Part shown: in pieces, positions 1 to 64,000 of the stretch | Layout of the letters: every line of letters starts with the position of its first letter | Position numbering within the stretch: the stretch's first letter is position 1 | Source of the DNA: Alphaproteobacteria bacterium | GTDB lineage: Bacteria > Pseudomonadota > Alphaproteobacteria > GCA-2731375 | Length of the DNA: 64,000 bases | Direction of reading: 5' to 3' | NCBI GenBank assembly: GCA_965232515.1 | Contig: CBDDPY010000002.1 | Location: 2,240,001 to 2,304,000 of the forward strand | Position numbers and translations under genes: made by a program | The notes under the pieces: generated by a model | What the model saw: only the letters and a program-made list of their open reading frames with translations | Databases searched by the model: none | Told to the model about the DNA's origin: nothing

Positions 1-157
1 GACTGGTTCACGGAGGGTTCGTGACCACGACCCAACGCGAACGCGCAAACTTGTCGCCGAGATGACACATGCGCGGCCCTGCGCAACGCATCTGCCGGAT
101 CCCACCTAGGAGGCAAGGCCCGTCGGGCCGCATCGCACCGCTACCTGGAGGACGATC

Positions 158-1249
158 ATGGCAGTCTCGGACAATCTCATCGCCGCCAAACGCGCAATCA
201 GCGGGCGTCTGCTGCGCGCAGGTTTGCGCGGCGGCGTCACCTCGGCTCGGCCGTCTGCCCATGTCACCGCCGCCGTGGCCAGCGCCGGCCACAACGTGCA
301 TGCCGTCGGCTTAGGTCACAAGGTCGTCGGCGGTCGGGCGTCGTCGACGCCCTGCGTTCGCATTTATGTGGTGCAGAAGCTGGCGGCGCATCTGCTGCCG
401 CCGCGCGACCGCCTGCCGGAACGCATCGATGGCGTGCCGACCGACGTGATCGAATCCGCGCCGGCCTTCGCACTGGCCCGGACCGCGACCAAGAAACGCC
501 CGCAAGGCAAACGCAAGGCGGCGAAGGCGTTGCGGCAGACGGACTGCAGCGACAGCCGCCAGCAACGGCAGCGGCCGATCGTGCCCGGCATCAGCGTCGC
601 GCACGAGGACGTCACCGCCGGCACGCTGACCTGTCTCTGCCGCTCGACGGCGCCCGGCGACGACCCGGACGATCTCTTCGCGCTCAGCAACAACCACGTC
701 TTCGCCGACACCAACAATGGCCTGATCGGCGACGATCTGCTTCAGCCCGGACCGGCCGACGGCGGCAGCATCATCGACCGGTTCGCGACCCTGCACCGCT
801 ACGTCGACATCATCGACGACGGCATCACGGCGAACCGCGTCGACGCCGCGATCGGCCGGCTGCTGCCCGAGGTGGCCGCGGACGAGGCGGTCTGCTCCAT
901 CGGTCAAGTCGACGGCACCACGCGCGGCGAGATCGGCATGGCGGTGCGCAAGCATGGCCGCACCACGGGTCTGACGGAAGGCGTGGTCACCGACGAGGCG
1001 CTCGACGTGCTGGTCGGCCTCGACCCGTTCGATCCGCGGGCCGTCGCGCTCTTCGAGGATCAGATGCGCATCGACGTGACGGCCGGTTTTCCGGCCTTCG
1101 GCCTCGGCGGCGACAGCGGCTCGCTGGTGGCGATGCAGGCCGCGCCGCGCGCCGTCGGCCTGTTTTTCGCCGGGCCGCCGGGCGGGCTTTACGGCATCGC
1201 CAACCAGATGGATGATGTCGAGAACGAGCTCGAGATCGCCGTGGTTTAG
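158..1249 (+). CDS. Trypsin-like (S1, Nal1-like) serine protease with N-terminal pro/regulatory domain
   Basis: Triad motifs LSNNHV, VDAAI and GGDSGS. N-terminal segment NVHAVGLGHK..CVRIYV..K..IDGVPTDVIE. RBS GGAGGA upstream. No signal peptide evident. Confidence 0.85.
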   Translation: MAVSDNLIAAKRAISGRLLRAGLRGGVTSARPSAHVTAAVASAGHNVHAVGLGHKVVGGRASSTPCVRIYVVQKLAAHLLPPRDRLPERIDGVPTDVIESAPAFALARTATKKRPQGKRKAAKALRQTDCSDSRQQRQRPIVPGISVAHEDVTAGTLTCLCRSTAPGDDPDDLFALSNNHVFADTNNGLIGDDLLQPGPADGGSIIDRFATLHRYVDIIDDGITANRVDAAIGRLLPEVAADEAVCSIGQVDGTTRGEIGMAVRKHGRTTGLTEGVVTDEALDVLVGLDPFDPRAVALFEDQMRIDVTAGFPAFGLGGDSGSLVAMQAAPRAVGLFFAGPPGGLYGIANQMDDVENELEIAVV

Positions 1250-1261
1250 GCCGGAGGCCGG

Positions 1262-1486
1262 ATGACCGAAAGCCTGCGGCAGGCGAAGGACCGCCTGCGC
1301 CGCCAGTTCCTCGGCCGGGCCGGCCTGCACGGCCTGGGCCTGCGCCCGGCCGAGGACGCCATCTGCATCTATGCCGACGCGGACGAAACGCCCGGCCAGC
1401 AAGCCCTGTTGACCGAAATCGAACAGGCCGCCAAACCGTTTCGCATCATCGTGATCCGCGAACAGAAACCGTCTCTGCCGCGCTAA
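1262..1486 (+). CDS. 74-aa hypothetical protein resembling the protease N-terminal domain
   Basis: RBS GGAGG, 12 bp after the protease stop. GLHGLGL..ICIYAD echoes NVHAVGLG..VRIYV of the protease. Confidence 0.7.
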   Translation: MTESLRQAKDRLRRQFLGRAGLHGLGLRPAEDAICIYADADETPGQQALLTEIEQAAKPFRIIVIREQKPSLPR

Positions 1487-1634
1487 GCCGGCCGCCGCAT
1501 TTGGCGCTGGCTAGCGACCTGATTGCTTGAGCCCAACAAGAGAGCGATCACATCACTGGACGACACACCAATAAGGCGCTATACGTCATGTTATCTCAAT
1601 TAATGTTTGCCGTGCATCGACGCGGCTATTTGAT

Positions 1635-2048
1635 ATGGAAATCGAGCGTCTCGAGCGACTAAGGCGCCTCTTAGACAAGCTTGCGCGAGGGCGTCCAGGT
1701 CCGAACAAGACTGAACGGGCATACCTCTCGACCTTGTTTAAGGAGGAAGCGTTCGTCACGCTGTCATGGGTCTGGGGACCGGAGGTCGAGTTTGCCGAAG
1801 TCGGCAGTAACGCTTGTTGGGAGCACGGGGTCGTCACAGAAGCTGGCTGGTACGTGCATCCCTTTTGCCTAGCCGGCTGCTGCCGACCTGCCGGCCCCTT
1901 TGGCTCGCGTGACGAGGCGCTGCTGACGCACCGTCGCGAATTGCTGCCCGACGCCTTTCGATCGGACATCAAGCTCGATATCGAGAGGCTGATCCATCCG
2001 ATCGACGCGGACAACACGACCGGCGATGCGGTGACAACGAGTTGCTGA
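1635..2048 (+). CDS. Hypothetical protein (GWY..C..GC..GPF motif)
   Basis: 137-aa ORF in an AT-richer stretch with plausible composition. Weak RBS. Confidence 0.5.
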   Translation: MEIERLERLRRLLDKLARGRPGPNKTERAYLSTLFKEEAFVTLSWVWGPEVEFAEVGSNACWEHGVVTEAGWYVHPFCLAGCCRPAGPFGSRDEALLTHRRELLPDAFRSDIKLDIERLIHPIDADNTTGDAVTTSC

Positions 2049-2140
2049 CCTGCCGTCTGTCGCCCTCCTAACATCATCACACTGTCGACCTGCCGTTGAG
2101 GGAACGGCAAGATTAGGTGTGGCGAGAACAGGAGGTGACG

Positions 2141-2884
2141 ATGGCGGAGCGGACGAAGGCGGTGGTGGTGGGCGTCGGGGCCGAGGCCGGACTGGGCGCG
2201 GCGCTGTGCCGGAAGTTCGCGGCCGAAGGCCGACATGTGCTGGTGGCAGGCCGCACACCTGAGAAGATCGAGCGGGTCGTGGCGTCGATCGCGGGTGCCG
2301 GCGGCGCGGCGACGGCGGTGCCGGTCGACACCACCAGCGAGGCCGACGTGGTCGCGCTGTTCGACCGGGCCTCTGCCGAGGACGCCGACGGCGGGCCGGC
2401 CGATCTGGTCGTGTACAACGCCGGCAACAACGCGCGCGGCAACCTCACGGAGATGCCGGCACAGTTCTTCGAAGACGTCTGGCGCGTGGTCTGTCTTGGC
2501 GGCTTTCTGGTCGGGCGCGAGGCGGCGCGGCGGCTTGTCCCGCAGGGGCGCGGCACGGTGCTGTTCACCGGCGCCACGGCGTCGGTGCGCTCGCGGCCGC
2601 CGTTCACGGCCTTCGCCTCGGCCAAGGCGGCGTTGCGGGCGGTGGCGGAATCCATGGCGCGCGAGTTCGGGCCGCAGGGCATCCACGTGGCGCACGTGAT
2701 CATCGACGGCGGCATCAACGGCGAGAAGCTGCGCACCGCCGCGCCGCAGATGGCGGAACAGAGGGGCGACGACGGTCTGCTGAATCCCGACGCCATCGCC
2801 GAGGTCTATTGGCAGCTACACCGGCAGCACCCGACAACCTGGAGCTTCGAGCTCGACCTGCGCCCGTCGAAGGAACCGTTTTGA
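2141..2884 (+). CDS. Short-chain dehydrogenase/reductase
   Basis: GVGAEAGLG Rossmann motif, YNAG, TGATAS and FASAK (an atypical YxxxK). RBS GGAGG before ATG 2141. Confidence 0.9.
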   Translation: MAERTKAVVVGVGAEAGLGAALCRKFAAEGRHVLVAGRTPEKIERVVASIAGAGGAATAVPVDTTSEADVVALFDRASAEDADGGPADLVVYNAGNNARGNLTEMPAQFFEDVWRVVCLGGFLVGREAARRLVPQGRGTVLFTGATASVRSRPPFTAFASAKAALRAVAESMAREFGPQGIHVAHVIIDGGINGEKLRTAAPQMAEQRGDDGLLNPDAIAEVYWQLHRQHPTTWSFELDLRPSKEPF

Positions 2885-2991
2885 GTGAACAGACCCGGAC
2901 CGCAGCCGGCGGCATTTCAGATTAATCCGGCCGGGCTGAGCGAGGTCACGGATTGTTGGCGGGGCACCTGTGGACTGACGCCGCCATTCGC

Positions 2992-4023
2992 CTAGTTCTG
3001 ATCTGTGGCGATTTCGAGTTCACGTCTCAATGGTGTTCCGATCGACTTCAGATACGTCATGTATGTCCGCATCATTCGCCACCATGCCCACGTTGCAAGA
3101 AGGGCGAGTGAGAAACCAGCGATGCCAGTTTCGATTACGAAATCGACCTTCACTCCTCGGCAAAAATAAATCGAAAAAGCGAGAAGAGAAAAATATCCGA
3201 CTGACGGAACGGATATAAACGTATCCACAAAATTGAATGTGGCTCTTCTTACAATCTTGTCGCGCCCTCCCTTCAACCCTCTCACCCTTAGGTAATTATT
3301 TCTCCGCTTCGTCTCGTCCGTTTTTGGCGGCATCCAAACCAACGCCACATATTCCGAAAACTCGATCGGATTTGGCGGTTTTTGGGTCGCGCCCTTTTTG
3401 CCTCCCTGCGTGCTCAGCCGCAGCCATAGCAGCCCAGCACCCAACACCATCACAACCGGATAAACGGCCAGGAACAGAAAGCCGAAGTAAGGCGAGGTCA
3501 GATCCGTCAGCCGATCCAGATCAACGTTCCAGGAGTTGGCCGGAAGGCCATGCCGGCTTAGCTTGTCGGGTGCAACAACAGTTCGGACGATCGCGATCTG
3601 CGCCGCACAGGTGAGACCGGGGAGCAGTACCGCGACGGATCGGGCGAGACGCACGCGTGTGCGCAAATAGTCGATCCAATCGACGGCACCACCGCCCTTT
3701 ATCAGGATGGCAGATCGGAATTTCCCCTCGTCAAAGGGATCGTCGCTGCCCGGTCCTCTTTCGTATTTGTTGGCGAACCGCAAGCGCATATGCCGTTCCC
3801 AGCCAACCATGATGGAATCGGCAAGCCGGTCGAACACGACACCGACCAAATAGACCAGTCCCAAAAGGACGGCGCCGGCCCCAATGCCAGTCACCGTCGC
3901 CCAAGGCGTGTTGTTCGAAGAAAAGGGGCCGGCGGCGATTTCCCGAAACCAGGGTAACGCAACGATCGCCAGAACAATACTGCCGATCAGCACCTGTTCG
4001 ACGAATATCTCGGTCGTCTTCAT
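2992..4023 (-). CDS. Multi-pass membrane hypothetical protein
   Basis: 343 aa with about six hydrophobic segments. AT-richer than flanks. ATGA overlap with the NUDIX stop. Confidence 0.75.
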   Translation of the reverse strand: MKTTEIFVEQVLIGSIVLAIVALPWFREIAAGPFSSNNTPWATVTGIGAGAVLLGLVYLVGVVFDRLADSIMVGWERHMRLRFANKYERGPGSDDPFDEGKFRSAILIKGGGAVDWIDYLRTRVRLARSVAVLLPGLTCAAQIAIVRTVVAPDKLSRHGLPANSWNVDLDRLTDLTSPYFGFLFLAVYPVVMVLGAGLLWLRLSTQGGKKGATQKPPNPIEFSEYVALVWMPPKTDETKRRNNYLRVRGLKGGRDKIVRRATFNFVDTFISVPSVGYFSLLAFSIYFCRGVKVDFVIETGIAGFSLALLATWAWWRMMRTYMTYLKSIGTPLRRELEIATDQN

Positions 4024-4451
4024 GGGTCGGGCTGCGTGTTGGAATCTCCTTGGTTCAGTACCTGCCGGGCCTTTTCCAGAATGTTGCGAGATTCATCGAA
4101 CGTCAGTCGATCGTATGCCGCCGCAAACGGCAGCCATGCCAATTGCCGGTCCTCGATGGGAAAGCCGTCTCGAAGATGACGCGCCAGGAAATAGGCCGTC
4201 GTCACGAGTTCGCCATCGGCGGCACGAAACGTCGACAGGCCGAGCGGTGCGAGAATTTCCGCCTCGCAACCCGTCTCTTCCGTCAATTCGCGAAGGGCCG
4301 CGGTTTCGGGCTGTTCGTCGCCGTCGATATGGCCTTTCGGCAGCACCCAATGGTCCGGCTGGCGTTTCGCCGTGATCAGTAGAAACTCCGGTCCAGAATC
4401 GGTGTCGCGGCACAGAACAATACCGCCGCGGTTCGGCGTCGGTTTGCCCAT
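4020..4451 (-). CDS. NUDIX hydrolase
   Basis: Nudix box GHIDGDEQPETAALRELTEETG preceded by WVLPK. ATG at 4451 (GTG at 4463 is an alternative). Confidence 0.92.
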   Translation of the reverse strand: MGKPTPNRGGIVLCRDTDSGPEFLLITAKRQPDHWVLPKGHIDGDEQPETAALRELTEETGCEAEILAPLGLSTFRAADGELVTTAYFLARHLRDGFPIEDRQLAWLPFAAAYDRLTFDESRNILEKARQVLNQGDSNTQPDP

Positions 4452-4695
4452 GGCGTGTCTCACTACGTCCGGCCTTGGCCTATCGGACCTCAGCCAATAA
4501 CGAGATCAAGTGATCGTCATCATCCCGTCGGCGACCACCGTCGTCAACGTTCCGCACGGAAACGCGACGCAAATTGTCACAACCATATGTAGCAGATTTG
4601 CACGTCTCGGGGGTTCCAAACGACGCGTACTTGTGGCATAAGACCGCTCGCCGCTTCCGGCGGCAACCACGCATGATCTTTAGAGGGACCGACAG

Positions 4696-4761
4696 ATGAA
4701 GATGAGCTTTATCCTCATGCCCATCGCCCGTGTCCCCGGCGCCTGGCCGCCTCACCTCTGA
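4696..4761 (+). CDS. Putative leader peptide MKMSFILMPIARVPGAWPPHL (21 aa)
   Basis: Read directly: AGAGGGA SD-like site, ATG 4696, TGA 4759-4761. Followed by a structured region upstream of the ABC exporter. Confidence 0.5.
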   Translation: MKMSFILMPIARVPGAWPPHL

Positions 4762-4925
4762 GCCCGCGCCCGCCCGGTCTGGGGACACCGACCGGGGCAA
4801 CCCTGCCGAACATCACAAAGGCGTAAGCGCCTAACACCGAGACATTTGCGGTGCGCGCGAGCGCCGCCCGGCATCGCCATCCGGTCATTCGAGCGAACCC
4901 GGCGCGTTTGCGCCGAGAATTGTCC

Positions 4926-6749
4926 ATGGCGAGTTTGGAGGACCGTTCGGGGCCAATAACCCCTCGGTTCGGACCTGTGAGCCAGATTGGCTTCATCGAG
5001 ATCACGCGTTACGTCTGGCGCTATTGGCGCCAGGTCCCGCACATTTTCGTGGCCACCGGCATGACCATGCTGGCGGCGACCATCGTCGACATCTTCATGC
5101 CAGTGCTGGCCGGACAACTGATCGATACGTTGGCGGTCGATAATGCGGCAGCGGGCGATCGGCTGCGCGAGGCGCTGCTGGCCGTCGCCGCCTTCGTCGG
5201 CCTGGCGGTCGGCGTGCATGTCCTGCGGCTGACCTCGTTCTACATGTGGGTGCGGCTGGCGACCAAGGTGATGCGGCGCATGGTCGGCGACAGCTTCGCG
5301 CGCGTGCAGCGCTTCAGCACGGACTGGCACGCCAACACATTCGCCGGCGCCACCGTGCGCAAGATCACGCGCGGCATGTGGGCCTACGACCAGTTCGCCG
5401 ACACGCTCTATATCGGCCTGCTGCCGACGGCCGTGGTGCTGGGCGGCGTGACGACGCTGCTGGCCATGCGCTGGCCACTGATGGGCGCCTATGTGTTCAT
5501 TGCGTCGGCCGCCTATATCGTCGTCAGCGTGGTGCTGGTATCGCGTTATCTGGCGCCGGTGCGGACGATCTCGAACCGGGCGGACTCGGCGATCGGCGGC
5601 GCGCTGGCCGACGCCATCGGCTGCAACGCCACGGTCAAGAGCTTCGGCGCCGAGACCCGCGAGGACGACCGCTTCGGCGGCGTCGTCGGCGAGTGGCAGG
5701 CGCGCACGCTGGTCACCTGGACGCGCGACATCAACGTCGAGAGCGTGCAGGCCGGCCTGTCGGTGCTGCTGCAGTTGGGCCTCCTGGGCCTCGCGGTCTG
5801 GTTCTGGCATCAGGGCCTGGCGACGCCGGGCGACGTGACCTTCGTGCTGACCAGCTATTTCCTGGTCAACGGCCGCTTGCGCGAGGTCGGCATGCACGTG
5901 CGCAACCTGCAGCGGGCGATGAGCGAGATCGAGGACCTGATCATCTTCGAGCGCACGCCGCTGGGCGTCGCCGACGGGGGCGATGCCGTGCCACTGACGG
6001 CCAGCGACGGCGCGATCCGGTTCGATGACGTGACGTTCCGCTACGGCCCGCAGCTGGCGCCGCTGTACCAGGACTTCACGCTCGACATCGCGGCGGGCGA
6101 GCGCATCGCGCTGGTCGGCCCGTCCGGCAGCGGCAAGAGCACCTTCGTCAAGCTGGTGCAGCGGCTCTACGACATCGACGGCGGCGAGATCCTGATCGAC
6201 GGCCAGGACATTGCCGGCGTGACGCAGGCGAGCCTGCGCGCGGCCGTCGCCCTGGTGCCGCAGGACCCGGTGCTGTTCCACCGCAGCCTGGCGGAGAACA
6301 TCGCCTATGCCCGACCCGACGCGACGGAGGCCGAGATCCAGGAAGCCGCGCGGCTGGCGCATGCGCACGAGTTCATCATGGACCTGCCGCAGGGCTACGA
6401 CACGCTGGTCGGCGAGCGGGGCGTGAAGCTGTCGGGCGGCGAGCGTCAGCGGGTGGCGCTGGCGCGCGCGTTCCTGGCCGACGCGCCGGTGCTGATCCTG
6501 GACGAGGCGACGAGCAGCCTCGACTCGATCACCGAAGCGCTGATCCAGGAATCGATCGAGCGGCTGATGACCGGGCGCACGACGATCATCATCGCCCATC
6601 GGCTGTCGACGATCCGCCAGGTCGACCGCATCCTGGTGTTCGACCGCGGCCGCATCGTCGAGCAGGGCCGGCTGGAGGACATGCTGGCGCGCGACGACGG
6701 CTTCTACCGCCGCCTGCACGACACGCAACTCGAAGGCCTCGCGTCCTAA
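4926..6749 (+). CDS. ABC exporter, fused permease/ATPase (ABCB/MsbA-like)
   Basis: N-terminal TM domain, Walker A GPSGSGKST, LSGGERQR, ILDEATSSLD, H-loop IAHRL. Confidence 0.93.
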   Translation: MASLEDRSGPITPRFGPVSQIGFIEITRYVWRYWRQVPHIFVATGMTMLAATIVDIFMPVLAGQLIDTLAVDNAAAGDRLREALLAVAAFVGLAVGVHVLRLTSFYMWVRLATKVMRRMVGDSFARVQRFSTDWHANTFAGATVRKITRGMWAYDQFADTLYIGLLPTAVVLGGVTTLLAMRWPLMGAYVFIASAAYIVVSVVLVSRYLAPVRTISNRADSAIGGALADAIGCNATVKSFGAETREDDRFGGVVGEWQARTLVTWTRDINVESVQAGLSVLLQLGLLGLAVWFWHQGLATPGDVTFVLTSYFLVNGRLREVGMHVRNLQRAMSEIEDLIIFERTPLGVADGGDAVPLTASDGAIRFDDVTFRYGPQLAPLYQDFTLDIAAGERIALVGPSGSGKSTFVKLVQRLYDIDGGEILIDGQDIAGVTQASLRAAVALVPQDPVLFHRSLAENIAYARPDATEAEIQEAARLAHAHEFIMDLPQGYDTLVGERGVKLSGGERQRVALARAFLADAPVLILDEATSSLDSITEALIQESIERLMTGRTTIIIAHRLSTIRQVDRILVFDRGRIVEQGRLEDMLARDDGFYRRLHDTQLEGLAS

Positions 6750-7846
6750 CCGGACGCGCCGCCCTGCTGCCACTGGCCCAGCAGGGCGGCGAAGAGGTCG
6801 GTGTCGGCGACGATGGCGGCGATGCGGCCGTCGATGTCGATCAGCACCGGACGCTTGGTCGCGAGGCGGGCCTGGATCAGGTCTTTCAGCGCGGTCTCCG
6901 GCGTGGCGACGGCGCTGACGCCCTCGCGCAGCCCGCCGTCCCCGAGCCGGACCGTCGTGCCGGCGTCGGGCGGCGGGGCGTCGAGCGGGCGCATGACCTC
7001 GGCCGCGCGCAGGACGTTGAGCGGGTTCATGTGCGCCACGAAGTCGGCGACATAGTCGTTCGCCGGGTTCAGCACGATGTCCTGCGGCGTGCCGAACTGC
7101 ACCACCCGGCCGCCCTCCATGATGGCGATCTTGGAGCCGATCTTGAGGGCCTCGTCGAGGTCGTGGCTGACGAAGATGATGCTGCGACGGAGCTGCGCCT
7201 GGAGGTCGAGCAGTTCGTCCTGCAGCCGGTCGCGGATCAGCGGATCGAGCGCCGAGAACGGCTCGTCCATCAACAGGATCGGCGCCTCGGTGGCGAAGGC
7301 GCGGGCGAGGCCGACGCGCTGCTGCATGCCGCCGGAGAGCTCGTGCACGCGGCGCTCGGCCCAGCCGTCGAGATGCACCAATTCTAGCTGCCGCTCGACG
7401 CGCTGCTGGCGCTCGGGCGCGGGCACGCCGGCGAGCTCGAGGCCGAAGCCGACATTCTCTGCCACCGTGCGCCAGGGCAGCAGGCCGAACTGCTGAAACA
7501 CCATGGCGACGCGGCCGGTGCGCAGGCGGCGCAGCACGTCCGGTTCGCAACGGCTGGGATCGACATAGGCCTGGCCGTCATGCACCAGAGTCTCGCCGCG
7601 GATCACGCGGTTGAGGCCGTTGGCGGCGCGCAATAGCGTCGACTTGCCGGAGCCGGACAGGCCCATCAGCACGACGATCTCGCCTTCCAGCACGTCGAGG
7701 CTGGCGCCGGCGACGCCCAGGACTTGACCGGTCGCTTCCTGGATTTCCTCGCGCGTCTGGCCCTGGTCGATCAGCGGCAGCGCGCGATCGGGCTTGTCGC
7801 CGAAGACGATGTCGACGTCGCGGAAGCGGACGATCGGTTCAGACAT
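6746..7846 (-). CDS. choV: Choline ABC transporter ATP-binding protein
   Basis: GLSGSGKST, LSGGMQQRVGLARA, MDEPFSALDPL. Lies in an operon with choXW next to betI-betA. Confidence 0.88.
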   Translation of the reverse strand: MSEPIVRFRDVDIVFGDKPDRALPLIDQGQTREEIQEATGQVLGVAGASLDVLEGEIVVLMGLSGSGKSTLLRAANGLNRVIRGETLVHDGQAYVDPSRCEPDVLRRLRTGRVAMVFQQFGLLPWRTVAENVGFGLELAGVPAPERQQRVERQLELVHLDGWAERRVHELSGGMQQRVGLARAFATEAPILLMDEPFSALDPLIRDRLQDELLDLQAQLRRSIIFVSHDLDEALKIGSKIAIMEGGRVVQFGTPQDIVLNPANDYVADFVAHMNPLNVLRAAEVMRPLDAPPPDAGTTVRLGDGGLREGVSAVATPETALKDLIQARLATKRPVLIDIDGRIAAIVADTDLFAALLGQWQQGGASG

Positions 7847-7858
7847 GATCCGATAATG

Positions 7859-8692
7859 TCACGATTTCTCCCGGCGGAAGAGCCGGTCGAGAATGATGGC
7901 GATCAGCACGATCGCCAGCCCGACCTCGAAGCCCTTGGCGATGTTGACCTGGTTCAGCGCCCGGAGCGTCGGCACGCCGAGGCCGTCGGCGCCGACCAAA
8001 GCCGCGATTACCACCATCGACAGCGACAGCATGATGGTCTGGGTCAGGCCGGCCATGATCTGCGGCATGGCGTAGGGCAGCTCGACCTTCCAGAGCAGTT
8101 GCCGCTTGGTGGCGCCGAAGGCCTGGCCAGCCTCGATGAGCGGTCGCGGCGTCGAGGAGATGCCGAGATGCGTGAGCCGGATCGGCGCGGGGATGGCGAA
8201 GATCACCGTCGCGATCAGCCCCGGCACCATGCCGAGGCCGAACAGGATCAGCGCCGGGATCAGATAGACGAAGGTCGGGATCGTCTGCATCAGATCGAGC
8301 ACCGGCCGCAGGCCCGCGTACAGCGCCGGCCGCCGCGCCGCGGCGATGCCGACCGGCACGCCGACGCCCATGCAGACGGCCGACGCCGCCAGCACCAGGG
8401 CCAGCGTCTCGGTGGTCTCCTCCCAATAGCCCTGATTGATGATCAGCAGCAGCCCGGCGGCAGTGAAGACCGAGAACAGGACCGAGCGCCGGGCCCAGTA
8501 AGCGAGCGCCGTGACGATAACGACGACGAGCAACGGATGCGGCGTCTGCAGGACCCACAGCAGACCGTCGATAAACGCTTCCAAGCCCAGCGAAACCGCG
8601 TCGAAGAACCAGGTCGCGTTGTCGGTCAGCCAGTCGACGACTGATTTCATCCACTTGCCGACCGGCAGCTTGTTCTCGGTGAGCCATTCCAT
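7859..8692 (-). CDS. choW: Choline ABC transporter permease
   Basis: ProW-like LDLMQTIPTFVYLIP and EAGQAFGA (EAA) motif. Confidence 0.88.
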   Translation of the reverse strand: MEWLTENKLPVGKWMKSVVDWLTDNATWFFDAVSLGLEAFIDGLLWVLQTPHPLLVVVIVTALAYWARRSVLFSVFTAAGLLLIINQGYWEETTETLALVLAASAVCMGVGVPVGIAAARRPALYAGLRPVLDLMQTIPTFVYLIPALILFGLGMVPGLIATVIFAIPAPIRLTHLGISSTPRPLIEAGQAFGATKRQLLWKVELPYAMPQIMAGLTQTIMLSLSMVVIAALVGADGLGVPTLRALNQVNIAKGFEVGLAIVLIAIILDRLFRREKS

Positions 8693-8714
8693 GGCCGCCT
8701 CACCCCCAAGTCAT

Positions 8715-8740
8715 ACCGGCCGGCGCGACGGCCGGCCGGT
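8715..8740. other. Perfect 10-bp stem-loop between choX and choW (likely mRNA-stabilising hairpin)
   Basis: ACCGGCCGGC-gcgacg-GCCGGCCGGT. Confidence 0.6.
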
Positions 8741-8759
8741 CGAGATCAGCGAGGTAGTG

Positions 8760-9719
8760 TCAGAGGCCGAGCGCGCCGCGCGCCGCGGCCATTGCGTCCC
8801 CGCCGTCCTGCGTGGTGACGCCGGCGAGCCAGCCGTCGAGCACGCCCGGATTCTTCTTCAGCCAGGCCTTGGCGGCGTCACGCGGCTCCTCGCCATCGTT
8901 CAGGATGGCGCCCATGATCTCGTTCTCCATGGCGAGTGTGAACGACAGGTTCTGGAGCAGCTTGCCGACATTGGCGCACTCGGTCGTATAGCCCTTGCGC
9001 ACGTTGGTGTAGACCGTGGCGCCGCCATAATTGGGTCCGAAAACGTCATCGCCGCCGGAAAGGTAAGTGAGCTCGAAGTTGGCGTTCATCGGGTGCGGCT
9101 CCCAGCCGAGGAACACGACATGCTCCTTCTTGCGGGCGGCGCGCGCCACCTGGGCCAGCATGCCCTGCTCGGAGGACTCGACGACCTCGAAGCCCTTCAG
9201 GCCGAAGGCGTCGGTCTCGATCATCTCCAGGATCAGCCGGTTGCCGTCGTTGCCCGGCTCGATGCCGTAGATCTTGCCGTCGAGCTCGTCGCGGAACTTG
9301 GCGATGTCGGCGAAGTCCTTGAGGCCGGCGTCCGCCGTGTAGCTCGGCACCGCGAGCGTGTATTTCGCGCCTTCGAGATTGACGCCGACGGTCTCGACCG
9401 AGCCGTCCTTGCGGTAGGGCGCGATGTCGCCCTCCATGGTCGGCATCCAGTTGCCGAGGAAGATGTCGATGTCCTTGTTCTTGAGCGCGGTGTAGGTGAC
9501 CGGCACCGACAGCACCTTGATGTCGGTCTCGTAGCCCAGCGCGTCCAGCACATAGGTCGTCGCCGCCGTGGTGGCGGTGATGTCGGTCCAGCCGACGTCG
9601 GAGAAGCGCACGGATTTGCAGCTCTCCGGCTCGGCCGCCGACGCCGGCGCAAGCGGCAGTGTCGCGGCAATGACGATGGCGCAGGCGGCGCCGAACGCCG
9701 GTCCGAGGATGCGGTTCAT
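8760..9719 (-). CDS. choX: Choline ABC transporter substrate-binding protein
   Basis: Signal peptide. VRFSDVGWTD, FLGNWMP, GIEPGNDGN and FLGWEPHPMN are ChoX-type motifs. RBS GGGAGA before ATG 9719. Confidence 0.9.
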   Translation of the reverse strand: MNRILGPAFGAACAIVIAATLPLAPASAAEPESCKSVRFSDVGWTDITATTAATTYVLDALGYETDIKVLSVPVTYTALKNKDIDIFLGNWMPTMEGDIAPYRKDGSVETVGVNLEGAKYTLAVPSYTADAGLKDFADIAKFRDELDGKIYGIEPGNDGNRLILEMIETDAFGLKGFEVVESSEQGMLAQVARAARKKEHVVFLGWEPHPMNANFELTYLSGGDDVFGPNYGGATVYTNVRKGYTTECANVGKLLQNLSFTLAMENEIMGAILNDGEEPRDAAKAWLKKNPGVLDGWLAGVTTQDGGDAMAAARGALGL

Positions 9720-9808
9720 GGTGTGATCTCCCTGCAGATATCGGCGCGCTTCACGTGCGCGCGTCTTTGCCTCGGCCAATCGAAGCAACATTCGGGACGC
9801 ATCGCAAG

Positions 9809-9837
9809 TTTTTATTGATTGAACAGTCAATTAAAAA
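9809..9837. promoter_or_regulatory. Probable BetI operator in the divergent choX/betI promoter
   Basis: Imperfect palindrome TTTTT-ATTGATTGAACAGTCAAT-TAAAAA. Confidence 0.75.
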
Positions 9838-9863
9838 TACCGTCGCCGTGGGAGGCAAGCCAG

Positions 9864-10454
9864 ATGCCGAAGCTGGGAATGGAGCCGATCCGGCGCAGTG
9901 CGCTGGTGGCGGCGGCGATCGAGGCGATCCACGCCGAGGGCTTCTGCGGCGTGACGGTGAGCCATATCGCCTCGCGCGCCGGCGTCTCCACCGGCCTGGC
10001 GCACCACTATTTCGGCTCCAAGGACCAGTTGCTGGCAGCGACCATGCGGCACCTGTTCAATCGTCTCGGCGAGGAGGTGGCGGCGCGGCTGCGGACCGCG
10101 CGCACGCCCGCCGAGCGGCTGACGGCGATCGTCGAGGGCAACTTCGCGCCGTCGCAGTTTCAGCCGAGCCTGATCTCGGCCTGGCTCGCTTTCTACATGC
10201 AGTCGCAGACCTCGCCGGCCGCCAACCATCTCTTGCGCATCTATCACCGGCGGCTGGCCAGCAATCTCGCCTTCGTCTTCCGGGCCTGGACGCCCGACCG
10301 CACGACGGCGCGGGACTGCGCGGAAACGGCCGCGGCGCTGATCGACGGCTTGTGGCTGCGGTTTGCCTTGAGTGAAACGCCACCCACGCCGGTGGCGGCG
10401 GCGCGCGACGTGGAGCGGCGCATCCTCGCTTTGTTCGATGGCGAACCGGCATGA
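9864..10454 (+). CDS. betI: Choline-responsive TetR-family repressor BetI
   Basis: N-terminus [11 protein letters not shown], Tet[24 protein letters not shown]. Confidence 0.93.
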
Positions 10455-12106
10455 CGCGCGAAGCGGATTTCATCATCGTCGGCTCGGGCTCGGCCGGCAG
10501 CGCGCTCGCCAGCCGTTTGAGCGAGGACGGCCGACACGACGTGCTGGTGCTGGAATATGGCGGCATCGACGCCGGCCCGCTGATCCAGATGCCGGCGGCG
10601 CTGTCGTACCCGATGAACATGGCGCGTTACGACTGGGGCTACGAGACCGAGCCGGAGCCGTATCTCGGCGGCCGCCGCCTCGCCTGCCCGCGCGGCAAGG
10701 TGGTCGGCGGCACCTCGTCGATCAACGGCATGGTCTATGTGCGCGGCCACGCCCGGGACTACGATCACTGGGCGGACCAGGGCGCGGCCGGCTGGGCCTA
10801 TGCGGATGTTCTGCCTTATTTCAAGCGCATGGAATCATCACACGGCGGCGAGGCCGGTTGGCGCGGCACCGACGGACCGCTGCACGTGACGCGTGGACGC
10901 CGCCGTAACCCGCTATACGAGGCCTTCGTGCAGGCCGGACGCGAGGCCGGTTACGAATTGACCGAGGATTACAACGGCGCGCGGCAGGAAGGCTTCGGCG
11001 CCATGGAGATGACGGTCTGGCAGGGCCGACGCTGGTCGACGGCGAACGCCTATCTGAAGCCGGCGCTGAAGCGGTCAAATCTATCGCTGATGCGCTGCTT
11101 CGCGCGCCGCGTCGTGATCGAACAGGGCCGCGCCACCGGCGTCGAGATCGAACGCGGCGGCCGCATCGAAACGGTCAGCGCCCGGCGCGAGGTCATCCTC
11201 GCCGCGTCGGCCATCAACTCGCCGAAGCTGCTGATGCTCTCCGGCATCGGGCCGGCCAACGCGTTGCGCGCGCATGGCATCGACGTGATCGCCGACCGGC
11301 CGGGCGTCGGCAGCAACCTGCAGGACCATCTCGAACTCTACGTGCAGCAGGAATGCCGCCAGCCGATCACGCTCAACGGCAAGCTGAACCTGATGTCGAA
11401 GGCGCTGATCGGCGCTGAATGGCTGTTCTTCAAGTCAGGCGACGGCGCCACCAACCATTTCGAGTCGGCGGCCTTCGTGCGCTCCAAGGCCGGCGTCGAG
11501 TATCCCGACATCCAGTATCACTTCCTGCCGGCGGCGATCCGCTACGACGGCAAGTCGGCGGCAAAGGCGCACGGCTTTCAGGCGCATGTCGGGCCGATGC
11601 GCTCGGCCTCGCGCGGCGACGTGCGGTTGCGCTCCAGCGATCCGACGGACGATCCGGCGATCCGCTTCAACTACATGTCGCAGCCGGCGGACTGGGCGGA
11701 CTTCCGCACCTGCATCCGCCTGACTCGCGAGATCTTCGCCCAGCCGGCCTTCAAGAAATTCGCCGGCGCCGAGATCGCGCCCGGCGACGCGGCGCAGTCC
11801 GACGCGGCGCTCGACGACTATATCTGCGGCGCGGTCGAGAGCGCCTATCACCCCTGCGGCACCTGCCGCATGGGGCGCGCCGACGACATGCATGCGGTGG
11901 TCGACCCCGAATGCCGGGTGATCGGCGTCGACGGTCTCCGGGTCGCCGACAGCTCGATCTTCCCGCGCATCCCGAACGGGAATCTCAATGCGCCCTCGAT
12001 CATGGTCGGCGAGAAGGCCAGCGACCACATCCTCGGCCGGACGCCGCTGCCGCCGGCGAACCAGGAACCCTGGATCCACCCGCACTGGCGCGAGCGGCAG
12101 CGGTAA
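10451..12106 (+). CDS. betA: Choline dehydrogenase (GMC oxidoreductase)
   Basis: GSGSAG FAD motif, [41 protein letters not shown] overlap with betI. Confidence 0.95.
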
Positions 12107-12183
12107 TGAATATCCCGACCGACGGAAGAAAACCAATGATCGAGATCGATGACAAGATTCTAAGCGCTTGAATATGTATGGGG

Positions 12184-12738
12184 CTAGATTTCGATCATTC
12201 TGGTTTCTTGTGCCCAAGCGCGCCAGTCGATTTCTTCTGAGTTCACCAGTTCCAATGACTCTTCGAGCGCATGGTGGTTCATAAAAAGAGTCAAATTCTG
12301 GCACTGCCAACGTGCCGAGGGTGAAATCAAACCATCGAGGCCCATGTAGTTTATGGCGGTTCCGATGACTTGCGTTTGCGCATAGTTGCGTTCGCCATAG
12401 CGTTCGGGATCTACGCCCAATTGCTCTAGGTCTGCCATCGACAGCGTAACGGTTTTGCTCGTAGTTACCGCAAGCTCGTGGACAACAAGCGGTTTGGACG
12501 GCATTGGGTTTTGCAGCGCTAGATAAGATACAACTTCTGCCAGTGCTCCGTCCCGTTCGAAGCTTGTGTATAAGACGGGAAATCCCGGCTCGCCATTAGG
12601 CCGGGGAGCCCAACGGCCGCCATTGAGAGAGGCGGCCGTTGGGTCAAAGCTCTTACCAGTGACGCGAAAAACTGACCCTCTGAAAGAAGTTTGTTCGCAT
12701 TGAGCCAGCGTGTCGGTCAGCTTTTGGTCAATTTTCAC
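12184..12738 (-). CDS. RES-domain toxin (putative NAD+ phosphorylase/ADP-ribosyltransferase)
   Basis: FR..GGRW, LYTS..ALAEV, Y..TQ.IG and GLISPSAR carry the R-E-S residues. GTG start. AT-richer than flanks. Confidence 0.88.
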   Translation of the reverse strand: MKIDQKLTDTLAQCEQTSFRGSVFRVTGKSFDPTAASLNGGRWAPRPNGEPGFPVLYTSFERDGALAEVVSYLALQNPMPSKPLVVHELAVTTSKTVTLSMADLEQLGVDPERYGERNYAQTQVIGTAINYMGLDGLISPSARWQCQNLTLFMNHHALEESLELVNSEEIDWRAWAQETRMIEI

Positions 12739-12756
12739 GAGCCGGTCCTAGACACT

Positions 12757-13095
12757 CTACATATGGACAGCATCCCGCATCTGATTGACCAGATGTCGGA
12801 CATCATCAATCCGTCCATTCTGTATCAACTCAGCAGGCGAATGGCCTTGGAGGAGCTTTTGCGGCGCGAACATCCATTGCCGAGCTTCACTCGGCTCATA
12901 GAAATCAGATAGTTGATCGACAATATACTCTAGCTCAAGGAGCGTCTTCTCTTTCTTTGGTTGTGGATATGCACGGCCTTGATTCCATCTTGAAACCGTT
13001 TCCGGCCTTGTTCCAAGAAGGTTAGCGACTTCGGTACTTCTCATCGCTCCCTTCGATTTGATGGTGTCCAGCCGCTTTGCAACGGCTCCCATCAT
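12757..13095 (-). CDS. Xre/MbcA/ParS-type antitoxin (HTH + DUF2384-like C-terminus)
   Basis: HTH STEVANLLGTRPETVSRWNQG. C-terminal ARQWMFAPQKLLQGHSPAELI. Strong RBS GGAGGGAGGG. Confidence 0.87.
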   Translation of the reverse strand: MMGAVAKRLDTIKSKGAMRSTEVANLLGTRPETVSRWNQGRAYPQPKKEKTLLELEYIVDQLSDFYEPSEARQWMFAPQKLLQGHSPAELIQNGRIDDVRHLVNQMRDAVHM

Positions 13096-13143
13096 GTCCC
13101 TCCCTCCAATTTTGTGATCATCGCAGTTCCTCCTTTCAACGCA

Positions 13144-14445
13144 TTACTTTCGTCGGTTGTCTTCTCTTGTCTGCCGGTCCAGTGGAGCCTTAGTCGGTTC
13201 CTCTATCGGATTGACTTCTGCTAAATGCGCCATCGCCTGGCGGAAACGACCCATCTTCTTTTGCTTTTCCGTTAGGTTCTTCTTTAGAGTGGCGTCCAAC
13301 GACTTAAATCCTGTCGTCGCCGCGACGTCATCAGAAACACGGCGAACTTCGTTATCGAGATAGGTCTGGATACGCACCGCTTCGGGCGCAGCGCTGATTT
13401 CCTTAACTTGCCGCGAGCGTTGATAAACGAAATGACGGGACGGGTGCTGCAGCATATCGGGTACGCCCTTTGGACAGCAGTGAGTGTCCAGGCAACCAAA
13501 CCGACCATGCAAACGCGAATTGGACTTAAGGAGCGCAGCCGCATCCGCAGGCTTCAAAAGCAAATCAAGCTTGGGAAAATACACGCGTACCGGCAGCCCA
13601 CCACCTTGTTTCGATTTGCGTGGATTTCGCCATGGAGCAGGCCTGAATCCTTCAAGCATCGTAATGCCGTGTGCGATGCCGCCAACAGCACTGAAAGCCA
13701 TTAGACCCAAACCAGGCAAACCGCCAACCTGATCTGCCACAATCGGCACGCCAAGCGCCTGGAAATCGGTGCAAGCCTCTATGTAGGCAGCCGTCTTCTC
13801 GCCCGTCGCATCTGAACCGAAATTCTCAATTCTCAACCACAACGCCTCGAAAGGTGCATCCGCCACGGCGGCAACGAGGGCTCGCCTTTGAACGCGGTCG
13901 CGCAGTATCTGAATTGGCAGTGCCAGCGAGTACAGCAGAGATAATTCCGATCCCTGCCTGTCGAGTGCTTCCTGCAGATAACCCATCATCGCGATGTCGC
14001 GGCGCAACCAAGGATCGTTCGGACTTTGCAAAATATGGGTTGGACCGAGGATTTGTGTGAAACCATAGGTTTGCGCAAACTCAGCGATTTGAGCGGCACA
14101 TTTGCGACCCTGGAACATATCGAAGTCTTCTAGTCGATTCGGACGATCCATCCCCCATGGCAGGTCACCAATTGAGCTCGAATAGCCACCAATAGTTGCA
14201 GCCTTTTGGGTTTGAGGGTCGAGAACAACATCCAGATTTTTCTTGAGAGCTTCGGCAATCAGTTCCTTATGCCGAACGGCACAGGAAGCATCAATTATGA
14301 CACCGAAAAAGTCGCTTATGCCCTCGGCCAGCAGGCCCAGCATATCCTTATGCTGATTGTGACCGACGCGGAGATACAAACCCAACCGGCGCATTTCTGG
14401 GCGCGCTCCGACCGGGCGCGGCAGGTGAACCACTTGACCAGACAT
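13144..14445 (-). CDS. 433-aa hypothetical protein, probable TIM barrel with C-terminal Cys/His cluster
   Basis: Alternating beta/alpha pattern, VVLDPQT, ILGPTH, GCLDTHCC..RHF. RBS AAGGAG. First gene of the Xre-RES operon. Confidence 0.8.
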   Translation of the reverse strand: MSGQVVHLPRPVGARPEMRRLGLYLRVGHNQHKDMLGLLAEGISDFFGVIIDASCAVRHKELIAEALKKNLDVVLDPQTQKAATIGGYSSSIGDLPWGMDRPNRLEDFDMFQGRKCAAQIAEFAQTYGFTQILGPTHILQSPNDPWLRRDIAMMGYLQEALDRQGSELSLLYSLALPIQILRDRVQRRALVAAVADAPFEALWLRIENFGSDATGEKTAAYIEACTDFQALGVPIVADQVGGLPGLGLMAFSAVGGIAHGITMLEGFRPAPWRNPRKSKQGGGLPVRVYFPKLDLLLKPADAAALLKSNSRLHGRFGCLDTHCCPKGVPDMLQHPSRHFVYQRSRQVKEISAAPEAVRIQTYLDNEVRRVSDDVAATTGFKSLDATLKKNLTEKQKKMGRFRQAMAHLAEVNPIEEPTKAPLDRQTREDNRRK

Positions 14446-14464
14446 GGAGTGTTCTCCTTTCTGG

Positions 14465-14548
14465 ATTGACTATATCATTGACAAATATATTGCGCAATAA
14501 ATTGTTTTTATAATTGACGTAATTGTTGACGAATTTGTTAATCATAGC
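14465..14548. repeat. Degenerate 12-bp tandem repeat array (about 7 units) in the AT-rich operon promoter
   Basis: ATTGACTATATC/ATTGACAAATAT/ATTGCGCAATAA/ATTGTTTTTATA/ATTGACGTAATT/GTTGACGAATTT/GTTAATCATAGC. Confidence 0.7.
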
Positions 14549-14657
14549 GTCGGGCCAATGCCTGTGTGCATAACCATGATGAAGGGTGGTCCGCTTGGAA
14601 TCACTTTATGGCTGTCGACGCGACCCTCGGCACTACGGCCGCAAATGATCTGTGCCT

Positions 14658-15752
14658 CTACTCCAAGCGTCGCCGGAACAGCCAAGCCGCGGCGCTGAGG
14701 GTGCAGAGGGCGATGAGGGCGAGCGGCCAGGTGTTGTCGACGACGTTGATGGCCGGCATGTCCTTGGTGAAGACGCCGTTGACGACGACGATGAAGTGGC
14801 GCAGCGGGTTGATCAGCGTGAACTGCTGCAGCCAGTCCGGCATGTTCTCGACCGGGCTGGCGAAGCCCGAGAGCAGGATCGCCGGCGCGGCGAAGAGGAA
14901 GCTGCCGAGGAAGGCCTGCTGCTGTGTCTGCGACAGCGAGGAAATGAACAGGCCAACGCCGATCACGGACAGGAGATACATCACCAGGCTGCCGTAGAGC
15001 AGCAGCAGCGAGCCGGTGAACGGCACGGCGAACGCGAAGACCGCGGCGATGAGAAACACCGTGCCGTGGAACAGGCCGATCAGCAGCGACGGCACGGTCT
15101 TGCCGACCAGGATCTCGGCCGGCGTCAGCGGCGAGACCAGCAGCTGGTCGAAGGTGCCGAGCTCGCGCTCGCGCGCCACCGACAGGGCCGTGACCGACAA
15201 GCCGATCAGCAGCGTGATGGTGCCGATCAGGCTCGGCACGATGAACCATTGATGCTCGAGGTTGGGATTGAACCAGTCGCGCGTCACCAGCACGCTCGGT
15301 GGGCCGGCCGCGAGGTCACGATTGAACTGGTCGACGATGCGCGCGGCATAGCCCTGCACGATCTGCGCCGCGTTCGAGCGCCGGCCGTCGAGAATGAGCT
15401 GCGCCGTCGCCGGCCGGCCGGCGGCGATGTCCGCGGAAAAGCTCTGCGGCAGATGCAGCACGACGAGCGCTTCCTGCCGGTCGATGACGGGGCGGATCTC
15501 GGCGACGCCGTCGAGGAAGCGGATCTCGCGGAACGTGGGTGCGCCGACGAAGCGTTGCACCAGCTCGTGCGACCACTTGCCGGGATCCTGGTTGAGCACG
15601 GCCATGCGCACGTTCTCCACATCGAGCGTGGCAGCGAAGCTGAAGACCACGAGCTGCAGCAGCGGCGGCACGATCAGCACCATGCGGCCGCGCGGGTCGC
15701 GCAGGATCGCCAGCAGCTCCTTGACGATCAGGGCGGTGACGCGGCCAAGCAT
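14658..15752 (-). CDS. ybhR: ABC-2 exporter permease (YbhR-like)
   Basis: KELLAILRDP, ARERELGTFDQLLVSP, LSGFASPVENMP. The ORF-track start at 17012 is over-extended. Confidence 0.85.
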   Translation of the reverse strand: MLGRVTALIVKELLAILRDPRGRMVLIVPPLLQLVVFSFAATLDVENVRMAVLNQDPGKWSHELVQRFVGAPTFREIRFLDGVAEIRPVIDRQEALVVLHLPQSFSADIAAGRPATAQLILDGRRSNAAQIVQGYAARIVDQFNRDLAAGPPSVLVTRDWFNPNLEHQWFIVPSLIGTITLLIGLSVTALSVARERELGTFDQLLVSPLTPAEILVGKTVPSLLIGLFHGTVFLIAAVFAFAVPFTGSLLLLYGSLVMYLLSVIGVGLFISSLSQTQQQAFLGSFLFAAPAILLSGFASPVENMPDWLQQFTLINPLRHFIVVVNGVFTKDMPAINVVDNTWPLALIALCTLSAAAWLFRRRLE

Positions 15753-15754
15753 GA

Positions 15755-16917
15755 TCAGTCCAGCCGCTTCTTCGTGTTGCGCACGGCGAGGCCGAACAGC
15801 ACGGCGCCGATGCCGAGCATGATCGCGATGTTGGGCAGCAGCAGCGGCCAGATGTCGCCGGTCAGGAACAGCGTCTGCAGGCTGTTGACGAAGTAGCGCG
15901 CCGGAATGACGTGGGTGATCGCCTGAATGACGGGCGGCATACTGGCGATCTCGTAGATGAAGCCCGACAGCAGCATGGCCGGCAGGAAGCCGGCGAACAG
16001 CGCGATCTGCGAGGCGACGAACTGGTTCTTGGCGACGGCGGAGATCAGATAACCGAGGCCGAGTGCCGGGCAGAGAAAGGCGGCCGACACGATGGTCAGG
16101 GCAACGACGGAGCCGCGGAACGGCACGCCGAACAGGCCGATCGCCAGCAGCGTGCAGCCGGCCATCGAGGCCATGCCGAGCGCAAAGTAAGGCGCGATCT
16201 TGCCGCCCAGCAGCTCCAGCGTGCTGACCGGCGTCGCCAGCATCGCCTCCATGGTGCCGCGCTCCCATTCCCGCGCGATGACGAGCGCCGTCAGCAGCGT
16301 GCCGATCAGCGTCATGACGATGGCGACCGAGCCCGGCACCAGGAAATTCCGGCTCTCCAGCTCCTCGTTGAACCAGTAGCGGGATTCGAGCGCGACATTG
16401 GCGGCGTCGGCGAGGCCGTGCTCGAGGCGGCGCTGCTGCTGCCAGTTGGACCAGACGCCTTGCGCGTAGTTCTGCACGAAGTTGGCCGTGTTCGGCTGGG
16501 TGCCGTCGGCGATGACCTGGATCGGCGCCACCTGGCTTGCCTGCATCAGGCGCGACGAGAAGTCCTGCGGCACCACGACAATGCCGCGGATGTCGCCGGC
16601 GATCAGGTCGGGGACGACCTCGCGACGGTCGCGGACGATGCGCGTGTCGAAGAACCGCGAGTTGGTGAAGGCGACGGCGAGGCTCTGGACCTCGGGCGAG
16701 GTGTCCTCCAGCACCAGGCCAATCCTGATCTTGTTGGCGTCGAGCGAGACGCCGAAGCCGAACAGGAACAACAGGATAAACGGCAGGACGAAGGCGATGA
16801 GGATGCTGCTGGGATCGCGAAAGACCTGGATGGTCTCCTTGCGGATCAGCGCCCGAAACCGGCGACCGCGCTGGCCGGTGGCGATCTCGATCCGCTCGTG
16901 ACCGGCGGCGCGGGCCT

Positions 16918-16921
<4 letters not shown>
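15755..16921 (-). CDS. ybhS: ABC-2 exporter permease (YbhS-like)
   Basis: KETIQVFRDPSS, AREWERGTMEAMLATP. Confidence 0.85.
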
Positions 16922-18654
<1,733 letters not shown>

Positions 18655-18657
18655 GGC

Positions 18658-19659
18658 TCATGCCCCATCGTCGCCGGTCTTGAGCGTGACCGTAACCGGC
18701 ATGCCCTGGCGCAGGCCGTTGTCGGGATTGTCGACGATGACCCTGAGCCGATAGACGAGATCGGTGCGGAGGCTGGTGGTCTCGACGGTCTTGGGCGTGA
18801 ACTCGGCGACCGGCGAGATGAAGCCGATCTGGCCGGCATAAATCTTGTCGGGCGCGCTGTCGGTGGTGACGGCAGCCGGCATGCCGGGATAGATGCGGCC
18901 GAGATCGGGCTCGGCCACGTAGGTGCGCACCCAGACCGGTTCGGTGAGCGACAAGGTGTAGACCGGCGCGCCCTCGGCGACGATGGCGCCGGGCTCCTGG
19001 ATGCGGGTCAGGATCACGCCGCCGACGGGCGCATGGATCTCGGTATCTGCGAGCCGGGTGCGGGCGAGCGCCAGGCGGGCGTTGGCGCCCTGCAGGCCGG
19101 CGCGCGCCTCGGCGATGTCCTCCTGACGGAAGCCCTCGACGGCAAGCGCCAGGGCCTCCTCGGCCGATTTCAGGCGGGCCGCGACCTCGTTCCTTTCGGC
19201 GACCGCGTCATCGTAGGCTTGCTTCGAGACATGGCCGGCCTTGACCAGGCGCGAACGGCGTTCGAGCACCAGGCCCGCGTTCTTGAGCGAGGCCTCGCGT
19301 TCCGCCACCAGCGCGCGGGCCTGGGCGATCTCGCTCGGCCGGGTGCCGGTCTCCATCTTCAGCAGGTTGGCGGCGGCAGCGGCGACATCGGCTTCCGCCA
19401 CGTCGACGTCATCCTTAAAAGGCACCTTGTCGAGGGCGGCGATCACCTGCCCGGCCGCGATCGTATCGCCCTCCTCGAACGGCATGGCCTCGATGCGGCC
19501 GCCGACGCGGAAACCGAGATCGACCTGGCGGATGTCGACATTGCCGTAGAGCTTGAGCGCGTTCGGATCGCCGCCCGTATCGCGCAGCCAGGCATAGGCG
19601 CCGGCGCCGGACGCGGCGAGCACCAGGGCGGCCAGGATCAATGGCCGGGCTTTCATCAT
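18658..19659 (-). CDS. ybhG: HlyD-family membrane fusion protein (YbhG-like)
   Basis: YGNVDIRQV, ISPVAEFTPKTVET, LRQGMPVTV. Confidence 0.88.
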   Translation of the reverse strand: MMKARPLILAALVLAASGAGAYAWLRDTGGDPNALKLYGNVDIRQVDLGFRVGGRIEAMPFEEGDTIAAGQVIAALDKVPFKDDVDVAEADVAAAAANLLKMETGTRPSEIAQARALVAEREASLKNAGLVLERRSRLVKAGHVSKQAYDDAVAERNEVAARLKSAEEALALAVEGFRQEDIAEARAGLQGANARLALARTRLADTEIHAPVGGVILTRIQEPGAIVAEGAPVYTLSLTEPVWVRTYVAEPDLGRIYPGMPAAVTTDSAPDKIYAGQIGFISPVAEFTPKTVETTSLRTDLVYRLRVIVDNPDNGLRQGMPVTVTLKTGDDGA

Positions 19660-20336
19660 CCATCTCCCGTGGCCGACGCGTAGAGCTGCGTTGTCTGCTG
19701 ACGGATCACGGCGCGGATGGCGTCGACCTGGGCGTCATCCAAGTGCTGGGCGCCTAGGCGCCGCAGTACCGCTTCGCGCGCAACGCGAAAGATCAGCACC
19801 TGGCCCATCAGGGTGAAGGCGCGGATCAGAACTTCCGGATCGTCGGCGGGCCTGCCGAGCAGACGGCCGACCAGCTCGCAGATCAGCGTGTGGAACTGCC
19901 GCATGCGGCCCTCGTAGAGCGCGTCGAACGCCTCGGTCGGATGCGTCTGCTCGCGGATGATGATGCGGGCCCAGGCCTCGGGCTCATCTGAACCGACGAG
20001 CAGCAAGGCGAAGCGGTCGAGCAGGGCGTTCAGGTGCGCGAGCAGCTCGGCCGGCGGCACGTCCGGCCGCCGCAGCGCGCCGATGACCTCGACCGCCACG
20101 GGCCGCATATGCTCGCCGATGCGCGTCGCGACATGCTCGATGACGGCGCGGTAGAGACCCTCCTTGCCGCCGAAATAGTAGGGGATGGCGGCGAGATTGA
20201 CGCCGGCCCGGTCGGCCAACATACGGGTGGTCGCGCCCTCAAAGCTGTAGAGCCCGAAGACCTCGAGCCCGGATTCGATCAGCTGCCGCCGCGCCTCCTC
20301 GCCGCGGCCGTCGGCGCGGGTACCGGTCTTTTCCAT
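19656..20336 (-). CDS. cecR: TetR-family regulator CecR/YbiH-like (DUF1956 C-terminus)
   Basis: GVNLAAIPYYFGGKEGLY, IIREQTHPT. Heads the ybhGFSR operon. Confidence 0.8.
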   Translation of the reverse strand: MEKTGTRADGRGEEARRQLIESGLEVFGLYSFEGATTRMLADRAGVNLAAIPYYFGGKEGLYRAVIEHVATRIGEHMRPVAVEVIGALRRPDVPPAELLAHLNALLDRFALLLVGSDEPEAWARIIIREQTHPTEAFDALYEGRMRQFHTLICELVGRLLGRPADDPEVLIRAFTLMGQVLIFRVAREAVLRRLGAQHLDDAQVDAIRAVIRQQTTQLYASATGDG

Positions 20337-20381
20337 CTCACGCCTTTCCTTACCGTTGCGTCAGATATAGTCATTCATGCG

Positions 20382-20405
20382 AATAATTCAATCGATTGAT
20401 TTATT
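20382..20405. promoter_or_regulatory. Probable CecR operator
   Basis: Near-perfect palindrome AATAATTCAATCGATTGATTTATT upstream of cecR. Confidence 0.7.
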
Positions 20406-20500
20406 TCCGCTCGGAGGTGTGTTCGAGCCCAGCCTCGACCACATGACGGGTATGAAAGGCGCTAGTCTGTCAAAGAAGCGTAGTTGACGGAGAGGATGGC

Positions 20501-21520
20501 ATGGGCGAGCGGAAGGGGGCGCGGGTCGATACGGTGCGGCTGCAGCGGGTGGCGAAGGCGTTCTGGGAATCGGCGGCGCTGATGAGCGGGGTCGAGCTCG
20601 ACCTGTTCACGGCGATCGCGAACGGCGACGACACCATCGACAAGGCCGCCGCAGCCATGGACATCGAGCCGGAGAATGCCGAACGGCTGATGACGGCGCT
20701 GACGGCGATGGAACTGTTGCGCCGCGACGGCGACCGGTTCTCGAACGCGCCCGACGTCGAGCGTTTCCTGGTGCGAAGCTCGCCGAGTTATGCCGGGCCC
20801 TGGATGCTGTTCGGCAAGCCGCGCTGGGACGGCTGGGGGCGGCTGACCGAGCATCTGCGGCAGCGCCGGGCGGACCAGCGGGTGCTGGGCATGTACGACG
20901 ACAGCTTCACGGTCGAGCGGGCGCGGCAGTATCACGCCGCGACCTACTCCATCGGCATGGGCGCCGCGCGGCGGTTTCATCGACAAGTCGATCTGAGCGG
21001 CCGCAAGCGCATCATGGATCTGGGCGGCGGCTCGGGCTGCTATTGCATCGTCGCGGCAACGACCTATCCGGAGATCAGCGCCGTGGTGCTGGACCTGCCG
21101 CCGGTGGTCGAGGTGACGCGGGAGTTTCTGGCCGAGAACGGCGTCGCCGACCGGGTGACGGCCGAGGCCTGCGACTTCACCCGCGATCCCCTGCCCCGCG
21201 ACGCGGACGTCGCGATCATGGCCTCGAACCTGCCGCAGTACAGCCGCGCCATCATCGGCGACGTGGTCGCGCGCGTCTACGACGCGCTGCTGGCGGGCGG
21301 CGAATTCCATCTGATCGGCGAGATGCTGGACGACGACCGTCGCGGGCCGCTGGCGCCGGCGCTCTGGGGCCTGTCGGAAGCGGTGAGCGGCTCGACCGGC
21401 CTGGCGCACACGTCAGGCGAGTGCGTCGGTTATCTGAGCGAGGCCGGCTTCCGGGACGTAACGGTGAGCGAATTCATCCCGCAAACCCTGAACCGGGTCA
21501 CGGGCTACAAGCCCGGCTGA
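20501..21520 (+). CDS. SAM-dependent O-methyltransferase (type 2, with dimerisation domain)
   Basis: N-terminal ELDLF winged-helix segment, MDLGGGSG, LDLPPV. Confidence 0.88.
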   Translation: MGERKGARVDTVRLQRVAKAFWESAALMSGVELDLFTAIANGDDTIDKAAAAMDIEPENAERLMTALTAMELLRRDGDRFSNAPDVERFLVRSSPSYAGPWMLFGKPRWDGWGRLTEHLRQRRADQRVLGMYDDSFTVERARQYHAATYSIGMGAARRFHRQVDLSGRKRIMDLGGGSGCYCIVAATTYPEISAVVLDLPPVVEVTREFLAENGVADRVTAEACDFTRDPLPRDADVAIMASNLPQYSRAIIGDVVARVYDALLAGGEFHLIGEMLDDDRRGPLAPALWGLSEAVSGSTGLAHTSGECVGYLSEAGFRDVTVSEFIPQTLNRVTGYKPG

Positions 21521-22616
21521 CGGCGTCGGCGCACTGCATGGTGCCGGCGGTCCCGCCGAGGTCGCGGGTGACATGCCTGCCGGCGGCGAGCGTTGCCGCG
21601 ACGGCATCTCGGATGCGGCCCGCGGCCCCCGTCAGTTCGGCGTCATCGTGGCGCTGGCCGAGCCAGTCGAGCATCTCGGCGCCCGACAGGATGGTGGCGA
21701 AGGGGTTGGCGATGCCCTGGCCGGCGATGTCCGGCGCCGAGCCGTGCGAGCCCTGGAAATAGCCGTGCGCGTCGCCGATCTCGGCCGAGGCGCCCAAGCC
21801 CAGGCCGCCGACCGTGGCGGCGCCGAGGTCGGAGATGATGTCGCCGACGAAGTTTTCGGTGACGACCACATCGAAGGTATCGGGCCGCTCGAGCTGGTAG
21901 ACGGTCATGGCGTCCGACAGCGCGTAGTCGACCTCGATGTCGGGATAGCCGGCCAGCACCTCCTCGGCGACGCGGCGGAAGAAGGCGAAGCTGCGCAGCA
22001 CGTTCGCTTTGTCGACGATGGTGACGCGCCGCTTGCCGTCACGCGGCGCGCCATTGCGACGGCGGGCGAGCTCGGCAGCGAAGCGCACCACCCGCTCGAC
22101 GCCCTTGCGCGTCAGCACCATGGTGTCGGTCGCGGCGTCGTCCCGCAGCAGGTTGCCGCCGCCGCGCGCGGCGTAGAGCCCCTCGGTGTTCTCACGCACG
22201 ATCACGTAGTCGATCGGCGTCGGCCGGTCGAAGTTGAGCCGCGAGCGCACGCCGTCATAGAGCCGGATCGGCCGCACGTTGGCGTAGAGGTCGAGCGCGG
22301 CGCGGATCTGCATGGAGAAGTCCTGGCCGGCCTCGGTGCCGTCGGGATAGACCACGTCCGGCAGGCCGGCGGCGCCGTGCAGCACCGCATGCGCCTCGGC
22401 GACGGCTGCCCGCGTTTCGTGCGGAAAGGCGCTGCCGGTCTCGCGATAGCAGTCGGCGCCGGCCGGATAGCTGTCGAAGCGAAGCTTGTGGCCGCCGCCC
22501 AACGCCGCTTCGATGACGGCGATGGCCGCTTCGCAGACATCAGGCCCGATGCCGTCGCCCGGCACCACGGCGATGCGGTAGACGTTGGCGCCCGCCGGCG
22601 CCGTGTCGCCGGTCAA
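21498..22616 (-). CDS. Isocitrate/isopropylmalate/tartrate dehydrogenase family protein
   Basis: PGDGIGP, RENTEGLY, DKANV, NFVGDIISDL, HGSAPDIAG. Probable TTG start overlapping the upstream stop. Confidence 0.9.
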   Translation of the reverse strand: MTGDTAPAGANVYRIAVVPGDGIGPDVCEAAIAVIEAALGGGHKLRFDSYPAGADCYRETGSAFPHETRAAVAEAHAVLHGAAGLPDVVYPDGTEAGQDFSMQIRAALDLYANVRPIRLYDGVRSRLNFDRPTPIDYVIVRENTEGLYAARGGGNLLRDDAATDTMVLTRKGVERVVRFAAELARRRNGAPRDGKRRVTIVDKANVLRSFAFFRRVAEEVLAGYPDIEVDYALSDAMTVYQLERPDTFDVVVTENFVGDIISDLGAATVGGLGLGASAEIGDAHGYFQGSHGSAPDIAGQGIANPFATILSGAEMLDWLGQRHDDAELTGAAGRIRDAVAATLAAGRHVTRDLGGTAGTMQCADAVSRACSP

Positions 22617-22897
22617 AGCAGGGCCGAGACGATCTCGTCCCACTCCTTGTCGAGCGATTGGGTGGCGTGGTCCTTACCGGCGCGGCGGTACCAGTAGCCG
22701 GCGTTGCTGGCGTCGCCCTCGACCCGGTGCAGGTGGGCGTGCACCCAGGCGCCGATGGCGTCGTCCTGGCTCTGCGCCAGCTCGTGCGCCCGGTGCCAGT
22801 CGCCTTTCGCCTGATGCCACATGGCCTGCAGCGCCGGCGTCAGGTCCGCCGGCGGTCCGTCCTGCTCCAATGTTCCCTTGAACGACTTAAGATCCAT
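22613..22897 (-). CDS. Conserved-looking 94-aa helical hypothetical protein
   Basis: GDWHRAH..AWVHAHLHRVEGD..NAGYWYRRAG. RBS GGAGG. Confidence 0.8.
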   Translation of the reverse strand: MDLKSFKGTLEQDGPPADLTPALQAMWHQAKGDWHRAHELAQSQDDAIGAWVHAHLHRVEGDASNAGYWYRRAGKDHATQSLDKEWDEIVSALL

Positions 22898-23002
22898 CCC
22901 GCCTGCCCTCCGGTGCCTCACGGGCGCCACATCCGACGGCACCATGGTACCCTCGAAGACTGACGAAGTGTGCAGATTTGTCGGTTTAAACCGTCAAATA
23001 CG

Positions 23003-24157
23003 TCAGCTCGCAGGCTCGAGGCGGATGAGCTGGCCGTCGCCGCTGTCGGTCAGCACGTAGATATAGCCGTCGGGGCTGACGCGGACGTCGCGGATGCGCT
23101 CGTCGAGGTCCTTCAGCAGGGCTTCCTGCGCCACGACGCGGTCACCGTCGAGCTCGAGCCGGCGGAGATGCGTGTGCGACAGGGCGCCGACGAACAGGTC
23201 GCCGCGCCAGTTCGGGAACTTGTCGCCGTCGTAGAAGGCCATGCCGCTGGGCGCGATGGACGGGTCCCAATAGACCACCGGCTGCTCCATGCCCGGCGCT
23301 TCGGTGCGGTCGGAGATGGTGGCGCCGCTATAGTCGATGCCGTAGGTGATCGCCGGCCAGCCGTAATTGGCGCCGGCTTTCAGGATATTGACCTCGTCGC
23401 CGCCGCGCGGCCCATGCTCGTGCGCCCAGACCTGGCCGGTTGCGGGCCGCAGGGCCAGACCCTGCGCATTGCGGTGGCCGTAGGTGAAAATCTCCGGCCG
23501 GGCGTCGCCGCGGCCAACGAACGGGTTGTCATCGGGCACGCCGCCGTCGTCTCGGATACGCACGATGGCGCCGATATGGTCGCGCACGTCCTGGGCCCGC
23601 TCGAGATAGCTGTAGCGATCGCCCAGCGTCACGTAGAGCGTGCCGTCGGGCGCGAACAGCAGCCGCGAGCCGTAGTGATTGCGGCCACCGGTCTTCGGCG
23701 CAGCGCTGAACACGACCTCGAGATCGGTCAGCGCCTCGCCGTCGAAACGACCGCGCGCCACCTCGGTGTTGACGCCGCCGTCGCCGCGGCCGGCGTAGGA
23801 CAGATAGACGAGACGGTTCTCGGCAAAATCGGGATGCAGGGCGACGTCGAGCAGGCCGCCCTGGCCGCGCGCCACCACCTCGGGCACGCCGGCGACGGAT
23901 TCACGCTGGAGCTTGCCGTCCTTGATCAGGCGCAGACGGCCGTCGCGTTCGGTGACCAGCATGTCGCCGTCCGGCAGGAAGGCCATGCCCCACGGGTTGT
24001 CCAGGCCGTCGGCGACGACGACATGGCGGAATTCGTGCTGCTCGGAACGCTCGACCGTGCGGGCCGACGTCGGCAGGATCCAGGCCAGCACCGCGGCGGT
24101 GATCAGCGACGTGCCGAGCGCGCCGGTCAGAAACAGCGTCACCGATTTGCGCGACAT
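23003..24157 (-). CDS. PQQ-dependent sugar dehydrogenase (YliI/GSDH family)
   Basis: GLDNPWGMAF, GQGGLLDV, YGHRNAQG, EHGPRGGDEVN, RIRDV. N-terminal signal/anchor. Confidence 0.92.
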   Translation of the reverse strand: MSRKSVTLFLTGALGTSLITAAVLAWILPTSARTVERSEQHEFRHVVVADGLDNPWGMAFLPDGDMLVTERDGRLRLIKDGKLQRESVAGVPEVVARGQGGLLDVALHPDFAENRLVYLSYAGRGDGGVNTEVARGRFDGEALTDLEVVFSAAPKTGGRNHYGSRLLFAPDGTLYVTLGDRYSYLERAQDVRDHIGAIVRIRDDGGVPDDNPFVGRGDARPEIFTYGHRNAQGLALRPATGQVWAHEHGPRGGDEVNILKAGANYGWPAITYGIDYSGATISDRTEAPGMEQPVVYWDPSIAPSGMAFYDGDKFPNWRGDLFVGALSHTHLRRLELDGDRVVAQEALLKDLDERIRDVRVSPDGYIYVLTDSGDGQLIRLEPAS

Positions 24158-24294
24158 GAACCCCTCCCAATGCCATCAAGGCGGCGCGCGAGCGCCCTTA
24201 CTCCTACGCCGCGCAACCGCTCCTCGCATTCAAAAATGTGGGTGGCCGCAGGGGTCGGATCAATGATCCGCGCGGAAAAATCACAGACCCGCGG

Positions 24295-25473
24295 CTAGCT
24301 GAATTCGTGCAGGTCGGTGCGGTGGGCGGCGATGTAGTCCCAGTCGTAGGCGACGCCCAGGCCGGGGCCATCCGGCACCGGCACACAGCCGTCATCGCCG
24401 ACGCAATCGAGCTGATCGGTGTAGCCGTCGGCATAGACCGGCGGCACGGCGTTGGGCGTGTCCGGGCCGACCAGCGCCACCTCGTAAAAGTTGGAGTTGC
24501 GCATGGCCGACATGCAGGCGCGGTGCGCCGGACCGGAGGCATGGATCTCGCAATCGATGCCGAAGGCCTCGGCCAGATGCGCGATCTTCATGGCGCCGGT
24601 GATGCCCATATCGTACTCCGGGTCGGCGCGCAGGAAATCGGTGCCGCCGGCGATCAGGAAATCGGCCTTGGGCTCGACGCCGCGGACGTGCTCGGTCTGC
24701 AGGATCGGCGTGCGGATCATCTGCCGCAGTTTGGCGTGCGCGAAGGCGGACGTGCCGGCGTCGCGGTAGGGGTCTTCGAGCCAAAAGAAGCCGGCATCGT
24801 CGCAGGCCCGGCCGACATAGAGCGTGTCGGCGAAGGTGCGCAGCTCGCAAGCCGGGTCCAGCATCAGCGTCATGCGGTCGCCCATTTTCTCGCCCATGTA
24901 GCGCACGTTCTCGGCCTCCTCGCGGGCGTCGCCGTCGTGCCAGCCGTGAATCTTGAAGGCGCGGTAGCCCAATTCGTGGCACTGCTCGGCAAAGGCGACG
25001 AAGGCTTCCTTGCTGTCGAGGCCGCCGTTGCGGTCGGCGTGGTAGGTGGACGCGTAGGCCGGCAGCCGCGTGCGGTAGCCGCCGAGCAGCGCCGAGACGC
25101 TGACGCCGTACTTGCGGCCGGCGAGATCCCAGAGCGCGATGTCGATCGGGCCGTGGCCCATGTGGTCGTATTGCCGGAATTCGCGCTTGAGATCGTCGAA
25201 GATGCCTTCGCGCTGCTCGGGATCGCGGCCCAGCAGGTTCGGCGCCATCATCAGGGTCTGGGCCAACGCGGCCTTGGTGCCCACCCAATGGGTGACGTAT
25301 TCGCCGCGGCAGCCGTCGTCGGCCTTGATGACGACGGCGTACTTCGACAGCTCCATGACGCTGTTCGGCTTGAAGCCGATGTTGTAGACCGCGCCCTCGT
25401 TCTCGTCTTCGAGTCCCAGATTGCGGGCCTGGAAGGTGAACTCGTGCACCTCGACGCCATCGATCCGGCTCAT
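24295..25473 (-). CDS. Mandelate racemase/enolase superfamily protein
   Basis: DIALWDL, FKIH, LMLDP, WLEDP, TEH. Confidence 0.88.
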   Translation of the reverse strand: MSRIDGVEVHEFTFQARNLGLEDENEGAVYNIGFKPNSVMELSKYAVVIKADDGCRGEYVTHWVGTKAALAQTLMMAPNLLGRDPEQREGIFDDLKREFRQYDHMGHGPIDIALWDLAGRKYGVSVSALLGGYRTRLPAYASTYHADRNGGLDSKEAFVAFAEQCHELGYRAFKIHGWHDGDAREEAENVRYMGEKMGDRMTLMLDPACELRTFADTLYVGRACDDAGFFWLEDPYRDAGTSAFAHAKLRQMIRTPILQTEHVRGVEPKADFLIAGGTDFLRADPEYDMGITGAMKIAHLAEAFGIDCEIHASGPAHRACMSAMRNSNFYEVALVGPDTPNAVPPVYADGYTDQLDCVGDDGCVPVPDGPGLGVAYDWDYIAAHRTDLHEFS

Positions 25474-25700
25474 CGGCCGCCCTCCCCAGTCAGGTTTTGA
25501 TTGTCCGTTCGAAACGATTTAAGCAGGTTTGGCGGTCGCGTTCACGGACCGATCCGGCGTTGCGCACAGTTCTTCACAACCGTGTTATTCCCGGCCTGGA
25601 AAACCCGCAATGCGCGCCATATTCCACCAAGTGGATGACCGCATGGGGGGCCTTGTGGGCCTGCCGGTCGGGCAGGCCAGCGTATTCAGGAGAATGACCC

Positions 25701-26279
25701 ATGACGCGATCTTGGAAGACATCGGTTCGACATGCGCTGACCGCCAGCACGGCGTTGGTGCTTGCGGCGTGCGCCGGGGTGACCACCGTGACGCGGACCG
25801 ACCAGTATCCCTTCTACACCCCCAATGTCGTGCAGTACGCCATCGCCGACGGCGAGCTGGCGGCCGAGATCTACGGACAGCCATTTCCCGGCGCCGGCGT
25901 CGATGCCGAGACCATCGCCAGTCGGCTGAGCATGCCCGGCATCTTTCAGCGGGCGCGCGTGACGACACGGCCGACGGCGGACCCCAACAACGATCATTAC
26001 CGGCTCGTGATCGCATTCAATCCCACCGGCACGCCGATCGCGCGGCGCCTGTGCACCGACCCCGACCAGCTGCGCGCGGGCGGCGGCAGCGGCGGCGGCC
26101 TGCAGGCCATGGCCGCGTTCTGCGCCGGATCCGAGATCGCCTCGCAGACATTCGTCAGCGGAGCGCCGGCGACCGGTCCCGACGATCCGGCGTTCCGGTC
26201 GGCCATGAACCAGCTCATGCTGACACTCTTCCTGCCGGAGGACGAAGGCGCGCGGGCCGACTGCCTGCGGCGCTGCTAA
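25701..26279 (+). CDS. Hypothetical lipoprotein
   Basis: Lipobox LAAC after a hydrophobic segment. RBS AGGAG. Confidence 0.75.
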   Translation: MTRSWKTSVRHALTASTALVLAACAGVTTVTRTDQYPFYTPNVVQYAIADGELAAEIYGQPFPGAGVDAETIASRLSMPGIFQRARVTTRPTADPNNDHYRLVIAFNPTGTPIARRLCTDPDQLRAGGGSGGGLQAMAAFCAGSEIASQTFVSGAPATGPDDPAFRSAMNQLMLTLFLPEDEGARADCLRRC

Positions 26280-26423
26280 CGGGCCTGGCGGGCGAGCGCC
26301 AATGGCCTCGCCCGCACCGGTCCGCCGGCACGCGATCCACTTACATCCGAGGTAATTGTCGCGACATCGCCGCGCTCCGAGCATACCGGCCGTCGGTCGA
26401 ATTCTTGGTCGGGGTGAACGGAC

Positions 26424-27338
26424 ATGACGGACGCGGTGATGACGGCGCAGCGGATCTCCGCGCGCTACTGGGCGCTGCTGGCATTGACGGCGGCGTTGTT
26501 TGCCAGCGCGTTCTTCATGAACAAGATCGCCGTCGCCAGTCTGGCGCCGCTGACGGTCGCGGCCGGCCGGGTGGTGGTGGCCGCGGCGATCGCGCTGGCG
26601 ATGCTGCGTCTGATGGGCGGCCGCCTGCCGACGCCGGGCCGGGACTGGCGGCCGCTGGTGGTCATCGGCCTGTTAACGACAGCGGTGCCGTTCACCGGGA
26701 TCGCCTGGGGCCAGCGCTATATCGACAGCGGCCTCGCCGGCATCATCTACGGCACGATCCCAATCTTCACCGTGCTGTTCGCGCATTTTCTAACCGCGGA
26801 CGAACGCTTCACGGCCCGCCGCGGCATGGGGGTCGCGGTCGGTCTCGGGGGCGTCGTGCTGATCTTTGGCCCGGCGGCGCTGGCGGGCATCGGCGACAGC
26901 CTGTTGGGCAGCGCACTCACACTGATGGCCGCCACCAGCCATGCCTTGGGCGCGATCTACGTGCGGCGGTGCCGGCATCTGTCGCCGGTCGTGCTGACAT
27001 CAGGGCAACTGGTGTGCGGTGCGCTTATCCTGGTGCCGCTGAGCCTGATTTTCGACGTGCCGTGGCAACTGCAGCCGACCGGATCCGCTTTGACCGCGGT
27101 CGTTGGCGTGGCGGTCGTCGGCACGGCCGTGCCGTTGTTGATCACCTTCTGGCTGATCCAGCGGATCGGCGCCACCAACACATCCCTGCTTGCGTTCCTG
27201 ATGCCGGTGATGGCGGTCGGCCTTGGCGCCGTGCTGCTGGGCGAATGGTTGCCCTGGCAAGCCTTCGCCGGCCTTGCCTTGATCCTGGTCGGTGCGGCCG
27301 CGGTCGGCGGCGGCCCGCCGCGGGCGCCAGACAATTAA
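26424..27338 (+). CDS. DMT/EamA family transporter
   Basis: About 10 TM helices in two repeats, IDSGLAG..T.PIF. Confidence 0.88.
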   Translation: MTDAVMTAQRISARYWALLALTAALFASAFFMNKIAVASLAPLTVAAGRVVVAAAIALAMLRLMGGRLPTPGRDWRPLVVIGLLTTAVPFTGIAWGQRYIDSGLAGIIYGTIPIFTVLFAHFLTADERFTARRGMGVAVGLGGVVLIFGPAALAGIGDSLLGSALTLMAATSHALGAIYVRRCRHLSPVVLTSGQLVCGALILVPLSLIFDVPWQLQPTGSALTAVVGVAVVGTAVPLLITFWLIQRIGATNTSLLAFLMPVMAVGLGAVLLGEWLPWQAFAGLALILVGAAAVGGGPPRAPDN

Positions 27339-27488
27339 ATTATCTCATCCGAAGGCAAGAAATTGTCATTTGCCCCAGGGACACCGCTGCCTGGATGATC
27401 TGACAGGCTTAGGTCTGGCGGCGCGATGCGGACAAATGCAGGCGCCCGTGCTGTGCGACGACCGGCGGCCCAACGGATGGAGAGCGTC

Positions 27489-28358
27489 ATGAGCGATACC
27501 ACGATCACGGCCAGCAACGACGGCGCCAAGACGAATTCACTCAGCCATGTCGTGGCGGCGCTCAACTATCTCGACAAGAGCGAGACGGCGCCGAAGTCCT
27601 ATATCGAGCCGCCCGAGACCGGCGTCGAGCCGCGGCGGCCGGAACGCAGCACGCAGGAAATGCCGATCTTCGATATCCGGCCCGTTGCCGGCGAGATCGA
27701 CCTCGATGCCGAGGGCTTCGCGCTGACCCGGCATGACAGCGCCGTCGGCGACTTCTACGACGAGGACGAAGTCAGGCGGGTCTACTATCCGGAGGTCGAG
27801 AAGCTGGTGCGCGCGGCGACCGGCGCCGTCAAAGTCGTCGTCTTCGATCACAACGTTCGCAACATGACCAAGGCCGAGGCCGGCGAGGCCAAAACCCGCC
27901 GGCCGGTCGACTATGTGCACAACGACTATACCGAGACATCGGGTCCGCAGCGGGTGCGCGACCTGCTGGACCCGGCCGCGGCGGACGCGCTGCTGCAGCA
28001 TCGCTTCGCCGTGATCAATGTCTGGCAGCCGATCCGGGGGCCGGTGCAGGACAAGCCGCTCGCCGTGCTGGATGCGCAGAGCATGGGGCCGAACGACTTC
28101 GTCGCTACGGACCTCGTCTACCGTGACCGGACCGGCGAGATCTACTCCGTGCACCACCGCCCGACGCACCGCTGGTACTACGTGTCGGAGATGCAGCCCG
28201 ACGAGGCGCTGCTGCTGAAGTGCTACGATTCAGCGACCGATGGCCGCGCCCGCTTCACCGCCCACTCGGCCTTCAGCAACCCGGCGGCACCCGCCGACGC
28301 CCGCCCCCGCGAAAGCATCGAGGCCCGCACGCTGGTCTTCTTTCCACCCGACAAGTAG
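27489..28358 (+). CDS. CmcJ/NvfI-family oxidoreductase
   Basis: FDHNVR, VHNDYT, INVWQPI, PLAVLD, KCYDS, HSAF, RESIEAR. The start may be 27477. Confidence 0.82.
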   Translation: MSDTTITASNDGAKTNSLSHVVAALNYLDKSETAPKSYIEPPETGVEPRRPERSTQEMPIFDIRPVAGEIDLDAEGFALTRHDSAVGDFYDEDEVRRVYYPEVEKLVRAATGAVKVVVFDHNVRNMTKAEAGEAKTRRPVDYVHNDYTETSGPQRVRDLLDPAAADALLQHRFAVINVWQPIRGPVQDKPLAVLDAQSMGPNDFVATDLVYRDRTGEIYSVHHRPTHRWYYVSEMQPDEALLLKCYDSATDGRARFTAHSAFSNPAAPADARPRESIEARTLVFFPPDK

Positions 28359-28376
28359 CGCGGCAACGGCGCCATT

Positions 28377-28484
28377 TAATTCCGGTGACAGTAACCGTAA
28401 TTCGAAACGGTTGCGAGTAATTACGGTTACTGTCACCGGAATTACTCGCGCGAGCTTATCGAGATAAGGTTACTGTCACCGGAA
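28377..28484. repeat. REP-like palindromic cluster (three copies of GGTTACTGTCACCGGAA)
   Basis: Perfect 26-bp inverted repeat at 28377-28402/28419-28444 plus a third copy at 28468-28484, between convergent genes. Confidence 0.85.
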
Positions 28485-28489
28485 CATGA

Positions 28490-29746
28490 TCAGGTGGCGT
28501 TGGCGCGGTCGATGATGGCGTGCAGGAGGACGTTGCAGCCGGCGGCGATGTCGGACTGGGTCGCGTTCTCGACCTCGTTGTGGCTGATGCCGTCCTCGCA
28601 GGGCACGAAGATCATGCCGGTCGGCGCCACGGTAGCGATGTGGCAGGCGTCATGGCCGGCGCCGGAGATGATGTCCATGTGGCTGAGGCCGGTGGCCTCG
28701 GCGCCGGCGCCGACGGCGGCGACACAATTGGCGTCGAACTTCAGCGGCGGCTGATACCAGATTTCGTCTAGGGCGATGTCGAGGCCGGCGTCGGCCCGCA
28801 CGCCATCGACGAAGGCTTCCAGCTCGGACTTCATCTTCGACAGCACCTCGTCCTCCGGATGCCGGAAGTCGATGCTGAAGAAGACCTGGCCCGGGATGGT
28901 GTTGCGCGAGTTCGGCCGCACCTCCATCTGCCCCACCGTGGCGCAGGCATAGGGCTGGTTAGCCAGGCCGATACGATTGATCTCCTGCACGATGCGTGAC
29001 GCGCCGACCAGTGCGTCGCGGCGGCGCGCCATCGGCGTCGGGCCGGCATGCGCTTCCTGTCCGGTGACGGTGCAGTCGAACCAACGCTGGCCCTGCGCGC
29101 CCTGCACGACGCCGATGGTCTTCTCCTCGGCCTCCAGGATCGGGCCCTGCTCGATATGCACCTCGAAGAAGGCGGCGATGTCGCTGCCGCCCATGGGCTG
29201 ATCGCCGAGATAGCCGATGCGTTCGAGTTCGCCGCCCATGGTCTTGCCGTCCATGTCGGCGATGTCGTGCGCGAAATCGAGCGCGAACTTGCCCACGTAA
29301 ACACCGGAGCCGACCATCGCCGGGGCAAAACGGCAGCCCTCCTCGTTGGTCCAGACCGAGACCTCGACCGGCCGCTGGGTCTCGTAGTTCAGGTCGTTCA
29401 GCGTGCGCAACACCTCGAGGCCGGCGAGCACGCCATAGACGCCGTCGAACTTGCCGCCAGTCGGCTGGGTGTCGAGGTGGCTGCCGGTCATCACCGGCGC
29501 CAGGCCGTCGTCCTTGCCGGCACGACGCGCGAAGATATTGCCCATCTGGTCGACGCGGATGGTGCAGCCCGCCTGTTTGCACCAGTCGACGAACAGGTCG
29601 CGGCCCTGCTTGTCGAGGTCGGTGAGCGCCTGCCGGTTGACGCCACCCTTCTCGGTCGCGCCGATTTGCGCCATCTCCATCAGGCTGTCCCACAGCCGGT
29701 CGGAATTGATCTTCAGGTTTGCCAAGCTGGCGATATCGGTGGTCAT
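28490..29746 (-). CDS. Zn-dependent amidohydrolase (beta-ureidopropionase/N-carbamoylase, M20 family)
   Basis: GSHLDTQPTGGKFDG, WTNEEG, EVHIEQGP, HAGPTPM, SGAGHDA. Confidence 0.9.
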   Translation of the reverse strand: MTTDIASLANLKINSDRLWDSLMEMAQIGATEKGGVNRQALTDLDKQGRDLFVDWCKQAGCTIRVDQMGNIFARRAGKDDGLAPVMTGSHLDTQPTGGKFDGVYGVLAGLEVLRTLNDLNYETQRPVEVSVWTNEEGCRFAPAMVGSGVYVGKFALDFAHDIADMDGKTMGGELERIGYLGDQPMGGSDIAAFFEVHIEQGPILEAEEKTIGVVQGAQGQRWFDCTVTGQEAHAGPTPMARRRDALVGASRIVQEINRIGLANQPYACATVGQMEVRPNSRNTIPGQVFFSIDFRHPEDEVLSKMKSELEAFVDGVRADAGLDIALDEIWYQPPLKFDANCVAAVGAGAEATGLSHMDIISGAGHDACHIATVAPTGMIFVPCEDGISHNEVENATQSDIAAGCNVLLHAIIDRANAT

Positions 29747-30861
29747 GCGGCAAGCGCCTCGTCGGCGGGTTGGTAGTCGAGGTTGAGGTCGCGGGCGACG
29801 GCTTCGTAGGTAACGCGGCCGGCGTGCACGTTGAGGCCGGCTTTCAGGTGCGCGTCGTCGGCCATGGCCTGCTTGAAGCCCTTGTCGGCGAGCCCCAGCA
29901 CGAAGGGCAGCGTCGCGTTGTTGAGCGCGAAGGTGGACGTGCGGGCGACGGCGCCCGGCATGTTGGCGACGCAATAGTGCACGACATCGTGCAGCTTATA
30001 GGTCGGCTGGTCGTGCGTCGTCGCCTTGCTGGTCTCGAAGCAGCCGCCCTGGTCGATGGCGACATCGACCAGCACCGAGCCGCGGCGCATCTGCCGCACC
30101 ATGTCCTCGCTGACAAGGCGCGGCGCGGCGGCGCCGGGCACCAGCACGGCGCCGACCACGAGATCGGCGTTCAGCACCTGGCGCTCGATATCGTCAACGG
30201 TGGAATAGATCGTGTTGAGCTTGGCGCCGAACAGCTCGTCCAATTCCTTCAGGCGGCGCAGGTTGCGCTCGATGATGGTGACGCGGGCTTCGAAGCCGAC
30301 GGCCATGCGGGCCGCGTTGGTGCCGACGACACCGCCGCCGATGATGACGACATCGGCCGCCTGGACGCCAGCGACGCCGCCCAGCAGCGCGCCGCGCCCG
30401 CCCTGCTCCATCTCCAGGCAGTGCGCGCCGGCCTGGATCGACATGCGACCGGCAACCTCGCTCATGGGCGCCAGCAGCGGCAGACCGCCGAAATCGTCGG
30501 TGACGGTCTCATAGGCGATAGCGGTGGCGCCCGACCCCATCAGGGCCTTGGTCTGGTCGGGATCGGGCGCCAGGTGCAAGTACGTGAACAGCACCTGGCC
30601 GTCGCGCAGCATGGCGCACTCGACCGCCTGCGGCTCCTTCACCTTGACCACCATGTCGGCGCGCGCGAAGACGTCGGCGGCCGTGCCAACGATCTCGGCG
30701 CCGGCCGCCTTGTAGTCGTCGTCGGCGAGACCGATCGCCAGGCCGGCATTGGTCTCGACGATGACCTGATGGCCGTGATGCACCGTTTCGCGCACGCTGG
30801 TTGGCGTCATGCCGACGCGATGTTCCTGGGACTTGATCTCTTTCGGGACGCCGATCAGCAT
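29743..30861 (-). CDS. ald: Alanine dehydrogenase
   Basis: [45 protein letters not shown]. Confidence 0.96.
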
Positions 30862-30874
30862 GGCGCGGCCACGC

Positions 30875-32212
30875 TCAATCCAAGGTCTTCAGGACGTCGG
30901 CGATGGTGCCGAACATCTGGTCGATGTGCTGCTTCTCCAGGATCAGCGGCGGCGACAGGGCGATGATGTCGCCGGTGGTGCGGGTCAGAAGGCCCTTCTC
31001 GTAGCATTTGAGGAAGGCATCGAAGGCGCGCGCCGTCGGCTTGCCGGGGATGGGTTCCAGCTCGATACCGCAGACGATGCCGAGGTTGCGCAGGTCGACG
31101 ACATGCGGCGCGCCTTTCAGCGAATGCACGGCGTCTTCCCAATAAGGCGCCAGCTCGGCCGCGCGCTCGAACAGGCCGTCGTCGCGATAGATGTCGAGCG
31201 CCGCCAACCCGGCCGCGGCGGCCAGCGGGTGGCCGGAATAGGTATAGCCGTGGAACAGCTCAATGGCGTTGTCCGGGCCGTCCATGAAGGCGTCGTAGAT
31301 TTCGTTGCGCGCGATCGCCGCGCCCATGGGCACGGTGGCGTTCGTCAGGCCCTTGGCGCAGGTGATCAGGTCCGGCTTGACGCCGAAATATTCCGCCGCG
31401 AAGGAGGCGCCGAGGCGGCCGAAACCGGTGATGACCTCATCGAAGATCAGCAGGATGCCGTGCTTGTCGCAGATCTCGCGCAGGCGCTCGAGATAGCCCT
31501 TCGGCGGAATCAGCACGCCGGTCGAGCCGGCCATGGGCTCGACGATGACGGCCGCGATGGTCGAGGCATCGTGCAGCGCGACCAGGCGCTCCAGGTCCTC
31601 GGCCAGATGCGCGCCCCATTCGGGCTGCCCCCGGCTGAAGGCCATCTCGGACGGATCGTAGGTGTGGCGCAGATGGTCGACGCCGTTCACCAGCGGGCCG
31701 AAGAACTTGCGGTTGTTCGGGATGCCGCCAACGGAAATGCCGCCGAAGCCGACGCCGTGATAGCCGCGCTCGCGGCCGATCAACCGGGTGCGCGTGCCCT
31801 CGCCCCGGACACGGTGATAGGCGATGGCGATCTTCAGCGCGCTGTCGACCGCTTCGGAGCCGGAATTGGTGAAGAACACACGCTCCATCCCGGCGGGCAG
31901 GATCTCGGTCAGCCGGCTGGCGAACTCGAAGATAAGCGGGTGGCCCATCTGGAACGGTGGCGCATAGTCCATGACGTCGACCTGCGCCTTGACCGCTTCC
32001 TTGATCTCCTGCCGGCCATGGCCGCAATTGACCGCCCACATGCCGGCCGCGCCGTCCAGTACCTGCCGGCCGTCATGGCTGGTGTAGTGCATGCCCTCGG
32101 CCGCCACCAGCAGCCGCGGTGCGGACTTGAACTGCCGGTTCGCCGTGAACGGCATCCAGTAGTGTTCGAGGTTGTTCGGCTTGGCGTCCTTGGTCGTCAG
32201 CGGCTGGTTCAT
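30875..32212 (-). CDS. Class III aminotransferase, beta-alanine/omega-amino acid:pyruvate transaminase
   Basis: WMPFTANRQFK, NSGSEA, RGYHG, FDEVITGFGR, AKGL, HGYTYSGHP. Confidence 0.92.
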   Translation of the reverse strand: MNQPLTTKDAKPNNLEHYWMPFTANRQFKSAPRLLVAAEGMHYTSHDGRQVLDGAAGMWAVNCGHGRQEIKEAVKAQVDVMDYAPPFQMGHPLIFEFASRLTEILPAGMERVFFTNSGSEAVDSALKIAIAYHRVRGEGTRTRLIGRERGYHGVGFGGISVGGIPNNRKFFGPLVNGVDHLRHTYDPSEMAFSRGQPEWGAHLAEDLERLVALHDASTIAAVIVEPMAGSTGVLIPPKGYLERLREICDKHGILLIFDEVITGFGRLGASFAAEYFGVKPDLITCAKGLTNATVPMGAAIARNEIYDAFMDGPDNAIELFHGYTYSGHPLAAAAGLAALDIYRDDGLFERAAELAPYWEDAVHSLKGAPHVVDLRNLGIVCGIELEPIPGKPTARAFDAFLKCYEKGLLTRTTGDIIALSPPLILEKQHIDQMFGTIADVLKTLD

Positions 32213-32288
32213 TGCCGGGCCTCCCGCGTGAAAGTTCCCGCAACTGTATCAGGCGCAAGGGCACTGGCAAGTACCCGAAACACCGATG

Positions 32289-33662
32289 TCAGGCGGTCGC
32301 CAGCGTATAGACCAGACCGAGGCCGGCGCAGGCGGCGAGCGTCGGCACCATGCCGACCTTGAAGCGCAGCATGGCCAGCATGGCGGCGGCCGCCAGCGCC
32401 ACGGACGCCGCGTCGACGGTGGCCCAGACCGGCAGGTCGAGCGCCATGCCGAAACCCTGCCAGGGGCGCAGCTCGCCGAAGCTGACATGCAGGGCGAACC
32501 AGACCGCGAGATTCAGAACCACGCCGACGATGGCCGCCGTGATCGCCGAGAGGGCCGATGTCAGCGCCCGGTTGCCGCGCAGCGATTCGACATACGGGCC
32601 ACCGAGGAAGATCCAGATATAGCAGGGCACGAAGGTGACCCAGGTGGTGAGCAGCGCGCCCAGCGTGCCGGCGAGCATGGGGTCGAGCAGGCCCGGATTG
32701 CGGTAGGCGCCGAGGAAACCGACGAACTGCACGACCATGATCAGCGGCCCCGGCGTGGTCTCGGCCAGGCCCAGGCCGTCCAGCATCTCGCCCGGTTGCA
32801 GCCAGCCGTAGTTCTCGACCGCCTGCTGCGCCACATAGGCCAGCAAGGCATAGGCGCCGCCGAAGGTGACGACCGCCATCTTGCTGAAGAAGAAGCCTTC
32901 CTGGGCATAGACGTGGGTCGGGCCGAGCAGGGCGAACAGGACGACCACGGGGCCGAGCCAGAGCAGAAGACCGATCGTCAGAACCCTGAGCGCACGGGCG
33001 GCCGACGGCCGCGTATGGTCCAGGCGGCCGGCGGCCAATGCCGCGTCGATGGCGCCCGCCTCGCCGCTCTCGCCGTCACTCTTGCCGCCATTGGCCGCGA
33101 ACAGCTTTGGGAACAGCCAGCCGGCGAGGAGGCCGATCAGACCGGCGCCGATGACGATCAACGGAAACGCCACGTCGAAGAAGAAGATGGCGACGAAGGC
33201 GGCGGCGGCGAGCGCCAGCATCAGTCCGTTTTTCAGCGCCCGCCGGCCGAGGCGCAGCACGGCCTCGACGACGACGGCGAGCACGGCGGCCTTGATGCCG
33301 AAAAACAGGCCCTGCACCAGCGTCAGGTCCTGGTAGCCGACATAGAGCAGACTCAAGGCCAGCATGACGACGACACCCGGCAGCACGAACAGCGTGCCGG
33401 CCACCAGGCCGCCGCGCAGGCGATGCAGCAGCCAGCCGATGTAGACGGTCAGCTGCTGCGCCTCGGGGCCGGGCAGCAACATGCAATAGTTCAGCGCGTG
33501 CAGGAACCGGCCCTCGCCGATCCAGCGCTTCTCCTCCACCAGGATGCGGTGCATCAGCGCGATCTGGGCGGCCGGCCCGCCGAAACTCAGCAGGCCGATG
33601 CGCGTCCAGACCTTCAGCGCCTCGCGGAACGGAACGACGTCGACGGGCCGCGTATCAGGCAT
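32289..33662 (-). CDS. chrA: Chromate efflux transporter
   Basis: Two repeats: SFGGPAAQI/LPGPEA and TFGGAY/TTPGP. Confidence 0.93.
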   Translation of the reverse strand: MPDTRPVDVVPFREALKVWTRIGLLSFGGPAAQIALMHRILVEEKRWIGEGRFLHALNYCMLLPGPEAQQLTVYIGWLLHRLRGGLVAGTLFVLPGVVVMLALSLLYVGYQDLTLVQGLFFGIKAAVLAVVVEAVLRLGRRALKNGLMLALAAAAFVAIFFFDVAFPLIVIGAGLIGLLAGWLFPKLFAANGGKSDGESGEAGAIDAALAAGRLDHTRPSAARALRVLTIGLLLWLGPVVVLFALLGPTHVYAQEGFFFSKMAVVTFGGAYALLAYVAQQAVENYGWLQPGEMLDGLGLAETTPGPLIMVVQFVGFLGAYRNPGLLDPMLAGTLGALLTTWVTFVPCYIWIFLGGPYVESLRGNRALTSALSAITAAIVGVVLNLAVWFALHVSFGELRPWQGFGMALDLPVWATVDAASVALAAAAMLAMLRFKVGMVPTLAACAGLGLVYTLATA

Positions 33663-34012
33663 CAGCCCACCCGTGCAGCCGTCGATTTCGGCGCGGTCGC
33701 GCCGCCGGCATCCCGCCAGCCTTCGATGCCGCCCTCTAGAAAGCGTGCCCTAAATCCCCGGTCGCGCAACGCCTGTGCCGCGCCCTGAGAGACCTCGTGG
33801 CCGTGCACGCAGTAGACGACGATATCGGCATCGGCCGGCAGGTCAGTGGACCAATCGGCGAGCGCTTCCGGCCCGCCGCGCGCGGCACCGGGGATCACGG
33901 CGTCGTCGGCAGCGAAGGCCGGTTGCTTGCGCACATCGACAACCAGAGGCCGGTCGGCCGCCTCCAATCGCGACTTAAGTTGCTGTGGAGATATCGAGGT
34001 ATCCAAACACAT
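33662..34012 (-). CDS. Single-domain rhodanese (ChrE-like)
   Basis: VDVR, IPGA, YCVHGHEVS, LEGGIEGW. Coupled to chrA. Start ATG 34012 or TTG 34006. Confidence 0.85.
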   Translation of the reverse strand: MCLDTSISPQQLKSRLEAADRPLVVDVRKQPAFAADDAVIPGAARGGPEALADWSTDLPADADIVVYCVHGHEVSQGAAQALRDRGFRARFLEGGIEGWRDAGGATAPKSTAARVG

Positions 34013-34186
34013 GCTCCCGCTCCTTCTCTCATGAAGCGTCGAGCAGGGCTTGGATGGCACGCCATCTTGGGAATGCCGGGAGCCTGCGTTACCCCGGCGA
34101 GCGGATGATAGTCCGGCGCATCGCGGGCGGCAATTCAATTGATCCGCTGGGCGCGACGATGCGTAGAACCGGTCGGGAGATCGGAT

Positions 34187-34990
34187 ATGCGGCGGCGGCA
34201 GGCAACACTTCTGATTGGCGGAACACTGCTGCTGACCGCGGCGCGCATGGGCGCCCCCGTCACGGCCCTCGCAACAGAGCGACCGCCAGATATGCAGACC
34301 TATCTCGGTCCACATGGTTTCATCGACTCCGACGCCCCTTCCATCCGCGACGCCGCGGCGGCGGCAATCGCCGGCGCGCGCGGCGACCGCGAACGGGCCA
34401 TTCGCATTCATGATTTCGTCCGCGATGACGTCAGGTTCGGCTGGGCACCGGCCTTCTACGAGATGTCGGCGTCGGACGTGCTGGCGGCCGGGGTTGGCTA
34501 TTGCAACACCAAGTCGACGCTGTTCGTGGCGCTGCTGCGCGCGGCCGGCATCCCGGCGCGGCAGGTGTTTGTCGACATCTCGGCGCGCATCCTCGGCGGG
34601 CTGATCGATCCCGGCACGGCTTATGTCGATCATTCCTACACCGAGGTCCGGCTCGACGGCCGCTGGATCAAGCTCGACAGCTATATCGTCGACCAGCCGC
34701 TGTTCGACCGCGCCTCGGAACGGCTGCGCCATGAGGACCGGATGCTGGGCTATGGCGTGCATGTCGATGGTCAATGCGATTGGGATGGCGATGGCGACAG
34801 CTTCGCGCAGTTCGTCGACAACGGCCGGGTGCCGGACCTGACGAGCCGCCGATACGGCAGGTATGCCGACGTCGCCGCGTTCTATGCATACGAGGACGGC
34901 TGGAACGAAAAGAGCCTCGTCTCCGATATCGCCTTCCGCCTGTTCGTGGGCGGCGCCAACAGGAACATCGCCCGCCTGCGGGAAAGCTGA
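34187..34990 (+). CDS. Transglutaminase-like protein, probably exported
   Basis: Cys-His-Asp motifs GYCNTKS, DHSYTEV, WIKLD. Basic + hydrophobic N-terminus. Confidence 0.85.
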   Translation: MRRRQATLLIGGTLLLTAARMGAPVTALATERPPDMQTYLGPHGFIDSDAPSIRDAAAAAIAGARGDRERAIRIHDFVRDDVRFGWAPAFYEMSASDVLAAGVGYCNTKSTLFVALLRAAGIPARQVFVDISARILGGLIDPGTAYVDHSYTEVRLDGRWIKLDSYIVDQPLFDRASERLRHEDRMLGYGVHVDGQCDWDGDGDSFAQFVDNGRVPDLTSRRYGRYADVAAFYAYEDGWNEKSLVSDIAFRLFVGGANRNIARLRES

Positions 34991-35063
34991 CTTCACGGTC
35001 GGCCCGACGGCGTTATCCGGCTAGACTTTCGCTGGCGCTTAACGGTGTGCGGGAGGAGCGGCG

Positions 35064-36500
35064 ATGGCGGGCTTTCAGGACTTCGAAAATTACGACGGAT
35101 TGGGTCTGGCAGACCTGGTGCGGCGCGGCGAGACGACGGCCGAAGAGCTGCTGGATGCGGCGATCGGGCTGTGCGAAGCGCGAAACGGCCAGGTCAACGC
35201 CGTCATCCGCGAGCTGTTCGACCTGGGCGCCCGGCAGATCGCGGACGGGCTGCCGGACGGGCCGTTCCGCGGCGTGCCGTATCTGCTGAAGGATCTGACG
35301 GCGTCGCTCGCCGGGGTGCCGATGACGCGCGGCAGCCGCTATTTCATGGACTCTGCGCCGCCGGCAGAAGACAGCGAATATGTGAAGCGCCTGAAAGGGG
35401 CAGGGCTGGTGATCTATGGCCGGACCAATTCCTGCGAGCTGGGCCTGAGCCTGACCTGCGAGCCAGTGGCCTATGGCGCCTCGCACAATCCCTGGGACCT
35501 GAGCCGGACGCCGGGCGGCTCCAGCGGCGGCTCGGCGGCGGCGGTCGGCGCGCGCATGCTGCCGATGGCGCACGCCACCGACGGTTTCGGCTCGATCCGC
35601 GCGCCCGCCGCCTGCTGCGGCCTGGTCGGCCTGAAGCCGACGCGGGCGCGCAACTCCTCGGCTCCGACGCTGGGCGAAGGCCTGGGCGGACTCGCGGCCG
35701 AGCACGCGGTGACGTTGTCGGTGCGTGACAGCGCGGCGCTGCTGGACGCGACCGCCGGCCCGGTGCCGGGCGATCCCTATCAGGCGCCGCCGCCGACGCC
35801 GTTCCTGGCCGCGGTCGGCGCGGACGGACCACCGCTGCGCATCGCCGTCACCAAGACCCCGCCGAACGGCGCGCCCGTGGCGGACGACAGCCTGCGGGTG
35901 CTGGACGAGACGGCGGCGCTCTGCGCCGAGCTGGGTCACACAATCGACAACGCCGATCCGGCGATCGAGCGCGAGGGGGTGATCCCGACCTTCCTGACCA
36001 TCATGGCCGCGAACACGGTGGTGAACCTGTCGACGCACCCCAACGCCACGCAGCCGGCGGGGCCCGAGGATGTCGAGAAGGTCACTTGGGCCTGCGCCGA
36101 GATGGGCGAGAAGGTCTCCGGCGCCGATTATGTGCGGGCGACGCAGACCGCGCACCGGCTCGGCCGACAGATGGCGGCGTTCCACCAGGATTGGGATGTG
36201 CTGCTGACGCCGGGCCTGGCGACACTGCCGCCCAAGCTCGGCCACCTCGACATGATGATGGACGATGTCGACGAATATTGGGCCCGCGTGTTCGACTTCT
36301 CGCCGTTCACGGTCTGGTTCAACATCACCGGCCAGCCGGCGATGATGCTGCCCATCGGCGCGACAACAGACGGCTTCCCGATCGCCGTGCAGCTGGTCGC
36401 CCGCTTCGGCGACGAGGCCACCCTCTTCCGCCTCGCCGGCCAGCTCGAAAAGGCCCGCCCCTGGTTCGACCGGCGTCCGATGATCTCTGCATCGACATAA
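35064..36500 (+). CDS. Amidase signature family enzyme
   Basis: [23 protein letters not shown]. Confidence 0.93.
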
Positions 36501-36547
36501 GCGGTCTGAAATCAAGCGACGGATTGCCAATCCAATGAAACCGAAGC

Positions 36548-36576
36548 GGCTTGCCGGCTTCCGAAGCGGGCAAGCC
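36548..36576. terminator. GC-rich hairpin after the amidase gene
   Basis: GGCTTGCCGGCTT-ccg-AAGCGGGCAAGCC. No clear U-tract. Confidence 0.4.
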
Positions 36577-36711
36577 TCAAAAAGACAAATCAGATCGGAA
36601 GCATCACACAATTAGGTTGCGATGGAGAGAAATTTTTAAATTTCAAGTCGTGAAACGCATCTAAAAGTTGAATATCCTTCGCAATCGTTTGATTCTTGCG
36701 GAGGGCACAAG

Positions 36712-37704
36712 ATGACCGCGACATTTGCCGAGGCCTACAACGACATACTGGATCGCTTTCAGACAACGTGGAACCCAACCGGGTTCCTCGCCGAACTTCA
36801 AAATACACCGCCGCCGACCCCGATTGTTGGCGAACCATGGGCTCGTCTGATCGTTGAGCATACTGGGAACCAAACATCAGTCATGGCGGGACAGTTTTGC
36901 GACCGCATTGGCACGATCACGGTTGAGATATTTGTCCCGAAGGACGAAGGTCTCACCCGCGGCTATGGGTTGGCCCGAACGATCATTCAAGCATTTCAGG
37001 GTATTCCAACACCGAAAAACGTCTGGTTCAGAAACGCCCGATTGAATGAAATCGGTCTCAGTACCAACTGGTTCCAAATCGATGTACTGATCGATTTCGA
37101 ATACTTTGCTGTTCCTGGTGCATCGGCGCCGGTTCTTCTTAACTTCACGCAGTGGAGTCAGACAGACCGAATTCCTGGAAACTGGGTGTTCAGCAATAAT
37201 GACCGGTCTTTTCAATCACCCGACGATGCTGCTGGTGGGCTTCGCGCCATCCATAGCAATGACGTCGGAAAATTTTACTGGGAAATGTTCTACGCTGGTG
37301 CCAATGCCTCGGGACAGAACTTCCCAGATGCACTGGGGATTGGTGTGGCGCGTTCTGACCAGCCACTAACAGGTTCGTCGAACATCAATCCACCGTTTGC
37401 CTTCATGAACACACCCAGCGGGTTTGTTCCTGGCGCGACGGTCGTGCGTTTCGCATTGGACCTTGATGTGGGAGCGCTTTGGACGTCCAAGGATGCTGTT
37501 TGGGACAATGGCGCTACGACGTTAGAGATCGAAGCCGGAAACACGACAAATGCAACAGGAACCGGCCTCACCGGGAGCTATTTTCCTTACTTCCAAGATG
37601 GTGGAACGGCAGAATCTTACTGGTGGGACGCTAATTTCGGTCAATCCGCCTTTGCTCATCCCGTGCCCAATGGATTTCTCCCAGGCTTCGGTTTGGTCGG
37701 ATAG
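36712..37704 (+). CDS. Fusion of a phage tail-terminator-like domain (DUF4128-like) and a SPRY/B30.2-like domain
   Basis: N-terminus: PWARL.V..R.G.I.VEIFVP..G..A..I..AF..VWFRNA..EIG..WFQIDV..DFEY. C-terminus: FSNND, GKFYWE, IGV, ALDLD.G.LW, YFPY, ANFGQSAF.HP.P.GF. RBS GGAGGG. AT-richer than flanks. Confidence 0.75.
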   Translation: MTATFAEAYNDILDRFQTTWNPTGFLAELQNTPPPTPIVGEPWARLIVEHTGNQTSVMAGQFCDRIGTITVEIFVPKDEGLTRGYGLARTIIQAFQGIPTPKNVWFRNARLNEIGLSTNWFQIDVLIDFEYFAVPGASAPVLLNFTQWSQTDRIPGNWVFSNNDRSFQSPDDAAGGLRAIHSNDVGKFYWEMFYAGANASGQNFPDALGIGVARSDQPLTGSSNINPPFAFMNTPSGFVPGATVVRFALDLDVGALWTSKDAVWDNGATTLEIEAGNTTNATGTGLTGSYFPYFQDGGTAESYWWDANFGQSAFAHPVPNGFLPGFGLVG

Positions 37705-37828
37705 AGAAACTTCGACGCCCCAAGCTAAGCCGTTTTAGAAACAGGCTTTCCGCTGCCTCACCAGCCCAAGTTTGGGCTGCCTAGCCGACGACAACAACGT
37801 TCAATCAACCACCTACGAGACCCGGACG

Positions 37829-38959
37829 CTAGAGCGCCATATACCGCCGGAGGTGGTGGTCCTTGTTGCCGAACATGATGTCGATCATGGTCAGGCGCTT
37901 GAAGTAGTGGCCGACGCGCAGTTCGTCGGTCATGCCCATGCCGCCGTGCAGCTGGACCGATTCCTGGCCGATGAAGCGGCCGCTGTTGCCGATCTGCACC
38001 TTGGCGGCCGAGACCGACTTCTTACGGGCGTTGGCGTCTTCGTCTTCGAGGTTCAGCGTCGCCATGTAGGCCATCGAGCGCGACTGCTCGTATTCCATGA
38101 ACATGTCGACCATGCGGTGCTGCAGCACCTGGAACTTCGACAGCGGCTGGCCGAACTGCTTGCGGGTCTTGAGATATTCGTTGGTGTCGTCGTGCAGCAC
38201 CTTCATGCAGCCAACGGCCTCGGCACAGAGTGCCGCCGTGGCATGGTCGGCGACGGTCTCCAGCAGGGTCAGGCCCTCGTCGACCGGGCCGATGACGGCA
38301 TCGTCGCCGACCGCGACGTTGTCGAAGGCGATCTCGGCCGCGCGCAGGCCGTCGACGGTGGGATAGTCGCGGCGCGTGATGCCGCCGGCCATGGCGTCGA
38401 CCAGGAACAGGGTAATGCCCGCCTTGTCGCGCCGCTCGCCCGAGGTGCGGGCCGAGACGACCAGCATGTCGGCGCAGCCGCCATGCAGCACGACGCCCTT
38501 CTGGCCGTTCAGCACATAGCCGCCGCCGTTTTTCGTAGCGGTCAGGGCGACATCGTGGAGGTCGTAGCGCGATTGCGGCTCGGCATAGGCCAGCGCCAGC
38601 ATGCACTGGCCCTCGGCCAGCTTCGGCAGCCACTCCCGTTTCTGCTCGTCGCGGCCGCCCAGCATCAGGGCGCCGCCGCCCATCACCACGCTGGCGAGAT
38701 AGGGCTCGAGCACCAGGCCGCCGCCGAGCGCTTCCATGATGATCATGGTCTCGACCGGGCCGCCGCCGATGCCGCCGAATTCCTCCGGCAGCGACACGGC
38801 AAGCCAGCCGAGCTCGGCCATCTGCTTCCAGTTGTCGCGGCTGAAACCGTCGGCCGATTGCGCCAGCGCGCGGCGTTTGTCGAACTCATAGGCCTCCCGC
38901 ACGAAACGGTCGACACTGTCCTTCAGGAGCTGCTGCTCCTCCGATAGCGAAAAATCCAT
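37829..38959 (-). CDS. Acyl-CoA dehydrogenase, small (PimD-like) subunit
   Basis: RKQFGQPLSKFQVLQHR, QLHGGMGMTDE. Lacks the C-terminal catalytic Glu (FGNKDHH). Confidence 0.88.
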   Translation of the reverse strand: MDFSLSEEQQLLKDSVDRFVREAYEFDKRRALAQSADGFSRDNWKQMAELGWLAVSLPEEFGGIGGGPVETMIIMEALGGGLVLEPYLASVVMGGGALMLGGRDEQKREWLPKLAEGQCMLALAYAEPQSRYDLHDVALTATKNGGGYVLNGQKGVVLHGGCADMLVVSARTSGERRDKAGITLFLVDAMAGGITRRDYPTVDGLRAAEIAFDNVAVGDDAVIGPVDEGLTLLETVADHATAALCAEAVGCMKVLHDDTNEYLKTRKQFGQPLSKFQVLQHRMVDMFMEYEQSRSMAYMATLNLEDEDANARKKSVSAAKVQIGNSGRFIGQESVQLHGGMGMTDELRVGHYFKRLTMIDIMFGNKDHHLRRYMAL

Positions 38960-39021
38960 GACGCTTCCCTAGTAACTCTTATTTCGCGGCCCTTCGGGCC
39001 CAGGCTCGATCGGCCGCTCGC

Positions 39022-40218
39022 TTAAAGGCCAAGCACCATCTTGGCCATGATGTTCTTCTGGATCTCGTTGGTGCCGCCGTAGATCGACGTCTTCCGCCAA
39101 TTGAAATAGGTCGGCGCCAACGGTGGCGCGTAAGCCGGCCCGATCGGCGCCTCGTTCCAACCGTAGTCGAGCGCCTCGCGCACGTAGGGCTGGGCGTAGT
39201 AGCCGACCGCCTCCATCAACAGCTCGCTGATGCCCTGCTGGATCTCGGTGCCCCGGATCTTCAACAGGCTGGTCTCGGCGCCGGGCGGCTTGCCGGCGTT
39301 CTCGCTGATGACGTAGCGCAGCTCGGTCATTTCGAGCGCGCTGAGATCGATCTCCAGCTTCGCCACCTTCTCGCGGAAATCGGTGTCCTCGATCAGCGGC
39401 GCGCCGGACATGGTCTCGTGGCCGGCGATGTCCTTGAGACGCTCGATCTGCGCCTTCGAGCGGCCGACGGCGGCGATGCCGGAGCGCTCGTGGCCAAGCA
39501 GGAACTTGGCGTAGGTCCAGCCCTTGTTCTCCTCGCCGACCAGGTTCTCGGCCGGCACGCGCACGTCGCTGAAGAACACGGTGTTGATCTCGGCGCTGCC
39601 GTCGATGGTGACAATGGGCTGCACCTCAACGCCGGGTGTGGTCATGTCGATCAGCAGGAAGGAAATGCCCTCCTGCGCCTTGGCGTCGGGATCGGTGCGC
39701 ACCAGGCAGAAGATCATGTTCGCGTGCTGGGCCAGCGTGGTCCAGGTTTTGGAGCCGTTGACGATGTAATGGTCGCCGTCGCGCACGGCCCGCGTGCCGA
39801 GCGAGGCGAGATCGGAGCCCGAGCCCGGCTCGGAATAGCCCTGGCACCACCAGTCCTCGCTGGTCAGGATGCGCGGCAGGTAATGCGCCTTCTGTTCATC
39901 GCTGCCGAACGTATAGATGACAGGCGCGACCATCTTGGTGCCGAACGGCACGACACGCGGCGAATGGCCGCGGGCCAGCTCTTCCTCGAAGATGTAGCGC
40001 TGCATCGGTGTCCAACCGGTGCCGCCATGCTCGACCGGCCAGTGCGGCGCCAGCCAGCCACGGTCGTTCAGAATACGCTGCCAGCGGACGAAATCGTCCT
40101 TCTCCAGCTTGCGTCCGTGCGCGACCTTTTCACGAATATCGGCCGGCAGGTTCTCTTCGATAAAGCCGCGCACCTCGCGCTGAAAAGCGAGATCGTCATC
40201 GGTCAGTTGCAGGTCCAT
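39022..40218 (-). CDS. Acyl-CoA dehydrogenase, large (PimC-like) subunit
   Basis: WWCQGYSEPGSGSDLASL, IYGGTNEIQ. Confidence 0.9.
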   Translation of the reverse strand: MDLQLTDDDLAFQREVRGFIEENLPADIREKVAHGRKLEKDDFVRWQRILNDRGWLAPHWPVEHGGTGWTPMQRYIFEEELARGHSPRVVPFGTKMVAPVIYTFGSDEQKAHYLPRILTSEDWWCQGYSEPGSGSDLASLGTRAVRDGDHYIVNGSKTWTTLAQHANMIFCLVRTDPDAKAQEGISFLLIDMTTPGVEVQPIVTIDGSAEINTVFFSDVRVPAENLVGEENKGWTYAKFLLGHERSGIAAVGRSKAQIERLKDIAGHETMSGAPLIEDTDFREKVAKLEIDLSALEMTELRYVISENAGKPPGAETSLLKIRGTEIQQGISELLMEAVGYYAQPYVREALDYGWNEAPIGPAYAPPLAPTYFNWRKTSIYGGTNEIQKNIMAKMVLGL

Positions 40219-40326
40219 GGCGCGCGCGCCTCCTCATGTCAGCTCGGCTGCTTTACCACCTGACGTAGCACGATCCGACGGCGCATCAAAGCCTGCCAGC
40301 GGTGACGTTTCGGAGTCGGTTCGATT

Positions 40327-41523
40327 TCAGAGCCCAAGCACCATTTTGGCGATGATGTTCCGCTGAATCTCGTTCGAACCGCCATAGATCGTCGCCGCCC
40401 GGCTGAACAGATAATCGGGCATCTGCGCCGCCGCGTGCGCCGGGCCGATCGGCTCCTCGTTCCAACCCTCGGCCAGGCGCGCCAGATCGTAGGGCGCGGC
40501 GTAATAGCCCAGCGCTTCGACACAGAGCTCGGTGATCTGTTGGCGAATTTCCGAGCCGCGGATCTTCAGCATCGAGGCCTCGGGCCCAATCGGCTTGCCG
40601 GCCGCCTCGTCGGCGAGCTGTCGCAGACTGGTATATTCCAGCGCCGTGAGCTGGATCTCCGTCGCGGCGATCTTTTCGAGAAAGCTGTTGTCCTCGATCA
40701 GCGCGCGGCCGTCCGCGGTCTCGCCGCGGGCCACTTCCTTCAACCGCCGCAGGCGCTGCTTCGAGGGGCCGACCTCGGCGATGTCGGTGCGTTCGAAACC
40801 GAGCAGGAACTTGGCATAGGTCCAGCCCTTGCCCGCCTCGCCGATCAGGGTCTCGACCGGCACGCGCACGTCGGTGAAGAACACCATGTTGACGTGATGG
40901 CTGCCGTCGATGGTGATGATCGGCTGGACCTCGATGCCGGGCGTCGTCATGTCGGCGAGCAGGAACGAGATGCCCTCCTGCTGTTTGCCCGAATTGTCGG
41001 TCCGCACCAGGCAGAAGATCCAGTCGGCCCAATGCGCCAGCGTGGTCCAGGTCTTGGTCCCGTTCAGCACGTAGTGATCGCCGTCGCGCACGGCCGAGAT
41101 CTGCAGCGAGGCCAGGTCCGAGCCGGAGTTGGGCTCGGAGTAGCCCTGGCACCACCAGTCGTCGCTCGCCAGGATGCGCGGCAGGAAGCGTTCCTTCTGT
41201 TCGGGCGTGCCGAAGGTGTAGATCACCGGCCCGACCATCTTCAGCCCGAAGGGCGAGATCGGCGGCGCGTCACCGGCCGCCAGTTCCTCCTCGAAGATGT
41301 AGCGCTGCGTCGCGCTCCAGCCCGTGCCGCCATGTTCGACCGGCCAATGCGGCGCGACCCAGCCCTTGTCATGGAGCGTCTTCTGCCAGTCGACGAAATC
41401 GTGCTTTTCCAGCGGCAGGCCGGCGCGCATTTTCGCGGCCGTGGCCGGCGCTACCGATTCGCGGATGAACCGCCTGACCTCGTCACGAAAGGCGAGATCG
41501 TCGGCGCTGAACGATAGATCCAT
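40327..41523 (-). CDS. Acyl-CoA dehydrogenase, second PimC-like paralog
   Basis: WWCQGYSEPNSGSDLASL, IYGGSNEIQ, and the same C-terminus AKMVLGL. Confidence 0.9.
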   Translation of the reverse strand: MDLSFSADDLAFRDEVRRFIRESVAPATAAKMRAGLPLEKHDFVDWQKTLHDKGWVAPHWPVEHGGTGWSATQRYIFEEELAAGDAPPISPFGLKMVGPVIYTFGTPEQKERFLPRILASDDWWCQGYSEPNSGSDLASLQISAVRDGDHYVLNGTKTWTTLAHWADWIFCLVRTDNSGKQQEGISFLLADMTTPGIEVQPIITIDGSHHVNMVFFTDVRVPVETLIGEAGKGWTYAKFLLGFERTDIAEVGPSKQRLRRLKEVARGETADGRALIEDNSFLEKIAATEIQLTALEYTSLRQLADEAAGKPIGPEASMLKIRGSEIRQQITELCVEALGYYAAPYDLARLAEGWNEEPIGPAHAAAQMPDYLFSRAATIYGGSNEIQRNIIAKMVLGL

Positions 41524-41605
41524 GGCAGGAAATTCCCCGTAAAAAGCCAAAGAAGGCGATGGACACGGCCGGGACAAATATTGTCACACAAACCAACTAC
41601 CGTTG

Positions 41606-41646
41606 TTAACGCCCCGTTAACCGCCCGCCGCTTAATCAAGGTTAAC
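41606..41646. promoter_or_regulatory. CtrA-type binding site(s)
   Basis: TTAA-N7-TTAAC at 41606-41621 and a TTAA-N6-TTAAC variant at 41632-41646. Confidence 0.6.
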
Positions 41647-41705
41647 GCGATATCCGGGACGTGAGCGGCCGGAAATTCTTTCGGCCCGCAACAGGAGGGA
41701 AGCTG

Positions 41706-41918
41706 ATGCTGAGCCCGTACCTGAAGCGTCCGCTGCGCAGCCTGCAGCAGGCGCTCGACGACCGGCGTCGCAACGAGAAGCCAGATAGTGGGGGGCTGGC
41801 CGTCGTCGACGCCGACCCTTTTGTAACCCTGGACGGACGGTTCCTGTCCGCCCGCGATTTCTTCGGCAAAAACGCCGAAGACTCGACCAGCGTAACCAAA
41901 CTGCGACGCCGCGGCTGA
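41706..41918 (+). CDS. 70-aa hypothetical protein
   Basis: Strong RBS AGGAGGG before ATG 41706. Downstream of the CtrA-type box. Confidence 0.6.
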   Translation: MLSPYLKRPLRSLQQALDDRRRNEKPDSGGLAVVDADPFVTLDGRFLSARDFFGKNAEDSTSVTKLRRRG

Positions 41919-41960
41919 TGATCAGCCGCGGCCGCAGGCCCGTACCCAGACCTCTCCGAG

Positions 41961-43067
41961 CTAGCTGTCCGATTGAGCCCGTTCCGGGTAGAGCGACAGC
42001 AGGCCGTCTGCGCTCGCCGGACAGACGCCGCGCTCCGTCACCAGACCGGTGACCAGGCGTGCCGGCGTGACGTCAAAGGCATAATTCGCCGCCGGCGCCG
42101 CATCCGGCGTCACCGAGACCTCGACAACCTCGCCATCGGCCGTCCGGCCGCGCAACCGCGTGACCTCGGCGGCATCCCGTTGCTCGATCGGGATCTCGGT
42201 GCGGCCGTCGCGCACGGTCCAGTCGATGGTGCTGTGGGGCAGCGCGACATAGAACGGCACGCCGTTGTCGTGCGCCGCCAGCGCCTTCAGATAGGTGCCG
42301 ATCTTGTTGCAGACATCGCCGGTCGAGGTCGTGCGATCGGTGCCGATCATGCAGAGATCGACCTCGCCATGCTGCATCAGATGACCGCCGGCATTATCAA
42401 CGATCACCGTGTGCGGGACACCGTGGCTGCCGAGCTCCCAGGCGGTCAGCGCCGCGCCCTGGTTGCGCGGCCGGGTCTCGTCGACCCAGACATGCACCGG
42501 CACGCCGTCGTCGTGCGCCATGTAGATGGACGCCAGCGCCGTGCCCCAGTCGACCGTCGCCAGCCAGCCGGCATTGCAATGGGTCAGCACATTGACCGGC
42601 CGGTCGCGGCCGGCCCGCTCCCACGCCTCGCGGATCAGTGGCGCGCCGTGGGTGCCGATCGCGTGGCACGTGGCGACGTCGTCGTCGCAAATCTCGGCGG
42701 CCCGGGCATAGGCGGTGGCCAGCCGTTCGCCGTGCGGGCGGTTGCGCAGGGCGTCGCGCATCTCGTCCAACGCCCAGCGCAGATTGACCGCGGTCGGCCG
42801 GGTGGCCAGCAACTGCGCATGCGCACGGTCGACGGCCGTGTCGCTGGTGTCCGCCCGCAGCGCCAGACAGATCCCATAGGCCGCCGTCGCGCCGATCAGC
42901 GGCGCCCCGCGCACGACCATGTCGCGGATCGCCACAGCGGCGTCATCGACGGTGGTCAACTGCTTCACGCCGAACTCGAACGGCAACAGCGTCTGGTCGA
43001 TCACCGACACCGACCAGCCGTCCTCGTTCAGCCAGATGCTGCGGTAGTGGGTGCCGTCAATGTTCAT
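41961..43067 (-). CDS. mtnA: S-methyl-5-thioribose-1-phosphate isomerase
   Basis: [42 protein letters not shown]. Confidence 0.95.
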
Positions 43068-43081
43068 GGGCGAACACCTTG

Positions 43082-43828
43082 CTAACCAACGTAGAGACCA
43101 CCGTTCACGTCCAGGATGGCGCCGGAGAAATAGCTGGCCCCCGGCGAGCACAGGAACGCGATCGGCCAGGCAATCTCGTCCGGCCGGCCCATGCGGCGCA
43201 AGGGGTACTTTTCGGCGTCGTAAGGCGTCGACTGGGTCATCTCCGTCGTCACCGGCCCCGGCGCGACCCCGTTCACCAGCACGCCCTTGGGCGCCGCCCG
43301 CTTGGCCAGCCAATAGACCAGCGCATGCACGCCGCCTTTGGACGCCACATAGTGCGGCTGCACGATCGGCGAAATGCCGCCCATGCGGCCACCGATCGAA
43401 CCGACGAGCACGATCCGGCCGTCGCCGGCCTCGGCCATGCGGGGCAGCCAGGCGCGGGCTACATTCAGACAGCCAAGCACGTTCACGTCCATCACCCGAT
43501 GGAATACGTCGTCCCAGTTATCGGTTTCGAGCCAGTCTTCCTCGAGCGGGCAGATTCCGGCGAGCGCGACGGCCGCATCAATCGGGCCGCAGCTTTCTGC
43601 CAGCGCTTCGACCGCGCGTCGGTCGGCGATGTCCATTTGGTGGCTCGACAGCTTGACGCCGTCTGCCTGCAGTTCCTTGGCGAGGTCGTCGAATTCAACG
43701 ACGTCGGTCAGCACGAGTTCGGCGCCCAGCGCCGCGCAAGCGTGCGCCGTGGCGCGGCCGATGCCGCCGCCGGCACCGGTGATGACGACGCGCTTACCGC
43801 TGAGATCGATGGCAGATGATATTGGCAT
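43082..43828 (-). CDS. Short-chain dehydrogenase/reductase
   Basis: [19 protein letters not shown]. Confidence 0.92.
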
Positions 43829-43884
43829 GGCTCCTCCCGTCGGCGGATGCTACCGCCTGACGGGGGAGGAAACCAAGCTCTGCG

Positions 43885-44391
43885 CTATGCGGCGAAGCTG
43901 GGCGCCTGTTCGAAGCGCCAGCCGAAGGTGCCGCAGGCATAGGCGCTGTCGGGATCGTTGTCGCCGCGCACCGGCAGGAAGACCGAGCGATAAAGAATGC
44001 CGACCCCGGGGCAGGTCTCGAAGCGGCCGTCGACCTCAACCGGCACGGCCTTGCGTTGAGCATCGGCCCAGGCATGGCAAAGCTTGCGGCTGACGGCTGT
44101 CGGCAGGGCCTGCAGCAGGGTCTTTCCCAGAAGATCGACGCTGCAAGCCGCCTGAACAGCCTCGCCACAGAGCACGATGATCGACTTCTCCAGGCGCTGC
44201 TCGGTCCGGACCAGGATGAACCTGTCGCGGAAATCATGATCGGCCGCGAGGTCCAGATCGCGCAGCACAGGGGTCTTGCCCTGCTGGCGGGACTGTTCCC
44301 AGTGGCTGAGGATTTGGCGGGTCGACCGGCGTTCGCCGCTGCTGCTGGCCGGCCTGATCGGATCGGCACCGAGTTCGGTGTGCTGGAACAT
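43885..44391 (-). CDS. Stand-alone PAS-domain protein (PAS_5-like)
   Basis: ERRST..LSHW..P..DL and LYRSVFLPV. ATG 44391 with an AAGGAG RBS upstream. Confidence 0.7.
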   Translation of the reverse strand: MFQHTELGADPIRPASSSGERRSTRQILSHWEQSRQQGKTPVLRDLDLAADHDFRDRFILVRTEQRLEKSIIVLCGEAVQAACSVDLLGKTLLQALPTAVSRKLCHAWADAQRKAVPVEVDGRFETCPGVGILYRSVFLPVRGDNDPDSAYACGTFGWRFEQAPSFAA

Positions 44392-44661
44392 GGGATTGGT
44401 ACTCCTTAAGCGCAACTTGGTCTCGGCCGGCGACCTCGGCCTTGGGCGTTTTCCACCGGTGTACGCGTGGCAAACGCCATGCCAATCCGGACGGCGCGAA
44501 TTCTGTCGGGAAATCCCTGGATTTTTGGTAAACGAGAGCACCGATGGCGCACCGGTTCGGGCCGAGGCGGTCAAATTTGCCGCCCCGGCGGCAGTTCGCG
44601 CCGGTCTTGACCGGACCTGACGCCACGGCAGGGGTCGCGACAATCAGAGGCGGAGCTGGCC

Positions 44662-45741
44662 GTGACAGCGCCCGATGTGACGGTGATTGGTGCAGGCATC
44701 GTCGGTGCGGCGATCGCCCATTTTCTCAGCCGGACCGATGCCCGGGTGCGGTTGATCGATGCGCGGCCGACACCCGGGCGCGGTGTGACGGGCCAGTCAT
44801 TCGGCTGGGTCAACTACGTCACGGCCGAGCCCACGGCATCCGCCGAGATGTACCGGCACCGGCGGGCAGCCTTTGACCACTACGAGCGCCTCAACCAGAG
44901 CCTGAAAGCGCGCCTGTTCGGCCCGCGGCAGGGCTCCCTGGTATGGACGTCATCCGCTCAAGAAACAGAGCGCATGGTCGAGCGGCATACGGCCCAGGGC
45001 AGCCCGACCCGGCTCGTCGACCGAAACGAATTTGCCAAGCTGGCGCCCATGGTGGCGGCGTCCCCCGAACGGGCGGCCTATTCGCCGGACGACTTCGCTC
45101 TGGACCCGGATGAGGCCAGTGAACTGCTCGTGCGAAGCGCCAGGGAAAACGGAATTGAGGTCATCCTGGGCCAGGCGGTCGATGGCGTTCAAATTGAGGC
45201 AGGTTGTGTCGCTGGCGTTCGTCTTGCGGGCGATCTGCTTTCGACCGATATGGTCGTGGTCGCCGCGGGCACGGGCAGTCATCGGCTTCTGTCGGACGTC
45301 CAGCCATCGCTTGGGATCACAGACTCGCCCGCCGCCCTGATCACAATCGCGGCCGACACCGCGCCGTTGGGCAGAATCTTAAGCGGGCCGGAACTGGAGA
45401 TCCGATCGCGCGGCGACAATCAACTCCTGGTCGCCAGCGGCCCGCCCGACGACCCGAATGAGACGGGCAGAATCGCGCTGGGCGAGCGAACGCTTACCAG
45501 CGTCAACCGCATACTGCCAAGCGTCGCGAACGCCTCGGTTCGTTCGGTCGAGATCGGCCGGCGGCCAGCGACAACCGACGATCGACCGCTGGTCGGCCGG
45601 TTGGCCGCCGTTCCGAGCCTCTTCGTTGCCGTCGCGCATCCCGGCGTTATCCTGGCGCCCGCCATCGGCCGGACCATCGCCGAGCAGGTCTTCGACCGAC
45701 CCGTCTCGACGGAACTGGGCGACAACATTATCGGGCCGTGA
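44662..45741 (+). CDS. FAD-dependent oxidoreductase (DAO family)
   Basis: IGAGIVG, SFGW, VVVAAG, RP..D.RP.VG, HPGVILAP. Confidence 0.88.
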   Translation: MTAPDVTVIGAGIVGAAIAHFLSRTDARVRLIDARPTPGRGVTGQSFGWVNYVTAEPTASAEMYRHRRAAFDHYERLNQSLKARLFGPRQGSLVWTSSAQETERMVERHTAQGSPTRLVDRNEFAKLAPMVAASPERAAYSPDDFALDPDEASELLVRSARENGIEVILGQAVDGVQIEAGCVAGVRLAGDLLSTDMVVVAAGTGSHRLLSDVQPSLGITDSPAALITIAADTAPLGRILSGPELEIRSRGDNQLLVASGPPDDPNETGRIALGERTLTSVNRILPSVANASVRSVEIGRRPATTDDRPLVGRLAAVPSLFVAVAHPGVILAPAIGRTIAEQVFDRPVSTELGDNIIGP

Positions 45742-45805
45742 TGCCTCCGACGGAGACGAAAACGGTCACGGTCGCAGCCGGCCCATCCGATCTAGGATTA
45801 GGAGC

Positions 45806-46987
45806 ATGACCAGCAAACGACGCATGATTCTGGCAATCGCCGTAATCGGGCCCTGCCTCCTCGGCATGGCGACGACCGGCGCCGCCGAACAGTCCGCCAA
45901 GGAAACCGAGCGGCGAATCCTGCAAGTCGGCCCGAACCGGGCGCTGACCTCGCCGGCGCAGGCCGCGATCAAGGCCCGCGACGGCGATATCATCGAGATC
46001 GACGCGGCGGAATATCTCGGCGACGTCGCGGTCTGGCGGGCCGACAACCTGACCATCCGGGGCGTCGGCGGCCGGCCGCTGCTGGACGCCCGCGGGCGTT
46101 CGGCCCAGGGCAAGGCGATCTGGGTCACGAACGGCGCCGACATCACCGTCGAGAATCTAGAATTCGCCAACGCCAAGGTGCCTGACCGCAACGGCGCCGG
46201 CATCCGCGCACAGGGCAAGAATCTGACCGTGCGCAATGTCGTCTTCCGCGACAACGAGGACGGCATTCTGGCGGTCGGGCGCGAGGACAGCACCATCGTC
46301 ATCGAGCATTCCGAGTTCGCCCGCAACGGCTTCGGCGACGGGGCATCGCACGGCCTCTACATCAACCGGATCAAGCGTCTGGTGTTCCGCTACAACTTCG
46401 CGCACCACGCCAAGGTCGGCCATCAGCTGAAGACCCGCGCGCGCGAGAACGTCATCGTCGGCAACCTGTTCATGGACGGCGAGAGCGGCAATTCCAGCTA
46501 TGCCATCGACATGCCGAACGCCCGCGTCGCCTACGTGCTCGGCAACGTGCTGCAGCAGAGCAACGCGGCGATGAACAACGCGCTGATTTACGTTGGCGGC
46601 AAGGCGGGTGGCCAAAACCCGCGCGTCTTTATCGCCAACAACACGGTGATCAACGACCGGGAGCGCGGCGGCGTGTTCGTCCTGAACAACAGTCCGATCA
46701 CGGTGGGCGTGCACAACAACCTGCTGATCGGCAAGCTGCGCATCGTCAGGGGCAAGGCCATCGAGTCGCATAACCTGAAGGGCGACCGGGAATTCTTTGT
46801 CGATGCCGGCAACCTGGACTTCCGGCTGCGCGCCGGCGCGGCGGCCATCGACGCCGGCCTCGATCTGGGCATGGACGGACGGATCGCGCTGGCGCCGGAC
46901 GGCGAGTACCGGCACCGGGCGGAACGCCGTGACCGGCCGAAGTCTGGACCGATCGATATCGGCGCCTACGAGTTCACCGCAAATTGA
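45806..46987 (+). CDS. Secreted right-handed beta-helix protein
   Basis: Signal peptide, Asn-ladder repeats, NGAGIR, HGLY, KTRA, and a C-terminal AIDAG..DIGAYEF motif. Confidence 0.82.
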   Translation: MTSKRRMILAIAVIGPCLLGMATTGAAEQSAKETERRILQVGPNRALTSPAQAAIKARDGDIIEIDAAEYLGDVAVWRADNLTIRGVGGRPLLDARGRSAQGKAIWVTNGADITVENLEFANAKVPDRNGAGIRAQGKNLTVRNVVFRDNEDGILAVGREDSTIVIEHSEFARNGFGDGASHGLYINRIKRLVFRYNFAHHAKVGHQLKTRARENVIVGNLFMDGESGNSSYAIDMPNARVAYVLGNVLQQSNAAMNNALIYVGGKAGGQNPRVFIANNTVINDRERGGVFVLNNSPITVGVHNNLLIGKLRIVRGKAIESHNLKGDREFFVDAGNLDFRLRAGAAAIDAGLDLGMDGRIALAPDGEYRHRAERRDRPKSGPIDIGAYEFTAN

Positions 46988-47087
46988 TCGGCGGATCCGG
47001 CGGAATTCAGCCGAATCCGACGCCCCGTTCGTTGTCAAGCATTCATTAATCTTGCTTATTGTATGCTAGACAACTAATTCTGGTGCC

Positions 47088-47594
47088 ATGCTGAAACCGC
47101 GAACAGACGAGCCCGAGCGCCGCGAAAGCGCGGAGCGCAACATCGGCTTTCTGCTGAATGACGCCGCGCGGCTGATGCGGGTGAACTACGATCGTCGCAT
47201 GGCCGAGCTCGGCCTGACCCGTTCGCAGTGGTGGGTGCTGACGCATCTTTATTTCAACGAGGGCATCACCCAGACCGAGCTGTCGAGCCTGCTGGATATC
47301 GAGCGCGCCTCGCTCGGCCGCCTGCTCGACCGTCTGGAGCAGAAAGGCTGGGTCGAACGCCGTCCCGACGACAGCGACCGGCGGATCAAGCGCGTGTTCC
47401 TGACCGGCGAGGTCGAGCCGCTGATGCAGACCATGCGCGCGGTCGCCGCCGAGACCCGGGCCGACTCGCTCTCGGGCCTGTCGCCGGCGGATCAGGAACA
47501 GATGATCGAGTTCCTGTTGAAGATCAAACACAACCTGTTGCGCATCAACGGCGAGAACGGCCGGCACCTGAAAATCGCGGGAGACGACGCATGA
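47088..47594 (+). CDS. MarR-family regulator
   Basis: GLTRSQWWVL, LLDRLEQKGWVER, DRR. Confidence 0.92.
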   Translation: MLKPRTDEPERRESAERNIGFLLNDAARLMRVNYDRRMAELGLTRSQWWVLTHLYFNEGITQTELSSLLDIERASLGRLLDRLEQKGWVERRPDDSDRRIKRVFLTGEVEPLMQTMRAVAAETRADSLSGLSPADQEQMIEFLLKIKHNLLRINGENGRHLKIAGDDA

Positions 47595-48829
47595 GCCAGC
47601 CGGCGCGACGCGAAAATCCCGACAACAGGCCGAAGATCGAGCCGGTCGAGGACACGCCGGTCGAGCAGACGCCGTCCGACCCGGTCGTCACCGAGCTGAC
47701 GCCGGCGCCGCGCCGGCGGGGCCGCGCCATCCTGCGCGGCGCGCTGCGCTTCAAGCTGATGATCCTGCTGCCGCTGGCGGCGCTGATCTACGGCGCGATC
47801 TACTGGGGCCAGAGCACGCGCTACATCACCACCGAGAACGCCTATGTGAAGAGCCACGTCGTCGCCATCAGCGCCGATGTCGATGGCCGGGTGATCGAGG
47901 TCAACGTGAGGGAGAACGACCGCGTCAATGCCGCCCAAGTGCTGTTCCGGCTGGACCCGCGGCCGTTCGAGATCGAGGTCCAGGGCGTGCGCGCCAGGCT
48001 GGACGCGGTCGTGTCCGAAATCAGCGCGATGCGCGCCGAATATCTGAGCGGCCGGCAGGAGACCGGCCAGATGCAGGAAATGGTGCGCTACATGCAGAAC
48101 GAGTTCGACCGGCAGGAGCGGTTGACGGCGCGCGGCGTATCGACGGCCGTGAAGCGCGACGAAGCCGAGCACGAACTGGAGATGGCCCGCCGCGAACTCG
48201 CCACCAAGCAGCAGGAAAACCAGACCGTACTGGCCAAGCTCGGCGGCAACGCCAACATCCCGGCCGAGCAGCATCCGAACTACTTGAGCGTGCTGGCCGA
48301 GCTCGACCGGGCGCAGCTCGATTTCGACCGCACGCAGATCGTGGCGCCGGCCGACGGCGTGGTCAGCAACATCAGCCTGCGGCTCGGCGAATATGTCGAG
48401 GAAGGCGAGCCGGTGTTCTCGCTGATCCAGAGCAGCGAAACCTGGATCGAGGCTAATCTGAAAGAGACCCAGCTGACGCACCTGCATGTGGGTCAGAAGG
48501 CGACGCTGGTGGCCGACGCCTATCCCGCCCTGACCTTCAACGCGACGGTCGAGAGCATCAGTCCGGCGACCGGCGCGGAGTTCGCCCTGCTGCCGCCGCA
48601 GAACGCCACCGGCAACTGGGTCAAGGTGGTGCAGCGCCTGCCGGTGCGGCTCGCCATCGAGGAGAACCCGGACCTGCCGCCGCTGCGCGCCGGCATGACG
48701 GTGACCGTCAGCATCGACAGCGAACGCGACCGCAGCGTGCGCACGCTGGTCGAGGAAGCGATTGCGCTGGTCGGCCTCGACGGCGTGGTGCCGGCAGGCT
48801 GGCTTGCCTACCTGCCCAACGGACACTGA
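47591..48829 (+). CDS. HlyD/EmrA-type membrane fusion protein
   Basis: TENAYV, IEANLKETQL, FALLPPQNATGNWVKVVQRLPV. ATGA overlap with marR. Confidence 0.9.
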   Translation: MSQPARRENPDNRPKIEPVEDTPVEQTPSDPVVTELTPAPRRRGRAILRGALRFKLMILLPLAALIYGAIYWGQSTRYITTENAYVKSHVVAISADVDGRVIEVNVRENDRVNAAQVLFRLDPRPFEIEVQGVRARLDAVVSEISAMRAEYLSGRQETGQMQEMVRYMQNEFDRQERLTARGVSTAVKRDEAEHELEMARRELATKQQENQTVLAKLGGNANIPAEQHPNYLSVLAELDRAQLDFDRTQIVAPADGVVSNISLRLGEYVEEGEPVFSLIQSSETWIEANLKETQLTHLHVGQKATLVADAYPALTFNATVESISPATGAEFALLPPQNATGNWVKVVQRLPVRLAIEENPDLPPLRAGMTVTVSIDSERDRSVRTLVEEAIALVGLDGVVPAGWLAYLPNGH

Positions 48830-48954
48830 ACGTCCCGTCGTTGTGATTGAAATCACCGCGCCAGCAACGGCCGGCTTGTAAAGTCGGCGGCGTTTCCGCA
48901 CCCTGTCATCGGGAGACACGGCGACGACAACGCCGGCACGCTGGGAGGATGTCG

Positions 48955-50007
48955 ATGATCTTTCGGCAATTGTTCGACAGTGTCTCCAGCACCTACACGT
49001 ATCTCATCGCCAGCCGCCGCGGCGGCGAGGCGCTGATCATCGATCCGGTGCTGGAGAAGGTGGATCGGTATCTCCGGCTGATGGACGAGCTCGACCTGAA
49101 GCTGGTGAAGGCGATCGACACGCACGTGCACGCCGACCACATCACCGGCCTTGGCGCGCTGCGCGACCGCACCAAGTGCATCACCGTGATGGGCGAGCAG
49201 AGCGGCGTCGACGTGGTCTCGATGCGCGTCGGCGATGGGGACCGGATCGAGATCGAGGGCGTCTGCCTGGACACGATCTATACGCCCGGCCACACGGACG
49301 ATTCCTATTCCTTCCTGATGGGCGACCGCGTGTTCACCGGCGACACGCTGCTGATCCGCGGCACCGGACGCACCGACTTCCAAAACGGCAGCGCCCGCGA
49401 CCAGTACGAGTCGATCTTCGGCAGACTGCTGACGCTGCCGGACGAGACGCTGGTCTATCCGGCGCACGACTATAAGGGCGACATGGTCAGCACCATCGCC
49501 GAGGAACGCGCCTGCAACCCGCGCCTGCAGGTGGACTCGGTCGATCAGTATGTTGAGATCATGGCCAGCCTGAACCTCGCCAACCCGAAGATGATGGACG
49601 TCGCCGTGCCGGCGAACCTGAAGGTTGGCCTGTCGCAGGACGAGATCGAGGCGCGCGGCTGGTCGCTCACCTGCGATGCCGCCAAGACGCTGGTCGGCGC
49701 CCAGGACGCCATCATCGTCGACCTGCGCGACCGGGCCGAGCGCGAGCGGCACGGCGAGATCCCGGGCTCCGTGCACGCCCCCTACCCCGACCTCGACGAG
49801 AACGTCGAGCCCGGCGGCCTGCTGCACGAACTGGCGACGGCGACCGGCAAACGCCTCGTGTTCTACTGCGCCTTCGGCGAGCGTTCGGCCATGGCCGTGG
49901 AGGCCGCCCAGACCGCCGGCCTGAGCAACGCCTGCCACATCAAGGGCGGCATCGACGCCTGGAAAAAGATCGGCGGGCCGTTGTCGGGGGAGACCGGAAC
50001 GGACTGA
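48955..50007 (+). CDS. Persulfide dioxygenase (ETHE1-like MBL fold)-rhodanese fusion
   Basis: IFRQLFD..SSTYTY, THVHADH, TPGHT, GRTDF, PAHDY, then a rhodanese domain with YCAFGERS. Confidence 0.88.
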   Translation: MIFRQLFDSVSSTYTYLIASRRGGEALIIDPVLEKVDRYLRLMDELDLKLVKAIDTHVHADHITGLGALRDRTKCITVMGEQSGVDVVSMRVGDGDRIEIEGVCLDTIYTPGHTDDSYSFLMGDRVFTGDTLLIRGTGRTDFQNGSARDQYESIFGRLLTLPDETLVYPAHDYKGDMVSTIAEERACNPRLQVDSVDQYVEIMASLNLANPKMMDVAVPANLKVGLSQDEIEARGWSLTCDAAKTLVGAQDAIIVDLRDRAERERHGEIPGSVHAPYPDLDENVEPGGLLHELATATGKRLVFYCAFGERSAMAVEAAQTAGLSNACHIKGGIDAWKKIGGPLSGETGTD

Positions 50008-50016
50008 CGGCGGCGG

Positions 50017-50481
50017 CTACCAGTAGCGGCCCATGACTTCCTTGGCCCAGGCGGGTTCGCGGACATCGCCGCGCGGGGCGAAGCCGGAGATGTAGGGTTT
50101 GATGTCGAGGACGGGCGTGTCGTCGATGGCATCCAACCCCTCGACCACGACCGACAGGCCGTCGATGGCGACCAGGTTGCAGACCGTGACGCCGAGGCGG
50201 TTCGGCCGGTTGCGGCCGCGCTGGGCATAGATGCCGACATCCGGCAGGTCGGCGCGGTCGCGCGGGTGCCGACTGCCCTCGACCACGGTGCCGAGCGGCA
50301 CGCGGTGGAACTGATAGATCACCTCGATATGGCTGAACTCCTCGAGCCCGACCAGCGCCCGGGGCCGGACCTTGGCGCGGTCCAGCTCGATCACGGCGCG
50401 GACGCTGCCCCAATTGTCCCGGATCGGCTCGCTGCGTCCCCCGCGCACGACGCCGATCACATCCAGTTCCAGTTTCGTCAT
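50017..50481 (-). CDS. TsaA/TrmO-like SAM-binding beta-barrel protein
   Basis: GLEEFSH, RPNRLG, GLDAIDDTPVLDIKPY. Confidence 0.85.
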   Translation of the reverse strand: MTKLELDVIGVVRGGRSEPIRDNWGSVRAVIELDRAKVRPRALVGLEEFSHIEVIYQFHRVPLGTVVEGSRHPRDRADLPDVGIYAQRGRNRPNRLGVTVCNLVAIDGLSVVVEGLDAIDDTPVLDIKPYISGFAPRGDVREPAWAKEVMGRYW

Positions 50482-50484
50482 ATG

Positions 50485-51690
50485 TCAGTCCAGATCGCTG
50501 CGCCGGATGTGACAGTCGGCGCGCTTCAGCACGTCGGGCTGTAGCTTGGTGCCGAGGCCTGGGCCATCCGGCGCCCGGATCATGCCGTTCTCGACCGGCG
50601 GCAGGGCCGTCACCAGTTCCTGGTACCAGCCATAATAAAATGAGCGCACCATCTCCTGGATCAAGGCGTTGGTGGCGTTCAGCGACAGGTGCACCGAGGC
50701 CGTGAGCAGGACCGGGCCGGTGCAGTCGTGCGGCGCCACCGGCAGGTGCCAGGCCTCGGCCATGGCGCCGATCTTGCGCGCTTCCGACAGGCCGCCGACC
50801 CAAGCCAGGTCCAGCATGACGACGCCGACGGCGTTGAGCTCCAAGAGCTGCCGGAACTGGCCGCGGCCGGCCAACGTCTCCGACGCCGTCACCGGCACCC
50901 GGGTCGAGGCCGCGTACTCGGCGAGGCTGCCGAGGCTGTCCATCTTGATCGGGTCCTCGAACCAGAAGGGATCATAGGGCTCGAGCGCCGCGGCGATGCG
51001 TTTCGCCGCCGTCAGGTTCCACATGGAGTGCAGCTCGACCATGATGTCCATTTTGTTGCCGACGGCATCGCGGATCTTGCCGAAGGGCTCGAGCGCCTTG
51101 TCGAGGTCGGGGCCGGAGATGTACATGCCGCCCGACGCCTCGGCGGCATAGTCGAACGGCCAGATCTTCATGCCGGTGATGCCCATCTCAAGCAGGCTGA
51201 GCGCCAGTTCATCGGCCCGGTTCAGAAACGCGTCGAGGTCCTCGTACGGCCCTTCCGGCTGGCCGTCCGGCAGGCCGAAATTGTCGGTGCCCTGGTCCTT
51301 GCGCGCCCGCACGTATTTGTAGCCGGCACAGGTGTTGTACACCCGGATCTGGTCCCGGCTGGCGCCGCCCAGGAGCTGGTAGATCGGCTGGTTCGTCGCC
51401 TGGCCCCAGATATCCCAAAGCGCGATATCGACGCCGGAGTTGCCGCGCGTCTCGGCGCCGGAGCTGGAAAAGCCGAGATAGCCGGTCAGGCCCTTGAAGT
51501 GCCGGTCGATCTGCAGCGGATCCTTGCCCAGCAAATAGGGCGCGATGAAGCTGTGGATATGGGCTTCGGCCGAGGCCGTGCCGTAGAAGATCTCGCCGAG
51601 GCCGACCAGGCCTTCGTCGGTGTGCACATGTACCCAGAGCAGATTCGGAAATTCGTCGAGACGGATGGTCTCGATGGCAGTGACTTTCAT
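50485..51690 (-). CDS. Mandelate racemase/acid-sugar dehydratase family protein
   Basis: GLGE, DIALWD, VYNTC, MKIWP, VELH, WFEDP, ASE, PHDC. Confidence 0.9.
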   Translation of the reverse strand: MKVTAIETIRLDEFPNLLWVHVHTDEGLVGLGEIFYGTASAEAHIHSFIAPYLLGKDPLQIDRHFKGLTGYLGFSSSGAETRGNSGVDIALWDIWGQATNQPIYQLLGGASRDQIRVYNTCAGYKYVRARKDQGTDNFGLPDGQPEGPYEDLDAFLNRADELALSLLEMGITGMKIWPFDYAAEASGGMYISGPDLDKALEPFGKIRDAVGNKMDIMVELHSMWNLTAAKRIAAALEPYDPFWFEDPIKMDSLGSLAEYAASTRVPVTASETLAGRGQFRQLLELNAVGVVMLDLAWVGGLSEARKIGAMAEAWHLPVAPHDCTGPVLLTASVHLSLNATNALIQEMVRSFYYGWYQELVTALPPVENGMIRAPDGPGLGTKLQPDVLKRADCHIRRSDLD

Positions 51691-51806
51691 GCGCGGCCTC
51701 CCTGTGGCGTGCTTGCGACGCCTGGCCCTCCAAGTCTAACGGGTTTGAGGGCGGCATGCAGCGGGGCTAATATCACCGTTTCACCGACATCCTGGAGCGA
51801 CGAGCG

Positions 51807-52706
51807 ATGCGGGTTGACGATATCTTGGCGTGCGCGCCGCGGGTGCTGACCCAGGCGCAGCGGGAGTCCTATTTCGCGAACGGCTATCTGCTGCTGGAGA
51901 GCTTCATCCCGGCCGACTGGCTCGACCGCTTGCGGGCCCAGACGGCACGCTTCGTCGAGTTGAGCCGTGATGTCCCCGCCTCGGACGATTGCTTCGACCT
52001 GGCGCCGTCGCATGCGGCCGCGGCGCCGCGGATGCGGCGGCTGAAGAACCCGGACGACCGCGATCCGGAGTTCTGGGCCTTCGCCAACGACCGCATCGCC
52101 GACGCGGTCGCGGATCTCGTCGGACCGGACGTGCTGTTCCACCATTCCAAGCTGAACTTCAAATGGAACGACGGCGCGGACGACGTGAAGTGGCACCAGG
52201 ATGCCGGCTTCTATCCGCACACCAATTACAGCGCGCTGGCCGTCGGTACCTATCTGCAGGACACGGCCATGGCCGACGGGCCGCTGGCGGTGATTCCCGG
52301 CAGCCATAACGGCCCGCTCTACGAGCAGTACGACGACCAGGACCAGTGGACCGGCTGCCTGTCCGATGCCGACGTCGCCGGGCTCGATCAGAGCAAGACC
52401 GTTTATCTCGAGGGGCCGGCCGGTTCGATCACCGTTCACAACTGCCGCACCGTGCACGGCTCGCCGGCCAGCACGGCGGACGACGGCCGGCCGCTCTTGC
52501 TGAACGGCTATACCTCGGCCGACGCCTTTCCCTACATGCCGAACCCGTCGGGTTCCAGTCATGCCCGCACTGTCGTGCGCGGCAAGCCGTCGCGCTGGGC
52601 CGAGCACGACCCGCGGCCCGGCCTCATTCCGCCCGACTGGTCTGGCGGCTATACCTCGATCTTCGCCGCCCAGTCCGGCGAGGACGCCCAACAGGCCGCC
52701 GAATAG
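51807..52706 (+). CDS. Phytanoyl-CoA dioxygenase (PhyH) family Fe(II)/2OG oxygenase
   Basis: KLNFK, WHQD, IPGSH, TVHGS. Confidence 0.9.
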   Translation: MRVDDILACAPRVLTQAQRESYFANGYLLLESFIPADWLDRLRAQTARFVELSRDVPASDDCFDLAPSHAAAAPRMRRLKNPDDRDPEFWAFANDRIADAVADLVGPDVLFHHSKLNFKWNDGADDVKWHQDAGFYPHTNYSALAVGTYLQDTAMADGPLAVIPGSHNGPLYEQYDDQDQWTGCLSDADVAGLDQSKTVYLEGPAGSITVHNCRTVHGSPASTADDGRPLLLNGYTSADAFPYMPNPSGSSHARTVVRGKPSRWAEHDPRPGLIPPDWSGGYTSIFAAQSGEDAQQAAE

Positions 52707-52746
52707 GCGCGCCCCGGTTTCACACTTCTACAGACGGTAGCTTGTT

Positions 52747-53898
52747 ATGACCCAGTCCGGCCCGCTCAGCGGGATCACCGTGATCGACCTGACCCGCGTG
52801 CTGGCGGGCCCCTATTGTACGCTGCAGCTGTCGGAGCTCGGCGCCCGCGTGATCAAGGTGGAGACGCCGGGCCGCGGTGACGACGCCCGGCACTACGGGC
52901 CGTTCGTCAACGGCAAGTCGGCCTACTTCATCTCGATCAATCGCGGCAAAGAGAGCATCGCGCTAAACCTCAAGGAAGACGGCGATCGCGCGGTGTTCGA
53001 GAAGCTGCTGGAGACGGCCGACGTCATCGTCGAGAACTTCCGGCCCGGCACCATGGAAAAGCTGGGCTATGGATGGGAGACGCTGCACGAACGCTATCCG
53101 CGGCTGATCTATGCCGCGGCGTCCGGCTACGGCCATACCGGGCCGCACGCGCAGCGGCCGTCCTACGACATGGTGGTGCAGGCCATGGGCGGCATCATGA
53201 GCATCACCGGCCAGCCCGACGCCCCGCCCACGCGGGTCGGCATGTCGATCGGCGATATCGCGGCCGGCCTGTTCACGGCGGTCGGCGTCAACGCGGCGCT
53301 CTACGACCGGGCCATGACCGGCGAAGCGCGCAAGATCGACATCGGCATGCTGGACTGCCAGATGAGCCTGGTGGAGAACGCGATCGTGCGTTATTCGGCC
53401 ACCGGCCAGATCCCCGGCCCACTCGGCGCCAAGCACCCGTCGATCACGCCGTTCCAGGTGTTCTCGACCCGCGACAGCTACCTGATCATCGCCGCCGGCA
53501 ACGACAATCTTTACCGGCAGATGTGCCAGGTGCTGGACCGCATGGACCTGGCGGAAGACCCGAAATACGCGACCAACGACCTGCGGAACCAGAACGCGGC
53601 CGAGTTGGAGGCGCAGATCGAGTCCGTCCTGAAGACCAGGGACACGGCCGATTGGCTGACCGTCTTTGACGATGCCGGCGTGCCGGCCAGCGCCATCAAC
53701 AACGTCGCCCAGGTCATGGCCCATCCGCAGGCCGGCCCCCGCAACATGATCGTGGACGTCGACGATCCGACGGCCGGCAAGCTGAAGGTCGCCGGCAACC
53801 CGATCAAGGTCTCGGGCTACGCCGATCCCAATACGCGCGACACGGCGCCGGACCTCGATGCCGACCGCGATAAGATCCTGAAGCAGCTGGAACGCTGA
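52747..53898 (+). CDS. Family III CoA transferase (CaiB/BaiF)
   Basis: DLTRVLAGP, NRGKES, ENFRPG, YD. Confidence 0.93.
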   Translation: MTQSGPLSGITVIDLTRVLAGPYCTLQLSELGARVIKVETPGRGDDARHYGPFVNGKSAYFISINRGKESIALNLKEDGDRAVFEKLLETADVIVENFRPGTMEKLGYGWETLHERYPRLIYAAASGYGHTGPHAQRPSYDMVVQAMGGIMSITGQPDAPPTRVGMSIGDIAAGLFTAVGVNAALYDRAMTGEARKIDIGMLDCQMSLVENAIVRYSATGQIPGPLGAKHPSITPFQVFSTRDSYLIIAAGNDNLYRQMCQVLDRMDLAEDPKYATNDLRNQNAAELEAQIESVLKTRDTADWLTVFDDAGVPASAINNVAQVMAHPQAGPRNMIVDVDDPTAGKLKVAGNPIKVSGYADPNTRDTAPDLDADRDKILKQLER

Positions 53899-53921
53899 TC
53901 CGTAGCCGACCGCCGGCGGAA

Positions 53922-54797
53922 TCAGAATTGTTCGATTAAGTGCAAGGTCTTTTGCTTGACCGGGTTCTTGTAGAGGTTGGCTTCCTTGGAGCGCAGGAAC
54001 GTCGCGAGATAGAGAAGGAACAGGTTGCGGAAGGTCGCGACCTCAAGCTGATAAGCCTGACAAAAGCGTTCGACGACGTGGCGCACCGGCGAGCTTTCGC
54101 CGTCGTCGAAGAACCGCGCAACCCGCGCCGGCTCGAAGGCGAGCGACGAAGCGATCAGCATGCAGAGATCGAGGCCCGGCAGGCGTTCCTTGCCGAATTC
54201 CTCCCAATCGAAGATCACCAGCCCGTCAGCGCCCAGGCCGAGATTGTTGAGCGTAAAGTCGCCGTGTTGTTTGATCTGCGGCAGCCGGTTCAACGAGTCG
54301 AGATCGATCGACTCCCGCCAGTTCTGCAGCTTCCCGCCGACCCCGTTACGGGCAAATTCGCCCAGCACCTCATTGGCGCAATCGCCATGAGTCCGGCCCG
54401 TGTCGGGCAGCCGGAAAGCTTTGTCCGCCGTATCGAAATAGGCGTTCAGGTCATCGGCAACGCCCGGATGCGGTTGATGGAAAAGGTCCGTCGAGGCACG
54501 TCGATGTTGAATGCCGCCGGTCACCAGCAGATTGATCTCCTTGAGCTGCTTGTAGGCCAGCGGCTTGCCGAGGCGTTCCGGCAGTACGGCATAGGCTTCG
54601 ATCAGCGCATCATGTTCGTGCGCCAGTGACTTGTCATCGGCCTCGGCGAGCTTGACATGAAAAAAGTCGCCGCCGCCGACAAACACCTCGATGTTCGGCT
54701 TTCGCAGCAGATGGATATTGTACGGCGGATAGGGCGGTCCGGCCCCATTGGCGAGCAGTCCCAAATCGCTCAGCGTTTCGAAGACCGCACCGATCAT
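53922..54797 (-). CDS. Aminoglycoside phosphotransferase/choline kinase-like protein
   Basis: HVK, QHGDFTLNNL, IFDWE, DL. ATGA overlap with the upstream methyltransferase. Confidence 0.82.
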   Translation of the reverse strand: MIGAVFETLSDLGLLANGAGPPYPPYNIHLLRKPNIEVFVGGGDFFHVKLAEADDKSLAHEHDALIEAYAVLPERLGKPLAYKQLKEINLLVTGGIQHRRASTDLFHQPHPGVADDLNAYFDTADKAFRLPDTGRTHGDCANEVLGEFARNGVGGKLQNWRESIDLDSLNRLPQIKQHGDFTLNNLGLGADGLVIFDWEEFGKERLPGLDLCMLIASSLAFEPARVARFFDDGESSPVRHVVERFCQAYQLEVATFRNLFLLYLATFLRSKEANLYKNPVKQKTLHLIEQF

Positions 54798-55549
54798 TTC
54801 TGCGCCACGATCAGGTAGCAGCGTTCGACATAGGGGAACGCGTTCAGATGCAGCAGCAGCAGCCGAAACAGATATCTCGGATAGGAGAGGTTTGCGCGCC
54901 TGACCTCGATGACGTTCCTGAAATAGGCCGCTGACGCTTCCCGCCGTGCCGAGACGACATGCTGTGGATGCAGGTAATCGGGGATCACGTTGAAAACCTG
55001 AACATTCCGATAGCCGGCCCGCCGCAGGCTTCGAACGTAACCCCAGTAGGTCAACGGGCTGCGAAGATCCGACGCCCGTTCCTCGGATGCGCCGGACGTC
55101 CGGAAGCAACGCGCCAACCAACGCGCGACCAATGCCCGCATGAAACGCGGATGCAAGAGGTTGAACCCGGAAACCGCGATCATGCCGCCAGGGCGAAGCG
55201 CGCGGTACGCGGTCGTCAACAACTCGCTCCGACCCAGGCCGGCCTCGACGGCCGCCGGGTTCGGCGCCCGATCGAGCGCGCCATGCAGGACGACAAGGTC
55301 GAATGCCGACGCCGGGATTTCCGGCGGCATCGGCGTGTCAGCGCCTTGGCCGGGGACCTCGGGCGTCGGCGGCGGCCCGGCCGACGTCGTACCGCACTGA
55401 TTTAGATCGCAAACGACAAGGGAGCCACAAGACTTCGCCGCCATTTCGGGTGCGCGCGCCCGACCGTAGCGCAGTTCCAGGATGTCGGCGTCCAGCGATA
55501 GTGGCGGAATGGCGTAAGTCAGCCACGCTAGATCGTGAGCGAAATGCAT
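54794..55549 (-). CDS. Class I SAM methyltransferase-like protein with degenerate motif I
   Basis: FDLVVLHGAL, RALRPGG. Motif I reads ILELRYG. Start uncertain. Confidence 0.65.
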   Translation of the reverse strand: MHFAHDLAWLTYAIPPLSLDADILELRYGRARAPEMAAKSCGSLVVCDLNQCGTTSAGPPPTPEVPGQGADTPMPPEIPASAFDLVVLHGALDRAPNPAAVEAGLGRSELLTTAYRALRPGGMIAVSGFNLLHPRFMRALVARWLARCFRTSGASEERASDLRSPLTYWGYVRSLRRAGYRNVQVFNVIPDYLHPQHVVSARREASAAYFRNVIEVRRANLSYPRYLFRLLLLHLNAFPYVERCYLIVAQK

Positions 55550-55695
55550 CTGGCCCAATTGCGCCTGTCAGCATGAGTGGCAGCCGTCGATCGATCGCAT
55601 CGAGGCACACAAGGCGCACGAGGCGGCAATCCCCACGACACAATTCAGCAAAATAGGTGAAAAAAAAGTTTCAACAAGCCCGAGGTAGACTTGCG

Positions 55696-56424
55696 CTATG
55701 GGGTAGGAGTCTGGACTTTTCGGGCGACGAGCACGGCATCGGGACAAATCGGCGCCATCATTCCAAGCCGGGAGATCGGTTCGAGCAAGCGGCTGATGCC
55801 GGAATTCAATATCTCGTGGGAATTGAATCCGTATCGCAACAGCCACCAGCCGATGCCGTAGGCCCGCTCAAGCCGGAAGCCCGCCCGGTGAAGCAGGCGC
55901 CGCAGCTTCCAATAGGTCAGGTCCATCGAATCGCTGCCGCCCGTGAGGCGGTTCAGGACCGCCTGAATGGCTGCCGGATTCCTGTGATTGTTGATGACCA
56001 ACAGCCCGCCGGAAGCGAGATGGCGGTTTAGCGCGGCAAGCACATTCGCGCGCAATTCGTCCTGAGCATTACCGAAGAACCGAAATGCCGTAATCAGATC
56101 GACCGCCGGGATGTCCAGCCGCTCCTTTGTCAGGTCAGTCAGGAAAAAAGTCGTTTTCGCGCACTTGCCGCGAGCCTGCTCGACCATGTTTTCCGATACG
56201 TCGACGCCATAGGACAGGTCCGCCAGGTTTTCGAACCGACTGAGAATGCGGCCGGTTCCACAGGCGAAATCGAGATAGCGCGGCACCTTGCCTTGGAAGT
56301 AGGTCTGAAAAATGTTCTGCAGAATGTCACCCTCGAGCCGCGTCATATAGGCGCTGAACGGATCCGCCGCGAGGTTTTCGTCATAATCTGCCCCCTTCTG
56401 CAGATGGCTCTGTCGATAATCCAT
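55696..56424 (-). CDS. Class I SAM-dependent methyltransferase
   Basis: YLDFACGTGRI, GVDVS, DLITAFRFF, LASGG. Confidence 0.88.
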   Translation of the reverse strand: MDYRQSHLQKGADYDENLAADPFSAYMTRLEGDILQNIFQTYFQGKVPRYLDFACGTGRILSRFENLADLSYGVDVSENMVEQARGKCAKTTFFLTDLTKERLDIPAVDLITAFRFFGNAQDELRANVLAALNRHLASGGLLVINNHRNPAAIQAVLNRLTGGSDSMDLTYWKLRRLLHRAGFRLERAYGIGWWLLRYGFNSHEILNSGISRLLEPISRLGMMAPICPDAVLVARKVQTPTP

Positions 56425-56661
56425 GGGATGCCCTACCATCGGTGAACTGCCTTTTGAGGCCGAGGGTCTGCCTCGACATTCGAATCGGTCGCGATCGCGA
56501 CACTCCCAATAGCCGCCTCGGGGGCCAAGGCGCAACACGGAGAACGTCACCATCAGATCGCCAGGGTCGGAGCCAGACCGCTTGGCCGTGCGAATTTCGG
56601 TCGGAAGGTCTTGCGGAAGCCTTAACGCGCCGGTCCGCCGGCGGCGGTGCGGCTATCGTCG

Positions 56662-57657
56662 TCAGGCGGCGTGTATCGAGAAGACGGCATTCATGCCGTA
56701 GGTTTCGAGATTAAGGTCCCAGCACAGCGCCTTCCGACTGGCATCGAAGCAGGAAATGCGCGTCGGCATGGTCAGGTAGCTCTCGCCGTAGCGGGCGATC
56801 GATTTCAAGCGATCCTTCACCCACTGTATGTTGTCGTGGAGTTTGGTCTGCCGGATTCGGGAGAAGCCGACGACGATCCGGTCGTCGTCGAGCGGCCGAA
56901 TCCCGCGACACCAACCCAGCGCCTGATCGGAACCGACGATATCGTTGGCGGCGAGCAGCATCTCTCGCGCGCCGGTGGCGGCATTGGCCTTGACCACGCA
57001 GCCCTCGATCGTCGTGAAGTAGACCGACTCGTCCACCACGAGGCCGTCATGGGGATTGCCGATCCCGACCTCGATCCGACGATCCGGTTTGGTAAGACAG
57101 ACGGCATCACGCTGCCAATGCCGGGTTACCCAAACATCGTCGCCGGTTCTGAAGACGAAATTCGGGTGTGACTTGTGAGGCTTCGTGGTCGCCACCTTTC
57201 GGTAGTCCACGCTTGGCGAAAACCGGGACCAGGTGTCCTCGCCCAGCACATCCCACTGTCGCAACAGCTCGCCGTCGGAACTGACTTCCGCGACCATATC
57301 GAGGCCGGTGACCGCGACCAGGTAGCCGCCTTCCGACGTCGGCAGGACATGATGAACGTCGTTGAAAAACGGCAGTGACAAATAGTTCACTAGTCTGAAG
57401 TCAGTTAAACGGTAGCTCAGAATTTCCGTTTGCGTGCAGACATGGAGCCGGCCGTCGGCCAGAGTGCCCGACTTGAACGTTATTGATGGCTCGTCATCCG
57501 GACAGGCGTCGGGCGGGGAAACATATTCAGCAACACATTCCGCCGATCCCGCATCGAGATCGACCCGGAGGACAAGCCCCCTTTCATAGCCGTGCCACTC
57601 ATCCAGCTCGCGCCGGTTCCTTTTGGCGCGCCCGCCAACCACATACAACTGTGTCAT
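56662..57657 (-). CDS. Beta-propeller hypothetical protein
   Basis: Repeated 4-strand blades. His motifs NDVHHV, SHPN, NPHDG, and GWCRG. Confidence 0.7.
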   Translation of the reverse strand: MTQLYVVGGRAKRNRRELDEWHGYERGLVLRVDLDAGSAECVAEYVSPPDACPDDEPSITFKSGTLADGRLHVCTQTEILSYRLTDFRLVNYLSLPFFNDVHHVLPTSEGGYLVAVTGLDMVAEVSSDGELLRQWDVLGEDTWSRFSPSVDYRKVATTKPHKSHPNFVFRTGDDVWVTRHWQRDAVCLTKPDRRIEVGIGNPHDGLVVDESVYFTTIEGCVVKANAATGAREMLLAANDIVGSDQALGWCRGIRPLDDDRIVVGFSRIRQTKLHDNIQWVKDRLKSIARYGESYLTMPTRISCFDASRKALCWDLNLETYGMNAVFSIHAA

Positions 57658-58107
57658 CTCGCCGAATTCTGTAAGTCAGCTCGCCGCACTGAATGAGCGA
57701 CAACGACAATGCCCAACGCCCCGTCAAACCGGCGATCAACGTCACCCATTCGCACACACACCAAACCGCCGGGCCACCGTCGTGGCCACAAATACGCCCA
57801 GCCAACCGCAGACGACGAGCGCCAGGTTGCCAGGGTCCGACAATGCTAAGACGCGTTCCGTCTCAGTTTTATGACGGTACAAAGACAGAGCGATTACATG
57901 CCGCCGGCCGGTTCGAGGCCTACCGCGCTCGGCGCGAATCCTAAGCGGTCACCGGGCCAATCCCGGCGTGCTTCGGCACCCTTCCGCAGCGTGTGATGGC
58001 GGTCACTTGCGACCGATATAGGCATGGCTACCTAATGAGCACGCGACGCACCGCGGCGGAGAAGAAAACCCGAGAACAAAGGGCGTTGCACGGAGACCGC
58101 CAAACCA

Positions 58108-58569
58108 ATGCTGCCATTTTCATCCGACATCGGGCACGCCCACGTGGCCTGTCCGGAAATCGATGCTGCGGCGCTTTACGCCCGGGGCATGGCGTTGACG
58201 GCCGCCGGCGATGGGCCGGCCGCGATCCTCTGGTTGCGCCTGGCGGCCGAATTCAACCACGCCCCTGCCCAATTCGACCTGGGCCTGCACTATGCCAGCG
58301 GCGAGGAGCGCGACAACAGAACTGCGTTCATGTGGATCCGACGCGCCGCCGAACTCGGCCATGCACGGGCTCAATATTGGCTCGCGCGCTGCTATTTCCT
58401 CGGTATGGGTACGGAACGATCCTACGGCCTGGCCTATCGTTGGAGCGTCGCCGCGTGCGCACAGGGATTTCCCGACACCGGTCAAATCCGTGCAGCCGCC
58501 GCCGTACATCTGAGCGAAGCGGAACGCCGGCAGTATGATGCCGCCGTTATCGTTTTTTCCCGTGATTAA
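58108..58569 (+). CDS. Sel1-repeat protein
   Basis: AAE..H..AQFDLG..Y..G and AAELGH..AQY.L...Y..G.G. Start uncertain. Confidence 0.75.
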   Translation: MLPFSSDIGHAHVACPEIDAAALYARGMALTAAGDGPAAILWLRLAAEFNHAPAQFDLGLHYASGEERDNRTAFMWIRRAAELGHARAQYWLARCYFLGMGTERSYGLAYRWSVAACAQGFPDTGQIRAAAAVHLSEAERRQYDAAVIVFSRD

Positions 58570-58651
58570 TTTTCGTGGCTAAATTTCGGAAGAATTCCGT
58601 TTCTACCGAAACTAATTCTGATTTCTGATTAATTTCAGGTATTTTTCCGAA

Positions 58652-59350
58652 CTAAACGTTACCTGACAGGATTCGCTCAAGCTTGTCGATGACCGGCCGA
58701 CGCAGCGCCCGCTTGGTGTCGCGATAGGCCGCCCGATCGAACCCCGCCAGACGCCGCGCCGCCGCCATCGCCGCTGCCTCGATCTCGTCAGAAGACACGA
58801 CGGTATCCAGGAACCCCGCCGCCGATGCCGATGCCGGATCGAACATTTCGGCCGTCAGCGTCGCGCGCGCAAGATGGGTCGGCGCCAATCTCGGCCGCGC
58901 CAGTTCGATGGCGAGGTCGGGCAGCGCCATGCCGGCCGCAACCTCGTTGAAGCCGATCTTGAAGTCGCCGTCGACGCCCAGGCGCTGATCCGCTGCCAAC
59001 AGCAGCATCGCGCCCGCCGCGACGGCATGTCCCGTGCAGGCGACGACGACAGGCAGATCGGCCTTGCAGACCCGCAGCAGCAGACGTCCGGCAGCTTGCC
59101 GCATCTCCGCCGCCGGCGCGCCGCCGGCCTCCAGAACACGCAGATCGATGCCGCCGGTCAGGATTCCCGTCCGTCCCCGCAGCAGAATCGCCGCGACCGG
59201 GCCGGAGACGCTGCCGAACCGCGCCAGCAGATCGTCGAGCTCGCTCAGCACCGCCGTCGTCAGGACATTGGCCTTGCCGTCATCGAGCGAGATTTCGGCG
59301 ATCCCATCCCGTACCTCGACATGTACCGGCGGCGTTGCTGCATTGGTCAT
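58652..59350 (-). CDS. Enoyl-CoA hydratase/isomerase family protein
   Basis: LDDGKAN, GIDL, TGHAVAAG, FNEV. Confidence 0.9.
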   Translation of the reverse strand: MTNAATPPVHVEVRDGIAEISLDDGKANVLTTAVLSELDDLLARFGSVSGPVAAILLRGRTGILTGGIDLRVLEAGGAPAAEMRQAAGRLLLRVCKADLPVVVACTGHAVAAGAMLLLAADQRLGVDGDFKIGFNEVAAGMALPDLAIELARPRLAPTHLARATLTAEMFDPASASAAGFLDTVVSSDEIEAAAMAAARRLAGFDRAAYRDTKRALRRPVIDKLERILSGNV

Positions 59351-59443
59351 ATCCGCCCCCTCAATCCAGCTCGAACTGACATCGCGCGCGGTCAGCTGGC
59401 GCCGCCAGCTAACATGTTGTGCCGCCGTCCGGCAATGCCAGGG

Positions 59444-61018
59444 TCAATCGGGGTCCCAGATGCCGATGTGGATGCCCCGCCGCCGGTGGGAGTTGGTCCG
59501 GGGCTCAACCGCCTCGTCTGGCATGGCCGGGCGGTGTTTGAGGCCCTGATGCCAATCCAGTAAGCGCAGCCGCATCTCGGTGCGAACGGCTTCGTGGCCG
59601 GGGTCGGAGCCGAGATCGTCGAACTCGCCGGGATCGTTTGCCAGGTCGAAGAGCTGTTCGGGAAAGCCGTCCCAGCGGATGTACTTCCAGCGTTCTGTGC
59701 GCAGCATCCAGGCGCGGCAGTCGCGCGGCCCGCGGCGGAGCCGGCGCCGGGCTTCGCGGAAGGAATAGTCGAGTTCGCAGACCACGGCGTCGCGCCAGCC
59801 TTCGTCGCCGGTCTCCCGCGTCGCGGCCAGCAGCGACCGGCCTTCGATCAGATGCGCCCGCGGCGGCGCGCCCACCGCGTCGAGGAATGTGGGCACCAGA
59901 TCGATGCTTTCGACCAGCCGCGGATCGTGCATCCCGCGCGTGCCGTCCGCGGCCGGATCGGGATCGTAGACGATCATCGGAATACGCACCGCTTCCTCGA
60001 ACATGATCTCCTTCTCGCCGAGCCAGTGGTCGCCCAGGAAATCACCGTGGTCCGAGGTGAAGGCGATCAGCGTGTCGTCCATGCGGCCGCTCTGTTCGAG
60101 GAAGTCGAACAGCCGGCCCAGATTGTCGTCGATCTCCCTGACCAGCCCCATATAGACCGGCCGCACCCGGTTCAGCACCTCGTCGCGGGCGAAGCTGCGG
60201 CATTCGTCGTGGTCGTAATAGGCGCGCAGGACGGGATGCGCCCTGCCCTTCTCGTCGTCGCGGCGATTGAGCGGCTGGCACTGGTTGGGCCCGTACATGT
60301 CGTTGTAGGGCGCCGGCGCGAGGTAGGGCCAGTGCGGTTTGATGAAGCTCAAATGCAGCAGCCATGGGGCCGCGCCCTGCGCGTCGATGAACTGCATGGC
60401 CCGATCGGTCATGTAGGCGGTTTCGGAGTGCGCCGCGGCGACGCGGGCCGGCAGGTGCGCGTTCCGCATCCACCAGCCGCTGACCTGACAGCTGTCGGCC
60501 TCCGCGGCGTTGGCGTAATCCTCCCACGGATTTTCGCCCTCGCCATAGCCGTGCGCGCGCAGATACCGGTTGTAGTGGCTGTCCGGCGGCGGCGCGACAT
60601 GACCCTCGTGCCGGTCGTAGGGTTCGAAGCCGGCATTGGCCAGCAAGCGACCGGTCTCGCCCGCCGGATCGATGCCGAGGCGCGCCATGCCGTCGACATC
60701 GGGCAGCGCGTGGGTCTTGCCCGCAAGCGCCACCCGCAAGCCGGCGGCGCGCAGGTATTCGCCCAGCGTCGGCTCGCCAACCGGCAACGGCACGGCGTTC
60801 CAGGTCGCGCCGTGGCTGGAGACGTAGCGGCCGGTATAGAACGACATACGCGAGGGGCCGCACACCGCCGACTGGCAGAAGGCGTTGGGGAAAACCACGC
60901 CCCTGGCGGCCAGCCGGTCGATGTTCGGCGTCTCGAGATGCGGATGGCCCATGCACGACAGATAGTCGAAGCGCAACTGGTCGCACATGATGAACAGAAC
61001 GTTGCGGACAGGGGCCAT
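59444..61018 (-). CDS. Sulfatase/phosphonate monoester hydrolase family protein
   Basis: MCDQLR, formylglycine motif CGPSR, GKTH, KPHWP, SDHG, EKE. Confidence 0.9.
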   Translation of the reverse strand: MAPVRNVLFIMCDQLRFDYLSCMGHPHLETPNIDRLAARGVVFPNAFCQSAVCGPSRMSFYTGRYVSSHGATWNAVPLPVGEPTLGEYLRAAGLRVALAGKTHALPDVDGMARLGIDPAGETGRLLANAGFEPYDRHEGHVAPPPDSHYNRYLRAHGYGEGENPWEDYANAAEADSCQVSGWWMRNAHLPARVAAAHSETAYMTDRAMQFIDAQGAAPWLLHLSFIKPHWPYLAPAPYNDMYGPNQCQPLNRRDDEKGRAHPVLRAYYDHDECRSFARDEVLNRVRPVYMGLVREIDDNLGRLFDFLEQSGRMDDTLIAFTSDHGDFLGDHWLGEKEIMFEEAVRIPMIVYDPDPAADGTRGMHDPRLVESIDLVPTFLDAVGAPPRAHLIEGRSLLAATRETGDEGWRDAVVCELDYSFREARRRLRRGPRDCRAWMLRTERWKYIRWDGFPEQLFDLANDPGEFDDLGSDPGHEAVRTEMRLRLLDWHQGLKHRPAMPDEAVEPRTNSHRRRGIHIGIWDPD

Positions 61019-61051
61019 CGGCTTACTCCTCGGTACCGGGTGTCAAACCGC

Positions 61052-62080
61052 CTACTTCGCGACCAGCCGCTCGGGCACGGTCAGGCCGGCCTCGCGGTAA
61101 TAGCGCAGGGCGCCCGGATGCAGCGGGATATTGGCCTCGTCCAGCGCCTTCTCGAACGCGATCTCCCGCATCCACGGTGCGGTGTCCTGCATCTCCTCGG
61201 CCCCTTCCCAGAACGCCTTGGTCATGTTGTAGATCACGTCGTCGGGCATGTCGGCGCGGGTGGCGATGCCGACAATGGCGCCGATGGTGACGGCCGGGCG
61301 GTCGTTGACCTGGTTCTTGCCGTAGATACCGGCCGGAATTTCGCCGAGCAGGCCGCCGGGCCGCTTGATCAGCTTTTGCACCGGCTCGCTGGCGAGCGCG
61401 GCCTCCGACAGCGACAGAAAGCGGATCTTGTTGGTCAGCGCCACCTGCTGGATCACCGGGCTCGGCGGGTTGGTCGGGTTGATGTAGACGTCGATGCGCC
61501 GGTCCTGGAAGGCGGCGCCGGCCGCGTCCCAGCCGAGCTTGACCGACTCGAAGTCTTTGCCGGGCTCGTAGCCGGTCGCGCCCTTCACCAACTGCGTCGC
61601 CACGCGCAGGGCGGCGCCGCCGGGCGGGCCCAGGAAGACCTTCTTGCCCTTGATGTCTTCCAGCGTCTCGATGCCGGAATCGGCATAGACCGTGACGTGG
61701 TAGAGGCCGATCGGAAACATCATGATCGAGCGGAGCTTTGTGGCCAGCTCCGGCGCCGCGTCGACCTTCTTGAACATGGCCTGCTGCTTCTGCATGAAGA
61801 TCTGAATGATCGGCGCGGTCATGAACAGGTCGATCTCGCCGCGCGCGGTCTCCATGGCGTGCCGGGTGGCGACGCCGGTAGCATTCACCTGGATCTCGTA
61901 GTCCGGCAGCTTCTTGTTGATGATGTTGGCGAACGTCGTCATCACCAGGTAGGGCGAGCTGCCTGGCCCCAGCGTCGACATCTTGTAGAAATCCTTGGCC
62001 GACGCACCGGCGGCGAACACCGTCGCCGCGAGGGCGGCGGCCGCCAAGGCGGTCAGCGTCCGTTTGCAGGTTTCGATCAT
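61052..62080 (-). CDS. TAXI-family TRAP solute receptor
   Basis: Signal peptide, GSSPY, IKGKKV.LG.PG, PLHPGALRYY. RBS GGAGGA. The ORF-track start at 63595 is over-extended. Confidence 0.9.
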   Translation of the reverse strand: MIETCKRTLTALAAAALAATVFAAGASAKDFYKMSTLGPGSSPYLVMTTFANIINKKLPDYEIQVNATGVATRHAMETARGEIDLFMTAPIIQIFMQKQQAMFKKVDAAPELATKLRSIMMFPIGLYHVTVYADSGIETLEDIKGKKVFLGPPGGAALRVATQLVKGATGYEPGKDFESVKLGWDAAGAAFQDRRIDVYINPTNPPSPVIQQVALTNKIRFLSLSEAALASEPVQKLIKRPGGLLGEIPAGIYGKNQVNDRPAVTIGAIVGIATRADMPDDVIYNMTKAFWEGAEEMQDTAPWMREIAFEKALDEANIPLHPGALRYYREAGLTVPERLVAK

Positions 62081-62109
62081 CGGGGTTCCTCCCTTCGTTC
62101 GTTCAAGGT

Positions 62110-64000
62110 TCATTGCGGACTTGCCTGCGGCGCGGCACGCGCGTGCCGCAGACGCTCGAAGACGAGAATGGCGACGGCCAGCAGCAAGGCACCCGCCTCC
62201 ACCGCCGCGAACGGCAGCAGCACCAACAGGCCGAGCGCGATACGCAGACAGCGCGACCAGGCCGGCAGGGTGCCCCCGTCGTAGCCGGAGAGACCGGTTG
62301 TGAACAGCCAGATGGCGACGCCGAGACGGACCAGCACCCAGACGAAGGCGATGACATCGAAGCTTTCGACCAGCGACAGGGCCGGGTTGTAGACCAGCAC
62401 GAACGGGATGACGAAGCCGATCAACGCCACCCGCACGGCATCGACCGCCGTGCCCATGGGATGCGCGCCACTGATCGGCGCCGCGGCATAGGCCGCGAGC
62501 GCCACCGGCGGCGTGATCGACGACAGCACGCCGAAATAGAGCACGAAGAGATGCACGATCAGCGTCGGCACGCCGAGCTGCTCGATGGCCGGGCCCATGA
62601 CCAGCACGATGATCAGGTAGGCCGGCACTGTCGGCATGCCCATGCCCAGCACCAGGCAGCCCAACATCATCAGCAACAGCGACAGGAACAGGCTGTCGCC
62701 GGCGAGCGACAGGATCACCGTGGCGAAGCGCAAGCCCAGGCCGGTCATGTTCATGGCGCCGATGACGATACCGACGGCGGCGACGGCGACCATGATCTTG
62801 GCGCCGTTCTCGCCGGCCCGGGCCAGCGCGTCCAGCAGCCGTTTCGGCCGGCGGCGGACCTCCGGGTTCAGCACGAAGCCGGCGACAATAGCGGTGACCG
62901 TGGCCCAGAAGCCGGCGAGCGCCGGCGAGCGGCCGCTGACCAGCAGGCCGATAATGACGCAGAGCGGGATGATCAGCGCCAGCGACATCAACCAGTCCTG
63001 ACGCGTGATCCGCTCGCGCTGATCGGGCGGGATCGGCTCGATGCCGCGCTTCACCGCCTCGACGGAGACGGCGCAGAACAGGCTGCCGTAGTAAAGCAAG
63101 GCCGGCACCAGCGCGGCGACGCAGATCGTCAGATATGGGATGCCGGTGACGTCCGCCATGATAAAGGCGACGGCGCCCATGACCGGCGGCATGAACTGGC
63201 CGCCCGACGAGGCCGCGGCCTCGACGGCGCCGGCGAAACGTCCGGTGAAGCCCCGCTGCCGGATCATCGGGATGGTGAAGACGCCGGTGCCCACGACATT
63301 GGCGGCGACGCTGCCGGACATGGTGCCGAACATGGCGCTGGCGACGACGGCGGCATGGCCCGGACCGCCGCGCAGCCGGCCTGTGGCGGCAAAGGCGATG
63401 CGCAACAGCGAGCGGCCGGCGCCGATGCCGTCCAGAACGACGCCGAACACGACGAAGACCAGGATGAAGCTGGTGACCACGGCGACCGGCCGGCCGAAGA
63501 CGCCGTCGAAGCTGTACCAGATCGTGCGGATGGTCTGCTCGGCGCTGAACCCGGCATGCTGCAGGATCCAGGGCAGGTGCTCGCCGGCGAGGCAATAGGC
63601 CAGCGCCGTCAGGCAGACCAGGAACAGCGGCAGACCGAACAGCCGCCGGGTCATTTCCAGCAGAACGAAGACACCGAGCCAGCCGAAGAACTGATCCGTG
63701 ACCGTGAAGTCGTAGAGGCCGGTCTCCAGCTCTTCCGACAACGACACGGCCCAGTAGGCCGCGAGAACGCCGGCGACGGCGATGGCGACATCGATCAGAC
63801 GCGTTAAAGGCGCGCCGGCGGCCAGCACCGGGACGGCCAGCGCGACGATCACCAGCGCCAGGCCGACCGTGCCGACGCGGAGCAGCACTTCCTCGAAAAC
63901 GCCGAAACCGGCCGTGTAGACAGCCACGGCGCTCAGCACCAGGCCGAGCCCGTAGAGCATTGCCGTCGTCGCCTTGCCGACGGCCGTCCCAGACGTGCTG
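62110..64000 (-). CDS. TRAP transporter fused permease (4TM/12TM), probably truncated at the window edge
   Basis: GTMSGS..ANV, EAAASSGGQFMPPVMG, LGMGMPT, ITPPVALA. The frame stays open beyond ATG 63960 to the window end. Confidence 0.92.
   Translation of the reverse strand, partial: STSGTAVGKATTAMLYGLGLVLSAVAVYTAGFGVFEEVLLRVGTVGLALVIVALAVPVLAAGAPLTRLIDVAIAVAGVLAAYWAVSLSEELETGLYDFTVTDQFFGWLGVFVLLEMTRRLFGLPLFLVCLTALAYCLAGEHLPWILQHAGFSAEQTIRTIWYSFDGVFGRPVAVVTSFILVFVVFGVVLDGIGAGRSLLRIAFAATGRLRGGPGHAAVVASAMFGTMSGSVAANVVGTGVFTIPMIRQRGFTGRFAGAVEAAASSGGQFMPPVMGAVAFIMADVTGIPYLTICVAALVPALLYYGSLFCAVSVEAVKRGIEPIPPDQRERITRQDWLMSLALIIPLCVIIGLLVSGRSPALAGFWATVTAIVAGFVLNPEVRRRPKRLLDALARAGENGAKIMVAVAAVGIVIGAMNMTGLGLRFATVILSLAGDSLFLSLLLMMLGCLVLGMGMPTVPAYLIIVLVMGPAIEQLGVPTLIVHLFVLYFGVLSSITPPVALAAYAAAPISGAHPMGTAVDAVRVALIGFVIPFVLVYNPALSLVESFDVIAFVWVLVRLGVAIWLFTTGLSGYDGGTLPAWSRCLRIALGLLVLLPFAAVEAGALLLAVAILVFERLRHARAAPQASPQ

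Follow-up and report, generated by a model that had tools for sequence, protein, structure and literature searches.

The window analysed here, a stretch of 64,000 nucleotides of alphaproteobacterial DNA, contains three genes that together look like an undescribed three-part system, in which a protein of 433 amino acids with the predicted fold of the tRNA/DNA-guanine transglycosylase (TGT) superfamily is encoded ahead of an Xre antitoxin and a RES toxin. It is well supported that the family of this large protein occurs essentially only ahead of Xre-RES pairs, and likewise that its gene is a dedicated yet dispensable accessory of the pair. Tentatively, with a likelihood somewhat short of even, the best explanation is a three-gene variant of the MbcTA-like RES-Xre type II module, in which the 433-aa protein would be an accessory regulator.

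According to the ORF list, the three genes lie on the minus strand in one orientation: the gene of the 433-aa protein is followed after 48 nt (13096-13143) by that of the 112-aa Xre protein, and this one after 18 nt (12739-12756) by that of the 184-aa RES protein. The features of the locus are the following:

14446..14548, minus strand: promoter/operator-like region, 5' of the 433-aa gene
13144..14445, minus strand: gene of the 433-aa protein (ORF, start ATG), predicted TGT-fold barrel of an unnamed family
12757..13095, minus strand: gene of the predicted Xre/MbcA/ParS-type antitoxin, 112 aa (ORF, start ATG), HTH at the N-terminus and toxin-binding domain at the C-terminus
12184..12738, minus strand: gene of the predicted RES-domain toxin, 184 aa (ORF, start GTG), MbcT-like branch
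12107..12183, no strand: GC-poor 3' spacer separating the stop codons of RES and of the convergent betA-like gene

An earlier note on this DNA had described an AT-rich, co-oriented trio between betA-like and ABC-2 genes with no mobility gene beside it, and ORFs, gaps and composition agree with this description. The GC content of the module is 0.528 versus 0.674 in the flanks, and sliding windows give 0.48-0.56 over positions ~12000-14600 versus 0.63-0.70 on either side; GC lies below that of the flanks in 30 of the 34 module loci compared. One flank carries OpuAC, a BetI-type TetR regulator and a GMC oxidoreductase (betA-like, 10451..12106), and the other two ABC-2 permeases (14658..15788 and 15755..16921) together with a double ABC ATPase; the six flanking proteins scanned include no integrase or transposase. 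The repeat search found no flanking direct repeats of note around the insert, and when the window DNA across the insert was searched in relatives the betA part alone was matched. An inverted repeat (12135-12147/12187-12199) spans the RES stop and could represent either a terminator or an insert boundary, and the consensus scan gave one weak terminator-like site, at 12127-12113.

Ahead of the first gene, the palindrome TTGCGCAA is present at 14497-14490 (the inverted-repeat search reports 14484-14503). A putative promoter of the 433-aa gene can be read in this region, with TTGCGC (14497-14492) as the -35 element, a 17-nt spacer and TATAGT (14474-14469) as the -10 element; the consensus promoter scan does not list this promoter. 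The motif GTCAAY occurs four times, starting at 14530, 14518, 14482 and 14470, and AAAGGAG (14460-14454) lies 8 nt ahead of the ATG. The exact palindrome is found 48-58 nt 5' of the start codon in 15 of the 22 alpha-clade loci, the background being 30 occurrences in the 293,775 nt of L001-L024. By eye, other clades have different inverted repeats at the same position, and two-gene relatives have similar repeats immediately 5' of Xre. In the model that we propose, one promoter would drive all three genes with the conserved palindrome as its -35 region, and the palindrome would be the operator of the Xre antitoxin, which would thus place the 433-aa gene under the autoregulation of the module.

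The identities that the earlier note had given to the two small proteins are borne out by Pfam, with both scores above the cut-offs. The 184-aa protein matches PF08808 (RES) over residues 24-172 (E 5.4e-18, 65.9 bits vs. a cut-off of 23.2), and the 112-aa protein matches PF09722 (Xre_MbcA_ParS_C; E 6.6e-7, 29.7 bits vs. 24.5). The best solved match to both is MbcT-MbcA (Rv1989c-Rv1990c, 6FKG), with E 3.6e-21 for the Xre profile against MbcA (6fkg_C, over residues 11-112) and E 1.3e-6 for the RES profile against MbcT (6fkg_A). From their sequences, it is well supported that the middle gene encodes an Xre/MbcA-type antitoxin of the RES toxin and the last one a RES toxin predicted to consume NAD+; the solved member of the RES branch of the module is an NAD+ phosphorylase. 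Across 34 RES sequences, R25, R42, E68 and R143 are invariant and S141 is kept in at least 90%, while R42 (GGRW), which we take to be the catalytic arginine, E68 (ALAE) and S141 (PSAR) are invariant in a set of 20. Xre, which has invariant residues across 37 sequences, is 110-123 aa long whether or not the big gene is present, and has no extra addiction segment. The NCBIfam models NF049845 and NF049844 match the pair weakly (E 3.8e-9 and 2.4e-4), and because both scores are far under the subfamily cut-offs (36.6 vs. 90 bits and 20.9 vs. 110 bits) the pair is classed, by these models, outside the ParST-type subfamily. As in MbcTA, the antitoxin gene precedes the toxin gene and the sizes are similar (112/184 aa here vs. 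chains of 115/186), but unlike in MbcTA a TGT-fold gene precedes the pair in what would be one regulatory unit. ParS-ParT and the RES-Xre system of Pseudomonas putida have the domain pair in common with the module and lack the third gene. The literature describes MbcTA, like the other RES-Xre systems studied, as a module of two genes (PMC12457610; PMC2701414; PMC6436930).

The linkage of the large gene to the pair was followed in all related loci that were evaluable, i.e., that have enough DNA downstream of the 433-aa family gene. Xre and then RES are found behind it in 100 of 101 such loci, as the conserved three-gene order envisaged in the earlier note would have it, and because the order recurs in this way the arrangement is far beyond chance. 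Species genomes show it in 25 of 25 loci with downstream DNA, plasmid records in 11 of 12 (the twelfth ends at the record origin after Xre) and the class sample of genomes in two of three matches, the third being decayed. In the most divergent subgroup, made up of metagenome loci, both genes are present in 62 of 62 loci with at least 950 nt downstream, and Xre in 10 of 10 that have room for Xre alone. The trio occurs in Alphaproteobacteria, on a Gordonia plasmid and in metagenomes, the latter with Binataceae, Blastococcus and Chloroflexota as their named relatives. The family comprises 673 cluster representatives at 50% identity (E<=1e-3) and is rare in the class and phylum genome samples searched, with matches in 3 of 400 genomes of the class sample and none to the family model among the 400 genomes of the phylum-wide sample, counts that are biased low since 4 candidates were scored per genome and a remnant in genome G300 was missed. 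No homolog is found in 50,697 phage records.

The Xre-RES pair, on the other hand, is not confined to trios: it persists without the big gene, which is therefore a dispensable accessory. A model of the Xre subfamily matches 15 loci in 14 of 400 other genomes; six of these loci lack any trace of the big gene over 1.3 kb or more of upstream DNA, three have remnants or pieces of it and one has only the C-terminal end, at the locus edge (remnants are found in L069 and L070 and the C-terminal piece at the edge of L063). The upstream ORFs of L058, L059, L064, L067, L068 and L073 were considered as divergent family members and discarded (best E 0.38, filters off). In a tree of Xre and RES, the loci lacking the big gene nest among the trio loci and the starred branches force at least four changes; the pair of L068 is 83% identical to that of a plasmid trio, and L058 nests within the alpha clade. 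The picture given in the earlier note is corrected in one point: the pair can be kept without the large protein, since close pairs exist that lack it.

The 433-aa protein has no significant Pfam, NCBIfam, PADLOC or PDB match in sequence searches (for the PDB, phmmer and profile searches), and the ESM Atlas gives unnamed clusters only. Insignificant matches to DUF7795 (E 0.052), TyeA (E 0.03) and a cytochrome (E 1.3) were discarded. Both motifs pointed out in the earlier note are present: LDPQT at residues 75-79 and a Cys-His cluster composed of C318-x4-C323-C324 and H338. These three cysteines and the histidine are invariant in 37 of 37 family sequences with identities down to 26%, and the cluster is probably a zinc site, as judged from sequence. 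D76, D150, R26, R358, G242 and G256 are kept in at least 90% of the 37 sequences, position 238 is acidic in most, and strands 7 and 8 are each followed by a glycine-rich loop (GGLPGLG and GAVGG.AHG). The family is basic (median pI 9.26, with the C-terminal 95 residues net positive in 37 of 37), basic pI values being widespread in high-GC bacteria, and the N-terminus of the protein is not signal peptide-like.

The AlphaFold model (pLDDT 90.3) predicts a (β/α)8-type barrel followed by a C-terminal helical part that carries the Cys3-His cluster. The best five folds among 48,161 chains, with 271-303 residues aligned, all belong to the TGT superfamily: ArcTGT (1iq8_A; Z 19.6, 303 residues, rmsd 3.8), TGT (3unt_A; Z 19.3, 300 residues, rmsd 3.5), QTRT2 (Z 17.3), DpdA (Z 15.4) and Cap10 (Z 15.2), whereas generic TIM barrels reach Z 14.5 at most. 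TGTs also rank first in Foldseek (E about 4e-6), the cluster falls within the TGT-aligned range of the model (up to 372) and, by DSSP, most conserved residues lie at or just past the C-terminal ends of the barrel strands. At the sequence level, Pfam gives no match to PF01702 at E<=1, the PDB profile search with the family finds no TGT, and hhalign of the family alignment against the Tgt of the same genome returns a probability of 0.4. By its model, the protein is thus a member of the TGT superfamily at the fold level, and the resemblance to TGT and DpdA that had been suspected from the sequence is upheld; so is the barrel, as a model, while the accompanying zinc site is probable. Like TGT, archaeosine TGT and QTRT1/QTRT2, the protein combines a barrel with a C-terminal subdomain containing a Cys/His cluster. 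It differs from them in its identity of 8-13%, in the form of the cluster (C-x4-CC-x13-H, where the TGT zinc motif is C-x-C-x2-C...H) and in a context of toxin-antitoxin genes rather than queuosine synthesis. The likeness to DpdA, the DNA preQ0 insertase of the Dpd modification-restriction system (7UI4), includes a TGT-like fold over 271 residues, a basic protein and a mobile, GC-poor element, but the trio has no linked dpd or deazaguanine genes and the Z-score is below those of the tRNA enzymes.

The neighbourhoods of the module are heterogeneous and consist mainly of housekeeping or plasmid-maintenance genes, with defence genes scattered among them, so the defence-island enrichment considered in the earlier note did not emerge; no defence island is evident around 24 loci and the annotated plasmid neighbourhoods. 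Among 89 flanking ORFs of the 24 loci, mostly housekeeping, no family occurs in more than 3, which rules out a recurrent fourth gene, and the 12 PADLOC families near these loci have one member each. On plasmids, the module is mostly found beside rep/par genes and integrases, like plain addiction modules; one plasmid trio adjoins a Qat system. There are no dpdB-dpdK-like or deazaguanine-synthesis genes in 11 annotated plasmid neighbourhoods, and a single QueA among the 89 flanking ORFs. In PADLOC-DB 2.0.0 (2023 library) the 433-aa protein and RES match no family, and Xre has only weak HTH-level matches to RmrA (E 2e-4). Literature searches found no paper describing the trio; supplementary tables of large defence screens might list the family as an untested candidate. 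In line with the earlier note, neither PADLOC nor the literature thus matched the trio to a described system; the 'beta-family proteins' that the note mentioned as neighbours of RES genes connect to nothing found. Three-gene operons built on a type II pair are known from tripartite toxin-antitoxin systems, e.g., TAC with its SecB-like chaperone, paaR-paaA-parE and omega-epsilon-zeta. Unlike in these systems, the third component here is large, enzyme-like, first-encoded and dispensable.

Within the accessory-regulator model, it is possible, if doubtful, that the 433-aa protein acts as a sensor or trigger by recognising nucleic acid or a nucleobase-type ligand. Such a ligand would be bound at the conserved face of the barrel, and candidate cues would be foreign or modified DNA or RNA or a purine-like metabolite. 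The cue-bound protein would then act on the Xre-RES complex, RES would be freed and NAD+ consumed, so that growth arrest or abortive infection would answer to a cue in what is otherwise a plain addiction module. That the protein is the sensor of a new abortive-infection system, releasing an NAD+-phosphorylase toxin from its antitoxin, is unlikely; in that version, a remodelled transglycosylase pocket would read 7-deazaguanine-modified or unusual phage DNA or RNA, or a purine-derived signal. The closest functional analogy is Cap10 of type IV CBASS (9NTN, Cap10-CdnD), a TGT-fold accessory in a conflict system. Its likeness to the 433-aa protein is confined to the fold level and, unlike type IV CBASS, the trio has no CD-NTase, Cap9/QueC or Cap11 and its effector would be a RES toxin held by an antitoxin. 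Cap10 is reported to bind its effector-producing partner (10.1101/2025.04.06.647259). Co-folding of RES, Xre and the 433-aa protein gave a median score of 0.36 vs. 0.00 for the best of three controls, a result marked as weak support. In calibration, 58 of 80 solved complexes earned this mark, as did 2 of 110 mismatched pairs, and scores of at most 0.60 belong to only 7 of the 80 solved complexes and to both mismatches passing the mark; partner pLDDT was at least 87 and at least 46% of the contacts were shared between runs. This lends weak support to a predicted contact between the 433-aa protein and the pair, the interaction raised in the earlier note, passes of this kind being wrong more often than not unless a strong prior backs them.

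The same co-fold result would fit a large protein that is a structural helper in the style of a TA chaperone, i.e., a scaffold without catalytic activity whose task is to stabilise or assemble Xre or Xre-RES, and QTRT2, which is among the best folds, is a non-catalytic TGT paralogue. Close Xre-RES pairs (L068 and L058), however, are intact after loss of the gene, the length of Xre stays within the same range with and without it and shows no extra addiction segment, and polar residues of the catalytic face of the barrel are conserved, making this the least probable of the explanations. Very improbable too is an incidental fold match, which would make the protein a glycoside-hydrolase-like or some other TIM barrel, unrelated to TGT, working on a sugar or cell-wall substrate. 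Many GH18, GH53 and GH5 barrels are found at Z 13-14.5, early Foldseek matches include GH20 enzymes and carboxyltransferases, and the protein has no sequence similarity to TGT; yet TGT chains hold the top five ranks, up to 5 Z units above the hydrolases, align 40-80 more residues and do so across the Cys3-His C-terminal part (model 16-372/416), and neither the N-terminus, the basic character nor the cytoplasmic context of the protein suits such a substrate.

Two further readings retain an enzymatic role. As an antidote or recovery factor, which we regard as rather improbable, a TGT-fold ribosyl- or base-transfer enzyme would act on the chemistry of the RES toxin by clearing or recycling ADP-ribose-1''-phosphate or by reversing an ADP-ribosyl mark, aiding recovery from arrest with no need for TA binding. 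Exclusive linkage to RES-Xre across phyla would fit such a tie to RES biochemistry, and dispensability would be expected if Xre alone neutralises the toxin. The conserved acidic residues and the glycine-rich loops after strands 7 and 8, which in TIM barrels indicate a small-molecule or phosphate site, suggest such a site here. TGT enzymes are described as acting by ribosyl transfer at the N-glycosidic bond (10.1101/2025.04.06.647259) and RES enzymes as cutting the nicotinamide-ribose bond (PMC12457610; PMC9503650). Against it, all matched solved relatives act on tRNA, DNA or protein-linked deazaguanine, and the basic C-terminal part suits a polymer better than a metabolite. It also counts against an antidote that we know of no TGT superfamily member acting on NAD+ or ADP-ribose. 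A polymer would be the substrate if the protein were an independent DpdA/TGT-like base-exchange enzyme modifying host DNA or RNA, e.g., for self-marking, with Xre-RES stabilising its inheritance. The fold, the probable zinc site and the basic protein would suit this role, the module is GC-poor in 30 of 34 loci as in mobile DNA, and the host genome carries the queuosine genes tgt and queA (the latter named by eye), so that deazaguanine precursors may be available. This explanation is distinctly improbable: a cargo gene would be expected alone or with varied TA families, whereas a single Xre-RES subfamily follows in constant order in 100 of the 101 evaluable loci; among the flanking ORFs and plasmid annotations, neither a DpdB-like ATPase nor QueC/D/E genes recur near it, apart from one adjacent Qat system; and its position, 3' of the operator-like palindrome and 5' of Xre, puts it within the putative regulatory unit of the module.

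RES-Xre modules have been studied as two-gene systems that deplete NAD+ in persistence, plasmid maintenance and phage defence, and how RES-type toxins are activated is a standing question. The trio adds to them a large, conserved and unnamed family that is tied almost exclusively to one RES-Xre branch in several phyla, and about a hundred loci annotated as 'hypothetical protein' become nameable by context as a new annotation family. Natural controls are at hand in close relatives of the pair that differ in whether they have the gene. If the 433-aa protein is a trigger, it would offer a testable handle on RES toxin activation; as an antidote or a modifying enzyme, it would represent new chemistry for the TGT superfamily; and if it is the sensor of an abortive-infection system, it would be the second independent recruitment of a queuosine-pathway fold to immunity, beside Cap10 of type IV CBASS.

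The candidate operon comprises three open reading frames (ORFs) on the minus strand, listed here in the order of transcription and separated by gaps of 48 and 18 nt.

13144..14445, minus strand: ORF encoding the large protein (433 aa)
12757..13095, minus strand: ORF encoding the Xre antitoxin (112 aa)
12184..12738, minus strand: ORF encoding the RES toxin (184 aa), with a GTG start

The GC content of this module is 0.528 versus 0.674 in its flanks, and in a sliding profile it is 0.48-0.56 at about 12000-14600 against 0.63-0.70 on both sides. One flank encodes an OpuAC binding protein, a BetI-type TetR regulator and a GMC oxidoreductase (betA-like, ending at 12106), and the opposite flank two ABC-2 permeases and a double ABC ATPase; none of the six flanking proteins scanned is a mobility protein. 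The earlier note, which described three co-oriented genes with these gaps on an AT-rich insert between betA and ybhR without a mobility gene, was correct in all details that could be checked, and the DPQT motif (within LDPQT) and the C-x4-CC...H cluster that it reported are present in the 433-aa protein. An inverted repeat of 13 nt (window 12135-12199; 92% complementary, arms 39 nt apart) spans the RES stop codon on the GC-poor edge beside the betA-like gene, and may either serve as a terminator or be a remnant of the insertion site.

The 184-aa protein contains a RES domain (Pfam PF08808, E 5.4e-18). Profiles of the RES and Xre relatives match MbcT (E 1.3e-6) and MbcA (E 3.6e-21), respectively, of the solved MbcT/MbcA pair (6FKG), and the NCBIfam cut-offs for ParST-type subfamilies are reached by neither protein of the window. 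Because residues R42, E68 and S141 are conserved, the toxin looks active as judged from its sequence. According to two reports, RES toxins consume NAD+ or transfer from it: NAD+ phosphorylase activity is given for MbcT and NatT, ADP-ribosyltransferase activity for ParT, and the RES protein of P. putida is a predicted NADase (PMC12457610, PMC9503650). The genome contains two more RES-domain genes (G000:C2:5144819-5145271, locus L028, E 2.6e-35; G000:C2:4480358-4480765, locus L030, E 4.1e-15). Neither locus gives a tblastn match to the RES or Xre of the window at E<=1e-3, and both may be ordinary two-gene modules. In a search of the whole genome, the large protein occurs at the locus of the window only.

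The strongest result of this analysis is the linkage of the large-protein gene to the Xre-RES pair. The trio is kept, with conserved gene order, in 100 of 101 evaluable loci overall. In species genomes the family is found at 26 loci, all from Alphaproteobacteria by record title, and Xre and then RES follow on the same strand and in the same order in all 25 that have downstream DNA. Homologues with 27-34% identity are present on 12 plasmid records, including a plasmid of Gordonia (Actinomycetota), and 11 of these carry the large-protein gene, Xre and RES in this order, the twelfth ending at the record origin past Xre. Among 400 other genomes of the class, three contain the large-protein gene, two of them within a trio; the third (G006) has it in three pieces with Xre and gives no RES match. 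For the most divergent subgroup, with named relatives from Binataceae, Blastococcus and Chloroflexota, a metagenome scan produced 80 loci: Xre and RES are present in 62/62 loci whose downstream DNA spans 950 nt or more (immediately adjacent in 61, displaced by 437 nt in one) and Xre in 10/10 with room for Xre alone, while eight are too short to judge linkage. A search of 50,697 phage records detected no homologue of the large protein. Several copies in the species genomes show damage: interruptions or frameshifts affect the RES match in L002, L018, L020 and L023, and an in-frame stop affects it in L024. The large-protein gene is broken up in L015, L022 and L023, and only a fragment of it is left in L025. 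Since some damaged loci come from metagenome-assembled genomes, some of these frameshifts may be assembly errors. About 2.4 kb lies between Xre and an N-terminally shortened RES gene in L010 (L010:7639-10060), and about 250 nt breaks the RES match in L002 (L002:7897-8147); both may be insertions that inactivated the toxin and left the large-protein gene and Xre intact.

This linkage is one-way, as the pair also occurs without the large-protein gene. The Xre-subfamily model matches 14 of the 400 other genomes, at 15 loci. The large-protein gene is intact at two of these; only its C-terminal end is present, at the locus edge, in L063; remnants or pieces lie directly upstream of Xre in L069, L070 and G006 (pieces); no trace is found within at least 1.3 kb upstream in L058, L059, L064, L067, L068 and L073; and the upstream DNA of L065, L066 and L072 is too short to judge. 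RES is missing beside Xre in L059 and L067. The orphan Xre of L059 (G222:C4:110418-113753), 75% identical to that of the window and with neither RES nor the large-protein gene beside it, is still preceded by the motif AAATGTCAAT known upstream of trios, and looks like an antitoxin left over after both partners were lost. On a tree of Xre plus RES (103 rows, quick method), loci lacking the large-protein gene nest among trio loci: L058 falls inside the alpha clade (support 95), L068 beside the plasmid trios (support 98; 83% identical to plasmid locus L041), L064 beside L063, and L073 beside L069. The starred branches of this tree force at least four changes in the large-protein gene, with labels set without remnants; counting these leaves the pattern unchanged or strengthens it. 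The Xre-RES pairs of L063 (G325) and L064 (G009), which share a genus code, are near-identical (tree distance about 0.03); directly upstream of Xre, the former has the C-terminal end of the large-protein gene and the latter an unrelated gene and an inverted repeat. Here the large-protein gene was gained or lost very recently, and the two loci form a natural control pair. Because remnants are found, at least some of the changes are losses. The large-protein gene is thus an accessory that is dedicated to the pair but dispensable, and retention of the pair evidently needs no more than the antitoxin.

The large protein has no match in Pfam, NCBIfam, PADLOC or PDB sequences. Its family is large and conserved in length: scoring of 8000 candidates gave 287 homologues at E<=1e-3, annotated as hypothetical wherever they have a name, and clusters at 50% identity contribute 673 representatives at E<=1e-3, 221 of them at E<=1e-30. 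An AlphaFold model built from 35 sequences (mean pLDDT 90.3, pTM 0.89) predicts a (beta/alpha)8-type barrel at residues ~20-300 followed by long helices. When this model was compared with 48,161 representative PDB chains, the best five matches were all members of the tRNA/DNA-guanine transglycosylase (TGT) superfamily: archaeosine TGT (1iq8_A, Z 19.6, 303 residues aligned), bacterial TGT (3unt_A, Z 19.3, 300 residues), the non-catalytic paralogue QTRT2 (6fv5_A, Z 17.3, 295 residues), the DNA preQ0 insertase DpdA (7ui4_A, Z 15.4, 271 residues) and Cap10 in complex with CdnD (9ntn_B, Z 15.2, 272 residues). Generic TIM barrels rank lower (Z 14.5 or less), and Foldseek also places TGTs on top (E ~4e-6, 11-13% identity). 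The predicted structure thus bears out the proposal of a TIM barrel recalling the TGT/DpdA fold. Sequence similarity to TGT was not detected by hhalign against the genome's own Tgt (probability 0.4). In an alignment reaching 26% identity, L75, W97, P135, G260, C318, C323, C324 and H338 are invariant and R26, D76, D150, W203, G242, G256 and R358 are at least 90% conserved. By the secondary structure of the model, most of these residues would lie where the barrel strands end on their C-terminal side or just past this point, on what is usually the active face of such barrels, and the Cys3-His cluster falls in the aligned range that would correspond to the TGT zinc subdomain. Members of the family are basic proteins (median pI 9.26), with a net positive charge over the final 95 residues in 37/37 sequences. 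The N-terminal tail (residues 1-20, window 14386-14445) is modelled with low confidence (pLDDT 58-68) and carries a conserved motif, NV.HLPRP....R, in which L8 and R10 are invariant and P9 and P11 are kept by at least 90% of the alpha clade; a partner or a protease could recognise it as a short linear motif. The canonical Tgt of the genome (L027:1456-2580, G000:C2:1172431-1173483, PF01702 E 1.4e-155) reads LNCPASRDYSRAYLHH at what is presumably the place of the bacterial zinc motif C-x-C-x2-C, seemingly with only one of its three cysteines.

Upstream of the large-protein gene, the palindrome TTGCGCAA (14497-14490) would be the -35 element of a promoter, with TATAGT 17 nt on and AAAGGAG ahead of the ATG; a generic promoter scan of the window does not list this site. 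In 15 of 22 alpha-clade loci, exact TTGCGCAA is found 48-58 nt ahead of the start codon; the 293,775 nt of those loci overall contain it just 30 times. By eye, other clades have different inverted repeats at the same place, and two-gene relatives similar ones directly ahead of Xre. These repeats fit an antitoxin operator, with the large-protein gene lying between operator and antitoxin gene.

The trio behaves as a small self-contained mobile module, with a GC content below that of the flanks in 30 of 34 loci. Plasmid trios adjoin repA/repB/repC or parB in five of 12 records and tyrosine integrases in four; single ones adjoin Tn7-like genes, a VapBC pair, a restriction endonuclease or a Qat system. 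On the Celeribacter ethanolicus plasmid NZ_CP022197.1 (L047:5178-7684), RES overlaps, on the same strand, the start of qatA, the first gene of a Qat anti-phage system. A QueC-family protein is part of Qat systems, and proteins of this type are the partners of the TGT-fold Cap10 in type IV CBASS. This adjacency may be coincidental, since a near-identical trio on a Pukyongiella plasmid (L048) has a restriction endonuclease in place of Qat. Enrichment in defence islands, which the earlier note proposed to look for, is not apparent: among the 89 nearest ORFs at 24 chromosomal loci, mostly housekeeping, no family recurs in more than three, with single matches to an MmeI-type restriction-modification protein, AbiLi, ArdA and a transposase. 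PADLOC-DB 2.0.0 has no model for the module, and in full-text literature searches, PMC2701414, PMC12457610, PMC9503650 and the Cap10 preprint (10.1101/2025.04.06.647259) included, a partner of RES-Xre with a TGT fold or TIM barrel was nowhere found described, although supplementary tables of defence screens may list the family as a candidate.

Co-folding of RES, Xre and the large protein hints at contact with the pair: the median score of 0.36 (runs 0.36, 0.18 and 0.37) is classed as 'weak support', with the best of three controls at 0.00, partner pLDDT of at least 87 and at least 46% of contacts common to the runs. In calibration, 58 of 80 solved complexes passed this mark, as did 2 of 110 mismatched pairs; scores of 0.60 or less belonged to only seven of those 80 and to both passing mismatches. 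A reader of nucleic acid or nucleobases is favoured by the TGT fold, the basic charge and the precedent of Cap10; the large protein would then be a regulator or trigger that senses a cue and acts on nucleic acid or a nucleobase-type ligand, a role that leads the four considered and that we regard as possible but somewhat doubtful. That it is instead an enzyme linked to the chemistry of RES, either an antidote or a recovery factor, seems unlikely. Slightly less plausible still is an independent base-modifying enzyme stabilised by the Xre-RES pair, as cargo of this kind is countered by the exclusive linkage to Xre-RES, and a structural, chaperone-like helper of the antitoxin is improbable given the dispensability of the gene. 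The cue-sensing reading belongs to the explanation that we consider best; taken as a whole, well-supported parts included, this is held tentatively, at rather less than an even chance. The module is most likely a tripartite variant of MbcTA-like RES-Xre systems with a TGT-fold accessory.

Follow-up and report, generated by a model that had tools for sequence, protein, structure and literature searches.

A lone gene in an alphaproteobacterial chromosome joins a siphophage tail terminator to a SPRY domain

We identified a gene, P0001, that encodes a protein of 330 amino acids fusing two phage-type domains, in a window of 64,000 nucleotides of alphaproteobacterial DNA. P0001 (positions 36712 to 37704 including the stop codon, plus strand, ATG start) originated in a phage, was acquired horizontally, and is made up of a complete siphophage tail terminator, a linker, and a SPRY beta-sandwich. 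The SPRY family to which it belongs is otherwise found in phage fiber-like and virion proteins. We have little doubt about this identity, or about the orphan status of the gene. To judge from its leader and its neighbors, P0001 is its own small transcription unit in the bacterium.

A one-gene islet among metabolic genes

P0001 lies inside a 7.33-Mb contig with core metabolic genes on either side. Upstream are genes for a rhodanese, a transglutaminase-like protein, and an amidase, and downstream are three acyl-CoA dehydrogenase genes on the opposite strand. Based on the GC profile, the 1328 nt from the amidase stop to the stop of the convergent acyl-CoA dehydrogenase (36501 to 37828) form a low-GC islet containing this one gene, with a GC content of 0.52 compared to 0.654 for the whole window. 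The coding sequence has a GC content of 0.529 and a GC3 of 0.547, compared to a GC3 of 0.80 to 0.90 in four neighboring genes, and the leader ahead of it (36577 to 36711) is AT-rich, with a GC content of 0.385. A prior sequence-only reading of this DNA had placed the open reading frame here, described it as richer in AT than its surroundings and flanked by an amidase and acyl-CoA dehydrogenases, and quoted its C-terminal end; position, composition, neighbors, and C terminus (DANFGQSAFAHPVPNGFLPGFGLVG) all agree with our analysis. The window also contains other small low-GC islets with ORFs that belong to no family.

The 211 nt upstream of P0001 are AT-rich and noncoding and include a Shine-Dalgarno sequence. 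Directly after the amidase gene is a G+C-rich hairpin (36548 to 36576, plus strand; inverted repeat I2 with 14-nt arms, 93% complementary, 1-nt spacing), which is the final host-like sequence ahead of the AT-rich leader and probably serves as the amidase terminator. Two elements can be read in the leader itself. The palindrome GAAATTT-TT-AAATTTC is present at 36629 to 36644, where the sequence-only reading had reported it, and is a possible operator or promoter element. A Shine-Dalgarno-like GGAGGG (36700 to 36705, plus strand) is located 6 nt upstream of the ATG. A promoter scan found no sigma-70 consensus promoter for P0001, and a repeat scan found no convincing direct repeats flanking the islet. 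There were no remnants of head-closure or tail-tube genes in the islet flanks, no integrase was seen near P0001, and no tRNA was found in the window.

The N-terminal half is a tail terminator

Tail terminators form a hexameric ring that caps the tail tube and receives the stopper ring of the head. Residues 1 to 135 of P0001 (36712 to 37116, plus strand) constitute a siphophage tail terminator domain, based on PHROG, fold, and alignment matches. These residues match positions 14 to 152 of the 162-position phrog_179 profile, "tail terminator," with an E value of 4.1e-19 (2.2e-20 when the whole genome was scanned with this profile). The sequence-only reading had taken the N terminus for a complete DUF4128-like terminator. 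Its identity as a terminator holds, based on phrog_179 and the fold, but PF13554 (formerly DUF4128) itself matched P0001 below the cutoff of 27, with 13.2 bits and an E value of 0.1; PF13554 is carried by P0153, a relative with 41% identity. A tblastn search with the terminator matched 235 phage records, the best being PhiJL001 gp77 (1e-22); the Rhodobacter capsulatus phages RcSimone-Hastad and RcRudolph also have phrog_179 terminators. When alignment A1 of the terminators was run as a sequence profile against the PDB, it gave 0 matches at an E value of ≤10.

The fold supports the same identification. The AF2 model of P0001 (mean pLDDT, 85.6; pTM, 0.67) has a helix at residues 5 to 23, then strands, a helix at residues 81 to 95, and strands at residues 105 to 131, which is a gpU-type fold, the kind that has two helices flanking a beta-sheet, plus an O-loop and an E-loop. 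The N-terminal half matched solved terminators with VIA-align Z scores of 10 to 14: the FCWL1 neck chain (9jlf_D; Z, 14.0; 128 residues aligned), 9mu2_D (12.5), the RcGTA terminator 6tba_4A (11.6), lambda gpU (3fz2_A; 11.1), and 8bcp_C (10.1). A BFVD fold search matched PhiJL001 gp77 (E value, 3.4e-11; TMt, 0.84). A complex prediction for the terminator domain (140 amino acids, four copies, alignment A7) scored 0.28, against a mark of 0.42, which gives no verdict in either direction.

Compared to known terminators of PHROG 179 and PF13554, such as PhiJL001 gp77 and PaMx25 gp16, residues 1 to 135 align end to end, with 37 to 43% identity across seven relatives, and P0001 retains 15 of the 15 invariant positions in an eight-sequence family alignment. 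P0001 and the PHROG 179 terminators have the fold of lambda gpU, and the short E-loop hairpin of gp77 is also present in P0001. The known proteins, however, are 136 to 160 amino acids long and stop 4 residues after an FEY motif, whereas P0001 continues for another 195 residues. They are also encoded between head-closure and tail-tube genes, whereas P0001 has no phage neighbors. The added part begins with the linker GASAPVL (residues 136 to 142; 37117 to 37137, plus strand), which starts where stand-alone terminators stop; in the AF2 model, pLDDT falls to 60 at residues 131 to 140.

The C-terminal half is a SPRY domain of a phage-borne family

Residues 143 to 330 (37138 to 37701, plus strand) form a SPRY/B30.2-type beta-sandwich of a phage-borne family, based on Foldseek and VIA-align. 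The short linker and the C-terminal SPRY-like sandwich proposed from the sequence are both borne out. Foldseek against the PDB gave 149 matches at an E value of ≤1e-3; the best 50 of the 149 were all SPRY domains, and the SPRY domains of RanBP10 and RanBP9 matched at 2.8e-8. With VIA-align, Z scores were 16.8 for the DDX1 SPRY domain (4xw3_B; rmsd, 2.4; 156 residues aligned), 16.5 for Ash2L, and 16.0 for TRIM67, and BFVD returned a "B30.2/SPRY domain-containing protein" (E value, 7e-11). Eukaryotic SPRY/B30.2 domains (DDX1, Ash2L, RanBP9/10, SPSB2, and the TRIM family) have the same two-sheet sandwich as P0001 (Z, 12 to 17; 140 to 162 residues aligned) and share its GK.YWE and NFG motifs, with 11 to 23% identity.

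The closest SPRY relatives are viral rather than eukaryotic. We found 262 relatives of the SPRY half at an E value of ≤1e-3, and 150 relatives in IMG/VR contigs, which were searched with the small alignment A6; related loci were also sought by a degenerate DNA pattern. PHROG matches of the family include "virion structural protein." Neighbors in the Atlas are viral clusters, with PF00622 in 17 to 35% of their members. PF00622 was not reported for P0001 at an E value of ≤10, and among the top 10 multidomain SPRY relatives, it was above the cutoff in eight, below it in one, and missing from one. NCBIfam gave no match for P0001. Against 50,697 phage records, the SPRY half had one match, a cyanophage hypothetical protein. 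Phage relatives have a longer middle section of the SPRY domain than P0001 does. We rejected the idea that the SPRY half arose, through a deletion, from the large tail-tube protein whose gene follows that of the terminator: apart from the one cyanophage record just mentioned, it matched nothing among the phage records, and none of four tube proteins resembled it at an E value of <0.01.

The fusion is nearly unique, with a relative in phage necks

The terminator-SPRY fusion is nearly unique. This architecture occurs in a single 90%-identity cluster, and with only four members known, it is not a widespread system. None of the 114 viral-contig terminators of the family has a C-terminal extension of more than 5 amino acids, so the fusion is not a routine virion gene; had it been one, this would have counted against the sequence-only reading. 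Phage homologs are placed between head-closure and tail-tube genes, and the head-closure gene Hc1 is in the locus of 108 of the 114 viral-contig terminators and in seven of eight other loci. Whole-protein searches of viral contigs and of genome contigs for related loci returned nothing, and a search of metagenome contigs with the cluster alignment A3 returned only two distant SPRY proteins (L019 and L020). A word index search for fused and split forms returned only the P0002 cluster and two stand-alone terminators.

SPRY domains are found on another phage neck protein. In two uncultivated phage contigs from IMG/VR, L058 and L053, one protein combines two SPRY domains with Hc1 (phrog_161; E value, 2.3e-20), and its gene is 4 nt upstream of a phrog_179 terminator that is 36% identical to the N-terminal domain of P0001. 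The SPRY domains of L058 and P0001 belong to one family, with 28% identity over 191 amino acids (E value, 3e-11) and a common ANFG..AFAH..P.GF end. In L058, the SPRY domains are N-terminal and on the head-closure ring, within a full head-neck-tail module, while P0001 has one SPRY domain, C-terminal and on the terminator, and its gene is solitary in a bacterial chromosome. Intact virion modules can thus include neck rings with SPRY collars.

The genome lacks matches to partner genes

We searched the 96.25%-complete, 7.4-Mb genome for seven hallmark families and found 0 matches to capsid (PF05065), portal (PF04860 and PF05136), terminase (PF03354 and PF03237), tape measure (PF10145), or sheath (PF04984) proteins. 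Control genomes matched in these searches; the seven families do not span every phage type. P0001 has no paralog in the genome, as phrog_179 matches P0001 only, and a tblastn search of the genome with the structural ORFs of five related phage loci also matched P0001 only. Within the window, the scan for virion genes covered 12 ORFs. With metabolic neighbors, no phage remnant, and no hallmark family found, P0001 is indeed the orphan that the sequence-only reading had described. PADLOC, using a 2023 model library that may lack Tab and Tai, gave no match.

A proposed role in phage assembly interference

We infer that the fusion arose in a phage, where it would have formed a neck collar of six SPRY domains. 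Because the families searched yielded no head or tail genes that could be its partners, P0001 could join only one kind of structure in this bacterium, namely, the tails of infecting phages whose necks are of the phrog_179 type. We speculate that P0001 subunits co-assemble into, or cap, such tails and that the gene was retained for that. The resulting ring would dock the head-closure protein of the invader poorly, so that heads and tails would stay unjoined, and the outcome would be dominant-negative interference with assembly. A decoy of this kind, blocking the joining of heads and tails, was one of the three explanations offered by the sequence-only reading and is a candidate here. Our leading, though tentative, explanation, favored over an inert relic, is that P0001 has been kept as a stand-alone gene whose product caps infecting phages' tails and disturbs their assembly. 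The more specific claim, that this captured SPRY-tagged terminator is a one-gene restriction factor and a dominant-negative poison of siphophage head-tail joining, is rather unlikely at present. Since L058 has SPRY domains on a head-closure protein in an intact neck module, a neck SPRY is not in itself an assembly block, and the SPRY domain of P0001 need not block anything.

Alternative explanations

The strongest alternative, also possible but short of probable, is that P0001 is an inert relic, either a fragment of phage DNA acquired by illegitimate recombination or the last piece of a deleted prophage, with no function and destined to decay. When a phage structural gene stands by itself in a chromosome, it is usually a remnant. 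The GC3 shows little amelioration toward that of the neighboring genes, which suggests the insertion may be young and fits a relic that is still intact. A relic is also consistent with the missing partner genes (both the seven families and the structural ORFs of related phages), the missing sigma-70 consensus promoter, and the further low-GC islets with family-less ORFs in the window. In contrast, the islet holds exactly one whole gene with an AT-rich noncoding leader and a Shine-Dalgarno sequence, rather than a piece of a late operon; the terminator sits beside Hc1 in 108 of 114 viral loci, and there is no Hc1 or tube fragment here.

Variants of the gene also bear on whether it is a relic. 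The cluster includes three other variants, 87 to 88% identical to P0001. Two are full length at 330 amino acids, and the third (P0155, 273 amino acids) lacks the first 57 residues, so two of three are intact at 12% divergence. Among the replacements, 27 of 41 were conservative, compared to 47% expected (binomial P value of 0.011). In neutral simulations with substitutions only, 86% of sequences gained a stop by 12% divergence. About 14% remained intact, however, and divergence of the variants could have taken place within phages, both of which count against retention. Independent contigs match P0001 and its left junction; a contig from another run bridges the end of the amidase gene into the start of P0001, with 11 differences in 420 nt, and a junction seen again argues against a relic. 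The sequence-only reading had included a lone phage remnant among its explanations. The origin fits that description, but the clean islet, with its own Shine-Dalgarno sequence and leader, and the ORF intact at 12% divergence do not. In a separate run labeled as a coral metagenome (X5), two pieces of the gene had 0 and 2 differences and flank pieces were about 10% different; depth in this run is too low to separate recent transfer from a mixture of organisms.

Some other role is improbable. Infecting phages might receive P0001 from the host as a collar that makes no difference to them or helps them, or the SPRY domain of P0001 might serve an interaction within the cell or with a host organism, since a eukaryote may be the partner of this bacterium. 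Runs labeled as coral and marine metagenomes contain small shares of the stretch, and the species label of the best-matching runs has poly-A RNA libraries. In general, SPRY domains bind proteins or glycans; one of the fold matches is a nematode SPRY effector in complex with a plant receptor, and in L058, neck proteins decorated with SPRY domains are part of a normal virion module. Nevertheless, the N terminus (MTATFAEAYND...) has no signal peptide visible by eye, the nearest SPRY relatives are viral rather than eukaryotic, and the neighboring genes offer no secretion context.

It is more improbable still that P0001 is supplied in trans to a resident tail-like particle, such as a GTA (gene transfer agent), an F-type tailocin, a satellite, or a cryptic prophage. 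The sequence-only reading had suggested a GTA or tailocin component of this kind, which the missing hallmark families and paralog disfavor. Terminators act on tail tubes only, the fold is common to RcGTA (6tba_4A; Z, 11.6) and the pyocin collar (6u5f_A; Z, 12.2), and the genome has about ten unannotated low-GC islands of 6 to 30 kb, among them islands of 20 to 30 kb at 2.96, 4.24, 4.46, and 5.65 Mb of C2. However, a 96%-complete genome with 0 matches to the seven hallmark families, in searches with positive controls, argues against a GTA or tailocin partner, as do phrog_179 and the structural ORFs of the five related loci, which match P0001 alone. Least likely, and very much so, is an ordinary virion gene of an unrecognized resident or co-assembled phage that appears orphaned through limited searches or misassembly: the seven Pfam families do not span all phage types and the assembly has three small extra contigs, but P0001 is embedded among core metabolic genes of the 7.33-Mb contig, independent contigs match the gene and its left junction, contig C4 has no ORF of at least 120 amino acids and contig C3 has three, and tblastn with the structural ORFs of related phages matches P0001 only.

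Comparison to known systems and implications

Accessory domains are known on other ring-forming tail and neck proteins. Lambda gpV has a C-terminal Ig-like domain. The phiCD508 terminator gp53 has an extra domain that repeats the terminator fold (PMC13324602), and the necks and tubes of lactococcal 936 phages have carbohydrate-binding modules (PMC6669499). P0001 resembles these in having a domain added to a ring-forming protein, but these decorations are other folds on other carriers, and none is a SPRY domain on a siphophage terminator.

The outcome proposed for P0001 is that of Tab and Tai, for which the abstracts describe infection that runs but yields no infectious virions, with tails uncompleted or unjoined (PMC10884400, PMC11364771). 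Tab targets the tape measure protein and Tai acts at the tail-tip or central-fiber step, and both are found in prophages, PICIs, or P4-like satellites with counter-defense genes (PMC10884400, PMC11364771). P0001 does not have this type of context: its neighbors are metabolic, and its location outside any prophage, satellite, or defense island, unlike Tab and Tai as described there, counts against the interference reading. The term "tail terminator" is absent from the Tab and Tai papers, and their available parts contain no statement that Tab or Tai is a homolog of a virion protein (PMC10884400, PMC11364771). In the library we searched, no literature joined "tail terminator" with "SPRY."

Even if it is a relic, P0001 documents a new domain architecture, terminator plus SPRY. 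Alongside the SPRY-Hc1 protein of L058, it shows that SPRY modules move between the ring proteins of phage necks, where decoration has seldom been described. If P0001 is retained for the cell, it would be, within our library searches, the first known case of a bacterium turning a virion ring protein homolog against the assembly of phages. If interference with assembly is its true role, the Tab/Tai class would gain a further mechanism, and P0001 would offer a simple one-gene system for studying the recognition specificity between terminator and tube and between terminator and stopper. It would also parallel, in a bacterium, the restriction factors that mammals have derived from gag, as a defense by assembly interference built from the virus's own structural protein.

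The N-terminal half of P0001 is a tail terminator

P0001 is a 330-aa protein in which a terminator domain (residues 1-135) is joined by the linker GASAPVL (136-142) to a SPRY domain (143-330). Residues 1-135 match phrog_179, annotated as tail terminator (E 4.1e-19). We modeled P0001 with AF2 (45-row alignment, mean pLDDT 85.6, pTM 0.67) and compared the fold with 48,161 PDB representatives using VIA-align. Residues 4-136 matched a neck chain of FCWL1 (Z 14.0, 128 residues aligned), the SaPI1 neck (12.5), the pyocin R2 collar (12.2), Mu and RcGTA (both 11.6), lambda gpU (11.1), R4C (10.6), and T5 p142 (10.1). The complete N-terminal terminator proposed in the sequence-only reading is thus supported by both profile and solved structures. 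Against the Pfam model PF13554 (formerly DUF4128), P0001 scores 13.2 bits, below the cutoff of 27. P0153, a stand-alone relative at 41% identity, has PF13554.

By tblastn, 235 of 50,697 phage records match P0001, all confined to residues ~1-131 to 173, and none of the 235 covers 80% of the protein. The best match is PhiJL001 gp77 (1e-22), also matched structurally in BFVD (E 3.4e-11, TMt 0.84); next come PaMx25-like Pseudomonas phages and phages of Rhodobacter. The terminator homologue of RcSimone-Hastad and PaMx25 is flanked by genes annotated as head-closure/FII and large tail-tube. PhiJL001 genes are unnamed; gp77 sits between gp76, which aligns with the head-closure protein Hc1 (phrog_161), and the 552-aa gp78. 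All 15 invariant positions of an eight-sequence terminator alignment are present in P0001. In R4C and lambda, an E-loop hairpin touches the tail tube (PMC10276861, PMC10721106). This hairpin is short in P0001 and likewise in PhiJL001 gp77, so we regard it as natural variation. Stand-alone terminators stop 4 residues past an FEY motif, and the P0001 chain runs on from there.

The C-terminal half has a SPRY fold and belongs to a phage-borne family

Foldseek against the PDB matched the C-terminal half to the SPRY domains of RanBP9/10, Ash2L, SPSB2, and DDX1 (from E 2.8e-8), and VIA-align of residues 142-330 gave DDX1 (Z 16.8), Ash2L (16.5), and TRIM67 (16.0), in agreement with the SPRY-like sandwich first read from the sequence. 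A HMMER search with residues 130-330 against 1.84 billion representative proteins returned 262 proteins at E<=1e-3, with P0002, from P0001's 90%-identity cluster, alone at 88% identity. The PF00622 (SPRY) cutoff was exceeded by eight of the best 10 multidomain matches scanned, in which PF00622 often accompanies Laminin_G_3, glycine-rich, and DUF7483 domains. The second-best relative, P0003 (5,719 aa), aligns over five stretches with 41% identity and is probably a giant multi-SPRY protein.

The family is phage borne. Stand-alone relatives of ~200 aa match phrog_10080, 37978, 27411, and 19943, the last annotated as "virion structural protein," and the Atlas neighbours of P0001 are viral clusters (score 0.94). 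SPRY-half relatives are encoded in 150 of 367 pattern stretches from IMG/VR; in one metagenome contig (L020), the domain lies inside a 952-aa protein adjoining a fibre-like protein. Cultured phages seldom carry a P0001-type SPRY domain (1 of 50,697 records).

P0001 is encoded in a single-gene, low-GC islet

The P0001 gene (36712..37704, plus strand) starts with ATG, and a Shine-Dalgarno-like GGAGGG can be read 6 nt before it. The AT-rich leader (36577-36711, GC 0.385) contains the palindrome GAAATTT-TT-AAATTTC (36629-36644). Together with both intergenic flanks, the gene forms a 1328-nt islet (36501-37828) with a GC of 0.52, versus 0.654 for the window; its GC3 is 0.547, versus 0.80-0.90 in four neighbouring genes. 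Pfam places a chromate transporter, a rhodanese, a transglutaminase-like protein, and an amidase upstream. Three tandem acyl-CoA dehydrogenase-like ORFs (37829-41577, minus strand; 376, 398, and 416 aa) lie 3' of the islet, two identified by Pfam and the third (40327-41577) paralogue-like by eye. Sequence, base composition, and Pfam thereby confirmed the ORF, palindrome, AT-richness, and flanking genes noted earlier. No tRNA genes were found across the 64-kb window. The gene lies at 2.277 Mb in the 7.33-Mb main contig and occurs once in this genome.

Seven hallmark families (HK97 capsid, two for portal, two for terminase, tape measure, and sheath), which do not represent all phages, were matched in control genomes but not in this one, which is 96.25% complete. 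When ORFs of at least 100 aa from five related loci were searched against the genome, the sole match was the P0001 gene, and neither Hc1 nor tail-tube remnants occur in the flanks of the islet. With metabolic neighbours on either side, the orphan status originally proposed stands.

Other low-GC regions were also seen. Window patches at 3-4 kb and 12-15 kb (GC 0.53-0.55) may be further small acquired islets; their minus-strand ORFs (2992-4023, 13144-14445, and 14542-15249; 343, 433, and 235 aa) had no match in Pfam, PHROG, or PADLOC. Four islands of 20-30 kb on the main contig (GC 0.53-0.57; ~2.963-2.988, 4.2365-4.260, 4.463-4.483, and 5.647-5.677 Mb) are candidate sites for any cryptic mobile element. 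Two small contigs, C3 (L016; 5,516 bp, GC 0.458) and C4 (L017; 10,862 bp, GC 0.423), look non-bacterial, perhaps host-organism DNA, rather than plasmid or phage, because they have so few ORFs of at least 120 aa (three and none, respectively).

The fusion is rare

Word-index searches of 5.8 billion proteins found full-length or longer relatives only in the P0002 cluster, which comprises P0001, P0002 and P0154 (330 aa), and P0155 (273 aa, without the first 57 residues). Among the 150 SPRY relatives listed, only this cluster has a terminator domain. We drew at least 120 loci from IMG/VR by a degenerate DNA pattern for the motif VWFR..R..E.G; among the 120 listed, 114 encode a terminator of this family, 108 of them with an Hc1 gene. 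Although six ORFs reach a locus end, the longest C-terminal extension in these 114 is 5 residues, which argues against the fusion being a routine virion gene. Elsewhere (seven further genomes from the class and three IMG/VR loci), the terminator had Hc1 within ~1.5 kb in 7 of 8 cases.

P0001 was not found in the 60 relatives searched (32 of the same family), and its peptide patterns matched none of 185,579 species representatives. BFVD gave no credible two-domain match (long alignments, rmsd >=11 A, TM <=0.28), and the literature searched yielded no account of a tail terminator paired with SPRY.

SPRY domains on a neck ring protein of a related phage

A 656-aa protein (L058:3215-5185, plus strand; L053:109-2085) is encoded in two of 80 SPRY loci, L053 and L058, which are viral contigs of the same uncultivated phage type. 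In this protein, two SPRY domains (residues 4-174 and 214-389) precede a C-terminal Hc1 domain (phrog_161, E 2.3e-20). Only 4 nt after its gene, a terminator matching phrog_179 (E 2.9e-30) begins, in a module that also encodes a major head protein, Ad1 adaptor, 593-aa tail protein, and chaperone. This terminator is 36% identical to the P0001 N-domain (E 2e-26). Over 191 aa, the first of the two SPRY domains aligns with the P0001 C-domain at 28% identity and shares its ANFG.(S/T)AFAH..P.GF end. Because the SPRY-Hc1 fusion lies in an intact module, we conclude that SPRY modules of this family decorate neck rings in a virion module, an arrangement that seems undescribed. Here SPRY is on the head-closure ring, whereas in P0001 it is on the next ring down, the terminator. 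One of the 114 viral terminator loci also has a SPRY-family ORF, cut at the contig end (L205:7773-8042, minus strand), two genes upstream of Hc1 and terminator, a hint that SPRY proteins may be a recurrent feature of the head-neck modules in these phages.

Lambda gpV, whose N-domain has the terminator fold, carries a C-terminal Ig domain, and contractile systems have a collar-sheath handshake. By analogy with these examples, we infer that the SPRY domain of P0001 would point outward from the ring.

Possible function of P0001

While the identity of P0001 as a terminator-SPRY fusion and its orphan status are secure, its function can be proposed only tentatively. We lean toward a retained gene that would act on the tails of infecting phages, since the clean one-gene islet has its own leader and Shine-Dalgarno sequence, which would not be expected of a piece cut from a late operon, and since its variants are intact and conservatively evolving. 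P0002, P0154, and P0155 are 87-88% identical to P0001, the first two full-length and the last N-terminally truncated. Of the 41 differences between P0001 and P0002, 19 fall within the 135 residues of the N-domain and 22 within the other 195; by this divergence, a stop codon has arisen in 85.6% of 2000 neutral substitution-only simulations. Replacements with BLOSUM62 >=0 number 27 of 41, whereas random non-synonymous changes would be expected to give 46.9% (binomial p 0.011). These comparisons lend modest support to constraint on P0001-type genes, whether it acted on the chromosome or elsewhere.

The gene was also seen in sequencing runs. Run X3 has pieces with no differences, and in X4 a 420-nt contig with 11 differences joins the amidase end to the gene start. 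Two gene pieces within 36967-37343 (0 and 2 differences) come from X5, a run labelled as coral metagenome; at low depth, its amidase and acyl-CoA dehydrogenase flank pieces, unlike the gene pieces, differ by ~10% from the window. The run may mix several organisms, or the gene may have moved recently.

An inert relic is almost as probable. Lone phage genes are generally relics, the base composition is unameliorated, and PADLOC gave no defence context; the islet's own leader and Shine-Dalgarno sequence and the intact variants weigh against this reading. Some other role is unlikely. That P0001 supplies a resident GTA or tailocin in trans, as once suggested, is very improbable, because searches with the seven hallmark families and related-locus ORFs and for islet remnants gave no partner. 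An artefact or undetected phage is the least probable explanation.

If retained, P0001 might cap the tails of infecting phages in a dominant-negative manner. The known assembly-interference defences are reported to act on the tape measure (Tab) and on the tail-tip step (Tai) (PMC10884400, PMC11364771), so the outcome proposed here would match theirs, with a different mechanism and genomic setting. What is new in P0001 is the domain added to an already known virion protein, whose gene, unusually, stands by itself in a chromosome.
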